Positions 1 to 64,000 of a DNA stretch of 64,000 bases are shown piece after piece (the stretch's first letter is position 1; each line of letters opens with the position of its first letter). This stretch comes from Scyliorhinus canicula (lineage: Eukaryota): positions 434,001-498,000 of the forward strand of contig NW_024055870.1 in the NCBI RefSeq assembly GCF_902713615.1, written 5' to 3'. The position numbers and the translations under genes are program-made. A model generated the notes under the pieces. The model was not told the DNA's origin. It saw only the letters and a program-made list of their open reading frames with translations, and made no database searches.

Positions 1-360
1 TACTGTCTTCCCTGACATCACCTCTAGATTAAAAAAAAAACAAGAAAAATAAAATGAAAGGTAGAGCTTACCTGATATTCCCTCAAACCCTGCTCCCGCT
101 GAAAGGTAAGAAAATTTAAAGGCACTCACTCACCTTCACGACAGGCCCCTGCTCCCGCTTCCCAACAACCGTGGCTTTTTTCTTGGTTAGAGAAGGAGGT
201 AGGGTGGGAAACACTGACGAAGTTTTTCGGGTGTAACTGTCACTTGACAACAGCCCCTCCACAAACCACCTTCAAATTAGGCTGACCCCACTGCACGTAT
301 GCAAATTTCCCCAGAACAACTGATCAGTAGCTCTGCTCTGCTTCCCTCTGCTGGATGAAG
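1..360 (-). mobile_element. 5' end/UTR of a CR1-type LINE (one diverged copy of the 131-bp monomer)
   Basis: 250-357 is similar to the monomer repeated at 3645-4249 (CACTGCACGTATGCAAAT...GCTCTGCTCTGC), which forms the 5' end of the CR1 at 1864-4248. Confidence 0.5.
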
Positions 361-1863
361 ATCGGGCCCTAACCGGAAGTGAAGCCCCGACCTCGATTTG
401 GAGCCGACCCGGGCTTCGGAGCTCGGAGATGAACTTAATGCATTCTATGCTCGGTTTGAGCAGGTAACCAACAATCCACTATCGAGTGCCCCAGCAACCC
501 ATAATTCACCCATACCCACCACCACAGTTTCCGAAGTCAGATCGGCCTTCCTGAAAGTGATCCCACGGAAGGCGATGGGCCCGGACGGGATCCCTGGGCG
601 TGCACACAGAGCCTGCGCGGACCAGCTGGCAGAGGTTTTCACAGACATCTTTAACCTATCCCTACTCCACTCCGAGGTCCCCACCTGCTTCAAGAAGACC
701 ACCATCATACCGGTACCAAAGAAGAACCAGGCAATGTGCCTCAATGACTACCGCCCGGTGGCCCTGACGTCAGTTGTAATGAAGTTCTTCGAGAGGCTGA
801 TCATGAAGTGCATCACCTCCATACTCCCGGAACGCCTTGACCCACTTCAATTTGCATACCGTCGCAACCGGTCCACATCAGACGCCATTTCACTGGCCCT
901 ACACTCATCCCTAGAGCATCTCGAAAACAAGGACTCCTACATCAGACTCCTATTTATTGACGACAGCTCCGCCTTCAACACCATAATCCCAGCCAAGCTC
1001 ATATCAAAGCTCCAAATCCTAGGACTTGGCTCTCCACTCTGCAACTGGATCCTTGACTTTCTGACCAACAGACCACAGTCAGTAAGAATGAACACCAACA
1101 CCTCCTCCACAATAGTCCTCAATACCGGTGCCCTACAAGGCTGCGTACTTAGCCCCCTACTCTACTCCCTGTACACACACCACTGCATGGCAACACTTGG
1201 TTCCATCTCCATCTACAAGTTTGCTGACGATACGACCATAGTGGGCCGGATCTCGAATAACGACGAGTCCGAATACAGGAGGGAGATGGAGAACGTAGTG
1301 GAGTGGTGCAGCGACAACAATCTCTCCCTTAATGCCAGCAAAACTAAAGAGCTGGTCATCAACTTCCGGAAGCAAAGTACTGTACACACCCCTGTCAGCA
1401 TCAACGGAGCCGAGGTAGAGATGCTGAGCAGTTTCAAATTCCTAGGGGTGCACATCACCAACAATCTATCCTGGTTCACTCATGTCGACGCTATCACGAA
1501 GAAAGCACAACAGCACCTTTACTTCCTCAGGAAACTAAGGAAATTCGGCATGTCCACATTAACCCTTACCAACTTTTACAGATGCACTATGGAGAGTATC
1601 CTATCGGGCTGCATCACATCCTGGCATGGCAACTGCTCGGCCCAGGACCGCAAGGAACTTCAGAGAGTCGTGAATACCGCCCAGTCCATCACACGAACCT
1701 GCCTCCCATCCATTGATCCCATCTACACCTCCCGATGCCGGGGGAAAGCAGGCAACATAATCAAGGATCCCTCCCACCCGGCTTACTCACTTTTCCAACT
1801 TCTTCCATCGGGCAGGAGATTCAGAAGTCTGAGAACACGGACGAACAGACTCAAAAACAGCTT

Positions 1864-4248
1864 AGAACATAGAAAACTACACCGCAGTACGGGCCCTTCG
1901 GCCCTCGATGTTGCGCCGACCTGTGAAACCATCTGAAGCCTATCTGACCCACACTATTCCATTTTCATCCATATGTCTATCCAGTGACCACTTAAATGCC
2001 CTTAAAGTTGGCGAGTCTGCTACTATTGCAGGCAGGGTGTTCCACACCCCTACTACTCTCTGAGTAAAGAAACTGCCTCTGACATCTGTCCTATATCTCT
2101 CACCCCTCAATTTAAAGCTATGTTCCCTCGTGTTGGTCATCACCATCCGAGGAAAAAGACTCTCACTGTCCACCCTATCTAACCCTCTGACTATCTTATA
2201 TGTCTCTATTAAGTCACCTCTCAGCCTTCTCCTCTCTAACGAAAACAACCTCAATTCCCTGAGCCTTTCCTCGTAAGACCTTCCCTCCATACCAGGCAAC
2301 ATCCTAGTAAATCTCTTCTGAAGCCTTTCCAAAGCTTCCACATCCTTCCTATAATGTGGTGACCAGAACTGCACGCAGTACTCCAGGTGTGGCCGCACCA
2401 GAGTTATGTACAGCTGCAGCATGACCTTGTGGTTCCGAAACTCAATCCCCCTGCTTATAAAGGCTAGCACACCATATGCCTTCTTAACAGCCCTATTAAC
2501 CTGGGTGGCAACTTTCAGGGATTTATGTACCTGGATGCCGAGATCTCTCTGTTCATCTACACTACCAAGAATCTTGCCATTAGCCCAGTACTCTGCATTC
2601 CTGTTACTCCTTCCAAAGTGAACCACCTCACACTTTTCCGCATTAAACTCCATCTGCCACCTCTCAGCCCAGCTCTGCAGCTTATCTATGTCCCTCTGTA
2701 TCCTATAACATCCTTCAGCACTATCCACAACTCCACCGACCTTCGTGTCATCTGCAAATTTACTAACCCATCCAGGTCATTTCCAGGGGCAGCAGGGTAG
2801 CATGGTGGTTAGCATCAATGCTTCACAGCTCCAGGGTCCCAGGTTCGATTCCCGGCTGGGTCACTGTCTGTGTGGAGTCTGCACGTCCTCCCCCTGTGTG
2901 CGTGGGTTTCCTCCGGGTACTCCGGTTTCCTCCCACAGTCCAAAGATGTGCGGGTTAGGTGGATTGGCCATGCTAAATTGCCCGTAGTGTCCTAAAAAGT
3001 AAGGTTAAGGGGGGGGTTGTGGGTTACGGGTATAGGGTGGATACGTGGGTTTGAGTAGGGTGATCATGGCTCGGCACAACATCGAGGGCCGAAGGGCCTG
3101 TTCTGTGCTGTACTGTTCTATGTTCTATGTCCTATTTATAAAAATGACAAACAGCAGTGGCCCCAAAACAGATCCTTGCGGTACACCACTAGTAACTGAA
3201 CTCCAGGATGAACATTTGCCATCAACCACCACCCTCTGTCGTCTTTCAGCTAGCCAATTACTGATCCAAACCGCTAAATCACCTTCAATTCCATACTTCC
3301 TTATTTTCTGCAATAGCCTACCGTGGGGAACCTTATCAAACGCCTTACTGAAATCCATATACACCACATCAACAGCTTTACCCTGATCCACCTGTTTGGT
3401 CACCTTCTCAAAAAACTCAATAAGGTTTGTGAGACATGACCTACCCTTCACAAAACCGTGTTGAGTATCGCTAATCAACTTGTTCTTTTCAAGATGATTA
3501 TAAACCCTATCTCTTATAACCTTTTCCAACATTTTACCCACAACCGAAGTAAGGCTCACAGGTCTATAATTACCAGGGTTGTCTCTACTCCCCTTCTTGA
3601 ACAAGGGGAAGTAGCTGTCACTCGAGAACAGCCCCTTCACAAACCACCTTCAACTTACGCTGACCACACTGCACGTATGCAAATCTCCCCGGAACAGCCA
3701 ATCAGAAGCTCTGCTCTGCTGCCCTCTGCTGGATGCTCACCTTCCGTCGAACTCCTCGGGTCACTGATGCAGGTGCACCTTCAACTTACGCTGACCACAC
3801 TGCACGTATGCAAATCTCCCCGGAACAGCCAATCAGAAGCTCTGCTCTGCTGCCCTCTGCTGGATGCTCACCTTCCGTCGAACTCCTCGGGTCGCTGATG
3901 CAGGTGCACCTTCAACTTACGCTGACCACACTGCACGTATGCAAATCTCCCCGGAACAGCCAATCAGAAGCTCTGCTCTGCTGCCCTCTGCTGGATGCTC
4001 ACCTTCCGTCGAACTCCTCGGGTCACTGATGCAGGTGCACCTTCAACTTACGCTGACAACACTGCACGTATGCAAATCTCCGCGGAACAGCCAATCAGAA
4101 GCTCTGCTCTGCTGCCCTCTGCTGGATGCTCACCTTCCGTCGAACTCCTCGGGTCACTGATGCAGGTGCACCTTTAACTTACGCTGCCACACTGCACGTA
4201 TGCAAATCTCCCCGGAACAGCCAATCAGAAGCTCTGCTCTGCTGCCCT
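1864..4248 (-). mobile_element. Internally deleted CR1 LINE inserted into Rex1
   Basis: RT pieces 1940-2770 and 3130-3612 ([18 protein letters not shown]); TGTTCTA-type tail at ~1864-1872; flanked by CAGCTT on both sides (probable TSD). Confidence 0.85.
2786..3130 (+). mobile_element. HE1-like V-SINE (tRNA head, V domain, CR1-derived tail)
   Basis: A box TAGCATGGTGG, B box GGTTCGATTCCC, V domain GGTTTCCTCCGGGT.CTCCGGTTTCCTCCCACAGTCCAAAGA, tail (TGTTCTA)n shared with CR1. Confidence 0.9.
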
Positions 4249-4249
4249 C
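3645..4249 (-). repeat. 131-bp tandem monomers (~4.6 copies) forming the CR1 5' UTR
   Basis: CACCTTCAACTTACGCTG recurs at 3645, 3776, 3907 and 4038, with a variant at ~4169; each unit contains ATGCAAAT and CCAAT. Confidence 0.9.
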
Positions 4250-4349
4250 AGCTTCTTCCGCACTGTCACCAGACTCGTAAATGACCCTCTTATGGACTGA
4301 CCGCATTAACACTACACCAATGTCTGCTTCATCCGATGCCAATGCTTAT

Positions 4350-4531
4350 GAAATGAAATGAAAATCGCTTATTGTCACGAGTAGGCTTCAATGAAGTTAC
4401 TGTGTAAAGCCCCTAGTCGCCACATTCCGGCGCCTGTCCGGGGAGGCTGGTACGGGAATTGAACCGTGCTGCTGGCCTGCTTGGTCTGCTTTAAAAGCCA
4501 GCGATTTAGCCTTGTGAGCTAAACCAGCCCC
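4350..4531 (-). mobile_element. Short tRNA-derived SINE with (CATTT)n tail (second SINE family)
   Basis: Minus strand reads GGGGCTGGTTTAGCTCAC...GGTTCAATTCCC...GTGACAATAAGCGATTTTCATTTCATTTC; related copies at 8746, 17329 and 45885. Confidence 0.8.
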
Positions 4532-4719
4532 TAATGTAGTACATTGTATATATTGTGTTGCCCTATTATGTATTCTCATGTATTTTCTTGAATTCTGTTT
4601 AATTCAATTTTCTTCCCATGTACGGAATGATCTGTTGAGCTGCTTGCAGAAAAATACTTTTCACTGTACCTCGGTACACGTGACAATAAACAAATCCAAT
4701 CCAATCCAATCCATTGCTG

Positions 4720-5720
4720 GCGGTAAGTGTGCGTTCCTGGAGCACTGTCAGGGCAGGCGGTGGATGTGCGTGTGTGGAGCACTGTCAGGGCTGGTGGTGA
4801 GTGTGCGTGCGTGGAGCACTATCAGGGCTGGTGGTGATTATGCGTGCCTGGTGCACTGTCAGGGCTGGTGGTGAGTGTGCGTGCCTGGAGCATTGTCAGG
4901 GCTGGCGGTGGGTGTGTGTGCCTGCAGCACTGTCAGGGCTGGCGGTTGGTGTGCGTGCCTGGAGCACTGTCGGGGCTGGCGGTGGGTGACCGTGCGTGGA
5001 GCACTGTCAGGGCTGGTGGTGAGTGTGCCTGCCTGGAGCACTGTCAGGGCTGGCGGTGGATGTGCGTGCCTGGAGAACTTTCTGGGCTGGCGGTTGGTGT
5101 GCGTGCCTGGAGCACTGGCACGTCTGGCGGTGGGTGTCCGTGCCTGGAGTACTGTCAGGGCTGGCGGTGTGTGTGCGTGCCTGGAGAACTGTCTGGGCTG
5201 GCGGTTGGTGTGCGTGCCTGGAGAACTGTCTGGGCTTGCGGTTGGTGTGCGTGCCTGGAGCACTGGCAGGTCTGGCGGTTGGTGTGCGTGCCTGGAGCAC
5301 TGTCAGGGCTAGCTGTGGTGAGCGTGCTTGGAGCTCTGTCAGGGCTGGCGGTGGGTGTGCGTGCCTGGAGAACTGTCTGGGATGGCGGTTGGTGTGCGTG
5401 CCTGGAGCACGGTCAGGGCTGGCGGTGGTGAGCGTGCTTGGAGCACTGTGAGGTATGGCGGTGGGTGTGCGTGCCTGGAGCACTGTCAGGGCTAGCTGTG
5501 GTGAGCGTGCTTGGAGCACTGTCAGGGCTAGCTGTGGTGAGCGTGCCTGGAGCACTGGCAGGGCTGGCGGTGGGTGTGCGTGCCTGGAGCACTCTCAGGG
5601 CTGGCGGTGGGTGTGCGTGCCTGGAGCACTGTCTGGGCTGGCTGTGGGTGTGCGTGCCTGGAGCACTGGCAGGTCTGGCGGTGTGTGCGTGCCTGGAGCA
5701 CTGGCAGGGCTGGCAGGATG
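4720..5720. repeat. 37-bp GC-rich minisatellite
   Basis: Unit GTGTGCGTGCCTGGAGCACTGTCAGGGCTGGCGGTGG repeated ~26 times; it explains the repetitive ORFs here. Confidence 0.95.
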
Positions 5721-5799
5721 GCAGTGGGAGGTCTGCCAGCCGGATTACTTGGTGCTTTCTCTGGAGGGGGCCACAGGCACGACGCGTTCGGGGGATACC

Positions 5800-6500
5800 G
5801 TGAACCCCATCACAGTACCCTCCACCCGCACACCCAAATATCCCACCCTACACCCCCACACCCCAGTATCAGACCCTCCACCCCCACACCCCAGTTTTCA
5901 GCCTCCACACCGACTTCCCAGTATCACAGCCTCCACCCCAGACCCCAGTATCACATCCTCTACCCCCACACAGCCTGCACTCCCACAAACCAGTATCAGA
6001 CCCTCCACATCCCAGTATCAGACCCTCCACCCCCACTCCCCAGTTCTCAGCCTCCACACCCATATCCCAGTATCACAGCCTCCACTCCCGCAACCCAGAA
6101 TCGCACCCTCCACCCCAACACCCCAGTATCACACCCTCCACCTCCCCACACCAGTATCAGACCCCCACCACCACTCCACAGTATCACACCCTCCACCCCC
6201 ACACCGCAGTATCACTCTCTCCACCCCCACGTCCCAGTACCACACCCTCCACCACCAGTCCCAAGTATCACACACTCCACCCCAACACCCCAGTATCACA
6301 CCATCCACCCCACGCCCCAATTTCATACCCGCCACCCCCGCACGCCAGTATCACACCCTCTACCCCATTCACCATTTTCACAGCCTCCACTCCACACTCC
6401 AGTGTCACACCCTCCACCCCCACACCCGATTATCACTGCCTCCACGCCCACACCACAGTATCACAACCTCCATCCTACACCCCTGTATCACACCTTTGCC
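5800..6500. repeat. ~28-bp C-rich minisatellite
   Basis: Degenerate unit CCCCAGTATCACACCCTCCACCCCCACA. Confidence 0.9.
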
Positions 6501-7165
6501 AGTTACAGCAACTCACCGCTGGTACAAAGTCAACTGTACAAGGTTCAAAATGGTATAGTCGTGCTGTTTAGGAAAACTGAATCCATGTCTACAGGTAGAC
6601 AGCAGAACATCCATCCCAAAGACTCATCTCAGACAAACAGAATATTAACGGGGATATCACGGCCCGTATTCACTCCGAAATAAAAAAAAAGATGTAAATC
6701 AGTTCTGCTCTGGCCAGCCGATATCACATTACTCGAATGGGAAAATTATTAATTTTGTCCCCAGCATCCACTTGACACATTATCAGCGCTCTCCGGAGAC
6801 ATTCTGGAACCTTTTGTGGGGATTTTCATCCTGTCAGCAATGAGCTGGCAGAACTCACCTGTGGGAGGGGTCTGTCAGCTCCATTCAGGTTTCTGCCCTT
6901 AATGATACGGTACTCAGAGACTCTACCTCTCCTGCTTGGCGCCCTCTCCATTTGCTGTGAGGCTGCGTCCAGACCACGAGATCGAAGGAACACCAGGCTT
7001 ATGGGCCGGCAGCCACACGGACCTGCCAGTTTTGAGGACGAGCCAGAGACATCGGTGCCGGTTTAAACTATTCATCATGGGAACAGTGAGTCTCCTCCCT
7101 CAGCCCACAGAAACTCCCAATTCGGCTAGACTGTTGAGCTTGGGATGGACATGTGGATATATGTG

Positions 7166-8418
7166 AAGGGTAGGTCATGCCTCACAAACCTTATTGAGTT
7201 TTTTGAAAAGGTGACCAAACAGGTGGATCAGGGTAAAGCGGTTGATGTGGTGTATATGGATTTCAGTAAGGCGTTTGATAAGGTTCCCCACGGTAGGCTA
7301 TTGCAGAAAATAAGGAAGTATGATATTGAAGGTGATTTAGCGGTTTGGATCAGTAATTGGCTAGCTGAAAGAAGGCAGAGAGTGGTGGTTGATGACAAAT
7401 GTTCATCGTGGAGTTCAGTTACTAGTGGTGTACCGCAGGGATCTGTTTTGGGGCCACTGCTGTTTGTCATTTTTACAAATGACCTGGAAGAGGGTGTAGA
7501 AGGATGGGTTAGTAAATTTGCAGATGACACGAAGGTCGATGGAGATGTGGATAGTCCTGAAGGATGTTATAGGATACAGAGGGACATAGATAAGCTGCAG
7601 AGCTGGGCTGAGAGGTGGCAGATGGAGTTTAATGCGGAAAAGTGTGAGGTGGTTCACTTTGGAAGGAGTAACAGGAATGCAGAGTACTGGGCTAATGGCA
7701 AGATTCTTGGTAATGTAGATGAACAGAGATCTCGGCATCCAGGTACATAAATCCCTGACAGTTGCCAGCCAGGTTAATAGGGCTGTTAAGAAGGCATATT
7801 GTGTGCTAGCCTTTATCAGTAGGGGGATTGAGTTTCGGAGCCACAAGGTCATGCTGCAGCTGTACATAACTCTGGTGCGGGCGCACCTGGAGTACTGCGT
7901 GCAGTTCTGGTCACCACATTATAGGAAGGATGTGGAAGCTTTGGAAAGGGTTCAGAGGAGATTTACTAGGATGTTGCCTGGCATGGAGGGAAGGTCTTAC
8001 GAGGAAAGGCTCAGGGACTTGAGGTTGTTTTCGTTAGAGAGGAGAAGGCTGAGAGGTGACTTAATAGAGACATACAAGATAGTCAGAGGGTTAGATAGGG
8101 TGGACAGTGAGAGTCTTTTTCCTCGGATGGTGATGACCAACACGAGGGGACATAGCTTTAAATTGAGGGGAGATAGATGTAGGACAGATGTCAGGCATTT
8201 TCTTTACTCAGAGAGTAGTAGGGGTGTGGAACGCCCTGCCTGCAACAGTAGTAGATTCGCCAACTTTAAGGGCATTTAAGTGGTAACTGGATAGACATAT
8301 GGATGAAAATGGAATAGTGTAGGTCAGATAGGCTTCAGATGGTTTCACAGGTCGGGGCAACATCGAGGGCCGAAGGGCCCATTCTGCGCTGTAGTGTTCT
8401 ATGTTCTATGTTCTATAT
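7166..8418 (+). mobile_element. 5'-truncated CR1 LINE (RT C-terminal half, frameshifted)
   Basis: RT motifs GRSCLTNL, DFSKAFD, FADD; TGTTCTA tail; TSD ATATATGTG at 7157-7165 and 8419-8427. Confidence 0.92.
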
Positions 8419-8745
8419 ATATATGTGTATGATTGCAGGTGATTAAGTAAATTTGCGTAAAAATAAGCGTTTAAGATATACCGTTTAGTCTCTTGCTTTA
8501 TACATTGTATTTTTCCAACTGTTTTTGTGTGTTATAGTCTGGGTTGTGGAGAACCTAATTCTCCTAAGTAAATTATTTAATTTTAAATCTACCATTGTTG
8601 TAGTCTCGCCTTCCTTTCATTGTCCGCTCAGCCTGAGTCACAATAATTGCCAGAATATAATTCCGTAGTTGAGGACTCACATGGAATCCGAGTGCTTCGA
8701 ACATGCTCAGTCAAGAGAGGCTACTAATATAATAATAGAATGATA

Positions 8746-8913
8746 ACAAGCGCTTACTGTCACAAGTAGGCTTCAATGAAGTTACTGTGAAAAGCCCCGA
8801 GTCACTAAATTCCGGCGCCTGTTCGAGGAGGCTGGTCTGGGAATTGAAACCGCGCTGCTGCCTTGTTCTGCATTCCTGGTCAGCTGTTTAGCCCACTGTG
8901 CTAAACCATCCCC
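8746..8913 (-). mobile_element. Second-family tRNA SINE, older copy
   Basis: Similar to 4350-4531. Confidence 0.75.
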
Positions 8914-9217
8914 TGCTGATTAGGAAGAAACAGGGGTCTCTCTTTCTCTCTCTCTTATTATGTTACAGGACTGCGAAACTTCCGGGTGACATTTAAACAT
9001 CAACAGGAGAGAGACTCACACAGGTGTAGTTGGCAGTCAAGGTAATTGGTGTGGTACAAGGAGAAGCTCACTGGTTAGGTATAAACAGTCAGACTCGTTC
9101 CCTCTCTCTTGCGAAGCTGTCCCAGTGCGACACATCTGGGTTGTGGTTTCAACGACTGCAGGAGAGAGACACCCACAATTATCTGTGACCCCCAATACCA
9201 GCCTATTGTGGAGTAAA

Positions 9218-12200
9218 GATAGAGAAATACAGCACAGAACAGGCCCTTCGGCCCACGATGTTGCGCCGAACTTTTGTCCGAGGTTAATCATAGAATTTTG
9301 GACAATTTTGCATGGCCAATCCACCCAACCTGCACATCTTTGGACTGTGGGAGGAAACCGGATTACCCGGAGGAAACCCACGCAGTCACGGGGAGGATAT
9401 GCAGACTCCACACAGACAGTGACCCAAGTCGAAATCGAACTTGGGACCCTGGAGCTGTGAAGCAATTGTGCTATCCACAATGCTACCGTGCTGCCCTTAA
9501 GAAGTTAACCTACACTCCATTATTCTACCCTAATCCAAGTACCTATCCAATAGCCGCTTGAAGGTCCCTAACTTTTCCGACTCAACTACTACCACAGGCA
9601 GTGCATTCCATGCCCCCACTACTCTCTGGGTAAAGAACCTACCTCTGATATCCCCTCTATATCTTCCACCATTTATCTTAAATTTATGTCCCCTTGTAAT
9701 GGTGTGTTCCACCCGGGGAAAAAGTCTCTGACTGTCTACTCTATCTATTCCCCTGATCATCTTATACACCTCTATCAAGTCGCCCCTCATCCTTCTCCGT
9801 TCTAATGAGAAAAGGCCTAGCACCCTCAACCTTTCCTCGTATGACCTACTCTCCATTCCAGGCAACATCCTGGTAAATCTCCTTTGCGCCTTTTCCAAAG
9901 CTTCCACATCCTTCCTAAAATGAGGTGACCAGAACTGCACACAGTACTCCAAATGTGGCCTGACCAAGGTTTTGTACAGCTGCATCATCACCTCACGGCT
10001 CTTAAATTCAATCCCTCTGCTAATGAACGCTAGCACACCATAGGCCTTCTTCACAGCTCTATCCACTTGAGTTGCAACTTTCAAAGAACTATGAACATAG
10101 ACCCCAAGATCTCTCTGCCCCTCCACATTGCCAAGAACCCTACCATTAACCCTGTATTCTGCATTCAGATTTGTCCTTCCAAAATGGACAACCTCACACT
10201 TGTCAGGGCTAAACTCCATCTGCCACTTCTCAGCCCAGCTCTGCATTCTATCTATGTCTCTTTGAAGCTGACAACAGCCCTCCTCGCTATCCACAACTCC
10301 ACCAATCTTCGTATCATCTGCAAATTTACTGACCCACCCTTCAACAAGCTCATCCAAGTCGTTAATGAAAATCACAAACAGCAGAGGACCCAGAACTGAT
10401 CCTTGCGTACGCCACTGATAACTGGGCTCCAGGCTGAATATTTGCCATCCACCACCACTCTCTGTCTTCTATCTGTTAGCCAGTTTGTTATCCAACTGGC
10501 CAAATTTCCCACTATCCCATGCCTCCTTACTTTCTGCAGAAGCCTACCATGGGGAACCTTATCAAATGCCTTACTAAAATCCATGTACACTACATCCACT
10601 GCTTTACCTTCATCCACATGCTTGGTCACCTCCTCAAAGAATTCAATAAGATTTGTAAGGCAAGACCTACCCCTCACAAATCCGTGCTGACTATCCCTAA
10701 TCAAGCAATGCCTTTCCAGATGCTCAGAAATCCTATCCCTCAGTACGCTTTCCATTACTTTGCCTACCACCGAAGTAAGACTAACTGGCCTGTAATTCCC
10801 AGGGTTATCCCTATTCCCTTTTTTGAACAGGGGCACGACATTCGCCACTCTCCAATCCTCTGGTACCACCCCTTTTGACAGCAAGGACGAAAAGATCATT
10901 GCCAACGGCTCTGCAATTTCATTTCTTGCTTCCCGTAGAATCCTTTGATATATCCCGTCAGGCCCGGGGGACTTGTCTATCCCCAAGTTTTTCAAAACAC
11001 GCAACACATCTTCCTTCCTGACAAGTATCTCCTCAAGCTTATCAGTCTGCTTCACGCTGTCCTCTCCAACAAAATGGCCCCTCTCGTTTGTAAATACTGA
11101 AGAAAAATACTTGTTCAAGACCTCTCCTATCTCTTCAGACTCAATACACAATCTCCCGCTACTGTCCCTAATCGGACCTACCCTCGCTCGAGACATTCTC
11201 ATATTTCTCACATATGTGTAAAAGGCCTTGGGGTTTTCCTTAATCCTACCCGCCAAAGATTTTTCATGCCCTCTCTTAGCTCTCCTAATCCCTTTCTTCA
11301 GTTCCCTCCTGGCTATCTTGTATCCCTCCAGCGCCCTGTCTGAACCTTGTTTCTTCAGCCTTACATAAGTCTCCTTCTTCCTCTTAACAAGACATTCAAC
11401 CTCTCTTGTCAACCATGGTTCCCTCACTCGACCATCTCTTCCCTGCCTGACAGGGACATACATATCAAAGACACGCAGTACCTGTTCCTTGAACAAGTTC
11501 CACATTTCACTTGTGTCCTTCCCTGACAGCCTATGTTCCCAACTTCTGCACTTCAATTCTTCTCTGACAGCATTGTATTTACCCTTCCCCCAATTATAAA
11601 CCTTGCCCTGTTGCTCGCACCTATCCCTCTCCATTACTAAAGTGAAAGTCACAGAATTGTGGTCACTACCTCCAAAATGCTCCCCCACTAACAAATCTAT
11701 CACCTGCCCTGGTTCATTACCAAGTACTAAATCCAATATGGCCTCCCATCTGGTCGGACAATCTACATACTGTGTTAGAAAAGCTTCCTGGACACACTGC
11801 ACAAACGCTACCCCATCCAAACTATTTGATCTAAAGAGTTTCCACTCAATGTTTGGGAAGTTGAAGTCGCCCATGACTACTACCCTGTGACTTCTGCACC
11901 TTTCCAAAATCTGTTTCCCAATCTGTTCCTCCACATCTCTGCTGCTATTGGGGGGCCTGTAGAAAACTCCCAACAAGGTGACTGCTCCTTTCCTATTTCT
12001 AACTTCAACCCATATTACCTCAGTAGGCAGATCCCCCTCGAACTGCCTTTCTGCAGCTGTTATACTATCTCTAATTAACAATGCCACCCCCACCTCTTTT
12101 ACCATCCTCCCTAATCTTGTTGAAACATCTATAACCAGGGACCTCCAACAACCATTTCTGCCCCTCTTCTATCCAACTTTCCGTGATGGCCACCACATCG

Positions 12201-13231
12201 TAGTCCCAAGTACAGATCCATGCCATAAGTTCACCCACCTTATTCCTGATGCTTCTTGCATTAAAGTCAACCCATCTCCTTGCCTGCAAGTACTCTCCTT
12301 TGTCATTGTTACCTTCCCCACTGCATCACTACGTGCTTTGGCGTCCTGACTATCGTCTACCTTAGTTGCTGGACTACAGGTCCGGTTCCCATTCCCCTGC
12401 CAAATTAGTTTAAACCCTCCCGAAGAGTACTAGAAAACCTCCCCCCCCCCCCCAGGATATTGGTGCCCTCTGGTTCAGATGCAACCCGTCCTACTTGTAC
12501 AGGTCCCAACTTCCCCAGAATGCGCTCCACTTATCCAAATACCTGAAGCCCTCCCTCATACACCATTCCTGCAGCCATGTGTTCAACTGAACTCTCTCCC
12601 TATTCCTAGCCTCGCTATCACGTGGCACCGGCAACAAAGCAGAGATGACAACTCTGTCTGTCCTGGCCTTTAACTTCCAGCCTAACTCCCTAAACTTGTT
12701 TATTACCTCCACACCCTTTTTCCTACCTACATCGTTGGTACCAATGTGCACCACGACTTCTGGCTGCTCACCCTCCCCCTTAAGGATCCTGAAGACACGA
12801 TCAGAGACATCCCTGGCCCTAGCACCCGGGAGGCAACATACCTTTCGGGAGTCTCGCTCGCGACCACAGAATCTCCTATCTATTCCCCTAACCATTGAAT
12901 CTCCTATTACTATTGCTTTTCTATGCTCCCCGTTCCCTTCTGATCCCCAGAGCCAGACTCCGTGCCAGAGACCTGGCCGCTGGGGCCTTCCCCCGGTAGG
13001 TCATCCCCCCAACAGCATCCAAAACGGTATACTTGTTTTGAAGGGGAACGGCCAAGAGGGATCCCTGCACTGTCTGCCTGTTAGTTTTCTTTCCCCTGAC
13101 TGTAACCCAGCTACTCTTGTCCAGTTCCTTTGGTGTGGCTACCTCCCTGTAACTCTTCTCTATGACCCCCTCTGCCTCCCGGATGATCCGAAGTTCATCC
13201 AGCTCCAGCTCCAGTGCCTTAACACGGTCTC
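9218..13231 (-). mobile_element. Near-full-length CR1 LINE: ORF1 (SGNH esterase, 5' truncated) and ORF2 (APE endonuclease + RT, frameshifted near 10375 and 12090)
   Basis: ORF1 GDSMVRG...VHIGTNDV; endonuclease ITESW, VMGDFNFP, SDHN; RT FADD; TAAAG on both flanks (probable TSD). Confidence 0.95.
9290..9497 (-). mobile_element. V-SINE embedded in the 3' UTR of the CR1
   Basis: tRNA head and V domain lie between the CR1 stop region and the CR1 terminal stem-loop/tail. Confidence 0.8.
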
Positions 13232-13253
13232 TAAAGGAAACACTTAGTACAAA

Positions 13254-15675
13254 ATGACGACCACGGCAGGACTACGGTGTACTGGAATTTGTGACTTACC
13301 CGAGGGGGTGAGAGAAAGGAGTACAATAGAAGAGAGGATTTCCTCCTATTTATTCAAGAAAAGTAACCTCAGGACACCATGGGCAGGAGCGCTCACTGGA
13401 GCTGAACAGCCAGCGGAAGGTGCAGCTGAGTGGACAGAAAGCAAAAACTACGAAAACAAATCGAGAAAAGGCAGTTTGGTTAGTGTGACTGTCCGAGCAG
13501 GTGGCAAAGCTGGAGAGGAAAATTACTCAGCTGGAGAGCCAGCTTAGGGAATGTGAACGGGGTGCTGGAGCCTGGGCTAAAAATAAAGTGAGGCTCTAAG
13601 AGGAGTTTTTTAAATCCAGCCAGTTTATTCGGCAGATAATTGAGTCGAACAGGAACACCAATTAATATCGCCAATGCCAGGTAACAGAGGCAAAGGACAG
13701 TGGGAGGAATGTCCAGCAACTCCACTCAGCGTACCCAAAGGTACTGGGAGCTGGAGGGGAAGTTTAAAGACATACAAGCAGCTTACAGAAAAGCATGAAG
13801 TGAGCTGGATGGGAGCGACCACAGAACTTGTCCGCTGAGGGTTAAAAGCTGGAAGAGACTCTGTCCCAGACACAGGGACGGATGTACCTGATGAAGCCGG
13901 GAGGGTCCCCGGGCTTCAGACAGCAGATGAGTTAGACGGGTTAGACATAAACCTGAGGGGCCGGTATGGTCTCCGGGTCGGCAGGTAGGGTTTGGAGTGT
14001 CCAGGGAAGGACAGGTCTGGGAGTGTCAGGAAAGCACCCTCAACTGTTGGCGTCTCCGCCATGTGTAGCACACCCGGAGTTGGGGTTGCCGATCGTGGTA
14101 GGGGAGCCGGAGTTAGGGGAACAAGGTGGGAAACGGTCTACGTGGGGCAGATGTGCCCGGTAACGTAGCGCGATCATGATGCCCTAGTGGGACAGGGGAC
14201 CACTGGAGAATGATGTCACAATTCCCCTTAGGACGCAAGCCCTCCGGGGTATGGTGACCCACATCCCAATGTTAACCAGAACAGGGGACCCCTCCATACA
14301 CTGAATGGAGGTGCAGCAGGCAGCCGACATCGATGATTGCGATGAAACTGAAAAGCTGAGGCTATTGCTGATGATCCTGGACTCCTATCTGCATAAAGCA
14401 GTGACCTCGCTGCAAGGTGGAAGATTTGCGACAGTGGCGGTAGCTCAGACAGATGCTTTTGATGCTATGGGGCTCAAGCAGGGTCACCCATTTGTAAGGG
14501 TGTGGGAAACAAAGCAGAAGGTAAGGGTCCCCAGACATGTTCACAGATCGATTGTGGACCATTCATTATGGAGCTTGTGGAGCTGCTCTTCACAGGAATA
14601 ATTGAGACGGGAGTACAGCCTCCTGGCTGAAAACACTCGTGGCGAAACTGTTCACCCAGAAATAGAGCCAAGGCTGAAAATTGGTTTGACCCCCAAGACC
14701 AGGATGTTAGGGAGAATGAGGTGATGAGGAAGCTCATCCGACCATACCGCAATGGTGAAGGAGAAGTGGAAATGGACCCCGAGGAGAGGTGTGTGAAACT
14801 GCACCAGCACCCAGTAGGAGAAGGGAATTGAAACAGGAGGGCACCTGATAAGCAGCCACTATGCTCTGTGTGTAGGAAGCCTGGTCACTACAAGGGAGAC
14901 TGCAGAATACCCAACAAGCAGTTTAGGGAGAAGGCTCCTGCAGCAATAACCCCAATTGCAAGGACAGGGAAACCAGGATTAGGGATGTTTTCAATCAAAG
15001 AGTTGATGTCGGTCATACAAGCTTACGTCAGTCAACCAGGACAGGTAGCTGTGGCAACAGTCTAGAGCACACCAGTGACCAAATCCCCGACACCCTTAGG
15101 AATGCCCTGGAACCAGCCCACTTAACTGTGCCCATTAGAATATGGTCCGTGAGGTCGGCCTTCTGTCTGGATGAAAGTACAGGATGTAGCAGGGAATTAC
15201 TTATTGAATACAGGTACCTCCAACACCATAGTCCAGACGGACAATCCTGGAGCATCCCCTTTATCCAACACGGTACCCTGCAGCCTTTTCGGCGTCGCAG
15301 GAAACGAGGAGGCTGAGTTTCTCTCTGTCCCACTGTCAATCCGAATTGGAACACTCTGAACTCAGTGGAATTGTGTTCTGATGGGCAGGCAGGGAAGGGA
15401 ATACTAGGCACCGATTTTATTGTGGCTCATGAGGTCTTGGTGGACCTGAGAAACCACGGCCTGCGCGGTACAATTGACGAGGGGGCAGAGAAAGACGTGA
15501 TGATTACATAAGTAGTGCCGGTAAGGGGAATCTGTTTACTGTGTAACAGAAGGAATGTTATGACCTGGAGCTTAGGTTGAAAACACGCCGCAATATCTTG
15601 CAGCATTTGCCACCCACAAGCATGACTGCGGGAGAGTCACAGACTCAGAGGTCAGCATAGATGGGGATCCCATGT
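13254..15675 (+). mobile_element. Degenerate Gypsy-like LTR retrotransposon gag-protease region
   Basis: CCHC knuckle CSVCRKPGHYKGDC (~14860-14900); aspartic protease remnant YLLNTGTSNT...GILGTDF; pre-RT motif FATHKHDCG; many stops and frameshifts. Confidence 0.75.
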
Positions 15676-15679
15676 CCAT

Positions 15680-18175
15680 ATATCCATAGATGCACAGACG
15701 ATAGGAGCAGGAGGAGGCTATTTGGCCCTTCGAGCCTGCTCCGCCATTCATCACCATCGTGGCTGATCATCCAACTCAGTAGCGTAATCCTGCTTTCCCT
15801 CAACAGCCTTTGATCCCGTTCTCCCCAAGTGCTATATCCAGCCGCCTCTTGAATATATTCGAAATTTTACCATCAACCTCTTCCTGCGGTAATGAATTCC
15901 CCAGGCTCGCCACACTTTGTGTGAAGAAATGTCTCCTTAACTCTATCCGAAATGGTTTACCCTGAATCCTCAGGCTGTGACACTTGGTTCTGCACACACC
16001 CTTCATTGATAACAACTTCCCGGCAGCAACACTGTCTAGATGTATTCCAATTATATAAGTCTCTATGAGATCTCCGCTCATTCTTCTGGACTCCGGGGAG
16101 AACTATCCCAACCTACTCAATATCTTTCTTCATATGACAGTCCGGCCATCCCTGGAATAAGACTGGTAAACCTTCGCTGCTCGACCTCGAGAGCAAGACC
16201 CACTACCTCGAGAGCAAGAACATCCTTCCTCAGAGAACGAGACCAGAACTGCACACAATACTCCAAGTGTGGCTTCACCAACGCACTGTACAATTCCAGC
16301 AACACATCACTACTTCTATACTCGAAACATCTTGCAATGAAGGCCAACATACCATTCACCCTTTTTTAACGAGTGCTCCACCTGCATGTTACCTTCAGCG
16401 AATGGTGCACAAGAACACCCAGGTCCCGCTTCACACTCCCCTCTCCCAATTTGCAACCATCCAGGTAATAACCTGCCAACCTGCTTTTGCTTCCAAAATG
16501 AATAACCTCACACCTGTCTAAATTATATTGCATCTGCCATTGGTTTGCCCACTCTCCCAACCTGTCCAGATAATGCTGTAGGATCCCCGCATTCTCGTCA
16601 TAATTCACGCTCTCGCCTAATTTGGTATCATCTGCAAATTTTGAGATGTTACATTTTTTTCCCTCATTCAAATCATTAATATATATTGCGAATAGCTGAG
16701 GTCCCAGCACCGATCCCTGTGGTACCGCACTGGTTACGGCCTCCCAATTTAAAAATGACCCATTATTTCCTCCTCTTTGTTTTCACTCTGTCGACCAGTT
16801 TTCTATCCACCTCAATACATTTCCCCCAATTCCATGCGCTTTAATTTTGCAAAATAATCTCTGATGCGGGACTTTGTCAAAAGCCTTCTGAATGTCCAAT
16901 ATACCACATCGACTGGCTCCCCCTGGTCAACTGTACGTTACCTCTTCAAATAATTCCAACAGATTTGTCAAGCATTATGTTCTCATCATAAATCCATTCT
17001 GTCTCTGACTTTTCCTGCCACTGCTTTCGAAATGTTCCGCTATAAAGTCTCTGATAATGAATTCAAGCATTTTCCCATCTACCGATATTCAGTTTACTGG
17101 TCAATAATTCCCTGCTTTCTTTCTACCTCCTTTTTTGAATATGGAAGTGACGTGAGGTACCTTCCAATCTGCAGGGACAGTTCCAGAGAGAAAGGAATCT
17201 CGGAAAAATGACCACGAATGCATCCACTATTGCCAGAGCCTCCTTCTTAACCACTGTGGGATGCAGATTTTCAGTCCCTGGGGATTTATCCGCCGTCAAT
17301 GCCATCACTTTTCCCAGCATGGTTTCTCTGGGGCTGTTTAGCACACTGGGCTAAATCGCTGGCTTTGAAAGCAGACCAAGCAGGCCAGCAGCACGGATCG
17401 ATTCCCGTAACAGCCTCCCCGAACAGGCGCCTGAATGTGGCGACTAGGGTCTTTTCACAGTAACTTCACAGTAACTCCCCCTGTGTGCGTGGGTTTCCTC
17501 CGGGTGCTCCGGTTTCCTCCCACAGTCCAAAGATGTGCGGGTTAGGTGGATTGGCCATGCTAAATTTCCCGTAGTGTCCTAATAAAAGTAAGGTTAAGGG
17601 GGGGTTGTTGGGTTACGGGTATAGGGTGGATATGTGGGTTTGAGTAGGGTGATCATGGCTCGGCACAACATTGAGGGCCGAAGGGCCTGTTCTGTGCTGT
17701 ACTGTTCTATGTTCTATGTTCTATTGAAGTCTACTCGTGACAATAAGCGATTTTCATTTCATTTCGACTCGTGTTGATGTCGCCCAGTTGTTGCCTCGCG
17801 CTACACCTTTCATTCTCCAACATTTGTAGGATCTGATTTGTGTTCTCATTTGTGAAGACAGAATCAAAGTATGTATTTAATTGCTCAGCAATATTTTTGC
17901 CCCAAATTCTGCATTCCCCTGTTTCTGTCTGCGGTGTGCCTGCATTTCTCTTTACCAATCTCTTTCTCTTCACATATCTGTTGGAACTCTTAGTGTCAGT
18001 CTTTATGTTGTCTGCACGTTTCTTTTCGTACTGTACTTTGCCCTTTTAATCAATCTCTTCGTCCTTCTTTGCTGAATTATATACTGCCCAAATCTTTGTG
18101 TTTTGGACCGGATACTATTTCTAATTTCCTTTGTAAGCCATGGATTGCCCCTGTTACCCGATTTGCTTTTGCACC
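15680..18175 (-). mobile_element. Old degenerate CR1 LINE (RT region)
   Basis: Fragments LGPQLFAIYIND, SKFADDTKLG, YCVQFWS, DKSPG; CR1-type 3' UTR at ~15690-15790. Confidence 0.85.
17329..17766 (+). mobile_element. Second-family SINE containing a nested 5'-truncated HE1 V-SINE (~17476-17723)
   Basis: SINE head 17329-17475, V domain plus TGTTCTA tail, then the host SINE resumes TTGAAGTCTACTCGTGACAATAAG(CATTT)n. Confidence 0.85.
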
Positions 18176-18954
18176 AGGCAGGAATTACATGCATTATATA
18201 TTGTACTGTGTCCGTCCTTCCCTCCTCTAAGAAAACAGGGAGGAAACAATTCGAGCAGAGGGAGGCAGGGAGTGACATCACCCAGGTGCGTTCTGGGAAC
18301 AGATGATGCAGACACGGCGACTGAATAGCGGATCAAGGAAGAATCCAGCGTCAATGGACGGTAAGCCCAGCACTGTTTCCACCGTTCGCTTTCCCTCGAA
18401 ATAATATTGACAGAGGCTGCCAGAAAGGTTGTTGCAGCCTAAAATATTGTGAAATTTCATTTGTCTTTATAGTTGTTTTCATTTTCTTTCATTCATTCTC
18501 TCGTAGCGTTATTGTAAACTTAACTTAAGAGTTAGTGGCTTGAGATCCCAGAGCCGTGTCGTGTTTCTCCTGTGGGATGTGGGAATTAAGGGACCCTTCC
18601 AGTGTCCCTGCCTGGTTCATTTCCAGGAACTGTGTCCAGTGCAGCCCGTGTTGCACCGCTAGACAGCTCTGGAGCTGCGCATGGATTCAATTCGGAGCAT
18701 CCCCGATGCTGAAGATATCGTGGATGGCACATTCAGTAGGTTGGCCACACCCCAGCTAACAATTACCCAGGAAGATAGGGAATTGGTGACTGCCAGGCAG
18801 AGGCAGAATTGAAAGACAGTCTCCTGCAGTCTTCTCCCTCCAAAATATATGCACTATTTTGGATACCAATGGAGGAAATACCTCACTGGGGGAAGTTTGG
18901 AGCAGTCTGGTTCAAAGCACCGCGTCTGGCTCTGCTGCACATACGCACATACCA

Positions 18955-19512
18955 CATTCTAGTACGGCCGTATTTGGAGTATTGCGTACAGTTCTGGTCG
19001 CCTCATTATAGGAAGGACGTGGAAGCTTTGGAAAGGGTGCAGAGGAGATTTACCAGGATGTTGCCTGGTATGGAGGGAAAATCTTATGAGGAAAGGCTGA
19101 TGGACTTGAGGTTGTTTTCGTTAGAGAGAAGAAGGTTAAGAGGTGACTTAATAGAGGCATACAAAATGATCAGAGGGTTAGATAGGGTGGACAGCGAGGG
19201 CCTTCTCCCGCGGATGGAGGTGGCTAGCACGAGGGGACATAGCCTTAAATTGAGGGGTAATAGATATAGGACAGAGGTCAGAGGTGGGTTTTTTACGCAA
19301 AGAGTGGTGAGGCCGTGGAATGCCCTACCTGCAACAGTAGTGAACTCGCCAACATTATGGGCATTTAAAAATTTATTGGATAAGCATATGGATGATAAGG
19401 GCATAGTGTAGGTTAGATGGCCTTTAGTTTTTTTTTCCATGTCGGTGCAACATCGAGGGCCGAAGGGCCTGTACTGCGCTGTATCGTTCTATGTTCTATG
19501 TTCTATGTTCTA
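18955..19512 (+). mobile_element. Young 5'-truncated CR1 3' fragment
   Basis: LVRPYLEYCVQFWSP...DKGIV stop, then (TGTTCTA)n tail. Confidence 0.9.
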
Positions 19513-20024
19513 ACTATAGCGACGGGAGACTCAATCGTAAGGGGAATAGACATGAGTTACTGCCACAGCAAAGAATGGTGTGTAGCCACTGCAGGCCAAA
19601 TTAGACAAAATTCTGCAGAGCAGAATGGTCTAATTCAGCTCCTATATCTTATGCACGCCTTATGGACTGTGTGGTGCAAGGGTCAAGACTGTCTACAGGA
19701 CATTCTGAAGGGGGAGTGTCAACAGCCAGCTGTCGTGCCGCATATCGGCACCGAAGGCGTAGGTTAAAAAATGATCAGATCCGACAAGCTGAAATTTGGG
19801 ACTTCGGAGTTAAACAAAAAGCAGGGCCTCAAACGTACTAAGCATAGATTGGCACCAAGTGATAGTCAGAGTAGGAATGACAGGACAGATGTGATGAATA
19901 CGTGTTTTGCGGGTTGGCGCAAGAGGGAGGGATTAAAATTCCGGGGACATTGGAACCGGTTCTGCGGGAGGTGGGACGGTAGAAACTGAATTAGCTAACA
20001 GGAGCGGTTCAATAAACTCGAATT

Positions 20025-20430
20025 GTTCTCACTGGAACGACGGAGGTAGAGGGGCGACCTGATAGAGGTGAACAAAATTATGAGGGGCATAGACATAGTG
20101 GATAGTCGGAGGCTTTTTTCCCAGGGTAGAGGAGTCAATTACTGAGGGGCAAAGGTTTAAGGTGCGAGGGGCAAGGTATAGAGGTAACGTACGAGGCAAG
20201 TTATTTAGACAGAGGGTAGTTGGTGCCTGGAACTCGCTGCCAGAGGAGGTGGTGGAAGCAGGGACGGTAGTGACAGTTAAGGCGCATCTTGACAAATACA
20301 TGAAGAGGATGGGAACAGAGGGATACGGACACAGGAAGTGTCGATGACTGTAGTTTAGTCGGGCAGCATGGCCGGCACGGGCTTGGAGGGCCGAAGGGCC
20401 TTTTGCTGTGTTGTAGTTTTCTTTGTTATT
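20025..20430 (+). mobile_element. CR1 3' fragment (different subfamily)
   Basis: RVVGAWNSLPEEVVEAGT followed by CR1 3' UTR. Confidence 0.8.
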
Positions 20431-21077
20431 TATTTTTTGGACAACATTAATCTGGGCAGGACCACAACCAATGTCCATGGGGGAATGTTTGCTCGTGCAC
20501 TTGGAGAGAGTTTAAAATATATGGCGGGGTAGGGGCTGTGAACCGATACAGGAAGTCAGAGGGATGTAAGGTGGGGACTGAAAACAAATGGCAAAAAAGG
20601 TAAAACGCCAGAAAAACCAAAGACAAAATGTTTAAAAGGCCACATTATGTCATAATGCGAAAATGGTAATCAGTGTGTAAAAAAAGTCTGACGTGTCACA
20701 AAGCCAGGAAAATCTTGAATAAGGTCGATACATTGACTGCGCTCAAAATCATTAACGGGTATGATGCTTCTGGGATCACAGAGACCTGGCTTCGGTGTTA
20801 CCAAGGCTGGGAACACAACATAACGGTGAATTCAATATTCAGACATGATTGAAGGAAATGGGAGGGTGGGGGGGGGGGGGGGGTTCTATTGTTAGTTAAA
20901 ATGGAGATTAACACAAAAGTAAGGAAGGGCATTCGCCTCGGCGGAGTTGCGCTCCGGAACATGAAATGGCAAAAAACGTCAGTGCGAGTTGTCCACAGAC
21001 CGCCAAACAGTAGTTGTGAGGTTTGGGATGGCATCAAATAGGACATTGGTGATGCGTGCAGTAAGGATACGGCATTT

Positions 21078-22092
21078 ACGGAGTTCAGTTACGAGTGGCG
21101 TACCACAAGGATCTGTTCTGGGGCCGTTGCTGTTTGTCATTTTTATTAATGACCTAGAGGAGGGCGCAGAAGGATGGGTGAGTAAATTTGCAGACGACAA
21201 AAAATCGGTGGATTTGTAGACAGTGCGGAAGGATGTTGCAGGTTACAGAGGGACATAGATAAGCTGCAGAGCTGGGCTGAGAGGTGGCAAATGGAGTTTA
21301 ATGTGGAGAAGTGTGAGGTGATTCACTTTGGAAAGAATAACAGGAATGCGGAATATTTGGCTAATGGTAAAATTCTTGGTAGTGTGGATGAGCAGAGAGA
21401 TCTCGGTGTCCATGTACATAGATCCCTGAAAGTTGCCACCCAGGTTGATAGGGTTGTGAAGAATGTCTATGGTGTGTTAGCCTTTATTGGTAGAGGGATT
21501 GAGTTCCGGAGCCATGAGGTCATGTTGCAGTTGTACAAAACTCTAGTACAGCCGCATTTGGAGTATTGCGGACAGTTCTGGTCGCCTCATTATAGGAAGG
21601 ACGTGGAAGCTTTGGAACGGGTGCAGAGGAGATTTACCAGGATGTTGCCTGGTATGGAGGGAAAATCTTATGAGGAAAGGCTGATGGACCTGAGGTTGTT
21701 TTCGTTAGAGAGAAGAAGGTTAAGAGGTGACTTAATAGAGGCATACAAAATGATCAGAGGGTTAGATAGGGTGGACAGCGAGAGCCTTCTCCCGCGGATG
21801 GAGGTGGCTAGCACGAGGGGACATAGCCTTAAATTGAGGGGTAATAGATATAGGACAGAGGTCAGAGGTGGGTTTTTTACGCAAAGAGTGGTGAGTCCGT
21901 GGAATGCCCTACCTGCATCAGTAGTGAACTCGCCAACATTGAGCGCATTTAAAAGTTTATTGGATAAGCATATGGATGATAAGGGCATAGTGTAGATTAG
22001 ATGGCGTTTAGTTTTTTTCCATGTCGGTGCAACATCGAGGGCCGAAGGGCCTGTACTGCGCTGTATCGTTCTATGTTCTATGTTCTATGTTA
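21078..22092 (+). mobile_element. Young 5'-truncated CR1
   Basis: [15 protein letters not shown]-terminus, (TGTTCTA)n tail. Confidence 0.9.
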
Positions 22093-22308
22093 TTATGTGT
22101 GAGTTCAATGTGCATATTGATTGAGGAAAGAAACTCGTAGGAATGCGATGTGGAGGAGGTGGTTTCTCTCGACGAAAGTGCCGAGGAACCAACAAGAGAG
22201 CCGGGCATCCTGGCCTAAGTACTGTGAAATTGAGAGTGGATTATTAGCAACGTTGTTGTGCGACATGCTTAAGAGAAGTGTGACCATAATACGTTGGAAT
22301 GATTTGTT

Positions 22309-23680
22309 TTTTTTTATAAATGTTTTTATTCAGTTTTCGTATTTTATATTGAACAAATTACAAATTGTTAGGAGAGAGAAAAAAAAACAAACAAAAACAA
22401 ACACGCAAAAATTAACACACATATTTACAGGTAAGCATCTTCGTAGTAGTAACTGCGCCCCCCCCCCCCCCCCCCCCCCCTCAACATGTTTATTTTGCTT
22501 GGTTTTGGGCCTTAGCTAGCCATCGAACCCCCGTAACGAACCTGTAGCCCCCCCCCCTCCCGCTACCCTCCCCCGACTATTCTTCCTCTTGTACATTGGC
22601 CACAAATAGGTCCCGGAACAGTTGCATGAATGGCTCCCACGTTCTGTGGAAGCCGTCGTCCGACCCTCGGATGGCAAATTTGATTTTCTCCATTTGGAGA
22701 GATTCCGAGAGGTCGGACAGCCAGTCCGCAGCTCTGGGCGGTGCTGCTGACCGCCAGCCAAACAGGATTCTACGGCGGGCGATCAGGGAGGCAAAGGCAA
22801 GGGCATCCGCCCTCCTCCCCAGGAATAGATCTGGCTGTTCTGAAACCCCGAAGACCGCCACTATCGGGCATGGCTCCACCCTCACTCCCACCACTTTGGA
22901 CATTACCTCGAAGAAGGCTGTCCAGTACTCCACGAGTCTGGGGCAGGACCAGAACATGTGGGCGTGGTTGGCCGGGCCTCTTTGGCACCGTTCACATCTG
23001 TCTTCCACCTCCGGGAAGAACCTACTCATACGGGTTCTTGTTAAGTGGGCTCTATGTACCACTTTTAGTTGCGTCAGGCTGAGCCTTGCGCACGTGGAGG
23101 TGGAGTTGACCCTATGCAGTGCTTCGCTCCAGAGTCCCCACCCGATCTCCATCCCCAGGTCGTCCTCCCATTTCCTCCTTGTTGCGTCCAGTACGGTGTC
23201 GTCCCTATCTACCAGTCGGTCATACATGTCACTACAGTTCCCTTTCTCTAGGATACTTGCGTCCAGTAGGTCTTCCAGTAGTGTCTGTCGTGGCGGTTGT
23301 GGGTACGTCCTTGTCTCCTTTCGTAGGAAGTTTTTGAGCTGCAGGTACCGTAGCTCGTTCCCCCCAGCTAGCTGAAATTTCTCTGTCAGTTCGTCCAGTG
23401 TTGCGATCCTGTCGTCCGTGTACAGGTCCCTGACTGTCAGTGTCCCCCCGTCCTGCCTCCACCTTTTGAAGGTGGCGTCGGTCAGTGCTGGTTTGAACCT
23501 ATGGTTGTTGCAGATGGGAGCCCTGTTCGACATTTTGGTCAGGCCAAGTTGCTGCCGCAGTTGGTTCCAGGATTGGAGGGTGGCTGTCACCACTGGGCTG
23601 CTGGAGTGTTTTTTGGGTGGGGATGGGAGTGCTGCCGTGGCGAGGGCCCGGAGGGAGGTTCCCATGCAGGAGGCCTCCTC
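22309..23680 (-). mobile_element. 5'-truncated L1-clade LINE (ORF2 C-terminus)
   Basis: C-terminal CCHC knuckle CERC...HMFWSC; G-rich 3' UTR; A-tail; 13-bp TSD GGAATGATTTGTT at 22296-22308 and 23681-23693. Confidence 0.9.
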
Positions 23681-24892
23681 GGAATGATTTGTTAAGATGG
23701 AGAGTGATATAGTAAAGACTGAAACAAGGTTCCCGCACTTAAAGAAAGCTGACATTGATGGTATTTTGGTGCATTGGCTATCATAAGCTGGCAACGGGTA
23801 CCTAATAAGCTGATGGTGAATAGGCAATGGCAGACATTTCAGAAACACATGGATGATCTTCAAGAAGTGTACATTCCTGTCTGGTGCACGTGGAAGACTG
23901 GGAAGTTACCTCAACTGTGGCTAGCAATGGGAATCAGTGAATGTGGTAAAGCCAAACAGGAGTCATATAAATTAGCCAGAAAAAACAGAAAGCCCGAGGA
24001 CTGGCTGAAATATAAAATTGAGCAGTGGAGGACATAGGATTGATTTCGGAGGCGAAAAAGAAAATACGAGACTGAGCCTTTAGAAAAGTACGGAGGGAAA
24101 AGGACTGGTGGACACAAATGTAGGGCGCTTACAGTTAGAATCAGGTGAATTCATAATGGGCAGAAAGTGATGGCTGACCAGTTGAACAAATGCTTTGGAT
24201 CTGTGATCACGACGGAGGACACATATGGCTGTCCGGTAATAGTAGGAGACAGAGGGTCTAGCATGCAGGAGGGACTGAAGGAAATACTTACTAGTCAGGA
24301 CATTGTATTGGAGAAATTGACTGGATTAAAACTTGATAAGTCCCCAGTACCTGGTATTCTGCATCCCACAGTACTGAAGGAAGTGTACCTCGAAATAATC
24401 GACTCATTGTTGAACATTTTGAAGCATTCTGTATGCTGTGGAAGAGTTCCAATGGATTGGGGGTTGATAATCTAACCCCACCTTTAAAAAATGAGAAAAC
24501 GGTGAATTATAGACCCGTTAGCCTGACATCGGTGGTGATGAAAGTGAATTATTAAGGATGAAATAACTGGGCATTTGGAAAGCGAGCCAGAATCGTTCTG
24601 AGTCAGTATGGAATCACTGAATGGAAACCATGCTTGACAAATCTTTGGACATTTTTGAGGATGTGACCAGGACAGTGGACATGCGTGAATCAGTGGGTGT
24701 TGTGTACCTTGACTTTCAAAAAACTTTTGACAATGTCTCACACAAGAGATTAGTGAGAGCAATATATATTTCAGGTTATTGGGTGTAATGTATTGACGTG
24801 GAGAGAGAACAGTTTGGCAGACAGGTAGAAAATGGTGAGATCGAAATGCTTCTCAGAGTGGCAGGCAGTGACGATTGTGAGACCGTAGGTTT

Positions 24893-25269
24893 TGTAACGA
24901 AATGTAGAGAGATATGCAACTAAACTGTTAATCACAACACCGAGCTGTGGCACTACCACTAGAGGAACTACAAGACTCACTATATAATGGAGCTCCCAGC
25001 AGCTCTCACGCTCTTTCCATGCAGGACTTACCAGATAACAGCAGTGTAGCAGAGACACTCAGAGACTAGACACCACATGTAGCTCAGATACAGTTTGTAC
25101 AGTTGTTTTCCTTCATTAATCATTAGAGTTCGTTCAGTGTATTGTCGAATTAATGTATTACTTTTGCGTTACTTAATATTTGCTTTCAGTTTACTTCGAA
25201 GACTCGAGTGCTCGTCTATATCATCTAACATGGTAACAACATGTATTCTTTAAACCCAGGAATATAACA
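24893..25269 (+). mobile_element. Probable solo LTR inserted in the old CR1 RT
   Basis: Starts TGTAAC and ends ATAACA; internal TATATAA; interrupts the CR1 QGSVLGP-coding region; imperfect GGTT duplication on the flanks. Confidence 0.65.
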
Positions 25270-27074
25270 CGGTTCCGTGCTGGGACCCCAGCTATCAACA
25301 ATATACACATGATTTGGAGGACGGAAGTGGGTGCAATATGTCAACATTTGCAGACGACACTAAGCTGGGTGGCAGTGTGTGCTGTGAGGAGAATTCAAAA
25401 AGGCTGTAGGGCGACGTGCAAATATTGGCGAAGTGGATAAATACTTGGCAAATGCAATACAATGTGTGTAATTGTGAGGTTATCCAACTTGGTGGCAAAA
25501 ACAGGAAGGCAGTTTATTTTCTGAATGGTGGAAGCTCAGGAAAAGGGGAAGAGCAGCGTAAACTGGATGTCATAGTGGAACAGTCGCTGAAGGATGGAAT
25601 GCAGATAGCAGGCGGTGAGGAAAGCTAATGGCAATGTTCATAGCGAGAGAATTCGAGTCTTGGAGTAACGATGTATTTTAACAGTTGTATAGTGACTTCG
25701 TGAGGCTGCACCTTGAGTATGGTGTGCTGTTTTGATCTCCTAGTTTGAAGGACACGCCTACTATTGAGTGTTTCCAGCGAACGTTCACGAGTCTTATTCC
25801 CGGGATGACAGGACTGACATATGAAGATAGCTTGGATCGACTGGGCTTGTATTCTCAGGAATTTGGAAGAATGAGAGGGGATCTCAGGGAAATATATAAA
25901 ATCCGGATGGGGCTGGAAATGCGAGATATGGGAAGAATGCTCCCGATGTTGGGGACGTCCGGAACAAGAGGTCACAACCTAAGAATAAGGGGTAAGCATT
26001 CAGGACTCAGATGAGGAAGAACATCTTCTCTCAGAGAGTTGTGAACGTGTGGAATTGTCTACCACAGAAAGCTGTTGGGGTCATTTCATTGGGCATATTA
26101 AAGACGGAGCGGGATTTTGCCCTTGCGGCTAAAGGGTTCAATGGTCTGGAGAGAAAGAAGGAGATTGCAACTGAATTTGCATGATAAGCCATGATCATGT
26201 TGGATGATAGTGCAGTTTCGAAGGGCGGATGGCCTCTTCTTGCACCAATTTTACATCTTTCTATATTTCTAAATGTGTCCAACATTGCTCCAGATTGCTG
26301 ACTATTCTGCTGCTAGCGGGGGCTGTCGCCAGCGTCGGAGCGCGTAACGGCGACATTCAAGAGACTGCCGGGGTGGACGGGTATGGAACACCATTCCCAC
26401 AGCTTTCTCATTGTGAACGTAGTGTCACTGGGCGAATGCGTGACCCCCCCAAGTCAACTTGTCCCCTCCATTAGGTATCCTCTGGTGCCAGCCACCCATC
26501 AAAGGGATGGCTGTGCTCCAGCACAACCTGTGCATTTTGTTCGCCGTTGAGTGTGTATTAGGGATAGAGTGCTGATTTTGCCGGCCGGAATGAATGTGTG
26601 GGGTGGTCGAGTGCTGATATGTCGTTGTCCGGATTGAGTGTGTATTAGGGATGGAGTGATGATATTTTGTTGGCCGGGATGAGTGTGTGGGGCAGTGGAG
26701 TGCTGATGTGTGGCTGTAGCCTTTCAGCCACTCGAGTGTCAATACCGACCCCGGTGAACGCGACATCATTTTTCATTGACTTGCTCGTGTTCCACATGGC
26801 TCTGGTGCTGGCCCATTCACCCTTGAAGGCTTGGTCCGGACAACCGACGCAAATTTAATTGCGCAGAAGCCTACCAATTGATTCCTGGTATCAACTGCAT
26901 AGAAATGGAGAATATTTCATCTACTGAGTTCAAGACGTTGGTAAATTTAATGTTCGATGAACATTTGCGAAAAAATAGTTTTGAAAAATCAATTTTTATA
27001 TTTCGATATTTTTCTGACTGGATCCATTATAATTGGGTGACAGATTTACTCTGCTTCAATTGTGAGAAAGGGAA

Positions 27075-28006
27075 TTAGCGTTCCATTTCCGAGCAAGTAT
27101 CATTACCCCCACGCATCAGTGACTTCTGAATCAGAGAAAAGGGATATTTTATCACATTGAACAGCAGATTTCTGAACTTTCTCTGGGTTATTGTGTAAAT
27201 CGCTGTGTTGGTGCATGAACTCAGTAGCTGCAGCATAATCCCAACCTCTTGAAAAATTGGAAAGGTGGTAAATGCGATTCTGCGTCTGAAGGCACCTGTC
27301 AGGTTACAATATATGAAATATGTCACTGTTGTTATCCAGAGAAGGACAAAACAACTGGATATTGTAAATAATAACATAATGGATCTTCTGCGGTTCATCA
27401 GCTCAGAATCTTTTTCATTCCCCTCTTGTCTGTGCTTCCGGAGGCTAATTCGGCCACGATTGGCTATCAGAATACGTTTGACGGTGAAAATATTACAGAA
27501 CAAAATCAGAAAGAATGGAAGAACTGGGGTTAACAGCTGCTGAATCCACGAAAATGCGATCCAAATGGGTAGAAAAAAATAATAAGCTACCAGCTCGCAT
27601 CCCAACATAACGTCGATGTAATCACTGGAATACAGGAAGGGCCAGGGAATGTTCTTTATACAGAAGAATGAGCTCACAATGGTGATGACAACAACAGCAG
27701 TTTTCTCGGTGCAGTATTTTGTTTTCAGCTTCTGACAGCAAATGGCCACCAGGCGATTGAAGGTCAAAGACACCGTCAACCAAACAGAAATGTCGATTGC
27801 GGCGTGAGACATGAACAGAATAAATCTGCACACGGGAGTGTAGAGCAGGAAAGTGTAATTCCAAAACATTGTCGCAATACGATGTAAGATGACATTAAAT
27901 GCAATAACCATCAGATCCGCTGTCGCCATGGCCACCAGATAACGGGTGATGCATTTGGAGAGGCCACAATTTTTGAAGGACAGGATTGCGATTGTCACTA
28001 TATTTA
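27075..28006 (-). CDS. GPR139/GPR142-like class A GPCR, coding exon 2 (end of TM1 to C-terminus)
   Basis: Acceptor ctttctacttctcacag|TA AAT ATA; VNIVTIAILS..CGLSKCITRYLVAMATADL, WLTVSLTFNRLVAIC, SSCTNTAIY; open to the stop codon. Confidence 0.9.
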
Positions 28007-28539
28007 CTGTGAGAAGTAGAAAGAAAGCAGTTAGGTAAAGGAAACTGTAAATGTAAATGGAAATGCCGAAGGAACAGTATAATCTCTGAACAAAACCAAA
28101 TGCAGAGGATCTGCTGGAATCTTTTGAATGGTAAGATACAAAAATGCATATCCGCGTCCTCCCACATTCATCTTCTGACGATACAATGCATGGTGTTGGC
28201 CTACATTGTGCAATAAACATCAATAATACATAGCAACAGTAAGAGGCCCTTTGACCCAATAAGCCTGTACCGATCAGTGTCCTAACCAGACCAAACGCCT
28301 ATACCCTTCATATATCACGTTTTTTATCGTTTCTATCGACAGAGGTTTTACAGGCCCCTAACATATATGCCTCAACCACCTCACGTGGCAGTCCATTCCA
28401 GGCCACCACCACTCTGTGGAAAGTAACGTACCCGCACAACTGCAATGACGTTCTCCCCCACAACCTTGAACTTGTTCTTCTTGTAATTGACATTAAGACC
28501 CTTTGGAAAAGCCTTTACCTGTATATAGATATAGTATAT

Positions 28540-28745
28540 AGAACCTGCAGTGCATAAGGAGGCCATTCGGACAATCGAGTCTGCACCGACCCACTTAAGC
28601 GCTCACTTCCACCCTATCCCCGTAGCCCAATAACCCCTCCTAACAATGTTTTGGGTCACTAAGGGCAATTTATCATGGCCAATCCACGTAGCCTCTACGT
28701 CTTTGGACTATGGGAAGAAACAGGAGCACCCGGAGAAAACCACAT
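28540..28745 (-). mobile_element. V-SINE 3' fragment
   Basis: V domain and CR1-like tail. Confidence 0.7.
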
Positions 28746-29158
28746 GTTCACCCTATAATTTATAAACTATCAGGACGCCCCTCAGCCTCCGTCTTTCCAG
28801 CGACAACAACCAAATGTATTCAAACTATCTACATAGCGAATACCCTCAAGACCAGGCAACATCCTGGTATACCTTTTCAGTAATCTCTCCGAAGTCTCCA
28901 CGTTCTTCGGGTAGTGCGGAAACTAGAATTGGACACAATATTCCAAATGTGTCCTCACCAACGTTCTGTATAATTGTAACATAATTTTAAAGCTTTTATA
29001 CTCGACACCCAACCACATTAAGGCTAGCATACCATTATCTTTCTTTACACTATTCCCACATGTGCTGCCAATTTTAGGGGCCTGTGGACTGCAAGCCCTG
29101 ATCTCGCTATGTGTCTCTGCTCCTGATGGTTCTGCCATTTAATTTATAGATCCCATCA

Positions 29159-29497
29159 GGGGCAGCAGGGTAGCATGGTGGTTAGCATAAATGCTTCACA
29201 GCTCCAGGGTCCCAGGTTCGATTCCCGGCTGGGTCACTGTCTGTGTGGAGTCTGCACGTCCTCCCCCTGTGTGCGTGGGTTTCCTCCGGGTGCTCCGGTT
29301 TCCTCCCACAGTCCAAAGATGTGCAGGTTAGGTGGATTGGCCATGCTAAATTGCCCGTAGTGTCCTAATAAAAGTAAGGTTAAGGGGGGGTTGTTGGGTT
29401 ACGGGTATAGGGTGGATACGTGGGTTTGAGTAGGGTGATCATGGCTCGGCACAACATTGAGGGCCGAAGGGCCTGTTCTGTGCTGTACTGTTCTATC
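29159..29497 (+). mobile_element. HE1-like V-SINE
   Basis: Near-identical to 2786-3130. Confidence 0.9.
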
Positions 29498-32400
29498 TGA
29501 ATTGGATCAACGAAATAACATAATCTTGCATTTTTCCAGGTTAAATCCCATCTGCCATTTCTCCGCCCAATTTTGCAGCCTATCATTATCCTGTTGTATT
29601 CTGTGACAATTTTATCACTATCTGCAAGTTCTGCAATTTTTCTGTTTTCCAATATGCTAATCAGACACGCTATGTATTTTCTTCCCAAGTCATTTAGATA
29701 TATCTTGCAAACAGCATAGGTCCCAGAACTGATCCCTGCGGAATACCACTAGTTACAGACGTCCAATTGGAAAAACGCCCTTCCACTTCAACCCTCTGCC
29801 TTCTGTGATCAAGCCAGTTATGAATCCGTCCAGCCAGTTCACCGTGGCCCCGTGTGAATTAATCTTCGCACCAGCCTGCTGTGAGGGATCTTATCAACTG
29901 CTTTACTAAAGTCCATGTAGACACCGCCCACAGCCCTTCCCTCGTCATTCATGTTTGTCACATCCTTAAAAAAACGCATGTAAATTACTGACACAGGAAC
30001 TTCCTCGGACACAACCAGGCAGACTTTCGGAAATAAGAACATTGACTTCCAAATGTGCATTGATCCTATTTCTGGGAATCTTTTCCAACAATTCTGCTAT
30101 GACCGACGTCAAACACACAGTCCATAATTACCCGAGTTATACTTGATACTCTTCTTAAATAACGTGACAACATGAGATGTCTTCGAATCCGATGGGACCT
30201 GAGCTGTGGCCAACTTGGAAACACAGACTTCAGTTAGCGGCCCGGCGATTTAATGTCTTGCCTCCCTCAAGGATCTGAGATAGATGCTATCTGGCCCTGG
30301 ATGTTCGTCTTCCTTAATGTTTTTGAACACACCCAAGACTTCCACCCTCGTAATAACGACGTGTTCTGAAGTGTTTTCATGGCCCTTTAACACATCGCAA
30401 ATCAACGTGTCCCTCGCCTTTGTGAATACTGATGCAAATTACTCATTAAGGATCTCAACTACTTCCTTTGATACTCTCAATAATTTCCTCCCTTTGTCCC
30501 TGAGTGGACCAACTCGTTGTCTGGCTGCCCTCTTGTTCCGAATACACGTTTAAAATGCGTTGGGACTCTCCTTAATCTATCTGTCAAGGACATTTTGTGA
30601 TCCATTTTTGCCCTCCTTACTCCTTGTGTGAGCTACTTTCGACTTTCCTTGTATTCTTCATGTACTTCATCTGTTTCTACTGGTTTAGACCTCATGTGTG
30701 CATCCTTTTACTTTTTGAATCGAGACACAATTTCTCTAGTCAAAAACGATTCCTCAATTCTGCCTTTCCTGTCCCTCCTTTTCACCGGCATATGCCGGTC
30801 CTGCACACTCATCAACTTCTCTTTAAGATTCCCCCAAGCCTAATGTTGATTAATCCTCAAACAGCCTCTCCCAAACAACAGCCTGCCTAATCTGGTTGTA
30901 GTTAGCCTTCCCCCAATTTAGAACCATAAACCTAAGGCAACACTCATCCTTTTCACTGAGTATCCGACAGCTGACGGAATTGTTCTCACTGATCGCCACA
31001 TGTTCTCCCACTGCAATCCTGCTGACCTGGTCGGGCTCCATCCCGAGTACAAGCTCCAGTATAGCCCCTCACTCTCGTCCGACTACCCACATTTTGATCC
31101 AAATCAACTTCTTTGACGCACCTAACCAATTGCTTAACCTTTATGTCCCTCGTCTTTCGGTATTTCCACTCAATATCAGGAAAAGTAAAGTATCCTCCTA
31201 CAAAAACCCTATTAGATGGTTAGGGTGTGGAATGGACTGCCTGCTGTGATAGTGAACTGTCAAGCGGTTATTGAATAGGCACATAGAGCATACCAGAATG
31301 ACAGGGATAGCTTGAGCTTGGTTTCGGAAAATACTCGGCAAAACATCTATTACTGCATCTATACGGAATTTTGCTCACATATCTGCTCTTCAAATTACCG
31401 TGGGCTGTTGGGAGGCCTGTAGTACACCGCAATCACAGTGACTGCCTCCTTCCTCATTTCTGAGCTCGATCCACAATGCCTCGTTACTTGATTTTTCGTG
31501 GTGTCCTGCCTCTGTACCGCTGTAATATGCACTCTCGCCAGTATCGAAACTCTCCTACCCATTCTACCTTCCTCCCTGTCTCGCCTAAAACACCTATATC
31601 ATGGAATACTTAGCTATCTGACCTGTCCCTCTTTTAACTAAGTCTCCATGTCAGCAGCCACTTCCAAGTTCCATGCATGAATCAAGGTTCTACGTTAATC
31701 TTTTTGATCTGTTATACTCTGTCCATTGATGCAGGTATACTCCGGGCCAACAGAGTTAAATCTCCAACAGCTTGTGCTTACTCTCAGCCAGCCTGGACCT
31801 GGTGCCATGTTCATCCCCAGTCTCTACACTTGCTGGCTTACTGTTCGGATTTCCACTCCTCTGTCACTTTAGGTTAAACCCACCAGAATCATGCTCGCAA
31901 ACCTCCCAGCCAGGATATTGATGTTCCTGCAGTTCACGTATAAACCGTCCTTCTTGTACCGGCGCCACGTTCCCTGAAAGGCATGCCAGTGATCCAAAAA
32001 CTGAAGCCCTCCCTTGTACACCAGTTATTTAGCCACGTGTTCAGCTGCACTATATCCTTTTTCTATCGTCGGTAGAACGTGGCACGGGAAGTAATCCTGA
32101 GACTACTACCATAGAGGTGCTGTTTTTCAATCTTCTACCTTACTCCCTAAATTGCCGTTGCAGCACCTCGCTATTCTTTGTACCTAAGCAATTCGTGTCA
32201 ATGTGGACAATGACCTCTGTCTGATTTCCCTCCCGTTTTAGGATGCTTTGTACCCCCTCAAAGACCCTGGCACCAGGGAGACAAACTTGCGTCCACAGAA
32301 GCCGTTATCTGTGCCTCTGACTATTCTATCGCCTACCACTATTGCTTTTAAACGCTTTGTACTCCGTGTTGCAGGGCTAGCCATGGGGCTTTCTCTCTGG

Positions 32401-32864
32401 ACACTGCCCCTTCTGTCCCCTGATGGACCTTCTCCCCCATCAGTATTCAAAACAGCATCCTTGTTTTATAGCGGACACCTGCTCTGTCTGCCTACCACCT
32501 CTGGCGGTCACCATCTGTCTTGCTGTACCTTGGGTGTGACCACATCTCTGAAGTTATTATGTCTAACGGTATAAGCTAATTGTGTGCTCCTCAGGACATC
32601 CAGCTGCTTCTCTGACCGATCAATGCGTTCCACATTTGAAGTGTCCATGATGCACCACATCGTGCATGGATTGCAGAGAACACAGGATATTGGCATCACT
32701 TCCCGTCTGTTGGTTGGTCGATTAAACACTCAATACTAGTTAGGCCGTTAATACACACTTACTGCTGCTGCTTTCACGAATAGGCCCCCAATAATCAATA
32801 CTTATCCTAGTTGAGCACAGTTTGGAATAAATTTTGAAATCTAGTTTTCTACCCTCTCGCAAGT

Positions 32865-33090
32865 GTAAAAAGTCTCACAACACCAGGTTAAAGCCCAAAG
32901 GTTTGTTTCGAATGACTAACTTTCAGACCACCGCTCCTTCCTCAGGTGATTAAAGAGGTGGGTTACACAGATACATGTATTGACAAATTCAGTGATGAAA
33001 GATGATAATTTGAATGCGAGTCTTGGCCGGTACTTTTCAGGTTCAGACGGTGCGACTGGAGAGAGGGATAATCATAGGTTAAAGTGTGAG
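32865..33090 (-). mobile_element. Penelope-like element terminus with a degenerate minimal hammerhead ribozyme
   Basis: Minus strand CCTGAGGA-AGGAGC-GGTG-GTCT-GAAA (hammerhead core CUGANGA...GAAA) at ~32921-32946. Confidence 0.55.
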
Positions 33091-33569
33091 AAGAAAAACA
33101 ACGTTTACCATGCAAAATGTAGCTCGGAATCTACTCAGGTGGGCCTTCCCAGACTGTACTACAGATATCGCCCGCTCAGCTCCGCTCCCGATATGAAGGG
33201 CTTACCTGTCTTACCCGCGACTCACCAATCAGCCTTTCCCGCGTAGTCACCTGCATCAGGAAAACGCCGCTCAATGGGAATTTACGTGGAACAAATCAAG
33301 AGATAAAATACACTTCCTCCACATCCAGCCTCGAATTCCCACCTAGCTTCAAATTCCCAGCTCCCAAACTTACTCTTCGATGTGTCTCACTCTGGATGTG
33401 TTGCCCGGCTCACTGGAAGTGCTGACTGGAGTCTCATCGCGTAGCTGTAGTGTTACGTTTAAGACTCCAGGTAGCGTTGCTTTAACAATTTCGAACGCAA
33501 CAATTCACATAAATCTGAGCCTACAGCCCATTAGGAGAGAAGGCAAGGTACTGAAGATAACGGGCTCAG

Positions 33570-33790
33570 TGAGCAGCAATACGAATAATGCAAACTCACG
33601 GCGCCGTGGTGCCAGGTTCGATCTCGGTTCTGAGTCACGGTCCATGTGGAGTATCCGCATTCTGCCCCTGTTTGCGTGGGTTTCGATCCCACAAGCCAAA
33701 GATGTGCAGGATAGGTGGATTCCCCGCGCTAAATTGCCTCTTAATTGGAAAAAAGTAATTACATACTCTAAATTTATAATGAAAAGTAAT
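33570..33790 (+). mobile_element. Older V-SINE with A-rich tail
   Basis: GGTTCGATCTC B box, diverged V domain, AAATTGCCTCTTAATTGGAAAAAA end. Confidence 0.7.
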
Positions 33791-34071
33791 AATGAACGGA
33801 AAATCAGAGAACAAGACAACAATTATAAAACGAGCAAGGGAGAAGACAACAAACTTCATGAAGGGCATGGGAAGATGATAAGAAACTGAACGAAAAGAAC
33901 CAGCACGCCATTAAAATAAAGCTGGAAGAAGATGAACAGAAAGTGGCCCGGGAGTAGAAAAACACCCTGCAGAATATCAGAAAAGGCAAACATTCCGAAG
34001 CAAATTACAATTTCAACATGTAAACATATAAACAATGAAGGCAACATGAACAGTGTGAAGCAATATGGGAG

Positions 34072-34258
34072 ACACCGTTAGAAGGACAGTAAAGCATGAA
34101 GCTATAATCTACAAATACACGTTATTATAGATCGCATGTTTATTCAAATTGAAAAACGTCATGAAACACCGTTAGAAGGACAGTAAAGCATGAAGAAATA
34201 ATCTACAAATGCACGATATTTTAGATCACATGTTTATTCAAATTGAAAGACGTCATGC
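34072..34258. repeat. ~95-bp tandem duplication
   Basis: ACACCGTTAGAAGGACAGTAAAGCATGAAG...TTATTCAAATTGAAA occurs twice. Confidence 0.8.
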
Positions 34259-34365
34259 ATAACACCCTGTTTGACTCAGAATTAGATGCCAGTGTAGTAC
34301 CTTGAGACAGTGCAGAATAAAACACATAAGCAAGATCAAAAGCTTAAGATACAAAAGTCAATTAC

Positions 34366-34435
34366 CAGGTACACCGAATGCTGCGAGTGCAGGATAGTAT
34401 ACAGATTCTGTCTGGACAAATGGGGCCCAACGCAT
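34366..34435 (-). CDS. GPR139/GPR142-like GPCR, coding exon 1 (MRWAPFVQTESVYYPALAAFGVP)
   Basis: ATG at 34435; 23 codons + 1 nt, then donor GTAATT; phase 1 matches exon 2, giving 333 aa; YYP.LA..GVP is the TM1 start typical of this family. Confidence 0.85.
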
Positions 34436-36279
34436 CTTCTGTCTGTGAAGAGCTCGTTCTGTTGTTGCCGAAGATCTGGACGTTCAGATAGAAAACAGAA
34501 ATGATCAGTTTACTTATATTGAAGTGGATGCTTAGTGATGCGGAGTATATACATCCCCCATGGTATTACTTACAGGTTTCCGAACAAGCAACATTTTAAT
34601 ACCAGCTGCTCACTCAATGTACATCTCACTAAAGATTGCATCAACTTTTTGGGATCAGGGTGGAAGTTGGAAGATGTTATTGACAACGTTGTTCATCTGA
34701 AAATCCAGCCTGTCAGCACCGATTTGTCTTCTGAAAACTGGAGGCCTTTTCCAGACACTTACTTACAATCTCCAGCTTACAATTATTATTTCTATTGAAG
34801 ATCCCTAATCTGGCTTTATTTAATTTTCCCAGATTCTTCTTATCCGGTGCCTCTCCGTCCTCGTTTCCCAAAGTATTTGCTCTGCTATTCTGTCTCCGTT
34901 TCATTTCAAGCCGATTCACCATCCCCTGTCTTCAGTTTGCCTCCACTATGTGTGCATTTACTACCTGTCAATTGATCTGATTCCCCACACGTCTTGCCTA
35001 CGTTGTCCTGCTCACTCCAGTATAGCTGGGAAGGCAAGAGGTGAGGGTGGTAGGCGAATTTACAGAGGGACATGGACAAATTAATGAGTGGGTAAAACAT
35101 TGGCATGTAATATAATGTAGGATATGTGAAGCAACAGACTATGGTAGGAAGATCAAATACGCTGAATATTATTGAAGTGGTGGAAGGTGCAGCATTGAGG
35201 GATTCCGGGACCCTTGTGCACAAATCAGAGAAAGTTAACATTCACGTTCAACAGAAAGAAGGGAAGGAAAACGAATGTCAGCATGTATTTCGGAGGGAAT
35301 GAAGGATAAAATTGGGAAACTTCCTATAATTACACATGACAAGAGCTAAAACAGGCCTAGAATTCTGGTCGTCCTTGATGTAATTGCATGAAACGAACTG
35401 TCAAGAAACCGCGCATCCGTATTGTGCAGAAGGAGGTCACTCGGCTCATTGAGTCTGTACTAACCTACCTAAAGAGTTCTCAAAGTAACCCCACACCCGC
35501 CCCGTCACTGCAGTCTATGCTAACTACTGCTGCCTCACAACTCCAGTTTCCCAGTTTTAATTCTGCCCTCGGTTGACTGTGGAGGCTGCGGGTGGGAGTG
35601 AGGTTGAGAGTCATGGTAACGGTGGTATTGGTTGAGTGTGGTTTAGATATGAGGATTGTCAGGATTGTGTGGGGTGAGGGTTGGGCACTGGTGACGGTGA
35701 TGGTAGGTGTGAGGAAGGCGGTGATTGTGACTGTGGTATGGGTGAGGGTTGTGTGAGGGTGAGGGTGGGGATGAGGTGAGTTTGGAGGACCCCGCCACAT
35801 TACGGGCCACAATCCCCCCGACCCTGAACCCGCAGCCAACAACCGGTGTATCACCCAGGGCCACACCCAAGGTAGCCCCCAGTGAGGGCAGTGTCTGCCA
35901 AAGGTGTACCTGGCAGCAGTGACTGGCGCCAAGACTTAGGGCAATGACGGGGCCAGATAACGATGGGACTGGAGTGGTGTGGTAGGGAGGCATACTTCAG
36001 CATGGCCTCCAGTGCCATCTGGCGCCACCATGTATCCCATAGTCCCTGGATGGACAGAGGAGTATCCGCCATGCTACCATGATGGCATTTCAACCTCCAC
36101 AGACAACGACATTCGGACACCAACTCGTAATGCTGGTCATTGTGGTGAAGGATGCAGCCCTGCGAGTCACCCCGTAACTCAGAGAGCAAGGCATAGTTGC
36201 AGCAACAGAGTAGGCTACAGCGGGGCAGGTGGCGGCTTCACAGGCCTGAGGGCAGGGCGCACAACAGGCTGAGAAGAAT

Positions 36280-37708
36280 GAGGTGCCAAGGGGTGCCAAA
36301 TGCGTTTCCGCGACTAATGGTGCGAAATGGGATATACAGACAGCGACGGGCAGCGGGACTGTGTAACACATCCTCCAGATTATGTCAGACGAGGCACAGC
36401 ATGGTTATGGGGAAGGACACAATTACCTGGTGAGTGTCAAGCTGTAGGTGGCACTGAACGTTAATGCCACTGGTTTATTCCAGCTGCTGAATGGGGAGCT
36501 ATCCGGGACCACGCAGCCGTCGGCGGACAGGTGCACCCGCGCCATGATGGACGCCCTATATGCCCAGGCGGAGCAGTATATCCTGTTCCATGTTGACCGA
36601 GCCCCCCCAGATGCCCGGGCAGCGGGGTTCGCTGCCAGCTCTGGATGCCCCGTGTTCAGAGGGTGATCGACTGGATGCCTGTAAGCCGACAGGCACCTGT
36701 GAATAGCAGGCCACTGTACATTACCAGAAAGGTGTGGCACACCATGAACCTCCAGCTGATGGGCGACCAACAGATGCGCATCAAGCACGTGTGCGTTCGA
36801 TACTTGGGCAGTATCCATGACTCATTCATGGTGGCACACTGGATGATTCCCGACATGTTCGAGGGACACTCACCCCTCCCCCTCTGGCTGCACGGTTGGC
36901 TGCTGGGCGACAGGGGTAACACTCGGCCACTATGACGGATGACGGCGAGCCGGAGTCCACAGACTGCCGCAGAGACCCGATACAATATCGCAACATCGCT
37001 ACCAACCAGTGCCCTGTTCTCGGACACGGTAAGGACACGGAGGTCTGTTGGTATCCCTCAGGGCGTCTTCAGCTCCCGTGGGTTTGCACCGCCTTGCCCT
37101 GGTTGGGTGGTAGGGTATTTGTGTCCGAGACCAAATACAAACACGACACTGTTAGACATTCCAGTGCATGTAGCCCAGGGTTTGGGTCGATGATGTAATC
37201 AGTGACCAGGGCAGCCGATCATTGTGGCTGTCCTGGGTGCTGGCATGTGGAGCAGGGTGGTTGTCTGGCCGTCTCCCGGTGGGGAGGGGGTTCCGGGTTA
37301 CATGTGTGTGGGTGGTAGGGGGGTTGTTGCCAGGGGCACAGCTCTGCCTACTCACCCTGGCCGCCGTAAGGAAGTTGTGCAGTCGGGGCGATTTCCTCAA
37401 TGGCCCAGTGTGGCGTACAGCGGTGCTTGACAACCTTCCTCGTTGGCCGGAGTACCATGCACCTCTCCTTCAGGGCATCGAGGAGGGTCTCTAGATCTGT
37501 GTCTCCGAACCATCCAGCTGAGAGTAAATCACGTACCCGGCGAATCCGGCGACGTTTGGCTTGCAACGTCGCGTTTCACGATGCGATGGTGCTCGAACCT
37601 TTGCAGTTGGTGAATGGGTGCACCTGTCGCACCGTTTGTACCGTCGTCAAAGTCCACAGTTTTCACGACGGCTTCAGCACTTAGTTTCAAAATTGGAGAA
37701 TCCAGCCC
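36280..37708 (+). mobile_element. Degenerate PIF/Harbinger DNA transposon (HARBI1-like transposase on plus, Myb/SANT-like ORF on minus)
   Basis: VALNVNATGLFQ, GFAASSGMPRVQRVID, HTMNLQ, YLGSIHDS, WLLGDRG; convergent WFGDTDLETLLDAL; terminal GGAGAATCCAGCCC at ~37695-37708. Confidence 0.8.
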
Positions 37709-39286
37709 AACATCAAAGAGTAGGATATAGATGGGATTTTTTGCAAAGGTAGAAAAGCATCATCCATGTAAAGTTTCTTTGGGGTTTGGAACTCACGTCT
37801 GCAGACAACACATGTCAGGTCAATTGTTTATTTTCAAACTGAGACGAAAATTGTTTATCAAATGTTAAAGTTTTCTTTGGCGAAGATGGGCATATGAACC
37901 AATATCATGTATCAGCTAGACTCTCATTGGAAAACAGGATGGGCTCTTTGTTCAAGGTGGTCTACCCCTGCCCTAATGCTCCTCTGAATTCCAGATTCTG
38001 GTGGCGTGATTCTTGGATTCCACTTCCTTATGTTGGAGCAGACGTTGTGGGAAACAGGGTGACATCTTGCTCTGTAAGATAGGCTAGAGGACCAGACAGT
38101 GTGCACAACAATGTAATTCTGCATGGGCTGATGAAATAGCGAGGGAGAGAGGCAGGAAAACCATTTTTGGGAGGGGCTGATAAAGACCTTCACAATAATT
38201 CACGATTTCCCCGTAACGAGTGGCGATTTGCACGAACACGGGATAGGCATCTGGGAGTTGATCCGGATTTCAGCAACTCCATGTCGTTTCTCTATGTGGA
38301 AACATTGTAGAGATTGAGAAGTGTGAGCGTAAAGTCTGTATTCAGGTCATGGGAGCAGAGAGGGTGAGCACACACTGTTTGCATGGTGATGGCGTTTCAA
38401 TGTTGGGTGTACGGGGTCGGGGAAGCAGGATTCATGTTTCATCAGGACAAAAAACAGACAAATGTCTGGGCTTTGCCTAAGGTGGCAGTGGGGAGACTGG
38501 TAGAATCCAGACGAGCATTGGTATCACATATGTCGGTGACAAAGGACAGCCTCATTTTTGGTTGATGTAAGTGTTGGTTCATCCGTGTTATGAGTTGAAG
38601 AGCAGAAACATTCTTCGGCAGATAGTAAATATAGAGAATGCGCTAGTCCTCTTTGTGGGAGCTGGTCACGCACGTCCTGTTCAAATGGGGAAATGCCAAC
38701 TTAGACAATGCCGAAGGAGCATTAATTCCTCCTGTCCTCCTCAATCCATCTTGGAAAGTGATGTGATCCGCGATGTAGTCGGGAGGAAAGGTTTTAAAGG
38801 TTCACAATACTCCCGCTTATTCCCTGCGATTTTCTAACCTTATACTAATGAAGTTGAATAAAACATCAGAGCCTAGACGTTGTAAAAGTAGTGAAATGAG
38901 GTTTGTATGCTGATAGTGAAGCCCGAGGGCAAGACAGTAAATCTCCTGGAGCATCTCCTCGAGACAAATAACAAGTAATGCGGATTATTCCATCCTCTAG
39001 GTAATGACTTATTTTCTTCGAATTTGCTTGTGGACTAATGGGTTAATTCAATGTACATTTAGGTCATATACTCAGCATTGGATTGAGCAACATTGACAGT
39101 CAGAGGTCGCCAGACGGAAACGTCCCGATCACAGGAGCTGTCCCTGGAAAGATAGAGGACTAACTCTAGATCCCGTTAACAAGACCAATGTGAGTATATA
39201 TAATGATCGCTTTGCTGCTGGGATACTGTGCATATGACATCACAACCCAGTATTATCACAATATTTTCCTTCTGCATATGTTTATT

Positions 39287-39354
39287 AAACTGCTTGATCT
39301 GAAAAAAGGAGCGACTATTTAAATAGTCGCTCCTTTTTTCAGATCAAGCAGTTT
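39287..39354. repeat. Perfect 68-bp palindrome
   Basis: 34-bp arms with no spacer, centre ATTT|AAAT at 39320/39321. Confidence 0.95.
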
Positions 39355-39669
39355 CTCACAACACACCTTCAGTATTACACGAGACAATAAAATTGAAATG
39401 AAAAATGAAACACAATAATGCTGAGAAGGGAAAGAACACGTCAACCTCCATCTGCCTCGATCATCTCCAGAGGCACCAATACCGCCTTCAATACATTTCC
39501 TCGATCAGCTGACATTCCAGTTGCTGCATGTGGATGATGAACCTGATTGCAATGTATTTGCTTCAGCGAAGTGGTTAATTCAATGGCAGCAATATGACTT
39601 GTGGACAGGCAGGTTTTGAAAAGCGAGATTCTACGCACTGGGAAATTGAACAAAAAACAAAGAAGAAAA

Positions 39670-41770
39670 AAAACTACAGCACATGAATAAGTCCTTCGGC
39701 CGTCCAAGCCCGTGCGCAACATGCTGTCCGTCTAAACAAATGAATTATGTACTTCCGGGGTCCGTATCCCTCTATTCTCATCCTATTCATGTATTTGTCA
39801 AGATGCCCCTGAAACATCACTATTGTCCTTGCTTCCACCACCTCCCCCAGCAGCGAGTTCCAGGCACCCACTACCCTCTGTGTAAAAAACTTACCTCGTA
39901 CACTCCGCCAAACGATGCTCCTCGGACCGTAAACCTACTCCCCCTAGTAATTGACCCCTATACCCCGGGGAAAAGCCTCTGATTATCCACTCTGTCTGTG
40001 CCCCACATAATTTGAGTGACCTCTATCAGGTCGCCGCTGAACCTCCGTCATTCCAGTGAGAACAATTCAACCGCTCCTCATATTTAATGCCCTCCAAACC
40101 AGACAACATCCTGGCAAATGTCTTCAGCAGCCTCTCTAAATCCTCCACATCACCTGGTAGTGTGGCGACAAGATTTGAACGATACTCCAAGTGTGGTCTA
40201 TGTAGGTTTCTATACAGCTGCAACATGACTTGCTAATTCCTGGACACAATGCCCGGGTCAATGAAGGCAAGCATGCCGTATGCCTTCTTCACTACCTTCT
40301 CCACCTGTGTTGCCCCTTTCAGTGACCGGTGGACCTGCACATCTAGGTCGCTCTGACTTTCAATAGACTTGAGGGTTCTACCATTCACTGTATATTCCCT
40401 ACCTGCATTAGAGCTGCATCCGCCCGAATCTCCAAACGATGTAAATCCTGCTGTGTTCGCTGACAGCACTCATCGCTATCCATAATTCCAGCAACCTTTG
40501 TGTCGCCTACAAACTTACTAATCAGACCAGTTACATATTCATCCAAATCATGTATATGTACTATGCACAGCAAAGGCCCCAGCACTGATTCCTGCGGAAC
40601 ACGACTAGTCACAGCCTTCCAATTAGAAAAACACCCTTCCATTGCTACTTTCTACCTTCCATGACCTAGCCAGTTCTGTGTCCACCTTGACAGCTCACCC
40701 CTGATCCCATGTGACTTCACCTTTTGTACCAGTCTACCATGAGGGGCCGTCTCAAAGGCCTTACTGAAGTCCAGATTGATAACATCTACTTCCCTACTTC
40801 CATCAATCATGTGTGTTACCTCTTCGAAGAACTCGCTCAAGTTAGTGATACACGAGGCAAAAAAAATCCAACAAAGAACAGAAACACTTGAACTAAAATG
40901 CTTCAAAGCTGGAACCAGATTCCGAAGTGAGTGAGAGAAAAAAGAGAAAAGGCAAAAAAAATCCAAAAAAGAACAGAAACACTTGAACTAAAATGCTTCA
41001 AAGCAAGTTAGTGATACACGACCTACCCTTCACAAATCCATGTTGCCTCTCACCAATACGTCCATTTGCTTCGAAATGCTAGTAGACCCTCTCTCCAGTA
41101 ATTTTCCTACCACTGACGTAAGGCTGACGTAAAGTTCACTGGATTATCCTTACTATCCTTCCTAAATAAAACAACAACATTGGCTATTCCCCAGTCCACC
41201 GCAACATGAACTGAAGACACGGAGGATTCAAAGATTTATGTCAAGGCCTTAGCAATTTCCTCTGTATCCTCCATCAGTATTCTGGGTTAGATCTCATCCG
41301 GCCCTGGCGATTTACCTACATTAACATTTTTCAACACGCCCATCACCTTGAAGCTTTTAGTATCTCAATGTGACCCAGGCTATCAATCGACTCAATATCA
41401 ACAATTTCTACTCTTTGGTGAATACTAATGCAAAGTATTAATTTAGTACCACGAATGTTCACTGGCTGCACACATATATTCCCTTGCCGATCCATCAGTG
41501 GGCCAATCCTTTCCCTGGTTCCCCTGTTGCTTTTTATGAACGGGTAAAAAGGCTTAGGATTTTCCTGAACCCTATTTTCCAATGGCTTTTCGTGACCTCT
41601 TCTCGCCCTCCTGACTCTTTGCTTACGTTCCTTCCTACTATCCTTATATTCCACACAGTCTTCGTCTGTTCCCGGCCTTCTAGCCCTGACAAATACCTAC
41701 TGCTTCTTTTTGAGGAGGCTGGCAATATCTCTCGTTATCCAAGATTTCCCAAATTTGCCATATTTGGCCT
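39670..41770 (-). mobile_element. Degenerate CR1 LINE (RT and upstream region)
   Basis: RVPQESVLGP, SKFVGD, LDFSKAF, ENPKPFY remnants; CR1 3' UTR at ~39670-39730. Confidence 0.85.
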
Positions 41771-41953
41771 AGTCAGTTATTGTACAGAGCTGGAATCAAA
41801 CTTAGATTACCGCAGTGTGAGATCAGAAAGAAAACACGTGGCACAAGCCTATTTGTAAAACAGATTAATGCAACCTCAAAACAAAATGCACTCATTTCTA
41901 ATTATAAATGTGCTGAGCTTTTATTTATGCAACACACATTTTTCGGAAACAAC

Positions 41954-42041
41954 AAAAATGCCAGACAGCGCCCACGGTGAGGCAGGTTCGAACGTACAAT
42001 TAAGTTGATGCTGTAAAGTAACCAGTGAGCTAAAGCTGACG
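41954..42041 (-). ncRNA. Vault RNA-like gene, copy 1
   Basis: CGTCAGCTTTAGCTCACTGGTTACTTTACAGC...GTTCGAACC...GGGCGCTGTCTGGCATTTTT: vault-type A box with GGTTACTT, B box, GGGCGCT motif, terminal stem, poly-T terminator. Confidence 0.8.
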
Positions 42042-44309
42042 AAGCTTCAAGCATGGACACGTTGTATATCAAGGATAACCGTGTTCAAACAGGGCGTGTT
42101 GGGGAATATTAAAAGGAAACTCCAGCAGTTGGTGCACATCATCTCACCTCCAGACGTGAGAAAAATCTTAAAAGTTCGTGAATTACAGACGGAGGACATT
42201 CATTCCGTTTAATCTCAGCGGCTCTTTAGATTAGCAGATCATTAAATACCACTCGACCGACCTGCATGCATTTGATTGCTGTCGTATCTCGCATTGACGT
42301 TTGGAAGCCACTGTTCTATCTGCCTCCACCAATCTCACAGGCAGTGCAGACCAGATAATTGAACTGTATTGCAGAACATTGAAATAATTGTTGGAAAGAT
42401 GTAACTTAAAAATATTACTCGCAGCTATATTCGTCTGCGAGCACTGTTGCAACTGGAACTGATAGCAAATGACAACATAGGGAGACGACAAGGCCACTCA
42501 CTCCTGCCCCAACATCCAGTTTAATCAGAGCTGAGCTTCTGCCTAAATGTCATTTCCTGCTGTTCCTCAGATCATTTTAATCCCTCAAGGACCAGTGTCC
42601 ATGAGAATGGCAGAGGCAGACATCCAAAATAAAATATCAAAATCACTTGGACATTGAGTTGTATTGCTCGAATCGGCAGCGTTATGGAGCTGGAAGCTAG
42701 GATAGGCTCACAGAGCCACAGAGGTTGACAGCATGGAAACAGGCCCTTCGGCCCAGCTTGTCCATGCCTCCCAATGTTTACCCCGAGTCTTGTCTCAATT
42801 GCAAACATTTGGCTAACATCACTCCATTACTTTTTTTCCGCATGGAACTCTCTGGACCCTTTTCTGTGTCTCCCGTCTTACCTTAAACATGTGCATGAAT
42901 GTTGCAGCCTCCACTACCTTCGGGAATATATGTTGCCGATGTACCTTATCTCTGTCTAAATAATCTTGGATAAATTCACCCCTCTGCCACCCACATTCCA
43001 GTGGAATATGTCCAAGCCTAACAAACCCACCCTATATCTCAAACTATCAATTTCCGGTAGCATCCTGAAAAAAGGTTCTGCACTCTTTCTGTTTAATAAC
43101 GTCATCTCTATAATAGTGAGACCCGAACTTTACGCATCATTCCGAGTGTAGCCTTATTATTGTCTTATAGAACTTGAACAAGACGCCCAAACTCCGATAT
43201 TTAATGTTCTGACAACGTGTCTGTAGAACAGTAATGACGGGGACAGACACAGCAAATATCCACTTCAGTGCTGTGAAGTGCCAATTATTCATCATGTTTG
43301 CTATGGTTCCAAACGGCAAAAAGTCGCAAAATATGTCTGACTGAAAAGGAAATCCCGAAGAATATGCTTCTGAGGTTAAAGACAGCAACTGAAAGGTTTA
43401 CCCGAAACCAAGAGGAACAAAACAGAACAAAGGAGAGTGTTAAATAGAGAAGGGGGGGAGAGAATTTTAAATCCAGGTTAGATTGCACACTACTCCGTTC
43501 CACCTTACTGTTACATCCACATTGATTCTGTGTTCCAGCATACATGTTGATCGATACAGGTTCCGATGAAGCCCAGGTTATAAGATGGACTCCACCGTTA
43601 TAATGGAAATCAGTTTATCCCATGTCCCAGAAATGCAAAGCAGCAATGCTATACAAATATCACTTTTACGTGATTTGCGAGTTTATTGTCAGGGCAGCAG
43701 TTAATACCCATCCCGAATTGCCTTTCAGAAGGTATTGGTGAGCTGCCTAGTGGATCCGCCGCTGCCCGAGCTGTGGGTACACCCAGCGTGCTTTTAGGTA
43801 TTTCTTGTCCTTCAAAATGATAGTGGTCGTAGGTCTGGGAGGTGCTGTCTGAGTTATTGCGGTGCATTTTGGGCTGGTTGTGGCGGAGGGATTGAATTCT
43901 TGTGACCGGAGGAGCAGTCAAACGTACTCCTTGTTCCTGGATCCTTTCGAACCCGCTGAGTGTTGTTGGACATCTGGGGAACAGCGTTTCACGTGGAAAA
44001 TAATGGATTAACCAATTTGCCTGCGGAAAAAATCTTGTTCCGACATTTAAAAAAATATATAATAGATAATCGTTAATGCTCTTTTCCTCCATTTAGGTTG
44101 TGAGTAATTGCCAATGTGTGACAGGTCAGTTATTGCACAGAGCTGGAATCGAACTCGGGGTTCCGCAATGTGAGATCAGAAAGTAAACTATTGACATAAG
44201 CCTATTTTTAAAAAAAGAATAATACACCTTCTGAACACAATCCACATACTTCTTATTCTAAATGTGCTGCTGCTTTTATTTATGCAAGGCGAATATTTTG
44301 GAAAAAAAT

Positions 44310-44399
44310 AAAAACGTCAGGCAGCGCACACGATGAGACAGGCTCGAACTTACAATTAAGTGGATGCTGCGAAGTAACCAGTGAGCTAAAGCTGACGCC
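44310..44399 (-). ncRNA. Vault RNA-like gene, copy 2
   Basis: GGCGTCAGCTTTAGCTCACTGGTTACTTCGCAGC...GTTCGAGCC...GTGCGCTGCCTGACGTTTTT; 5' CGTCAG pairs perfectly with 3' CTGACG; TATATA about 25-30 nt upstream. Confidence 0.85.
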
Positions 44400-44756
44400 G
44401 ACATCAAGCCTGGACACATTGTATATACAGGATAACCGTGATCACACTCGCCGTTATGGGTAACACAGTTTGCCGTTGACTTCAGGAAGTGTAGTGGAGA
44501 ACGTGCCCCTGGTCTACATCATTGTGACTGAAGTACAAATGGTCCACCGTAATCAAGGGCACCCAACTACAGCTCAGCTTTACCCACAAAATGTCATCAC
44601 TGAAGCTATGTAATGAGACCAAATTCTTTCTTAAAGAGAAAGTAAAGTCCACGGCCCAATCGTGTTTCTGATTATCAATCAGATCATCATTAAAGTAAAT
44701 TTCCTAAATGAACTTTTCCTCCATTTCAGTTGTGAATAATTGAAAAAAGTGTGTGA

Positions 44757-45498
44757 GAGAATCTGGTAAACTGGTGCGACGACAATAATCTCTCCCTCAA
44801 AGTCAACAAAAAAAGGAGATTCTCATCGACTTCAGGAAGCGTAGTGGGGAACATATCCCTGTCTACATCAATGGGAGTGAAGTACAAAGGTTCGAGAGCT
44901 TCAATCTTTTAGGTGTCCTTATCACCAACAACCTGTCCTGGTCCCTCAATGCCGACACTATAGTTAAGAAAACCAATGGCTGTTATTTCTCAGGAGACAA
45001 AGGACATTTGGCACATCAGCAATGACTCTCGCCAACTTTTACAGATGCACCATAGAATGCATTCTTTAAGCCTGGATCCTGGTCTCCCAAGACAGCAGGT
45101 CGTGAATATAGCCCAATCCATCAAGCAAACCGTCCTCCCATTCATTGACTATCTATAATTCCCGCTGACTCGGAAAGGCAGCCAGCATAATTAAGGACCA
45201 CAGGCAGCACGAACATACACTCGTCCACCTTCTTCCGTCAGGAAAAGATACAGAAGTTTGAGGTCAAGTTCCATACGACTCAAGAACAGCTTCTTCCCTG
45301 CTACCGTCAGACGTTTCAATGGACCTACCTCGTATTATGCTGATATTTCCTCTTCACTCCAGCCATAACTGTGGCATTATATTCTGCAGTCTCGCCTTCC
45401 TTCCCTGTGTACGGTATGCGTTCTGTGAATCGCAGCAAGAAACATTTTTTTCTCTGAAGAATAATAATGTGAGACTAATAAATCAAATCCAATCAAAT
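44757..45498 (+). mobile_element. Degenerate Rex1/Babar 3' fragment
   Basis: Similar to 1300-1860 and 4250-4715 (ATCACCAACAACCTGTCCTGG, AACAGCTTCTTCCC, CAAATCCAATC tail). Confidence 0.8.
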
Positions 45499-45683
45499 AG
45501 GTCAGTGATTGTGCAGAGCTGGAATCGAACTTGTGTTTCCGCAGTGAGAAACCAGAAAGTGAACATGTGGCACAGGCCGCATTAAAAAATAATTTCAGTG
45601 CAACCTTTAAAAAATACACCAACTTTTAATTTAAAAATCTGGGTCCTTTCCATTGGGGCAACACACTTGATTTGGAAATAGTG

Positions 45684-45771
45684 AAAACGCCAGACAGCGC
45701 ACACGGTGAGACAGGTTCGAACTTGTAGTTAAGTTGATGCCGTGAAGTAACCAGTGAGCTAAAGCTGACGC
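45684..45771 (-). ncRNA. Vault RNA-like gene, copy 3
   Basis: GCGTCAGCTTTAGCTCACTGGTTACTTCACGGC...GTTCGAACC...GTGCGCTGTCTGGCGTTTT; TTTATAT upstream. Confidence 0.82.
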
Positions 45772-45884
45772 TGGCATTAAGCAGGCACACAGTGCATATA
45801 AAGTATTACCGTAATCATACTCGCCGTCGTGGGTAACATTGAGGGGAAATTCCAGTGTGTTGGTGCATGTCATCGTTCCCATAT

Positions 45885-45975
45885 CAGCGTCCTCGAACAG
45901 GCGCTGGAATGTGGCGACTAGGGACTTTTCAAGTAACTTCATTGAAGACTACCAGTGACAATAAGCGATTTTCCT
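45885..45975 (+). mobile_element. Second-family SINE 3' fragment
   Basis: GGAATGTGGCGACTAGGG...GTGACAATAAGCGATTTTC. Confidence 0.75.
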
Positions 45976-46589
45976 TTGATCACATAGGCAGACGTGATCA
46001 GAAACTTCATTCCGTTTAACCACAGCGGCTCTATAAAATGGCAGATCATTCAATTCCACTTGACTTACCTTTCCACAGAGGCAGGCATTTGATTTCTCGA
46101 TATTTCTCACATTAAAATTTGAAACCACTGTTGCATCTGTCACCGCCAATCTCACAGACAGTGCAGACCAGATATCTAAACTGTATCCAGGACATTGAAA
46201 TTATGGTTGGAAAGATGCAACATAATAATCTTATCTCGCAGTTGTATTCATCAGTGAATACTGTTGCACCTGGAACTAATAGCAAATGGCAACACAGGAA
46301 GACGACACGGCCACTCACTCCTGCCCAACATTCAGTTTGTTCACAGCTGAGGTTCTGCCTCAGTGGCATTTCCCACCTTTTTCCTCAGATCCTTTCATTC
46401 CCTCAAGGACCATTGCCCATGAGAATGACAGAGGCAGACACGAAAGTAAAATATCAAAATCACTTGGACATTGAACTGGAGTGCTCAAATGTGCAGCGTT
46501 ACAGAGCTGGAAGGTGGAAGGGTCACAGAGGCGTAGAGGTTGACAGCATGGAAACAGGCCCTTCGGCCCAACTTGTCCATTGCCTGCAT

Positions 46590-47170
46590 CAAACAGAGTC
46601 TATTAGTCAAGTGTCCCACATTAAACACTATTAGAACAGCGTCATTAATTAAACAGAGACCGTTTAAACATTGCCCTACATTAAACAGACTATTTAAACA
46701 GTGCCCTACATTAAACTGACTATTTAAACAGTGCCCTCCATTAAACAGAGCCTATTTAAACAGTGCCCCACATTAAGCAGACAGTTTAAACAGTGTCCTG
46801 CATTAAACAGAGCCTGTTTAAACAGTGTACTACATTAAACAGAGCCGATTCAAACAGTGTACTACATTAAACATTCTATTTAAACAGTGTCCATTATTAA
46901 ACCAGACCATTTAAACAGTGGCCTACATTAAACAGGGACTATTTAAACTGCCCTACATCAAACAGACTATGTAAACAGTGCCCCTCATTAGAGACTATTT
47001 AAACAGTGCCCTATATTAAACAGACTATTTAAACAGTGCCCGACATTAAACAGAGTCTACCCTACATTAAACAGAGTACTTAAACAGTGCCCTACTTTAA
47101 ACAGACTATTTAAAGAGCGCCTACATTAAACAGAGACTTTTAAAACTGTTCTGAATTCAACGGAGACTAT
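46590..47170. repeat. ~30-32-bp AT-rich minisatellite
   Basis: Unit TTAAACAG(AG)ACTATTTAAACAGTGCCCTACA. Confidence 0.9.
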
Positions 47171-48394
47171 TTGCCCTTCTCTGCTTTCATCCTGAATCAG
47201 GTAATGGGATGGGGCATTCGGCATCGACAGGGTTCATTCATGAACGAGGGTCATCACGAGACTTTAGAAGTTGAATTGAAGTGTATAACGTGAACCCAGT
47301 GAGGGAATGTTCAGTAAATACATTTTGGGATATTCTGCTTGTTCTGAGTCACCGTCCTTCCTGCTCGTGGCAAAGTTCCTCTTTCTATCATCTGCACCAT
47401 TTTTGAATTCAAAAGACGTTTTCCCCCAAAACGTGACACCTTAACTGTAATGATGCCGTCTAAAATACTGACCACGTTCACAATGTTTCTTTTTTCCAGG
47501 TTTCTGCTCACGTAAAGCCACTTTGTGATATCTGCGAGGTTGTTGCCTTTAACACTTGAACAACTGAAAACTCCTCCTGAAAAATTCAAGCAATGGTCAC
47601 ATCTGGCAGCTATTTTTAAAACTAATTCCTCAAGCAGTCATCTGGAGCTCTGCACTTTACTGAGATACGGATGTGTAGAATAGGCCGAAACTAACGGTTG
47701 ACAAAATTGCAGTCATTGTGCAATTAACATATAGCAAAGATTTAATTGTCATAGTCAATGTTTCCACCTGCTCCATATTGAAGCACGGACACTTGCATTT
47801 ACATTCTTTGTCTTGATCTGGCCACTCGGGGATCTGGAAAATGTTCAGAGCAGAGAAAGTCAACTGTTTCATAATTTTTGTTGCAGACATTTGAAGAGCT
47901 TTCCTACATTTTTCATAAGAAGATCATCATTTTCTTAGACATTCGGACAGGAGTAGGCCTTTCAGCTCCTCGAGCCTGGGCCTCCATTAGTTGCATACAC
48001 CGCGTTTGGCGTTTGTGACAGTTGGAAAACTACTGTAACATTGTTCATATCTCACTATATAAACGGCACCCTTTTCTATTAGTCTGCTGGAACTGGTCGT
48101 GTCATTGATGTAAGGATCTGTATAGAGGGCCGAGACATAAATGCAGACAGTGAAGCAGCTGCTGTTTGTGGGCTGCATTTATCCTGCAAAGGAGACGGGA
48201 TATTCAGCAATCCATGCGATAATGGTGAGCACGGGAGGCAGAAACGCTGTCCGTGTGGAGTTTTCACATTCTCCCCGTGTCGGCGTTGGTTTCGCCCCCA
48301 TACAATAAACAGGTAAAGATTAGGTAAATTGACCAAGCTAAATTGCCCCCTTATTAGAAAAAATACTCAAAATGTATTTAAAAGGAACAGTGAG

Positions 48395-48640
48395 GGGGCA
48401 GCATGTGGTGCAGTGGTCAGCACTGGGACCGAGGCACTGTGGAAACGGGTTCGAGTCCCGGCCCTGGGTCAATGTCGGGGTGGAGTTTGCACATTCTCCA
48501 CATATCTGCGTTGATTTCATACTCACACCCACAAACCACAAACTCATTCCTCACCCACAAACCAAAGATGTGCTGGTTAGCTGGACTGGCCAGGCTCAGT
48601 TGACCCTTAATTGGAAAAGAGAAAAATAATTAGCGGCTCT
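48395..48640 (+). mobile_element. Older V-SINE (an adjacent fragment lies at ~48245-48360)
   Basis: GGGGCAGCATGTGGTGCAGTGG head, GGTTCGAGTCCC B box. Confidence 0.75.
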
Positions 48641-48744
48641 AATTGTTTTTGATAATTCAGTGAGCGATGGAGCTTGTGCGGAAGGGATATGTTTATCAGC
48701 AGCAGAAGGAGGGCTGAGTTAGAAAAGTCACTTCATATCGCTCT

Positions 48745-49790
48745 ATTTTCTGTCACTACCTCTGTCCGTATCCCGCTCTCTATCTCGTTCCCGCTCTCTT
48801 GCGCTTTTTGTCTCTGTATGTCTACCTGCCACTCACTATCTTTCTCCCTCTCTCTTCCCGTTTCAGTCTCCCGCTCACTGCCTCTCTCTCTCTCTCATAG
48901 AATTTACAGTGCAGAAGGAGGCCATTCGGCCCATTGAGTCTGCACCGGCTCTTGGAAATAGGACCCTACCCAAGGACCAGACCTCCACCCTATCCCCATA
49001 ACCCAGTAACCCAACCCAAAACTAAGTGCAATTTTGGACACTAAGGGCTATTTAGCATGGCCAATCCACCAAACCTGCACATCTTTCGACTGTGGGAGGA
49101 AACCGGAGCACCCGGAGGAAACCCACGCAGACATGGGGAGAACGTGCAGACTCTGCACAGACACTGAACCAGAGACTGGATTGAACCTGGAACCTCGGCG
49201 CCATAAGGCAGCAGTGCTAACCACTGCGCCACCGTGTAGCCTTTCCTCTTTCTTTGTCTCGAGCTGTCTCTCTCTCTCTCTCTCGGTCTCTCTCTCCCTC
49301 TGACTCGCGCAGTCTCTTTGCCTCTCCCCATCTCTCGCGGTCCTTTCTGCTGGTGTTTCTTTTCTCTCTCTGTTTCTCCGCTGTCTCTCTGCGTCTCTCT
49401 CTCTCACTTTCTATTTCTCTCCTTGTCTTTCTCACTCTATTCTCTCTTTGTGCCTCTCTGTCTCTATCGCTCCTTTTGTCTCTCCCTGACAAGCTGTCTA
49501 TCTCTTTCTGCCTGCCTCTCTCTATCTCTTTCTCTGAGCGTCACTCTGTCTCACCCTCTACCTCTCTCTCTCGCTCGCTCTCTCTGTCTGTCTCTTTCTC
49601 TCTCGGTCTCTGTCTCCCCACCTGTCTCTATGTTTCTCTCTGAGTCTCTCTCTCAATCTCTTGTCTGTATCTTCCTGACTATCTCTCTTTGTTTCTCGCT
49701 CTCTATACCTTACAACTTCTCTGTCTGTCTGTATCTATCTCCCGCGTTCTCTCTCTCTTTCTCTCTGTCTCTCTGTCTCTCTCTCTCTAT
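48745..49790. repeat. CT-rich low-complexity tract interrupted by a minus-strand V-SINE (~48896-49237)
   Basis: Degenerate (CT)n/(TCTG)n; SINE with V domain. Confidence 0.85.
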
Positions 49791-50239
49791 ATATATATGC
49801 ATATATTTAGACGGAGATCTAACAACTCACCGCTGATATTCCTCTCGCCATCTTGACTAAGTGCCGGGATCGCCTGCCTGTGCGGACCCCTGTCTCCGGC
49901 CTTAATGTATCATCCCAGCGGGGGATGTGATGTTTAAGAAACGTGAAGCGACCAGCTTGAAGGTGGAGACCGAGTTGGAGACGAGAAGCGGGAGGGTGGA
50001 GAGTCGAAACTGGGTGGGAGCCCGTCACACCTCGCGCGGAATATGTTGTGGATGACGCCTGGAGAAGGAAGCCGCAGGTTGACGGTGGTGAGGCCGGAGG
50101 CGGTGCAGAGCCTCCCCACTCGGCGCGGAGTCCAGCCTATGTGTCTATTACGGTCACTAACCGCCCAAGTAGTCGGTCGGAAACTGGGCCGAAACCGCCA
50201 TGAGGCGGTGCGGAAAGATACCGTACTTCAGAACTGATC

Positions 50240-50460
50240 CAACACGGCGGCACAGTGGTTAGCATTGCTGCCTATGGCGCTGAGGGCATGGGTTCGAATC
50301 CCGGCACTGGGTCACTGTCCGTGTGGAGTTTGCACATTCTCCCCGTGTCTGCGTGGGTTTCATCCCCACAACCCAAAGATGTACAGTATAGGTAAATTGG
50401 CCACTCTAAATTACCCCTTAATTGGAAAAAAAATTGGGTGCTCTAAAATTTAGGAAAAAA
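50240..50460 (+). mobile_element. V-SINE, A-rich tail type
   Basis: tRNA head GGCACAGTGGTTAGC...GGTTCGAATCCC. Confidence 0.8.
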
Positions 50461-50751
50461 AGGAGTGATCCAACAAAGAGACGATGATGTGGTAGATTAC
50501 AACAAAAGTTTATTAATACAGCATGAAAATAACTTTAACATCGCAAAAGACAATATCTTACAAGTACCCCTTAATTAGTGCAGTGACACTATAGCCCATT
50601 AACAGTTACTGTTATTCCCAGAAAAAAAAACATCAGGAAATAAAAGCCCAATTCAGTTTTTGGAGAAAATGTATAGTCCATTCTACCCTTCGAGTCTTCT
50701 CCGATCTTCATTCTGATCTTGGCTGATCATCCAACTCAGTCACCAAGCAGG

Positions 50752-50945
50752 AAGCCAGGTGGCGCAGTGGGTTAGCACTGCTGCCTCATGGCACCGAGGT
50801 CCCACGTTCATCACGGCTCTGGGTCACTGTCAGTGTGGAGTTTACACATTCTCCCCGTGTTTGCGTGGGCTTCTCCCCCACAACCCAAAGATGTGCAGGG
50901 TAGGTGGATTGGCCACGCTAAATTGCCCCTTAATTGGAAAAACAA
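50752..50945 (+). mobile_element. V-SINE, A-rich tail type
   Basis: Similar to 50240-50460. Confidence 0.75.
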
Positions 50946-51019
50946 TGAATCGGGCATTCCACGTTTAAATTAAAACTCAGTCACCTAGTCCCCACCCCCT
51001 CAGAATCCGTTGTTGCATC

Positions 51020-51350
51020 ATGTGTGAAATCTAACCGCTTCTCGAAAATATACAATGTTTTGGTCTCATTTGCTTCCTGTGGTAGCGAATTCCACAGACC
51101 AACCGATATTTGAATGATGAAATTGCTCCTCATCTTTGCCCTAAACGGTCTACTCCGTATCCTCAAACCAAGACCCCCTGGTTATGGAAACTCCTAACAT
51201 CGAGATTGTCCATCCTGCATCTACCCTGTCTGGTCCTGTTCTAAATTCGTAGGTTTCTATAAGACCCTCCAACATTCGACTTAACGCCGGATAATACTAT
51301 CCTAACTGACTCCATCTCTCCTCCAATGTCACTCCCGCTATCTCAGGAAT
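51020..51350 (-). mobile_element. Old CR1 3' fragment
   Basis: RIRSRPFRAKMRSNF...GLWNSLPQE. Confidence 0.7.
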
Positions 51351-51569
51351 TGTTTGCTGCTGTCATCCAAGTGCAACACCGACCTTCACTTGAGGAGGCA
51401 AAAAATCTCCCAGTCGTGGCCACACCAAATCAAAGGAGGAGGGGGATGTATGGCTGCCACCTGTTGATGTGTAGCAGACTGGAGCAGACTGGGTGAAAGT
51501 CCTGATCCTGTTCCTATGCAACAGACTCGTGGATGGGAGGGAGGTGGGAAGGTGTGCTTAAAGTATTTC

Positions 51570-52700
51570 CTATTGCCTCCACGGGCGGGCGAGGAGGTTG
51601 GCTCCCTTGCGCAGGACCCCCCAGTAGGCGTCCTTGAACTGCCGGTTCATTATGGCGTAGAGGATTGGGTTGATGCAGCTATTCAGCCAGGTGAAATTGC
51701 CGGCCACCATGTGGACGAGAACGGGGGCCCGCTTCTTCCCGTCCACCACATGCAGGAAGCAGAAGGGGAAGTAGCAGGTCACGTAGACTAGGAACATGGC
51801 GAAGCACATGCGGGTCACCTTGCGAAACTCGCCGCTGCTGCTCCTCTTGGCCTGGCAGATGGAGGTCCCGGTTTCCCCGGCCTGGAGGGCCATTTCGTTG
51901 CCAGGGGCTGCGGTCTCAATGCTGGTGGCATCAGTCGACCTGGTGGGCGCATCCCCGGAGAGGGAGTTGGCGCTGGACACGTTGGCGATCCCGCTGTCCG
52001 CAGCGGAGACCCCTGCCCCCGTTGGCTTCCTCCCGCGACCATCGCCCTCCAGCCGGTACCCCTCCAGTGCCTGGGAAGCCGCCTTCACCTTACGATGGAT
52101 GAGGAAGTAGAACATCCCAATGCAGCTTAGTCCAAGTCCAAACATGAATAACATGAGGATGGTGGTGTAAGGCCTCCCTCGCTCCCTGTGGAAGGTGCAG
52201 GTGCAGACAGGCGGGAGGAAGACATAGATATTCCAAAGGGGCCCGAAGAGAGTCAGGCCCAACAGCCACGGCAGGGCTACGAAGAAGGGCATCGTGCGGC
52301 AGGAGAAGACCCGGTCGAACCTGCGGGCGTCCGAGATGAGGACGTAGCGGCTCATGGCGATGAGAATCAAGCTGAAGATGGAGACAGCGTTGGCCACAAA
52401 GAGGATAAGGCCGAAGACACGGCACATGCCCTCACCCTGGCGCCAGGCGAAGTGGATGAAGGTGTCGGTCGTCACGGGCTGGAGGAAGGCGCAGTAGATG
52501 AGGTCGGCCACTGTCAGGTTGAGGATGAGCACGTTGAGGCGGGTGCGGATCCTCTTGTCCGTGGCAAAGGCCAGCACCGTCATGACGTTGCCCACGGTCC
52601 CCACGGCAGTCACCAGGATCCCCAATAGGGCACCAAAGTAGCGGTAGTTGACGACAGCCGGGTGGCAGGTCAGGTTGCTGAAGGACGAGTTGGGATCCAT
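51570..52700 (-). CDS. GPR84: G protein-coupled receptor 84 (376 aa from MDPNSSFSNLTC)
   Basis: Matches remembered GPR84 segments: YRY..., GTVGNV, NLTVADL.YC..LQP, CRVFGL.LF, VCTC.F.R.RGRPYTTILM, long ICL3, EF.KVTRMCFA.FL, TWLN.CINP.LYA.MNRQF. The ORF extension upstream of 52700 is not GPCR-like. Confidence 0.93.
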   Translation of the reverse strand: MDPNSSFSNLTCHPAVVNYRYFGALLGILVTAVGTVGNVMTVLAFATDKRIRTRLNVLILNLTVADLIYCAFLQPVTTDTFIHFAWRQGEGMCRVFGLILFVANAVSIFSLILIAMSRYVLISDARRFDRVFSCRTMPFFVALPWLLGLTLFGPLWNIYVFLPPVCTCTFHRERGRPYTTILMLFMFGLGLSCIGMFYFLIHRKVKAASQALEGYRLEGDGRGRKPTGAGVSAADSGIANVSSANSLSGDAPTRSTDATSIETAAPGNEMALQAGETGTSICQAKRSSSGEFRKVTRMCFAMFLVYVTCYFPFCFLHVVDGKKRAPVLVHMVAGNFTWLNSCINPILYAIMNRQFKDAYWGVLRKGANLLARPWRQ

Positions 52701-52889
52701 TGAGCACCCCTTATGGGAAAGACCACAATTGAAAATCACAATCCAAAATGCCAATTGAAGACCGCAATGGACGACCACAACCGAAGAGCAAAAATGCTTC
52801 TTAAAATAGGAGACCAGCTGTGATGGCGCCTCGACCCTGCGAGTACAGTGGTTGTGACTCCTTCTCTGCCTCTGCTCGGTACTTGCTCG

Positions 52890-53045
52890 GAGCCCCTTTA
52901 TAGAGCTGCGAGAGAGGGTTCGCACAAACAGTTCCTCTGACGCCAAGTTTGTTCTCGAACTGCTTCCCTTTTCTGAACCTTCTTCTCCAAATCACCCAGA
53001 GAGGGAGAGAGACGTAATTTCCACGGCCCACAATTTGGCAATAGT
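52890..53045 (-). promoter_or_regulatory. Putative GPR84 promoter
   Basis: Minus-strand TATAAA at ~52897-52902; PU.1/ETS-like AAAAGGGAAG at ~52963-52972; NF-kB-like GGAAATTAC at ~53014-53022; C/EBP-like TTGCCAAAT at ~53033-53041. Confidence 0.45.
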
Positions 53046-53109
53046 GAAACCATTCCGCTAAATGCTCAGGGGGTTTACAGTCAGATCATAAACTCCGAGG
53101 TCAATGTGT

Positions 53110-56025
53110 ATGCCATAGAGAACAACAGACCATGTGTATAATATATCGAATAACAGCCCCTGTGTATATTGTTGAGCATAACAGTCCTTGTGTACATTCT
53201 AGAAAATAACAGCCCATGTGGATATTATAGAATTTAACAGTCCCTGCCCTGTGTATATTATAGTGAATATAAGTCCCTATTTATATTACAGAGAAAAACA
53301 GTCTATGTATATTATAGAGAATAACAGCCCCTGTGTTTATTATAGAGAATAACAGCCCCTTTGTATATTATAGAGAATAACAGTCTCTGTGTATATCATG
53401 TAGAATAACATTCCCTGTGTATATTATGGAGAACAACAGTCCCTGTGTAAATTATAGAGAATTAAATTCCCTGTGTATATTATAGAGAATAATAGTCCTG
53501 TGTATATCATAGAGAATAAGAGCCCCTGCATATATTATAGAGAATAACACTCTGTGCGTATATTGTGGAGAATAACAGCACCATGCTATGTTATAGAGAT
53601 TGACAGTCTGTGTGTATATTACAGAGAATAACAGTCTGTGTATATTATAGAGACTGACAGTCCCTCTGTATATTACAGAGAATAACGGCCCCTGTGTATG
53701 TTCTTGAGAATACCTATCCCTGTGCATATTACAGACAATAACAGGCCCTATGTATATTATAGACAATAAAAGTCCCTGTGTATATTATAGATTATGACAG
53801 TATCTGTGCATATTATAGAAAATAACAGGCCCTGGCATATTATTGACAAACACAGCCCAAGTGTATATTTAAGAGGATAACAGTCCCTGTGTATATTATA
53901 GAGAATAACAGACGCTGTGCATATTATAGAAAATAACAGTCTCTGTGTATATTATAGAGAATAACAGCAACTGTGTATATTGTAGAGACCAACAGTCCCA
54001 GTCAATAGTATAGATAATAACAGCCTCTGTGTATATTGCATAGAGTAACAGCCCCTGTGTATATTATAGAGAATAACAGTTCCTGTGTATGTTATAGGGA
54101 ATAACAGCCCCTGTGTATATTATAGAGAATAACTTCCCCTGTGTACATGATTGAGAATAACAGTCCCTGTGTATAATTTAGGGAATAACAGTGTTTGTGT
54201 GCATCATGGAGAATAACGGGCCCTGTGTATATTATAGACAATAAAAGTCCCTGTGTATATTATAGATTATAACAGTATCTGTGCATATTATTGAGAATAA
54301 CAGGCCCTGTGCATATTATTGACAAACACAGCCCAAGTGTATATTTAAGAGAATAACAGTCCCTGTGTATATTATAGAGAATAACAGACGCTGTGTATAT
54401 TGTGGAGATCAACAGTCCCGGTCAATAGTATAGATAATAACAGCCACTGTGTATATTGTAGAGAATAACAGTTCCTGTGTATGTTATAGGGAATGACAGC
54501 CCCTGAGTATATTATAGAGAATAACAGCCCCTGTGTATATTATAGAGAATAACAGTCCCTGTGCATATTATTGGCAATAACAGTCCCTGTGTATATTACA
54601 GAGAATAACTGCCCCTGTGTACATGATGGAGAATAACAGTCCCTGTGTATAATATAGTGAATAACAGTGTCTGTGTATATCATGGAGAATAACAGCCCCT
54701 GTGTATATTATGGAGAATAATAGACCCTGTGTATATTATAATAAAAGCCCCTGTGTATGTTACAGAGAATAATAGTCCTGAGTATATCATAGACAATAAC
54801 AGCCACTATATATATTACAGAGAATAACATTATGTGTGTATATTACGGAGAACAACAGCCCCTGTGTATGTTATAGAGAATACCAGTCCCTGTGCATATT
54901 GCAGACAATAACAGGCCCTGTGTATATGATAGACAATAAAAGCCCCGGTGTATATTGGAACATAGAACAGTACAGCACAGAACAGGCCCTTCGACCCTCG
55001 ATGTTGTGCCGAGCAATTATCACCCTACTCAAGTCAACGTATCCACCCTACACCAGTAACCCAACAACCCCACCCCCATTAACCTTATATTTTTTAGGAC
55101 ACTAAGGGAAATTTAGCATAGCCAATCCACCTAACCCGCACATCTTTGGACTGTGGGAGGAAACCGGAGCACCCAGAGGAAATCCACGCACACACGGGGA
55201 GGACGTGCAGACTCCGCACAGACAGTGAGCCAGCCGGGAATCGAACCTGGGACCCTGGATGTGTGAAGCATTTATGCTAACCACGATGCCACCGTGCTGT
55301 CCCTATATTATAGAGTATAAACGTATCTGTGTATATTATAGAGAATAACAGCCCCGGTGCATATTATTGACAAACACAGCCCAATTGTATATTAAAGAGA
55401 ATAACTGTCCCTGTGAATATTATAGAGAATAACAGACACTGTGTATATTATAGAAAATAACAGACCCTGTGTATATTATAGAAAATAACAGTCCCTGCGT
55501 ATATTATGGAAAATAACAGCCCCTGTGTATATTATAGAGGTCAACAGTCCCTGTCAATATTACAGATAATAACAGCCCCTGTGTATATTGCATAGAATAA
55601 CAGCCCCTGTGTATACTATAGCGAATAACAGTTCCTATGTAGGTTATAGAGAATACAAGTCCCTGTGTATAATATAGAGAATAACAGTCCCTGGGTATAT
55701 TATAGAGAATAACCGCCCCTGTGTATATTATAGAGAATAACAGTCCCTGAGTATATTATAGAGAATAACAGCCCCTGTGTATATTATAGAGAATAACAGT
55801 CCCTGTATATATTATAGAGAATAACAGTCCCTGAGTATATTATAGAGAATAACAGTCCCTGAGTATATTATAGAGAATAACAGTCCCTGTGTATATTATA
55901 GAAAATAACAGCCCCTGTGTATATTGCATAGAATAACAGCATCTGTGGATATTACGGAGAATAACAGTCCCTGCGTATAATATAGAGAATAACAGTCCCT
56001 GTGCATATTATAGACAAAAAACAGT
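53110..56025. repeat. 28-bp AT-rich satellite
   Basis: Unit TATATTATAGAGAATAACAGTCCCTGTG, about 90 copies. Confidence 0.95.
54958..55303 (-). mobile_element. HE1-like V-SINE inserted in the satellite
   Basis: Reverse complement of the 2786-3130 type. Confidence 0.9.
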
Positions 56026-56037
56026 GCCTTTGCCTAG

Positions 56038-56357
56038 GCATAGAACATACAGTACAGAAGGTGGACATTCGGCCCATCGAGCCTGCACCGACCAACTTAA
56101 ATGCTCAATTCCACCCTATCCCCGTAACCCAGTAACCCCTCCAAACCTTGTTGGTCAGTCAGGGCAATTTATCATGGCCAATTCAACTAATTGTACTTCT
56201 TTGGACTATGGGATGAAATCGGAGCACCCAAAGGAAATCCAGGCACACATCGGGAGACCGTGCAATCTCCACACAGGCAGTGACCCAGCGGGGAATCGAA
56301 CCTGGGACGCTGGCACTGTGAAGCCACCGCGTTGCCCACTTGTGTTGTCATGCTGCC
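56038..56357 (-). mobile_element. Older V-SINE
   Basis: V domain and tRNA head on minus. Confidence 0.75.
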
Positions 56358-56915
56358 GTTCTCTATGTTGTTGTGAACAAGAGTCCCTCTGCAATTTTCA
56401 GACAAAATGCTTTTATGTTGTTAAGATTATTTGCAAAGGGTTTAGAACTTTTTGTCTTTTCTTTCGGTTCACCGAGGGGGCATTTTTGGTTGAGTAGTTC
56501 AATGTCGGTCACAATGTCCGAAGCTGCAATAGCTTCCCGAACGGATGTACCAACCCACCGCAATTCCGAGAGGGCAGCCGAGTTAAAACAGACTGTTCCC
56601 GAGCCGTGGTTACGAGAGCCTCTGGGCCCCCGAGTGTCCGTCACGAGACCGCTGAAGCATCCGCTCCAGCTTGTCAGGTTTCCTGCAGGGGCTGCAGCGC
56701 CTGCTGCAGTTGTGAAATACATGTCAACGTGTTTCCTGCTCAGGAGAAACCGCTGCTGGTGACCTAAGTCCGCCTTTCCTCATCTCAATCTGCACAAAAT
56801 TACGCCATGGCTAACAGCAGATGGGGCGTGGTTACATCAAACGGGGCGTGGTCTAGTAGTCTGAGTGAGTGAGTGAGTTAAGTTAAGTTAAGTTAAGTTA
56901 AGTTGAGGTGGGTGA

Positions 56916-57005
56916 GAGTGTAAAAACAAATGTGCAATATGAAGCTGAGCGTCCCCATTTGTCACATTCTGCTCAGCTTCATATTGCACATTTGTTTTTA
57001 CACTC
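56916..57005. repeat. Perfect inverted repeat (35-bp arms, 20-nt loop)
   Basis: GAGTGTAAAAACAAATGTGCAATATGAAGCTGAGC / GCTCAGCTTCATATTGCACATTTGTTTTTACACTC. Confidence 0.95.
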
Positions 57006-57009
57006 ACTG

Positions 57010-58182
57010 TTCAATACATTGATATCTGTTCATCCTGACCATGCTACACATCCCAGTCAGCCAGTTCCACACATTGATCCCTGTTCATCCTGACCGTGTT
57101 ACACATCCCAGTCAGCCAGTTCCACACATTGATCCCTGTTCATCCTGACCGTGTTACACATCCCAGTCAGCCAGTTCCACACATTGATCCCTGTTCATCC
57201 TGACCGTGTTACACATCCCAGTCAGCCAGTTCCATACATTGATCCCTGTTCATCCTGACCGTGTTACACATCCCAGTCAGCCAGTTCCACACATTGATCC
57301 CTGTTCATCCCAGTCAGCCTGTTCCACACATTGATCCCTGTTCATCCTGACCATGCTACACATCCCAGTCAGCCAGTTCCACACATTGATCCCTGTTCAT
57401 CCTGACCGTGTTACACATCCCAGTCAGCCAGTTCCATACATTGATCCCTGTTCATCCCAGTCAGTCTGTTCCACACATTGATCCCTGTTCATCCTGACCA
57501 TGTTATACATCCCAGTCAGCCTGTTCCACACATTGATCCCTGTTCATCCCAGTCAGTCTGTTCCACACATTGATCCCTGTTCATCCTGACCATGTTACAC
57601 ATCCCAGTCAGCCTGTTCCACACATTGATCCATGTTCATCCTGACCGTGTTACACATCCCAGTCAGCCTGTTGCACACATTGATCACCGTTTATCCCAGT
57701 CAGTCTGTTCCACACATTGATCCCTGTTCATCCTGACCATGTTACACACCCCAGTCAGCCTGTTCCACACATTGATCCCTGTTCATCCTGACCATGTTAC
57801 ACATCCCAGTCAGCCTGTTCCACACATTGATCCCTGTTCATCCTCAGCATGTTACACATCCCAGTCAGTCTGTTCCAAACATTGATCCCTGTTCATTCTC
57901 TGCATGTTACACATCCCAGTCAGTCTGTTCCACACATTGATCCCTGTTCATCCTGACCATGTTACACATCCCAGTCAGTCTGTTCCACACATTGATCACC
58001 GTTCATCCCAGTCAGCCTTTTCCACACATTGATCCCTGTTCATCCTGACCATGTTACACATCCCAGTCAGTCTGTTCCACACATTGATCCCTGTTCATCC
58101 CAGTCAGCCTGTTCCACACATTGATCCCTGTTCATCCTGACCATGTTACACATCCCAGTCAGCCTGTTCCACACATTGATCT
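57010..58182. repeat. 55/37-bp minisatellite
   Basis: Unit ACACATTGATCCCTGTTCATCC[TGACCGTGTTACACATCC]CAGTCAGCCAGTTCC; short variants lack the bracketed 18 bp. Confidence 0.95.
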
Positions 58183-58533
58183 GACATCGCATTTCACTTT
58201 TCATTCAAAGCATGCGAGCTGGAAATGAAGGTATTTGTGTGAGCAGCAATACTGAAAGTACATCAAAAATTCTAATTTGTATAGTTAACTAACATGGTGG
58301 AAATCGGCTAATATTTAGAATGTAGAAATTCAATGTCAGAAACGAACAGTGTAGAACAATTCAATGTCGTAATCCGTTTGTTCACTAACAGAAAGATAAC
58401 TGATGTCGCAACATGAATTTCCCTACGGTGATCCAAGATGGTATAACTGAAAAGTTTTCGTCATAAATCACCTCACAAGTTAACAGCGAGGCATTAACTG
58501 CATCAGGAAGGATCCTATCAATTCACAGTGAAG

Positions 58534-58600
58534 ATGTCGGAAACATTAACAAGTATCAAGAAAGTATTTTACACGTCCCTCGTTTTTATTGGTGTTCCTG
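58534..58600 (+). CDS. Putative coding exon 1 of a second GPR139/142-like GPCR (MSETLTSIKKVFYTSLVFIGVP)
   Basis: AAGATG start; 22 codons + 1 nt ending GVP-G|GTAAGT (consensus donor); same architecture as 34366-34435; exon 2 not seen in the window. Confidence 0.7.
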
Positions 58601-60008
58601 GTAAGTTACTCTGATCAGAGCAGTTATTTAAACTTGTGATTGAAATTCTCTGGTTTTATACTGTTACTCATTAAATTTCCTCCTGAGCTGATTGTTACCG
58701 TGATGCATGTACGTGATCATTGATCTGCGCTGTCTGCAATTGAATTGTCCGAATTATCTCTGTGGGATCATACGATTTCCTCAACTGAGCCACCCATGTT
58801 TATAACTTACAGCCCAACGGAAATGTCCAGTTATTGTGTTTCATTTCATATCTTGAAATATTAACCCAGACTTAAATTGATACATCGTTTTTGACGGACG
58901 GTAGTAGCAGGAATACGGAACAGAATGAGGGTTGCAATTCAGAGAGGATGACCTGATTCAAGTGAAAATGTATTCCTCAGAGCAATTGTCGGTGCAGAAT
59001 TATACTGACTGTGATCACGAATCCGAGTCGAATACATAAGCATAGTAAATATCTGTTAGTGAGAGCATCTGTCAATTCTGGTTTTGTATTGTCCAGGAAG
59101 CTAGCTGGGGTTGGATACCTGACAGAACTGACTATTGATCCATTTAGATGTCTGTCAGTTTTCGAATTGCACCGAGTGTATGTTACGAAACAGAGTGGAA
59201 TACGCGATTTCCCCCTCCCGTGCCCAAGTATTACTGGGGTTACCTGTCAGTGCCGAATTGTGTGGAGTGTGCGTCGCAAATTGGTGTTAAATAATTTGAT
59301 TCAATTTTCAGATCATTACTTGGGGTTTCAGTTATCACCCCATTCCAGGCAGCTGGCGCTCTTTTTTACCAATTTTTCGCACTGAAAAGTTGAATCTTTT
59401 CTGCAGTTGTTGACGGAACATTGTGATGGGTGCATACAGTACAATGTGCAAATATCTGTGTGTTTCGTAATCATCTGCTCAAACAGAAACTGTTGTTTCT
59501 GAAACATGAACAACCCGACAAGTCTCTTACTGTTTACCAATCCACTTCCTGCTTTGGTTTACTTCAAACCTTCCAGAAATTTATTCGAATATCTGTTGTA
59601 TTGTGTCGGTAGTTGAACCTAGGGCACTGTATTAATTGATTCATAAATCTATTAATCAGAACCGCTAACAGCCCCAATTCCGTTCCCGCACTGTGATTGT
59701 CCAAAGAATATTTGGAAACACATTTTTCCAATTCATATGAAACACCTGACGGCTAACTTTATTGGACTTAATTTCCAGCGACAACGTCAATTAACGACTT
59801 GTTATTCATGTGTTGACACATTTTTTGAATTCTTCCTCTCAATTAAATCTTGTCTTTTGTTTCGGAAATAACCTCGTTGTCTCCCGACTGCATCTCAGCT
59901 ATGTAAGTGCAGAACAATATTCATCCGAAATCCTTCCCACATTGTACATAACTTCCTAACATCTGCTGCTTGGGCACTTGATTCCAATAGTTCTGCCATT
60001 CGTCGGTA

Positions 60009-60322
60009 TAGAACATAGAACAGTACAGCACAGAACAGGCCCTTCGGCCCTCGATGTTGTGCCGAGCAATGATCACCCTACTTAAACCCACGTAACCCAA
60101 CAATCCCCCCATTAACCTTACACTACGGGCAATTTAGCATGGCCAATCCACCTAACCCGCACATCTTTGGACTGTGGGAGGAAACCGGAGCACCCGGAGG
60201 AAACCCACGCACACAGGGGGAGGACGTGCAGACTCCACACAGACAGTGACCCAGCCGGGAATCGAACCTGGGACCCTGGAGCTGTGAAGCATTGATGCTA
60301 ACCACCATGCTACCGTGAGGCC
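60009..60322 (-). mobile_element. HE1-like V-SINE
   Basis: Reverse complement of the 2786-3130 type. Confidence 0.9.
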
Positions 60323-60672
60323 CTTTGTACTGTTGCAACTTTGCATTTTAATTCGAAAATCAGAGAGCTTGGCAATATCTTATTAATTAAATCCATAATG
60401 AAGATGGTTATCCAAATACTTTCACATGGTGTTACCTTTTTGGAATGTATGTTGAAGACTGTTGATTATATTCTGTATGTCTGGGCTTTCCGTTTTTTTT
60501 TAAAAATTACCGTTCGCTTAATTTCTTTCCGAAGACATTAGTTAGCCACATTGCAATTTTTTGAACTTGTGCTAGCTGCTTCAAAAAATCTGCCTTTAAA
60601 TTCTTTGGCAATGAGCTCACGATTGTTAATGAATAGGAAAAAAGAATCTGCTGTCTTGCCCCATCACATTTT

Positions 60673-61003
60673 CATAGAATATACAATGCAGAAGGAGGCC
60701 ATTCGACCCATCGTGTCTGCACCGGTTCCTGGAAAGAGCACCCTGCACTAACACCTCCACCCTAGCCCCATAACCCAGTAACCCCACCCAACACTAAGCA
60801 ATTATGGACACTAAGGGCAATTTATCATGGCCAGTCCACCTGCACATTTTTGCACTGTGGGAGGAAACCGGAGCACCCGGAGGAAACCCACGTACACACG
60901 AGGAAGATGTGCAGACTCCGCACAGACAGTGACCCAAGCCGGAATTGAACCTGGGACCCTGGAGCTGTGAAGCGATTGTGCTATCAACAATGCTACAATG
61001 CTG
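60673..61003 (-). mobile_element. V-SINE
   Basis: V domain, tRNA head, CR1-like tail. Confidence 0.85.
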
Positions 61004-63589
61004 AATCCATCGAAACCAGATATTTAGCTATTATTTGATTACTTTGGCAAATATTTGCTTTAGCTTAATCAAATATATTGTTTGGATTTTAATCGCTAAC
61101 ATCTCAGAGATTAATTGTTGCCGCCATGATGCATTTCCCTTCCGCAGGCACAGGGTCCGAATGCACATCAATCGGTTCATCCCGCGTCCAACGACTCACA
61201 TCAATAGTGAACACATTCCTTCGAAGTGCGGATAATTACTTTTCTATTTTAAAATTGTTAGTGTGGTCCTCCCTGCTGCAAACGCCAATAAAACTCGTGA
61301 GCCTTCAATATTGTAGATGGCATCACATTATTCCAGACTCATATTGCGGCGTCATTGCAGTTAATATGATCGTCAGGTATAGGAGCAAAATTTGGCCATT
61401 CTGCCCATCGAGTCTGCTCCGCCATTCGATCAAGGCTAATATGTTCTTCATCTGTTATCTATAATGTAACAGACCACGAACTGCATGGCGACATCAGCCA
61501 GAATATCTCCTCCTAGAAAACTAAACTAGGAGCGGGAGTCGGCAATTTAGCCTCCCAAGCCTGACACCCTGAATGTTATCATGGCTGATCCCATTATGGC
61601 CAAAACGCCACTGTCCGGGACGTTCATTATTACTATTTACAGATTAGCAATTAAAAATCTGTTTAACTCCTCCTTAAATTTATAAACTAGTTTATATGTG
61701 TTCAAGCTATGTAAGATATTTACGGGTAATGTATATTTACGGGTAATGTCTTGACTCTGTTCGTGAAATCATCATTTCGTTTGACTTGGGAAATGTCATC
61801 ATAATTGTTCAATTTAACCGCCGTTCTCACCACAAGCTCCCTCTCTGACAGAAAATACCCTTACCACATTTCTTATTACTTTCTGCTATCATATCCCCGA
61901 CTTAGTCACCTGCCTTGAATTTACTATTAGCGTCCAGTACTTGCTCAAAGGACTCATTCCCAATATGTACGACTTGCTCCACATCTTACCAAAGGATTGA
62001 GATGAGGCCTCCCTGCAACGTGCTCCTGAAATTTATTCATTATCCAGTAACCCACGTTCCCCTCCAAAGTGTTTGTCAGGTTCAGTCAAGTGGCCGTGTT
62101 CATGTTTCCGTTCCTTCCCTTCGTGGCTGAAACGATGCGAAATCCACCGTGACGCAGGAAAGTTGCAAATACAAAGCATAATCTTCTTTCATTTCAAACT
62201 GAACCACTTCAGTACCTCCATTACAATTCTGTGGATGATCCCTCTGGGACAGCCTGAAGCTTTAAAGTGAGATTGAATTATAGTATGGATTCCATTTATT
62301 GAGATGTCAATTTATTCAAATATGTCATTCTGCCCTAATTTCTTCGAACTCCATAATTCGAACAAGATCTTCAGCCCTTTTAAACACTGAAGTAATCCTG
62401 CATTATTTTACGACTCCATATTTGAGTTGGAAATTTCAAAAAATCTTGTCCCACCGTGTGTTTACTCATTTACTAATGACAACGACTTTCATCCTTAATT
62501 ACATGTTGTATTGGCCAACTGTCCCAAATCGGTTTTCTTTTGGCCAGTGTCAGATTTAATATCGTTAAATACTTTCTCAGTTAACGATAGAGAATACAAT
62601 GCAAAACGTGATGAATGTAGGAAATGTGTATATATAGTGTATTATGCGTTTGTGTATTTTGCAGCAATGCTATTTTAAAAATTAGGTCAATCTATTTCGA
62701 TGATAAGTCTTCTTAATCTGTGACAAAGGAGTTAACAGCTCGGCAGACTGTGATGTCAACAATGGGAGCCCTGGGTCTGCTTTTTCAGTTCAGTTGTCAG
62801 CCCTGCCCCGTGCCTGTTGTCTTTAATTTCACGTCAGAATTCTGCTCTGGGTTCAGAAGAAAGTAGCTGCGTTTCGCAGACAGACTTCTAATACCGTCTC
62901 GCCCAAGGTCTTGTGAACAAACCACGAAGCGGCTGATTGTTAGCTTGAACAGTAAGTGATACTTGAAACGTTTGTGGATTTTGGTTCACTCAAATTTTAG
63001 AGGTAGACAGGGAATTATTGTAAGAACTGCTTAACGGATCATCAAAAGTGATTTTTTTTAATTTTGCTTGAATGTTAACAGGATTATTTGTGTGTTCAAA
63101 ATAAAGAATATTTAAGTTACCATAAATCCCTTCTTCTCAGGAGAGTCACTTCTGGGGGTGAAGCATCATTTCCTCACAGTTTATAAACTGAAAAGATTGT
63201 TGGGTTTTCACACCCGATTTCCTAATATAAACTGGGGGCCTGGTCTGCTCTGGTGCTGTAACAACCAAGTGGCGAAAATGTACAACGTTCAGCTCCACTA
63301 CATATATTACATGCTACTAAATGAAAAAAACATTTTACCTTGTATTGTTAACACTCCTCAGTCATACTCAACATCCGCTTCTCTTTACGTTACCGTGCAA
63401 TAAATGCAACACCTGTCCCTGCACCTAACCACACTACATTTTCCTCCCACTTTCCACCATCTATATTGTTGCTGATTCTTAAACAGACTCAACTCACCCA
63501 TGCATTCCATCGCTCACAGGCTTACAGACTCACACCATCACACTGTCATCCAAACTAGTTCACTCAAACTCACACCGGTGCTCATTTGA

Positions 63590-63990
63590 ATTTAGAATAA
63601 TCAGCGGCGTCCTTATTGAGACATCTGGGATGGGCGAGAGGCTGTACATGGTAGATGCTGAGAGTCTGTTTACAATTGTGCGGGATTTTAGGTCCTAGGG
63701 TCATCTTCTGAGTATAAGTGATCACCCATTTCCGGCAGAGATGAGGAGGAATTTCTTCTCTCAAAAGGTTAGTAAACCTGTCGAATTAATTACTGGAAAT
63801 AATTGTATGGGTGTGTCGCGAAGTATGTTCACCGTTCACATATACATTGTCTTACTCAGTAAGGAATCAAGGGCTTTGGTGAAAAGATGGGAGAGTAAAG
63901 TTGTGGATGATCAGAGATGCTGCGATCTCAGTTGATGGTGGAGCAGTATCGGTAGGCCGAATGACTGACTTCTGCGCCTGTGGCGTTTAT
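63590..63990 (+). mobile_element. Old CR1 3' fragment
   Basis: MRRNFFSQKV remnant and CR1-type 3' UTR. Confidence 0.7.
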
Positions 63991-64000
63991 CTTAATGCCT

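Follow-up and report, generated by a model that had tools for sequence, protein, structure and literature searches.

Three minus-strand elements in the window, that is, the whole 64-kb stretch of Scyliorhinus canicula DNA analyzed here, are members of the vault RNA (vtRNA) family by covariance model, new members of a known family that lie at a noncanonical, amplified locus. At a probability of roughly 60%, we read them as three paralogous vtRNA Pol III genes that go back to an old tandem triplication and were recently coamplified with a GPR84-like gene, copy B and probably copy C being competent. In the Rfam cmscan, copies A (41954..42042), B (44310..44398), and C (45683..45771) matched the Vault model RF00006 with 40.3, 48.0, and 46.2 bits, respectively (E = 1e-7 to 2e-5), against a gathering score of 34 bits. 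All three matches were full length (model positions 1-99), and no family competed for them. The vault assignment of the preliminary description was thus supported by a covariance model whose threshold was exceeded in every copy. Its account of three ~88-nt minus-strand copies was likewise accurate, since the 5' block, B box, 3' motif, complementary ends, and T4-5 terminators are all in place. The invariant 26-nt 5' block, which includes box A, occurs exactly three times, always on the minus strand (42016-42041, 44372-44397, and 45745-45770), with 0 matches expected in shuffled sequence. Box A (TAGCTCACTGG, +11..+21) is invariant across the three copies, and box B (+50..+58, GTTCGA(A/G)CC) reads GTTCGAACC in A and C and GTTCGAGCC in B, both being assigned against the familiar A- and B-box consensus. 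Copy A has GGGCGCT as its 3' motif, B and C have GTGCGCT, and an oligo-T terminator follows the 3' stem directly: T5 in A, T5 in B (with a T7 run after it), and only T4 in C (TTTTC).

The predicted RNAs of the window copies are 85-89 nt long. The family had been introduced as one with a short variable region; its members are indeed short, but their size falls within the known range of vtRNAs, reported as 84-141 nt (PMC8287541) or 88-150 nt (PMC10491885), with human vtRNAs starting at 88 nt. The bullfrog vtRNAs (89 and 94 nt; PMC10491885) belong to the same short size class, and a length of ~89 nt is normal for the family, although vault particles were the source of the bullfrog RNAs, and those of the catshark are predicted only. 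The 5' and 3' ends pair as a panhandle around a variable center, on which RNAalifold and the minimum free energy (MFE) structures agree. The sequence at +28..+47 is type-specific, being different in A, B, and C. Copy B, the best kept in the window, has a closing stem of 7 bp (MFE -24.1 kcal/mol), and copy C has an intact panhandle with a closing stem of the same length (-25.6 kcal/mol, z = -2.6). Copy A is the most degenerate of the three: position 1 is T and not G, the stem has two mismatches (C2/A84 and A17/G71), and the folding z is -0.75. Over 12 copies from the window and its sister loci, 92% of the panhandle cells were paired, versus 25-38% with slid partners. Compensatory base-pair changes numbered 0 among these 12 copies, which are uninformative for covariation because they are too closely related. 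Box A and box B motifs account for much of the similarity among divergent vtRNAs, as has been argued for VTRNA2-1 (PMC13404743), and a different family of small Pol III RNAs could look vtRNA-like only through these common boxes. We regard this as very improbable for the catshark elements, since their likeness reaches past the boxes to the 5' GCUUUAGCUCA context, the 3' GCGCUGUC motif, and the panhandle, and since 10 of the 12 copies matched the Vault model over its full length above the curated threshold.

External promoter elements accompany the internal boxes. Upstream of copy B (44421..44464, minus strand), a PSE-like element, GTTACCCATAACGGCGAGT, spans -66..-48 (44446-44464), with TATATAC at -29..-23 (44421-44427). 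Copy C (45794..45837, minus strand) has GTTACCCACGACGGCGAGT at 45819-45837 and TATATGC at 45794-45800. These type-3-like elements, TATATAC/TATATGC at -29 and PSE-like GTTACCCAnnACGGCGAGT at -66..-48, are both degenerate in copy A (42064..42107, minus strand), where the PSE position reads ATTCCCCAACACGCCCTGT and the TATA-like element is GATATAC. The distances in B and C agree with the canonical geometry of type-3 Pol III promoters. TATA, PSE, and DSE elements have been reported for human hvg1-3 (PMC10491885), and, as judged from its motifs, the promoter of B and C, in which TATA and PSE-like elements join the internal boxes, matches the hybrid architecture of the human VTRNA1 genes. Human VTRNA1-1, VTRNA1-2, and VTRNA1-3 (5q31.3, between ZMAT2 and the PCDH cluster) are, like the catshark elements, three tandem Pol III genes with A and B boxes and external TATA and PSE, and their RNAs have the 88-98 nt class, the panhandle, and the T-run terminator (PMC10491885) in common with the predicted catshark RNAs. 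On the other hand, the A-to-B box spacing is ~28 nt in the catshark versus 31-44 nt reported for the human genes, no exact octamer/DSE site occurs within 320 nt upstream, and each catshark unit carries a conserved B-box-like block downstream. VTRNA2-1 is without external TATA and PSE, whereas B and C of the catshark keep both.

The copies are parts of tandem DNA duplicates of ~375 bp that include the promoter. Self-BLAST delimited unit A (41772..42143; promoter, vtRNA, spacer, and downstream block), unit B (44123..44465), and unit C (45499..45874), all on the minus strand; unit A is 80% identical to unit B and 75% to unit C. The downstream block of unit B (59 nt, 44125..44183, minus strand) begins ~130 nt past the terminator and contains a B-box-like GTTCGATTCC motif. 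Its conserved counterparts lie on the same strand at 45501..45559 in unit C and 41772..41830 in unit A, identity among the three being 83-86%, and only 2 of 118 block columns varied among five recent duplicates, compared with 6.5% elsewhere (p = 0.03). Within ~320 kb of sampled shark DNA, the block was present only in vtRNA units. An origin of the block from a SINE was also considered but seems unlikely, its alignment to a SINE-like site at 36626 being unconvincing and the block being confined to vtRNA units in this sample. Units A and C have an extra upstream flank in common (42199..42769 and 46006..46585, minus strand, 82% identity), which is partly a dispersed repeat; depth is ~1,000 over 42708-42851 within the flank of unit A.

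tRNA-derived SINEs abound in shark genomes, a genuine SINE fragment (depth 18,000-43,000) lies at ~45876-45980, and the units themselves combine tRNA-like A and B boxes with a B-box-like block downstream of each copy, all of which could suggest that the elements are dispersed SINE heads or retroposed copies of a Pol III RNA and not genes. This explanation is largely refuted, and we give it next to no credence. Read-contig depth over the vtRNA copies was 5-65, as in unique flanks, against 1,000-43,000 over the true repeats of the same stretch, and contigs pass through the copies into unique DNA. Moreover, the nontranscribed upstream 65-110 nt, including TATA and PSE, were coduplicated; homology covers -65..-1 (68-78% identity) and 200 nt downstream. 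The elements have no A-rich or LINE-like tail, and nhmmer found copies only inside GPR84-linked units of the ~320 kb sampled. The depth values thus rule out the head of a high-copy SINE, which would have counted against the earlier view.

The GPR84-like GPCR gene (51570..52700, minus strand) is a single exon of 376 aa plus stop codon with E = 1e-103 to human GPR84 structures (PDB). Its product is 97% identical to S. canicula GPR84-like, and the exact sequence is present in the NCBI collection. Counted from its stop codon, copies C, B, and A begin 5.8, 7.2, and 9.5 kb farther downstream, respectively, on the same strand; a GPR139-like GPCR (27075-28259, minus strand) is the second GPCR of the window. 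The preliminary description placed the cluster next to GPR84, which is right in that a GPR84-like gene is nearby; a single GPR84 orthologue is not established, since the GPR84-like family has recently been amplified and the neighbor, as one of its members, need not be that orthologue. The 64 kb contain neither ZMAT2 or protocadherin coding sequence nor a long cadherin ORF, the Pfam-scanned ORFs being GPCR or LINE reverse transcriptase. As far as visible, the locus is therefore noncanonical, as had been proposed, and its position downstream of a GPR84-like GPCR differs from that of human VTRNA1. vtRNA genes are reportedly linked to the protocadherin cluster throughout gnathostomes. Linkage to ZMAT2/protocadherin is typical of the vtRNA family but not defining for the RNA, and a canonical protocadherin-linked vtRNA gene elsewhere in the genome may carry the function.

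The segment that holds the GPR84-like gene and the three vtRNA genes, at least 12 kb long, recurs at four or more other S. canicula scaffold loci (L003, L009, L010, and L011) with 95-99.5% identity, and the vtRNA cluster was coamplified with the GPR84-like gene as a DNA-level duplication. In total, there are at least 12 vtRNA copies in 5 loci. Seven further above-threshold Vault matches were obtained at the sister loci (36.1-53.3 bits), the best being copy B of L010 with 53.3. The vtRNA expansion first noticed in the window is thus real and larger than claimed, but it is partly degenerate, several copies having disabling mutations. In L003, box A is altered in C, and B has an altered box B and a 3-nt deletion in the 3' stem; the terminator is broken in C of L010, and C of L011 has many changes. 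The diagnostic differences between the A, B, and C types are stable across loci. It is therefore unlikely that the types have recently converted one another, and purifying selection in the past is the simpler reading.

Among copies A, B, and C, identity was 86-88% in the core versus 56-77% in the spacer (Fisher p = 4e-7 for B-C, 7e-5 for A-C, and 0.07 for A-B). The suggestion that the RNA core is better conserved than the surrounding DNA holds among these three copies, but it fails among the recently duplicated loci, where RNA bodies were ~2-fold more variable than flanks (20/165 vs. 210/3224 columns, p = 0.010; non-CpG p = 0.014) and no purifying selection on them was apparent. The promoters of the recent duplicates were without this excess. 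In L009, 3 private changes fell within the 165 nt of RNA body and 2 within 3,502 nt elsewhere (p = 8e-4), and the copies of the window and of L010 had 0 in the RNA body. Confined to the body and resting on only 20 variable columns, the excess is similar to a pattern known from tRNA genes, transcription-associated hypermutation (Thornlow et al. 2018, PMC6130373), in which substitutions likewise accumulate in the Pol III-transcribed body relative to nearby DNA, and it would fit Pol III activity in the germline. The same pattern could also have arisen by gene conversion from paralogues outside the sample. To our knowledge, no such hypermutation is on record for vtRNA genes.

In runs presumed to be RNA, Logan contigs covered the vtRNA genes and their flanks alike, evenly and in a DNA-like manner, and this depth is unreadable as expression because near-identical paralogous loci share k-mers. 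An oligo-dT run gave 0 reads on the vtRNA genes, poly(A) libraries not being expected to capture such RNA. Both observations would be in line with all copies being nonfunctional vtRNA pseudogenes that ride on the GPR84-like segmental duplication, with a working gene elsewhere, for example, by the protocadherin cluster, an explanation that we consider possible but doubtful. The same explanation draws on the unconserved RNA bodies of the recent duplicates and on the box changes, stem deletion, and broken terminator of several sister copies. The reported linkage of vtRNA and protocadherin genes throughout gnathostomes also speaks for it, as do other chondrichthyans: no Vault match, even at E <= 1, was found in the GPR84(-like) loci with 10-kb flanks of S. 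torazame (two loci), Heterodontus francisci, Carcharodon carcharias, and Callorhinchus milii. Nor was one found in three paralogues from S. canicula that are partial or more distant. At one S. torazame locus (L001), homology to the window stops before the expected position of the cluster, so the absence of vtRNA there is unproven. The degenerate PSE and stem mismatches of copy A count against the reading of three genes. Against wholesale decay, the old paralogues A, B, and C kept their cores and the invariant 26-nt block with box A while the spacers diverged, and the PSE and TATA of B and C stayed at exact distances. Furthermore, the RNA bodies of the window and L010 copies are free of private changes, B of L010 has the high score given above, and silence of the DNA does not readily account for a mutation excess that is limited to the transcribed body.

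In the scenario of genes, a vtRNA unit would consist of a PSE-like element at -66..-48, TATA at -29, box A at +11..+21, box B at +50..+58, and a T-run end at about +85, and its predicted product would be an RNA of 85-89 nt that folds as the vtRNA panhandle. An ancestral unit of ~375 bp, with promoter, gene, spacer, and downstream block, would have been tripled in tandem long ago, and a segment of at least 12 kb with the GPR84-like gene and the three vtRNA genes would later have been copied five or more times across the genome. Of the copies in the window, B and probably C would be transcriptionally competent; copy A and several of the sister-locus copies would be decaying. Like other vtRNAs, the RNAs of B and C might then reside in vault particles, bound to TEP1, or occur free in the cytoplasm, any cellular role being likewise presumptive. 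A further proposal, that the GPR84-linked cluster is the main or only vtRNA locus of catsharks, with the protocadherin linkage broken, the body excess due to transcription-associated hypermutation, and the downstream block possibly an extra TFIIIC site, seems unlikely to us.

Secondary vtRNA loci are known from other vertebrates. Teleosts reportedly have vtRNA paralogues away from the protocadherin locus, and vtRNA clusters specific to one lineage are reported too; these set a precedent for expansion within a lineage and for vtRNA genes at other loci. The catshark cluster differs in that it belongs, together with a GPCR gene, to a larger segmental duplication, at five loci or more. Human VTRNA2-1 (nc886) and the vtRNA pseudogenes VTRNA2-2P and VTRNA3-1P are likewise secondary or decayed vtRNA loci off the main locus (PMC8287541, PMC10491885). 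In the searchable literature, we found no chondrichthyan precedent. The catshark cluster leaves the prevailing understanding of vtRNAs unchanged. Vault RNAs show little conservation and are difficult to trace, and at least 12 chondrichthyan copies, intact and decayed, provide a reference from an early-branching lineage of jawed vertebrates. The locus is a vtRNA cluster off the protocadherin locus that hitchhikes on a GPCR segmental duplication, and its copies, which vary naturally in promoter and body, can serve to find out what elements are required by Pol III. If the mutation excess in the bodies is real, a second Pol III class would join the tRNA genes in showing transcription-associated mutagenesis, and if the cluster is the main or only vtRNA locus of catsharks, the protocadherin linkage presumed for all jawed vertebrates would have been lost in this lineage.

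An Rfam cmscan of the whole window returned three matches above gathering, all to Vault RNA (RF00006, gathering score 34 bits) and all spanning the full model. They lie on the minus strand within 41700-46000 and are each about 89 nt long: copy A at 41954-42042 (40.3 bits), copy B at 44310-44398 (48.0 bits) and copy C at 45683-45771 (46.2 bits). No competing family was found at these sites in a permissive E-value Rfam scan of 30000-64000. The preliminary description had proposed vault RNA (vtRNA) genes from a reading of the sequence, and these model scores agree with it. The features it had listed were all present, namely a 26-nt 5' block, box B (GTTCGA(A/G)CC, +50 to +58), a G(G/T)GCGCT 3' motif, base-pairing 5' and 3' ends, and a terminator (T5 in A and B, T4 in C). 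Box A was TAGCTCACTGG at +11 to +21. The 5' block had three exact matches in the window against none expected in shuffled sequence, and no further site with 3 mismatches allowed. The vtRNA homology of A, B and C is secure, and they are additional members of a known family. Their variable region had been called short, but an RNA of this length is not unusual among vtRNAs: those of human range from 88 nt upward, and those of bullfrog, in the same size class as the catshark elements, measure 89 and 94 nt (PMC10491885). When the copies were folded, as had been suggested, one common panhandle was predicted for B (-24.1 kcal/mol) and C (-25.6 kcal/mol), but copy A had two stem mismatches and its fold was not more stable than those of shuffled sequence (z = -0.75).

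Self-BLAST placed the copies in duplicated minus-strand units of about 340-375 bp with overall identities of 74-80% (A, 41772-42143; B, 44123-44465; C, 45499-45874); untranscribed DNA is also part of the unit. An extra ~570 bp upstream is common to A (42199-42769) and C (46006-46585), with 82% identity. At position -29 we found TATATAC in B, TATATGC in C and GATATAC in A, and a PSE-like GTTACCCAnnACGGCGAGT at -66 to -48 in B and C that is degenerate in A; these distances are those of type-3 Pol III promoters. A review describes the human genes hvg1-3 as having external TATA, PSE and DSE elements in addition to their internal A and B boxes (PMC10491885). No octamer occurred within 320 nt upstream of the vtRNA copies. 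Just upstream of unit C, in antisense orientation, is part of a shark SINE of very high copy number (45876-45980; word depth 18,000-43,000 in three runs).

The elements might themselves have been the head of a dispersed high-copy SINE, a case raised in the preliminary description. In contigs from four public runs aligned to the window, depth over the vtRNA copies was 5-65, the same as over unique flanks, and contigs continued through the copies, while true repeats in the same stretch reached 1,000-43,000. This low depth, taken with the lack of a tail and with the duplication of the promoter alongside the RNA, ruled out a high-copy retroposon head. The runs gave no sign of a discrete transcript: those containing the vtRNAs contained the flanks as well, and, as near-identical paralogous loci share k-mers, depth is no measure of expression here. 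An oligo-dT run had zero reads on the vtRNA genes, and poly(A) libraries are not expected to capture such RNA.

The neighbouring ORF at 51570-52946 (minus strand) matched human GPR84 structures (E = 1e-103). The 376-aa GPR84-like protein it encodes (51573-52700) has an identical entry at NCBI, whose 90%-identity protein cluster has six other members, all S. canicula 'GPR84-like'; the window thus almost certainly comes from the small-spotted catshark. A GPR139-like GPCR lies at 27075-28259 (minus strand). Four of the eight other ORFs scanned had matches of the LINE reverse-transcriptase/endonuclease type, and four had no Pfam match. No protocadherin or ZMAT2 sequence was found in the 64-kb window, and as far as this stretch shows the locus is non-canonical, as had been supposed. 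Stadler et al. in 2009 reportedly described lineage-specific vtRNA clusters, and some non-protocadherin loci, in teleosts. Between the cluster and the GPR84-like gene lie a 30-bp minisatellite (46648-47139, ~13 copies), which differs in length between paralogous loci and is strongly expanded in L012, a further S. canicula paralogue, and a long CT-rich low-complexity tract (48760-49800). Immediately upstream of the GPR84-like gene is a 28-bp minisatellite (53115-54499, ~50 copies); arrays 75-81% similar to it precede GPR84(-like) genes both at S. canicula paralogues and in S. torazame, Heterodontus and Carcharodon, and none does in Callorhinchus. Elsewhere, a perfect palindrome of 34+34 nt without spacer (39287-39354) matched miRNA families below threshold on each of the two strands (mir-3156, 47.9 bits vs gathering 76), and a 90-nt tRNA-Phe(AAA) called by ARAGORN at 4441-4530 (minus strand), with none by Rfam at gathering score, is probably a tRNA-derived repeat.

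Paralogous GPR84-like genes were retrieved with 10-kb flanks, and we found that the entire GPR84-like and vtRNA segment recurs at four sister loci. L009 was 99.1% identical to the window over 12.4 kb aligned (99.5% without minisatellites); it could represent either an allelic haplotig or a copy made very recently. Identities were 92% for L003 and 91% for L010 in the GPR84-like part (7.4 and 7.5 kb), ~96% for both in the cluster (5.0 kb each), and 92-93% for L011 (6.2 kb + 4.3 kb aligned). Seven additional Rfam Vault matches at corresponding positions (three at L009, two at L010, one each at L003 and L011; best 53.3 bits) and two more sub-threshold copies found by nhmmer give at least 12 vtRNA copies at five loci on at least four scaffolds, in keeping with the expanded family first proposed. 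All are on the same strand as the GPR84-like gene, 6-10 kb downstream. Differences diagnostic of types A, B and C were constant across loci, and the triplication is therefore older than the segmental copies. S. canicula has at least seven GPR84-like genes, at least 90% identical, over at least five unplaced scaffolds; they are a young segmental-duplication family with at least 12 kb per copy. No Vault match at E <= 1 turned up in the 10-kb flanks of GPR84(-like) genes from Heterodontus, Carcharodon and Callorhinchus or of L012, nor in those of two such loci in S. torazame, where homology of L001 to the window stops before the expected cluster position; L005 and L006, two further S. canicula paralogues, had no vtRNA by gathering-threshold cmscan or nhmmer. 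Judged from these sampled genes, the linkage therefore looks confined to the young catshark subfamily. Callorhinchus milii MU249857.1 carries at least four tandem GPR84-like genes with a ~2.7 kb period, then a fifth, more divergent GPCR gene; each of the first four spacers holds a partial tRNA-model match, probably a SINE or tRNA-like element.

The three in-window copies had identities of 86-88% in the RNA body, 68-78% in the proximal promoter and 56-77% in the downstream spacer (body vs spacer, Fisher p = 4e-7 for B-C, 7e-5 for A-C and 0.07 for A-B). The earlier impression that the core is better conserved than its surroundings thus held for these old paralogues, but was reversed among the recent duplicates. 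In a 3.7-kb five-locus alignment, 20/165 columns of the RNA bodies were variable (12.1%; Fisher p = 0.010 vs the rest, 0.014 without CpG sites), against 210/3224 (6.5%) in the rest and 10/160 (6.3%, p = 1.0) in promoters. Private changes (165 nt of RNA body vs 3,502 nt elsewhere) clustered in the bodies at three of the five loci: L009 (3 vs 2, p = 8e-4), L011 (10 vs 86, p = 0.01) and L003 (4 vs 27, p = 0.05), the others being the window (0 vs 7, p = 1) and L010 (0 vs 28, p = 0.6). Because variable columns and private changes are both enriched there, the alignment shows no constraint on individual vtRNA copies in recent evolution, and possibly a local mutation excess. This is similar to what transcription-associated mutagenesis does in tRNA genes (PMC6130373); chance, or conversion by paralogues that were not sampled, may also be its source. 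No compensatory base-pair changes occurred among 12 vtRNA copies. The slowest-evolving part was a 59-nt downstream block (2/118 columns, 1.7%, p = 0.03), located ~130 nt past each terminator (41772-41830 in A, 44125-44183 in B, 45501-45559 in C; minus strand) and bearing a B-box-like GTTCGATTCC. At 83-86% identity among the old paralogues it matches the RNA in conservation, and in ~320 kb of sampled shark DNA it occurs solely within the vtRNA units; it may serve as an additional TFIIIC site or some other regulatory element.

Several sister copies are damaged: L003 C has two box-A changes, L003 B a C-to-T change in box B and a deletion of 3 nt from the 3' stem, L010 C a broken T-run and L011 C eight changes. 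On the main rival explanation every copy is a relic, and the functional vtRNA gene lies at the canonical locus. Ordinary vtRNA biology is the most likely mechanism: Pol III would transcribe the vtRNA from a hybrid promoter, and the product would be a panhandle RNA that either sits in vaults with TEP1 bound to it or is free in the cytoplasm. The active genes would be B and probably C, with A and several sister copies decaying. We found no literature connecting vault RNA with Scyliorhinus. These members of a known family are moderately interesting for their non-canonical locus, for their amplification together with a GPCR gene, and for a pair of small, unexplained signals: RNA bodies that evolve fast and a downstream block that evolves slowly.
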